Source: Octopus sinensis (taxonomy: Eukaryota). Taken from it: DNA of 7,528 nucleotides. The translations under genes and the position numbers were made by a program. Positions 1 to 7,528 of this stretch are shown here, piece after piece. The stretch spans positions 1-7,528 of the forward strand of contig NW_021828852.1 in the NCBI RefSeq assembly GCF_006345805.1, given 5' to 3'. Positions within the stretch are counted from its first letter, which is position 1; each line of letters begins with the position of its first letter. Below the pieces are notes generated by a model that was not told the DNA's origin, did not search any database, and was given only the letters and a program-made list of their open reading frames with translations.

Positions 1-404
1 ATTGGAGCACAAAACAGCTTCTCATAAACGCATGGATTTATGCTGGACTCTTACTTGTTTGGCACATTGCTTGATCAGAAACAGTGAACAGCTATAAACG
101 CTACAAATACCAATGAACACTTATTGACTCACACAAACACATCCTTACGTATATATATGTATATATATACAATAAATTCAGGATGAATAATTGATAAGTG
201 TAAGCACCTGTATATATATTGATTGAGAAAACGTTATGGACGGATTTTGGAGTCCAATAATACCCTGTACACCTATTTGATTATGAAGATTCACAAACAT
301 TCTTTCCCAGTGATACTCGGTTTACCTACCATTATAAATAATACCAAATGTTCTTTCTCAAACCTTTCATAATGTGATACAAGTCTTTGGTGTAGCAATT
401 GCAT

Positions 405-497
405 GCGGCTGAAGAAGGCTTTTGAACTATCTGTTATGTTGATTATGCATTGATGTAAGAATAAGTTGTTTTATAAAGCTCGAAACATGTGTACCGC
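405..497 (+). ncRNA. Type I hammerhead ribozyme motif (HHR-1), PLE/retrozyme-like
   Basis: Stem I GCGG(405-408)/CCGC(494-497). Core CTGAAGA(409-415). Stem II GGCTTT(417-422)/AAAGCT(475-480) with an A416.C481 mismatch at 10.1/11.1 and a ~52-nt extended loop. GAAA(482-485). Self-complementary stem III ACATGTGT(485-492). Cleavage triplet GTA(491-493). Confidence 0.8.
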
Positions 498-567
498 GAC
501 ATCCTTTGCGTCCTGTTTTTCCTATTTTTTCTTTTGATACACATATATATATATACAGATTTGCATG

Positions 568-571
568 TCTG

Positions 572-631
<60 letters not shown>

Positions 632-705
632 CCTACCTATCTTCTATCTATCTATCTATCTATCTATCATCTATCTATCTATCTATCTACCTATCCATCT
701 ATCTA

Positions 706-746
<41 letters not shown>

Positions 747-771
747 CATCTATCTATCTATCTATCTATCA

Positions 772-820
<49 letters not shown>

Positions 821-821
821 A

Positions 822-860
<39 letters not shown>
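568..860 (+). repeat. (TCTA)n tetranucleotide microsatellite with CCTA/TCA/TCCA/TCAA interruptions
   Basis: About 290 bp of TCTA units, read directly. It explains the spurious 'YLSI' ORFs. Confidence 0.99.
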
Positions 861-975
861 GGTGCAGTAACAATTCTGCTGGTTTAACCCCTTATTTTCT
901 AACATAATTAACTTTAATTAACATAAATTAACATAAATTAATATGTGGTGCTATGCAAAGGTGTCCATGCAATTC

Positions 976-1157
976 TACATAAAACCACATTACACCCTGT
1001 AAAGTGGTTGGCATTTTGAAGGGCGTCCAGCCATAGAGACAATGCGAATCAGATTGGAGTCTGGTACAATTCCTCAGTTTGCCAGCTCTGGTCGCACTGT
1101 CCAACCCATGCCAGCATGGACAATGGATGTTAAATGATGATGATGATGATGATGATG
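976..1157 (+). mobile_element. 5'-truncated, diverged SINE 3' half ending in a (TGA)n tail
   Basis: TACACCCTGTAAAGTGGTTGGCATTTTGAAGGGCGTCCAGCC...GTCCAACCCATGCCAGCATGG...GTTAAATGATGATGAT aligns by eye with 7270-7439 in this window. There is no tRNA-like head. Confidence 0.85.
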
Positions 1158-1596
1158 TGATGAAAGTTCAAACTTCAAAATGAGATAAACAAGAATATAA
1201 TGGAGATGGTCAGGGGGCAGGTTGGCATCAAAAAGGCTAAAGTTAATGATAAAAAAAATGTTAAAAAGAAAAAAATGGCAAACCCTCAAAAAACTGATAC
1301 GTATATATTAATAAATTAAAAATTCCATCACACAAGTGTTTAATTAAATTTTTATTGTTTTAAACCTAAAGAGACATCAACTATAAAAATGTAGAAGTCA
1401 TCTTCTCGAAGGAAACTAAAAAACAACAACAGAAATTAAAGTTTAAACATGACATTCTTTTCTTCAGGATTTTATATGTATAAAATTTTTAATTTTCAGA
1501 TTTTTTGAAAAATATGCTAGGCCACAGGTTTTAATTGATTAATATCAATTTCTACCCTTATTTAATTTTATATATATGTGTATTTTTTTTTTTTTG

Positions 1597-1818
1597 TACT
1601 TGTTTCAGTCATTTCGACTGCGCTGCGGCCATGCTGGAGCACCGCCCTTTAGAGTGGTGAAAGAGTACAGCAGGGATCACCACCTCCTGCCGGAGCCTCG
1701 TGGAGCTTTTAGGTGTTTTTTTTTCGCTCAATAACACCACACACGCCCGGTCTGGGAATCGAAACCGCGATCCTCCGACGCAAGTCCGCTGCCCTAACCA
1801 CTAGGCCATTGCGCCTCC
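1597..1818 (-). mobile_element. tRNA-derived SINE with a 3' tail shared with the SINE at 2431-2817
   Basis: Minus strand starts GGAGGCGCAA. A box TGGCCTAGTGG (1808-1798); B-box-like GGTTTCGATTCCC (1766-1754). Ends TAAAGGGCGGTGCTCCAGCATGGCCGCAG..AAATGACTGAAACAAGTA, followed by an A-run (T-run at ~1582-1595 on +). Confidence 0.9.
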
Positions 1819-1904
1819 ATATATATATATATATATGATTTTTTTTGTGAAATGAGATACAAAAACCAAGGCTGTATAGATATTAGAGCATTTATAGATA
1901 GAAG

Positions 1905-1957
1905 GTCTTACAGCTTTTTCTAGAATATCAATTAATAATATTATCCTTCATCGGAGA
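1905..1957 (-). ncRNA. Degenerate minimal type I hammerhead ribozyme motif (HHR-2)
   Basis: Minus strand reads TCT-CCGATGA-AGGATA..TATTCT-A-GAAA-AAGCTGT-A-AGAC. Stem I TCT/AGA is 3 bp. The core has U4 changed to C. Stem II is 6 bp with an extra A before GAAA. Stem III AAAGCTGT is one substitution from the perfect palindrome ACAGCTGT. GTA triplet at 1911-1909. Confidence 0.6.
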
Positions 1958-2159
1958 GGGTATGAAAGGAAAAATTTAGTCATAGTTAGTTTCGATGTGA
2001 TATAAAAATAGAGAGTGAGGTGGAGGAAAGAAAAATAGATGTAAGATATAGTTAATTTCGATGAGATATATGTATATATCTATAAAATAATTAATTTACT
2101 CTGCTATGTATTGAGTACCTTATTTACTGTGGTTAACCCCGACCTCAACCCGGACCTAC

Positions 2160-2430
<271 letters not shown>

Positions 2431-2817
2431 AGGCGGCAGGAAATGACTGTGTGGTAAGTAGCTTGCTTAGCAACCACATGTCCTGGGTTCATTCCCACTG
2501 CATGGCACCTTGGGCAAGTGTTTCCACTATAGCCTCGGGCCGACCAAGCCTTGTGAGTGGATGGGAGACGGAAACTGAAAGAAGCCCGTCGTGTATATAT
2601 ATATATGTTTGTGCGTGTATCTGCTGTCTCTTCAACATCGCTTGACAACTGATGCTGGCGTGTTTACGTCTCGGTAACTTAGCAGTTCGGCAAAAGAGAC
2701 CGATAGAATAAGTACTAGGCTTCCAAAGAATAAGTCCGGGGGTCGAGTTGCTCGACTAAAGGCGATGCTCCAGCATGGCCGCAGTCAAATGACTGAAACA
2801 AGTAAAAGAGTAAAAGG
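2431..2817 (+). mobile_element. Full-length tRNA-derived SINE (octopus-type) embedded in TA microsatellite
   Basis: A-box-like TGACTGTGTGG (2444-2454); B-box-like GGGTTCATTCCC (2485-2496); body with an internal TA/TG tract (~2591-2620); tail ...CAGCATGGCCGCAGTCAAATGACTGAAACAAGTAAAAGAGTAAAAG. Matches my recollection of an abundant octopus SINE; family name not assigned. Confidence 0.92.
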
Positions 2818-2818
2818 G

Positions 2819-2862
2819 TATATATATATGTATATATATATATATGTGTGTATATATATGTA

Positions 2863-2924
<62 letters not shown>

Positions 2925-2952
2925 CTATCTATCTATATATATATATATATAT
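2819..2952 (+). repeat. (TA)n-(TCTA)n-(TA)n microsatellite
   Basis: TCTA units at 2865-2935 flanked by TA tracts. Confidence 0.97.
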
Positions 2953-2991
2953 AAGCGAGAAAAAAGCGAGAAAAAGCACAAGAATGGATAG

Positions 2992-3083
2992 GTTTTTAGT
3001 ACAATCGTTTCATACAAGGACTCTTTATTAAAGTTGCAAAAATTGCAGCATATAAACGTGTCCCGTACTCATCAGCTAAATAC
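2992..3083 (-). ncRNA. Type I hammerhead ribozyme motif (HHR-3) with an intact catalytic core
   Basis: Minus strand: stem I TTTAG(3080-3076)/CTAAA(2999-2995). Core CTGATGA(3075-3069). Stem II GTACGGGAC(3068-3060)/GTCCTTGTAT(3021-3012), 9 bp with one bulge and a G.U closing pair, enclosing a 38-nt insert. GAAA(3011-3008). Self-complementary stem III ACGATTGT(3008-3001). GTA triplet; predicted cleavage between 3000 and 2999. Confidence 0.85.
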
Positions 3084-3232
3084 ATGTGAGTTCTCTAGAC
3101 ATCCTAGTGGTTGAGGCTATATACTCATGAAGTAATGTAGATAATTAAGTAACATAAACAGATTTCCAAAGTTCATTAAAGTTCTTTAAAGATGATGTAC
3201 AGTCTTATCACAGAATTTTAAAAAAGTTTTAA

Positions 3233-3523
3233 TAGCATCACAGAGAAGGTGACTTAATCCATAGTGTACATATGAATTCCAGAGATATGAGGAGGGATTA
3301 CATACTCACAGACGACAAATTTATCCATTGCTAATCACAACGAGGTGGTTTCAATTCCTGCTTATTAGCATTACAGAGAGGGTGAGTTAATCCTTTGTAA
3401 GATGATGCACAATTTCCAATGGTGTAGATGTAAATTTCCAGAGAAATGAAGAGGAATTTCATATTCACAGGCGATAAATTTATCAATGGTTGAACACAAT
3501 GAGGTGGGTATCAATTCTTGCTA
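3233..3523 (+). repeat. Two diverged tandem units (133 bp; second ~158 bp with a ~25-30 nt insert)
   Basis: TAGCATCACAGAGAAGGTGACTTAATCC (3233) versus TAGCATTACAGAGAGGGTGAGTTAATCC (3366). Similarity continues through TTCCAGAGA..CACAG..AAATTTATC..CACAA.GAGGTGG..TCAATTC.TGCT. Confidence 0.85.
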
Positions 3524-3619
3524 TATGATTAGGTATTTGCCACATTAATCACATTACTGCTATTTTCAAGAGACTGTAGCTATTTAACTTTTAAAGGCTG
3601 AAGGGCTTTCTGGAGAGGC

Positions 3620-3806
3620 AAAGAACAGAAAAAGGAAGGAAAGAGAAGGAAAGAGAGAAAATAAAGGGGGAGGGAGCAAAGGGGGGGGCTAGAAGAGAAG
3701 AGAAAAGGAAAAAGAAAAAAGAAAGAAAAAGAGAATAAGAAGAAGAAAAAAAAGAGAAAAGAGAAGAAATAGGGGAAGAAGGGAAAAAAGAAAAAGAAAA
3801 AAGAGG
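3620..3806 (+). repeat. Purine-rich low-complexity (A/G) tract
   Basis: Almost only A and G, e.g. GAAAAAGAAAAAAGAAAGAAAAAGAGAATAAGAAGAAG. Confidence 0.9.
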
Positions 3807-4550
3807 GTTCTAGTTATACAGAAGAATTAGTAGACGGCAAGTCTGGTTCAATTTACAGGCATCTAGGAACTAGAGGAGAATATTATTCTTTGACCAGTAA
3901 AACAGCTAATTTATTGCTGTCGAAAGCAGCTATGAATTTAAAGAGAATCTAAAGAATAACACGGTTAGGGGTTTAGGGGTTTAGTGGTCAAAGGCTAAAA
4001 TCAAAAGAAAATACATTAGGAAATCTAAGTATAATCTTATCAAAAAGTCATTAAATTATTTATTTATTTTATTCATTTTACTGTCTTAAGGAGTTGCCGT
4101 TATTATTCATACATTGACGGACTACAGGTCAAATCTTAGAAGATCATTTACAAGGTGTTAGGGAATTGTCTATCATAATGAAGATAATCATATTATCACC
4201 GAGGGAGTAGCCTTATTTATTTAATTTGAAATAGAATTATGGGGCTTTAGTAACTCATTTTATTTTATTAAAGTTATGCTACTTAAATTAGATTAAGTTA
4301 AGAATTAAAATTAAAATTAAAATTAAGATTTAAATTAAGATTTAAAAATTTAAATTATGAGTTTGAATTAAATAAAGCCTCAATTAAGCAGCGTATAAGT
4401 ACTATTCATTTCCCTGTTCTCAACAAACTGATGTAGATATAAGGAAAAAGATAACTGTAGTGTGAGAACTCTTAGTTATCTACTTAAAGCAGTGCTATAC
4501 TAGTAAAAATCAAGTATATCTATCTATCTATCTAGTTACGAATATTCTAA

Positions 4551-4745
4551 TCATTTAAAATATTTTAAAGTCTTCAATTTAGCGTGGACACAAACTTGAC
4601 CTAGTTCGATATGGTTATTCAATAAGTTTCTATGTTTTCTATGCTTTAGAATTTCATACGTCTCCATGGAGCATAGTTGGCAACCAACCCTGCTATTTTT
4701 ATACGGAATTGCTTTCCTAACTATTTCCCAATTAAGGTTGTAATT
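4551..4745 (-). mobile_element. C-terminal relic of a Penelope-like element GIY-YIG endonuclease
   Basis: Open frame to stop: NYNLNWEIVRKAIPYKNSRVGCQLCSMETYEILKHRKHRNLLNNHIELGQVCVHAKLKTLKYFK*. It fits the PLE endonuclease C-terminal pattern W-x-I...Y...CxLC..E...LLN.R.E....C.H..K..L. Upstream sequence is replaced by ATT/TA repeats. Confidence 0.8.
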
Positions 4746-4874
4746 ATTATTATTATTATTATACATATATATATATATATGTATGTATATATACACTCGC
4801 GTGTATGTGTACACGCACGTAGCTGTATATGCATGCACTAGCACTATGACCCGGCGTTGCGGGATCACAGTGCT

Positions 4875-5230
4875 CGTAGATTAATAATCCTCTAACATTC
4901 TTCTACCGCTGCCTGCAAGGTTAAATTTTGCTCCTCTTCTAATTTTGTTAATATCCGGGAATCTACATCTCCATCTTTGCGTGCAATAAACCCTTGAAAA
5001 AAAATTAAACTCGTGAACATGGCCGGAATGAACTCATTTAGTTTGAATTTGTCACACTCTCTGTTAACCAATCCAGCATAAGTGGCGAAATCTTCGTCAC
5101 ATTTTTTTACCAAATTTAAACATTGCCAGTGTCTGTTGTGTAGATGTACGTTGACAGATACATGCAAACGTACATCTACACCAACAGACACACAAACATA
5201 TATGGGACAGAAATTCTTCCACTGAAATTT
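4875..5230 (-). pseudogene. Ty3/Gypsy LTR-retrotransposon gag relic (copy 1)
   Basis: NRHWQCLNLVKKCDEDFATYAGLVNRECDKFKLNEFIPAMFTSLIFFQGFIARKDGDVDSRILTKLEEEQNLTLQAAVEEC*RIINL resembles Mag/K02A2.6-like Gypsy gag as I recall it. It carries an in-frame stop and a ~65-nt insertion at ~5138-5203. Confidence 0.8.
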
Positions 5231-5609
5231 AAGGTAAGGGAGTAAAAAGTTCATAGTATTCGCGTAAGTGCGTCTGTTCATACCTACACATGTGCGCCCG
5301 CACATACACATGCGTACGCCTACATTCATCCACCTTCAATAGAAAAACGTACACACCTTCACTCACGCATGTGTGTGTGGGTTTGTATGTATATGCATAT
5401 ACATTTGGCGAAGGATTCATAACTATTATTGCTCTTAGCAATATAAGTGACTCGTCACTAAAGATGTTACGTACCTCAACCAAGCAGCTCCTCGTAAGCC
5501 CCTTTTAAAACTTAGTATTTGACTTCACTTATATACATCATATACATACGTATACATAAATAAATCTGTGTGTGTATGCATATATATATGTATATGTATA
5601 ATTATTGAT

Positions 5610-5812
5610 GTTTGACTTAGGATGATAGGACGGAGAAGTGACATTTCGATGAACTAGTCTGATGTAATTTGAGTTCCATTATCAGTAACAATGGTATCCG
5701 ATATACCACACCTGGCGAACAATTCGTGTAAAAACTTATCGTAACCGCTGACGTCGCCTTTTTACATTTATGCACATCCGTCCACTTTGAAAATCTGTCC
5801 CCCCACAACAAT
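5610..5812 (-). pseudogene. Ty3/Gypsy integrase core (rve) relic
   Basis: Joining frames gives IVV-D-RFSKWTDVHKCKKATSAVTISF / LHELFARCGISDTIVTDNGTQITSD*F / TSPSYHPKSN. This matches the conserved integrase motifs DxFSKW, F..FG.P..IVTDNG.QF.S and T.PYHP.SNG. Several frameshifts and a stop. Confidence 0.88.
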
Positions 5813-6237
5813 TTGAACTCAGAACGTAGCGGCAGACGAAATACTCGTTTCTTTATTACCCAAAAGGGGCTACACATAGAGGGGACAAACAAGGACAGAC
5901 AAACGGATTAAGTCGATTATATCGACCCCAGTGCGAAACTGGTACTTATTTAATCGACTCCGAAAGAAAGGCAAAGTCGACCTCGGCGGAATTTGAACTC
6001 AGAACGTAGCGGCAGACGAAATACCTATTTCTTTATTACCCACAAGGGACAGAACACAGTGTAGGACAAACAAGGACAGACAAACGGATTAAGTCGATTA
6101 TATCGACCCCAGTGCGTAACTGGTACTTATTTAATCGACCCCGAAAGGATGAAAGGCAAAGTCGACCTCGGCGGAATTTGAATTCAGAACGTAGCAACAG
6201 ACGAAATACCGCTATGCATTTCGCCCGGCGTGCTAAC
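5810..6237 (-). mobile_element. Head-to-tail multimer of a tRNA-derived SINE (one near-full unit, one headless unit, one partial unit)
   Basis: ATTTGAA[C/T]TCAGAACGTAGC...GACGAAATAC recurs at 5811, 5991 and 6176 (periods 180 and 185). Minus-strand units are 6237-6025, 6024-5845 and 5844-5810. Each keeps a B-box-like GA[G/A]TTCAAATT. The first ~20 nt of the head (present at 7159-7179) are missing. Confidence 0.92.
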
Positions 6238-6238
6238 G

Positions 6239-6625
6239 TAGATTCAGTGTTCATATTTTTTTTCTTGCCCGACGCCAGTTGACACACTTGAATCTGAGAG
6301 CAATCTTTCTCTTCAATTTTATTTGCGTCACGTCATAAATTAATAATCCTCTGACATTCTTCTAGTACTGCCGGCAGGATTAAATTTGATCCTGATCAAG
6401 TTTTGCTAATATTTAGGATGGTATATCTCCATCATTTTTTGCAGTAAGCTCTTGAACAAAAATGAAAGACTTGAACATATCCGGAGTGATTTCATTCAAT
6501 TTCAATTTCCCACGCTCTCTGTTAACCACTCCAAATAGGTGACGAAATCTTCGTCGTCTTTTTTGACCAAATTTAAACATTGCAAGTGAGTATTGAACAG
6601 GGAACTTCTTCCACCGAAAATCTCT
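6239..6625 (-). pseudogene. Ty3/Gypsy gag relic (copy 2)
   Basis: EIFGGRSSLFNTHLQCLNLVKKDDEDFVTY/GVVNRERGKLKLNEITPDMFKSFIFVQELTAKNDGDIPS*ILAKLDQDQ/LILPAVLEECQRIINL*RDANKIEEKDCSQIQ. Clearly homologous to 4875-5230 (offset ~1458 bp). Frameshifts and stops present. Confidence 0.85.
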
Positions 6626-6738
6626 CTATATAAGACTCAACTTGTGTGTCTGTGTGTGTATCTGTGCGTGTGTCTGTGTGTTTCACTTTTGGATCTACCA
6701 AGTTTCATTATTAAGGATAAAAAGTAGTGTGTAGCAAA

Positions 6739-7080
6739 TCTATATATATAAAGCTGAAGTTGTCTGTGGCAGGTTTGGTATCCTTCAACTAACACTATCT
6801 CCTTCAAGACCCTGCAGCGCAAGTTGATAGAAGATAAAATTCAAATTGGACCATGTTAACACCAAAAATTATTTACATCAAAAAGGTGCTTTTTTTCTAT
6901 GAAAATCCCATAATTTTTACGATTTTTGACTGCTGTGTCACCATTTTTCGGTGTATTCCAACTGGAAAAATGTTCACTTGAAGAGAATAACAAGTTGCAT
7001 ATTGCAAAATTTTTACTTTTCAAAAATTTCAATTCTAAAGGGTCGAAACAAACCCAAGCAACACCGGGTGATACTGCTGG
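6739..7080 (+). mobile_element. Non-autonomous Helitron-like element (~342 bp)
   Basis: Begins TC (TCTATATATATAAAGCTG) after A6738 and ends CTGG (CTRR) before T7081, i.e. an A|T insertion with no TSD. Subterminal GC-rich hairpin-like CCCAAGCAACACCGGG (7053-7068) lies ~12 nt from the end. Confidence 0.75.
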
Positions 7081-7158
7081 TTTTTAATGAAATAGTAATT
7101 GTTTCTTCGAAATTAATCTTACCTGGCTTCTTCGATAGAATATAATTACTATATTTTA

Positions 7159-7435
7159 AGGCGGCGAGCTGGCAGAACTGTTAGCACGCCGGGCGAAATG
7201 CGTAGCCGTATTTCGTCTGCTGTTACGTTCTGAGTTCAAATTCCGCCGAGGTCGCCGGTGGCGCATAAAAGTACCCACTACACTCTCGGAGTGGTTGGCG
7301 TTAGGAAGGGCATCCAGCTGTAGAAACTCTGCCAGATCAGATTGGAGCCTGGTGCGGCCATCAGGTTCGCCAGACCTCATTCAAATCGTCCAACCCATGC
7401 TAGCATGGAAAGCAGACGTTAAACGATGATGAGGA

Positions 7436-7439
<4 letters not shown>
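7159..7439 (+). mobile_element. Probable chimeric SINE: head of the 5810-6237 family fused to the 3' half of the 976-1157 family
   Basis: 7180-7254 matches revcomp(6163-6237) at 70/75 nt. The sequence then switches after GAGGTCG to CCGGTGGCGCATAAAAGTACCCACTACACTCTCGGAGTGGTTGGCGTTAGGAAGGGCATCC...CCAACCCATGCTAGCATGG...GTTAAACGATGATGAGGATGAT. Confidence 0.85.
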
Positions 7440-7473
<34 letters not shown>

Positions 7474-7475
7474 TG
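7438..7475 (+). repeat. (TA)n microsatellite
   Basis: Read directly. Confidence 0.95.
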
Positions 7476-7528
7476 AACATAAAATATCTGTGCATCTTCC
7501 CTTTTTTTTCACTACAATTTACGAATTG

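What the first reader, a model, noticed from the sequence alone, without database searches (positions are those of the whole stretch)
2992..3083. HHR-3: best-preserved hammerhead, all catalytic nucleotides intact
Seen: C3-U4-G5-A6-U7-G8-A9, G12-A13-A14-A15.1, U16.1-A17, a 5-bp stem I extendable past one mismatch, and a 9-bp stem II. The 38-nt stem II insert can fold further (UUUAU/AUAAA; UGCAA-UUU-UUGCA). The only core-adjacent defect is G10.1.U11.1, consistent with CpG decay of CGAAA. Inference: the most likely of the three to be active. It would cut any minus-strand transcript or pre-mRNA crossing position 3000.
Basis: partly seen in the sequence, partly recalled or inferred. Interest (0 to 1): 0.8.

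Follow-up and report, generated by a model that had tools for sequence, protein, structure and literature searches.

The report
Decayed solitary hammerhead ribozyme relic
The minus strand at 3083-2992 really does carry a complete type I hammerhead ribozyme core with all three helices, far more than chance would give in 7.5 kb. It looks like a lone, weakened relic of a retroelement-borne ribozyme, not an enzyme that would reliably cut transcripts today.

Summary
**Observation: confirmed.** Read 5'->3', minus strand 3083-2992 is helix I / CUGAUGA / helix II / GAAA / 2-bp helix III with a GAUU loop / UA|C / helix I. Every catalytic nucleotide is intact, and the cleavage site is 3000|2999.

**Chance.** In 200 Mb of composition-matched random sequence, a motif this good or slightly worse turned up 0-1 times. 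That puts the chance of one in this window at about 1e-5 to 1e-4. A 2.8-Gb genome would still hold a few to about 50 chance copies.

**Best reading (0.6).** It is a solitary relic of the type I hammerheads carried by metazoan Penelope-like elements and non-LTR retrozymes:
- Helix I is short and AU-rich, and helix II is long.
- The helix III box ACGAUUGU is quasi-palindromic, which suits ribozymes that work as dimers.
- The motif ends 46 nt from a (TA)n/(TATC)n microsatellite.

**The activity claim is not supported:**
- Rfam Hammerhead_1 scores 15 bits against a threshold of 34.
- The 10.1-11.1 pair is G.U, not the canonical G-C.
- Loop 2 is replaced by a 38-nt extension.
- Helix III is unstable.
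- No second copy is present to form a dimer.
- The hammerhead fold is 5.7 kcal/mol worse than a competing fold that buries the core and the cleavage site.

No paralogues or adjacent retroelement coding remnants could be found, so family membership is inferred.

**Verdict:** ordinary, low interest.

The parts
2992..3083 (-). Whole type I hammerhead-like motif (92 nt)
   Evidence: Sequence. Descriptor hit with 0 core mismatches. Rfam Hammerhead_1 full-length alignment 2994-3081, 15.0 bits.
3076..3083 (-). Helix I, 5' strand GUAUUUAG
   Evidence: Pairs with 2999-2992: 5 bp, an A.A mismatch, then 2 bp.
3069..3075 (-). Core box C3-U4-G5-A6-U7-G8-A9 (CUGAUGA)
   Evidence: The only exact CTGATGA in the window on either strand.
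3060..3068 (-). Helix II, 5' strand GUACGGGAC (G10.1 = 3068)
   Evidence: Pairs with 3021-3012, either as 7 contiguous pairs or as 4 bp + bulged U + 5 bp.
3022..3059 (-). 38-nt extension replacing loop 2, which folds into an imperfect hairpin
   Evidence: MFE structures. The helix II domain alone gives -11.7 kcal/mol, z = -1.52.
3012..3021 (-). Helix II, 3' strand GUCCUUGUAU (U11.1 = 3012)
   Evidence: G10.1.U11.1 is a wobble pair where G-C is canonical.
3008..3011 (-). Core box G12-A13-A14-A15.1 (GAAA)
   Evidence: Sequence.
3001..3008 (-). Helix III box ACGAUUGU: A15.1-U16.1 and C15.2-G16.2 with a GAUU loop. It is quasi-palindromic.
   Evidence: Rfam aligns it to the consensus palindrome ACGcgCGU with no non-canonical pair flagged. 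The self-duplex is 8 bp at -5.8 kcal/mol, while the 2-bp hairpin costs +1.0.
2999..3000 (-). Predicted cleavage site, between A17 (3000) and C1.1 (2999)
   Evidence: Position follows from the hammerhead numbering applied to the sequence. Cleavage itself was not tested.
2992..2999 (-). Helix I, 3' strand CUAAAAAC
2954..2991 (-). Unique 3' tail between the motif and the microsatellite. It includes an 11-nt tandem duplication (AAGCGAGAAAA x2.1 on the + strand). This may be the 3' end of the element (inferred).
   Evidence: TRF rows 2953-2975 and 2819-2953. Elements of this kind end tens of nt past the hammerhead and prefer microsatellite targets (PMC8557442; PMC11167929).

Best explanation
This is a solitary, partly decayed copy of a type I hammerhead ribozyme of the kind carried by metazoan Penelope-like retroelements (PLEs) and their non-autonomous derivatives, the non-LTR retrozymes.

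In those elements the ribozyme sits near the 3' end of the transcript unit. It has a very weak, palindromic helix III, so it becomes active only when two copies pair helix III with each other. In the literature this is seen in tandem transcripts, and the presumed role is processing multimeric element RNA.

I infer that a 5'-truncated copy inserted, in minus-strand orientation, next to a (TA)n/(TATC)n microsatellite, and that it has since drifted:
- C11.1 changed to U.
- Helix II carries several G.U pairs or a bulge.
- Helix I carries an A.A mismatch.
- Loop 2 holds a 38-nt extension or insertion.

As it stands, with no partner copy and a more stable competing fold, it most likely cleaves very slowly or not at all and has no host function.

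Shown: the motif, its improbability by chance in this window, its architecture, and the unfavourable fold energetics. Inferred: the retroelement origin, the direction of decay, and the inactivity.
For: - Intact 13-nt core and three helices in type I order.
- Expected chance count per window is about 8e-6 to 4.5e-4, depending on how strict the descriptor is.
[quoted passage not shown] - ACGAUUGU aligns to the palindromic helix III of the Rfam type I consensus with all four pairs allowed. It is one C->U transition from the perfect palindrome ACGAUCGU.
- The motif ends 46 nt from a microsatellite. These elements have their hammerhead near the 3' end and insert preferentially in microsatellites (PMC8557442).
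- Most genomic hammerheads of this kind are reported as single, truncated copies.
- If the genome is an octopus, as I believe from memory of its SINEs, Penelope-like elements form a whole repeat order there, with an expansion about 56 My ago and 336 recent insertions (PMC13282606).
- Weakness of the fold.
Against: - No paralogue, consensus family or covariation could be examined, because no tool gave access to the source genome.
- No reverse transcriptase or GIY-YIG endonuclease remnant lies next to it. There is no ORF of 60 aa or more within about 1.5 kb (the longest stop-free stretch that is not low-complexity is 59 aa), and Pfam found nothing.
- It lacks the unpaired nucleotide between A9 and G10.1 and the G10.1-C11.1 pair, both of which Cervera and de la Pena list as recurrent features.
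- A 57-nt helix II domain is atypical.
- Rfam scores it 19 bits below the gathering threshold.
- Adjacency to a microsatellite is weak evidence in a window where microsatellites are everywhere.
- The source organism is not verified.
Confidence: 0.6

Rival explanations
1. It is a chance look-alike. AT-rich non-coding DNA happens to contain CUGAUGA and GAAA 57 nt apart with complementary flanks, and has no hammerhead ancestry or function.
For: - A 2.8-Gb genome is expected to hold about 3 chance motifs at this quality and about 50 at I>=5, II>=4 (plus analytic scaling).
- If the window was picked from many, one of these could surface.
- Rfam gives 15 bits, E=0.55 even in a 161-nt search.
- The fold z-scores are unremarkable: -1.19 for the motif and -1.52 for helix II alone.
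- The hammerhead fold is not the predicted fold.
- No paralogues or retroelement genes are seen.
- The helices are AU- and GU-rich.
Against: - For a window not chosen for this feature, the chance expectation is 1e-5 to 5e-4.
- Invertebrate genomes carry thousands of retroelement hammerheads, so a real relic is far more likely a priori.
- Features the descriptor did not ask for also match the consensus: G10.1, a C15.2-G16.2 pair, a G2.1-C1.1 pair, the quasi-palindromic helix III box, and the GUA triplet known from natural hammerheads (PMC1636495 abstract).
Confidence: 0.25
2. It is an active self-cleaving hammerhead. It would cut minus-strand transcripts or a host pre-mRNA at 3000|2999, alone, by pairing in trans with copies transcribed elsewhere, or with protein help.
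For: - All catalytic nucleotides are intact, and the G10.1 purine that binds the metal is retained.
- Helix II is long.
- The helix III box can form an 8-bp duplex with a second copy.
- Related minimal hammerheads show some cleavage as dimers.
Against: - The 10.1-11.1 pair is G.U.
- No recognisable loop 1/loop 2 contact exists.
- Helix III is unstable (+1.0 kcal/mol).
- No partner lies within 7.5 kb.
- The hammerhead fold is 5.7 kcal/mol worse than the predicted fold. Its Boltzmann weight is about 3e-6, unchanged by the U11.1C repair.
- Intact hammerheads of this kind already have low activity, and in one tested element they were dispensable for insertion, with no RNA-seq ends at the site.
- There is no evidence that the minus strand is transcribed.
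Confidence: 0.1
3. It is part of some other RNA or DNA element, such as a C/D-box snoRNA (UGAUGA as the C box) or simply a long imperfect hairpin, and the hammerhead resemblance is incidental.
For: - Sub-threshold Rfam hits to archaeal C/D snoRNA models sR35 (13.3 bits against 60) and sR18.
- 3068-3012 folds into a closed hairpin.
Against: - No D box (CUGA) lies near the 3' end.
- The models that hit are archaeal and score far below threshold.
- The hairpin is not more stable than shuffles: 15 of 200 fold as well.
- This reading does not explain GAAA, the helix III box, or the helix I complementarity.
Confidence: 0.05

Closest known systems
Minimal/variant hammerheads in the pseudo-LTRs of Penelope-like elements (Cervera and de la Pena 2014, PMC4209133)
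   Same: - Type I topology.
- Helix I of 5 bp with no defined loop 1.
- Helix II of 7-9 bp.
- A bulge inside helix II, as in the Drosophila virilis variant.
- A small palindromic helix III.
- Mostly solitary genomic copies.
- Low expected activity.
- A position near an element's 3' end next to a microsatellite.
   Different: - No unpaired nucleotide between A9 and G10.1.
- G.U where G10.1-C11.1 is canonical.
- A 38-nt extension in place of a short loop 2.
- No flanking reverse transcriptase or endonuclease remnant.
- No family of copies demonstrated.
Canonical metazoan type I hammerheads of non-LTR retrozymes and satellite repeats, including newt, Schistosoma, mussel, coral and axolotl HHR_Amex2 (PMC7229834)
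   Same: - The same core.
- Helix III of 2 bp capped by a tetraloop.
- Dependence on a dimer when helix III is weak.
- Low-GC context.
   Different: - Those sit in tandem repeats of about 170-400 bp, each carrying a ribozyme. Here there is one copy and no tandem unit carrying it.
- Those have a 4-bp helix II and conserved loop 1/loop 2 contacts, which are absent here.
Rfam RF00163 Hammerhead_1 (clan CL00010)
   Same: Full-length alignment to model positions 1-45. The core is identical except for the free position 7, and all helix III pairs are allowed.
   Different: It scores 15.0 bits against a gathering score of 34. It has a 51-nt insertion where the model has 8, and the first helix II pairs are not the consensus GUC/GAC.
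Conserved intronic hammerheads of amniotes (HH9/HH10). I cite these from memory and did not test them here.
   Same: A type I hammerhead embedded in non-coding host DNA that could in principle cut a pre-mRNA.
   Different: Those are defined by deep orthologous conservation and efficient cleavage. Neither could be shown here, and Rfam kept Hammerhead_1, not HH9/HH10, as the best clan member.

Membership tests
Hammerhead ribozyme, type I (Rfam RF00163) | Conserved core C3-U4-G5-A6-N7-G8-A9, G12-A13-A14, A15.1-U16.1, H17 | tested here: met
   All positions match with 0 mismatches.
Hammerhead ribozyme, type I (Rfam RF00163) | Three helices around the core, with helix I open | tested here: met
   Helix I is 5 bp (+2 beyond a mismatch). 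Helix II is 7-9 bp. Helix III is only 2 bp plus a tetraloop.
Hammerhead ribozyme, type I (Rfam RF00163) | G10.1-C11.1 closing pair of helix II | tested here: not met
   G10.1 (3068) faces U11.1 (3012), a wobble pair.
Hammerhead ribozyme, type I (Rfam RF00163) | Covariance-model score at or above the curated gathering threshold | tested here: not met
   15.0 bits against 34. Not listed in the whole-window scan.
Hammerhead ribozyme, type I (Rfam RF00163) | Loop 1/loop 2 tertiary contacts that give activity at physiological Mg2+ | tested here: not met
   Helix I has only a 1x1 A.A mismatch, and loop 2 is replaced by a 38-nt hairpin extension. This is judged from secondary structure only.
Hammerhead ribozyme, type I (Rfam RF00163) | The catalytic fold is thermodynamically accessible | tested here: not met
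   Hammerhead fold -10.8 kcal/mol against MFE -16.5. Competing hairpins bury the core and the cleavage site. Nearest-neighbour models ignore tertiary energy.
Hammerhead ribozyme, type I (Rfam RF00163) | Site-specific self-cleavage giving 5'-OH and 2',3'-cyclic phosphate ends | not testable with these tools
   Needs in vitro transcription or RNA end mapping.
Penelope-like-element hammerhead (pseudo-LTR) | Short helix I (4-5 bp) and long helix II (6-8 bp) | tested here: met
   5 bp and 7-9 bp, compared with the description in PMC4209133.
Penelope-like-element hammerhead (pseudo-LTR) | Palindromic 15.2-16.2 / loop 3 that allows a dimeric helix III | tested here: met
   ACGAUUGU self-pairs over 8 bp with two G.U, at -5.8 kcal/mol. 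It aligns to the Rfam palindrome.
Penelope-like-element hammerhead (pseudo-LTR) | Unpaired nucleotide between A9 and G10.1 | tested here: not met
   G10.1 follows A9 directly.
Penelope-like-element hammerhead (pseudo-LTR) | Lies in a repeat flanking an ORF with reverse transcriptase and GIY-YIG endonuclease | tested here: not met
   No such ORF or Pfam match in 2954-4600 on either strand. Truncated solitary copies are nevertheless the commonest state in published genomes.
Penelope-like-element hammerhead (pseudo-LTR) | Belongs to a multi-copy consensus family with compensatory changes | not testable with these tools
   The source genome is not searchable here. The metagenome 17-mer scan gave only unrelated bacterial matches.
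Non-LTR retrozyme | Tandem repeats of about 170-400 bp, each with a type I hammerhead | tested here: not met
   There is a single motif. The neighbouring tandem duplication 3229-3522 carries no hammerhead and is unrelated to 2954-3228.
Non-LTR retrozyme | Expressed as linear and circular monomer RNA | not testable with these tools
   No expression data available.

The most novel reading that the evidence does not exclude
The motif is one member of an undescribed cephalopod hammerhead lineage in which loop 2 is replaced by a long helix II extension (a 57-nt domain). It would still be functional, either as a trans-dimerising ribozyme of an active Penelope-like or retrozyme family, or as an intronic ribozyme that cleaves a host pre-mRNA on the minus strand.
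Probability: 0.06. Interest if true: 0.5.

Novelty: new member of a known kind. Interest (0 to 1): 0.2.

Why it matters
Little is at stake. Retroelement-borne hammerheads are already known to litter invertebrate genomes by the thousand, mostly as solitary, poorly active copies.

This locus would matter only as a pointer. No paper in the searchable library describes hammerheads in cephalopods. A genome-wide census seeded from this motif could show which Penelope-like or retrozyme families carry them there, and whether a long-helix-II variant exists as a family.

For annotation, the practical message is that this site should be labelled a hammerhead-like relic. It should not be labelled a functional ribozyme or a transcript-processing signal.

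Tried and rejected
- **Rfam on the whole window at E<=10**: no hammerhead. All listed hits are sub-threshold, and most (the mir-297/466/3149/1277 models) are microsatellite or inverted-repeat artefacts.
- **Second hammerhead search** with 2 and then 3 core mismatches and relaxed stems: nothing credible. Both lack a GAAA box, so there is no cis partner for a dimer.
- **Sensitive self-BLAST of 2954-3620 against the window**: the hammerhead segment is unique. Only an unrelated tandem duplication at 3229-3522 appeared.
- **Metagenome scan for GCTGATGAGTACGGGAC**: 54 matches, mostly in GC-rich, apparently unrelated DNA. None has hammerhead architecture, so they are chance hits.
- **Six-frame translation of 2954-4600 plus Pfam**: no reverse transcriptase or endonuclease remnant.
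- **Attempts to identify the organism or fetch paralogues:**
  - An exact look-up of the 145-aa ORF failed.
  - The gag-like fragment found only two homologues, on ENA ERZ21867824 contigs. Those share nothing else with the window.
  - A SINE-derived peptide found nothing.
  - My identification of the SINE-like repeats as octopus SINEs therefore rests on memory only.
- **C/D-box snoRNA reading:** rejected, because there is no D box and the matching models are archaeal.
- **CpG-decay argument:** neither confirmed nor excluded (CpG observed/expected 0.84).
- **Supplementary sequence files** of the two key papers are not held, so I could not align the motif to published retroelement hammerheads.

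Full report
**What is there.** The window is 66% A+T and consists largely of microsatellites and SINE-like repeats. On the minus strand, 3083->2992 reads:

GUAUUUAG CUGAUGA GUACGGGAC [38 nt] GUCCUUGUAU GAAA C GAUU G U A | CUAAAAAC

This is a type I hammerhead.
- **Helix I:** 3083-3076 pairs with 2999-2992 as 5 bp, an A.A mismatch, then 2 bp.
- **Core:** C3-A9 lie at 3075-3069 and G12-A15.1 at 3011-3008. This is the only exact CTGATGA in the window on either strand.
- **Helix II:** 3068-3060 pairs with 3021-3012.
- **Helix III:** A15.1-U16.1 and C15.2-G16.2 close a GAUU loop.
- **Cleavage site:** A17 is 3000 and C1.1 is 2999, so the predicted cut is 3000|2999.

One qualification applies. The '9-bp' helix II needs a bulged U (4 bp + U + 5 bp). 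Without a bulge it is 7 contiguous pairs, three of them G.U.

**Is it more than chance?** I wrote a type I descriptor: CUGANGA, helix II, GAAA up to 70 nt away, helix III of at least 2 bp with a 3-8 nt loop, U16.1, H17, then helix I. G.U pairs were allowed. I ran it on 200 Mb of first-order Markov sequence with the window's composition.

| Minimum helix I / helix II (bp) | Hits in 200 Mb |
|---|---|
| 3 / 3 | 26 |
| 4 / 4 | 6 |
| 5 / 4 | 1 |
| 5 / 5 or more | 0 |

- The candidate has I=5 and II=7.
- A simple product of base and pair frequencies reproduces these counts and gives about 5e-10 per nucleotide at the candidate's level.
- That is about 8e-6 for this window (4.5e-4 at the loosest sensible threshold), about 3 chance copies in a 2.8-Gb genome, and about 50 at I>=5, II>=4.
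- In the real window it is the only hit with up to 2 core mismatches, and the only clean one with 3.
- Rfam is cooler. Nothing appears in the whole-window scan at E<=10. In a 161-nt scan, Hammerhead_1 aligns end to end at 15.0 bits against a gathering score of 34, E=0.55. The main loss is the 51-nt insertion in helix II.
- Rescaled to one family over the whole window, that E-value is about 0.006.

So the motif is very unlikely to be a chance event in a window not chosen for it. It is not strong enough to be called from a whole genome on score alone.

**Would it fold and cut?** The predicted minimum-energy structure of the 92-mer (-16.5 kcal/mol, z = -1.19) is not the hammerhead.
- One hairpin pairs the 5' strand of helix I with G8-A9 and the start of helix II, and encloses the rest of the core box in its loop.
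- A second hairpin pairs G12-A13 with the cleavage-site nucleotides.
- Forcing the hammerhead gives -10.8 kcal/mol, a Boltzmann weight of about 3e-6.
- The 2-bp helix III is a net cost of +1.0 kcal/mol.
- The box ACGAUUGU can instead form an 8-bp duplex with a second copy (-5.8 kcal/mol). Even so, two copies are predicted to prefer a non-hammerhead fold at -38.5.
- There is no second hammerhead in the window to act as a partner.
- Loop 2, which in natural type I hammerheads contacts a loop in helix I, is replaced by a 38-nt hairpin extension. Helix I offers only an A.A mismatch.

Nearest-neighbour energies ignore tertiary contacts, so this is not proof of inactivity. Every indicator still points to weak or no cleavage.

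**Context.**
- Downstream in the minus-strand sense, 46 nt of unique sequence follow. They include an 11-nt tandem duplication and run into a (TA)n/(TATC)n microsatellite at 2819-2953.
- Upstream lie about 150 nt of unique sequence, an unrelated tandem duplication (3229-3362 / 3362-3522, about 80% identity), and a purine-rich low-complexity block at about 3600-3810.
- There is no ORF of 60 aa or more and no Pfam match on either strand of 2954-4600.
- The hammerhead segment has no other copy in the window.

**Comparison with what is known.**
- Cervera and de la Pena (PMC4209133) describe thousands of hammerheads per invertebrate genome in the flanking repeats of Penelope-like elements, mostly as single motifs from truncated copies.
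- A Drosophila variant has a bulge inside helix II and a small palindromic helix III.
- The 2020 retrozyme paper calls a 2-bp helix III with a tetraloop typical of invertebrate type I hammerheads (PMC7229834).
- These elements carry the hammerhead near the 3' end and insert preferentially into microsatellites (PMC8557442). In the one element studied biochemically, copies end tens of nucleotides beyond the ribozyme. There the ribozyme was dispensable for insertion and left no RNA-seq ends (PMC11167929).
- The candidate fits this picture in helix lengths, the helix III box and position. Rfam aligns the box to the consensus palindrome ACGcgCGU, and it is one transition from the perfect palindrome ACGAUCGU.
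- It departs in three ways: no unpaired nucleotide after A9, G.U at 10.1-11.1, and the long helix II extension.
- I recognise the SINE-like repeats of the window as octopus SINEs from memory. If that is right, Penelope-like elements are a substantial repeat order there (PMC13282606), which makes a relic far more probable a priori than a chance match.
- The tools could not confirm the organism.
- No paper in the library describes cephalopod hammerheads.

**Verdict.**
- **Solitary, drifted relic of a retroelement-type hammerhead, probably inactive as it stands: 0.6.**
- **Chance look-alike: 0.25.**
- **Some other element: 0.05.**

Membership in the hammerhead class holds for the core and topology. 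It fails the curated score, the G10.1-C11.1 pair and the tertiary-contact criteria. Membership in a Penelope-like or retrozyme family is inferred from architecture only. The finding is ordinary: at most a new member of a known kind.

Noticed in passing
window 5129-5191: Near-perfect inverted repeat that folds into a hairpin of about 24 bp (MFE -39.8 kcal/mol, z = -8.77, 0 of 200 shuffles as good). It explains the sub-threshold mir-466/mir-4536/mir-3688 Rfam hits on both strands. It sits exactly where the retroelement fragment 4874-5131 stops matching its paralogue.
   Followed up: partly
window 5810-6210 and 7180-7254: 2.2 tandem copies of a 181-nt SINE-like unit (90% identity), with an inverted partial copy about 1 kb away (93% complementary). 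The unit contains CGAAAC/GACGAAA strings, but no hammerhead architecture passed the descriptor.
   Followed up: partly
window 4874-5131 and 6333-6588: Two copies (78% identity, same orientation, 1.46 kb apart) of a retroelement gag-like fragment, coding on the minus strand. Only two homologues exist among 5.8 billion proteins. Both are on contigs of ENA assembly ERZ21867824 that also carry RVT_1 ORFs (with RT_RNaseH_2 on one), so this is probably an LTR-retrotransposon relic.
   Followed up: partly
window 3229-3362 and 3362-3522: Diverged tandem duplication (about 80% identity, units of about 133 and 160 nt) just upstream, in the minus-strand sense, of the hammerhead. It has no hammerhead core and no similarity to the hammerhead segment.
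   Followed up: yes
window 1003-1150 / 7290-7439 and 1569-1652 / 2832-2756: Further SINE-like repeat pairs: one direct at 75% identity and one inverted at 79%. Several SINE-like copies abut (TA)n/(TATC)n microsatellites (e.g. the copy at about 2432-2815, between 2163-2431 and 2819-2953), so adjacency to a microsatellite is not specific to the hammerhead locus.
   Followed up: partly
window 2163-2431, 2819-2953, 4760-4841, 5530-5604: All mir-297, mir-3149, mir-1277 and similar Rfam matches (20-41 bits, each far below its gathering score) fall on (TA)n/(TG)n microsatellites and are artefacts of simple sequence.
   Followed up: yes
Neither has a GAAA box in register, and each needs 3 core mismatches to pass even a loose descriptor.
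   Followed up: partly
window 2953-2975: 11-nt tandem duplication AAGCGAGAAAA x2.1 exactly at the junction between the unique hammerhead-bearing segment and the (TA)n microsatellite. It could be an insertion-junction signature, but this was not resolved.
   Followed up: no
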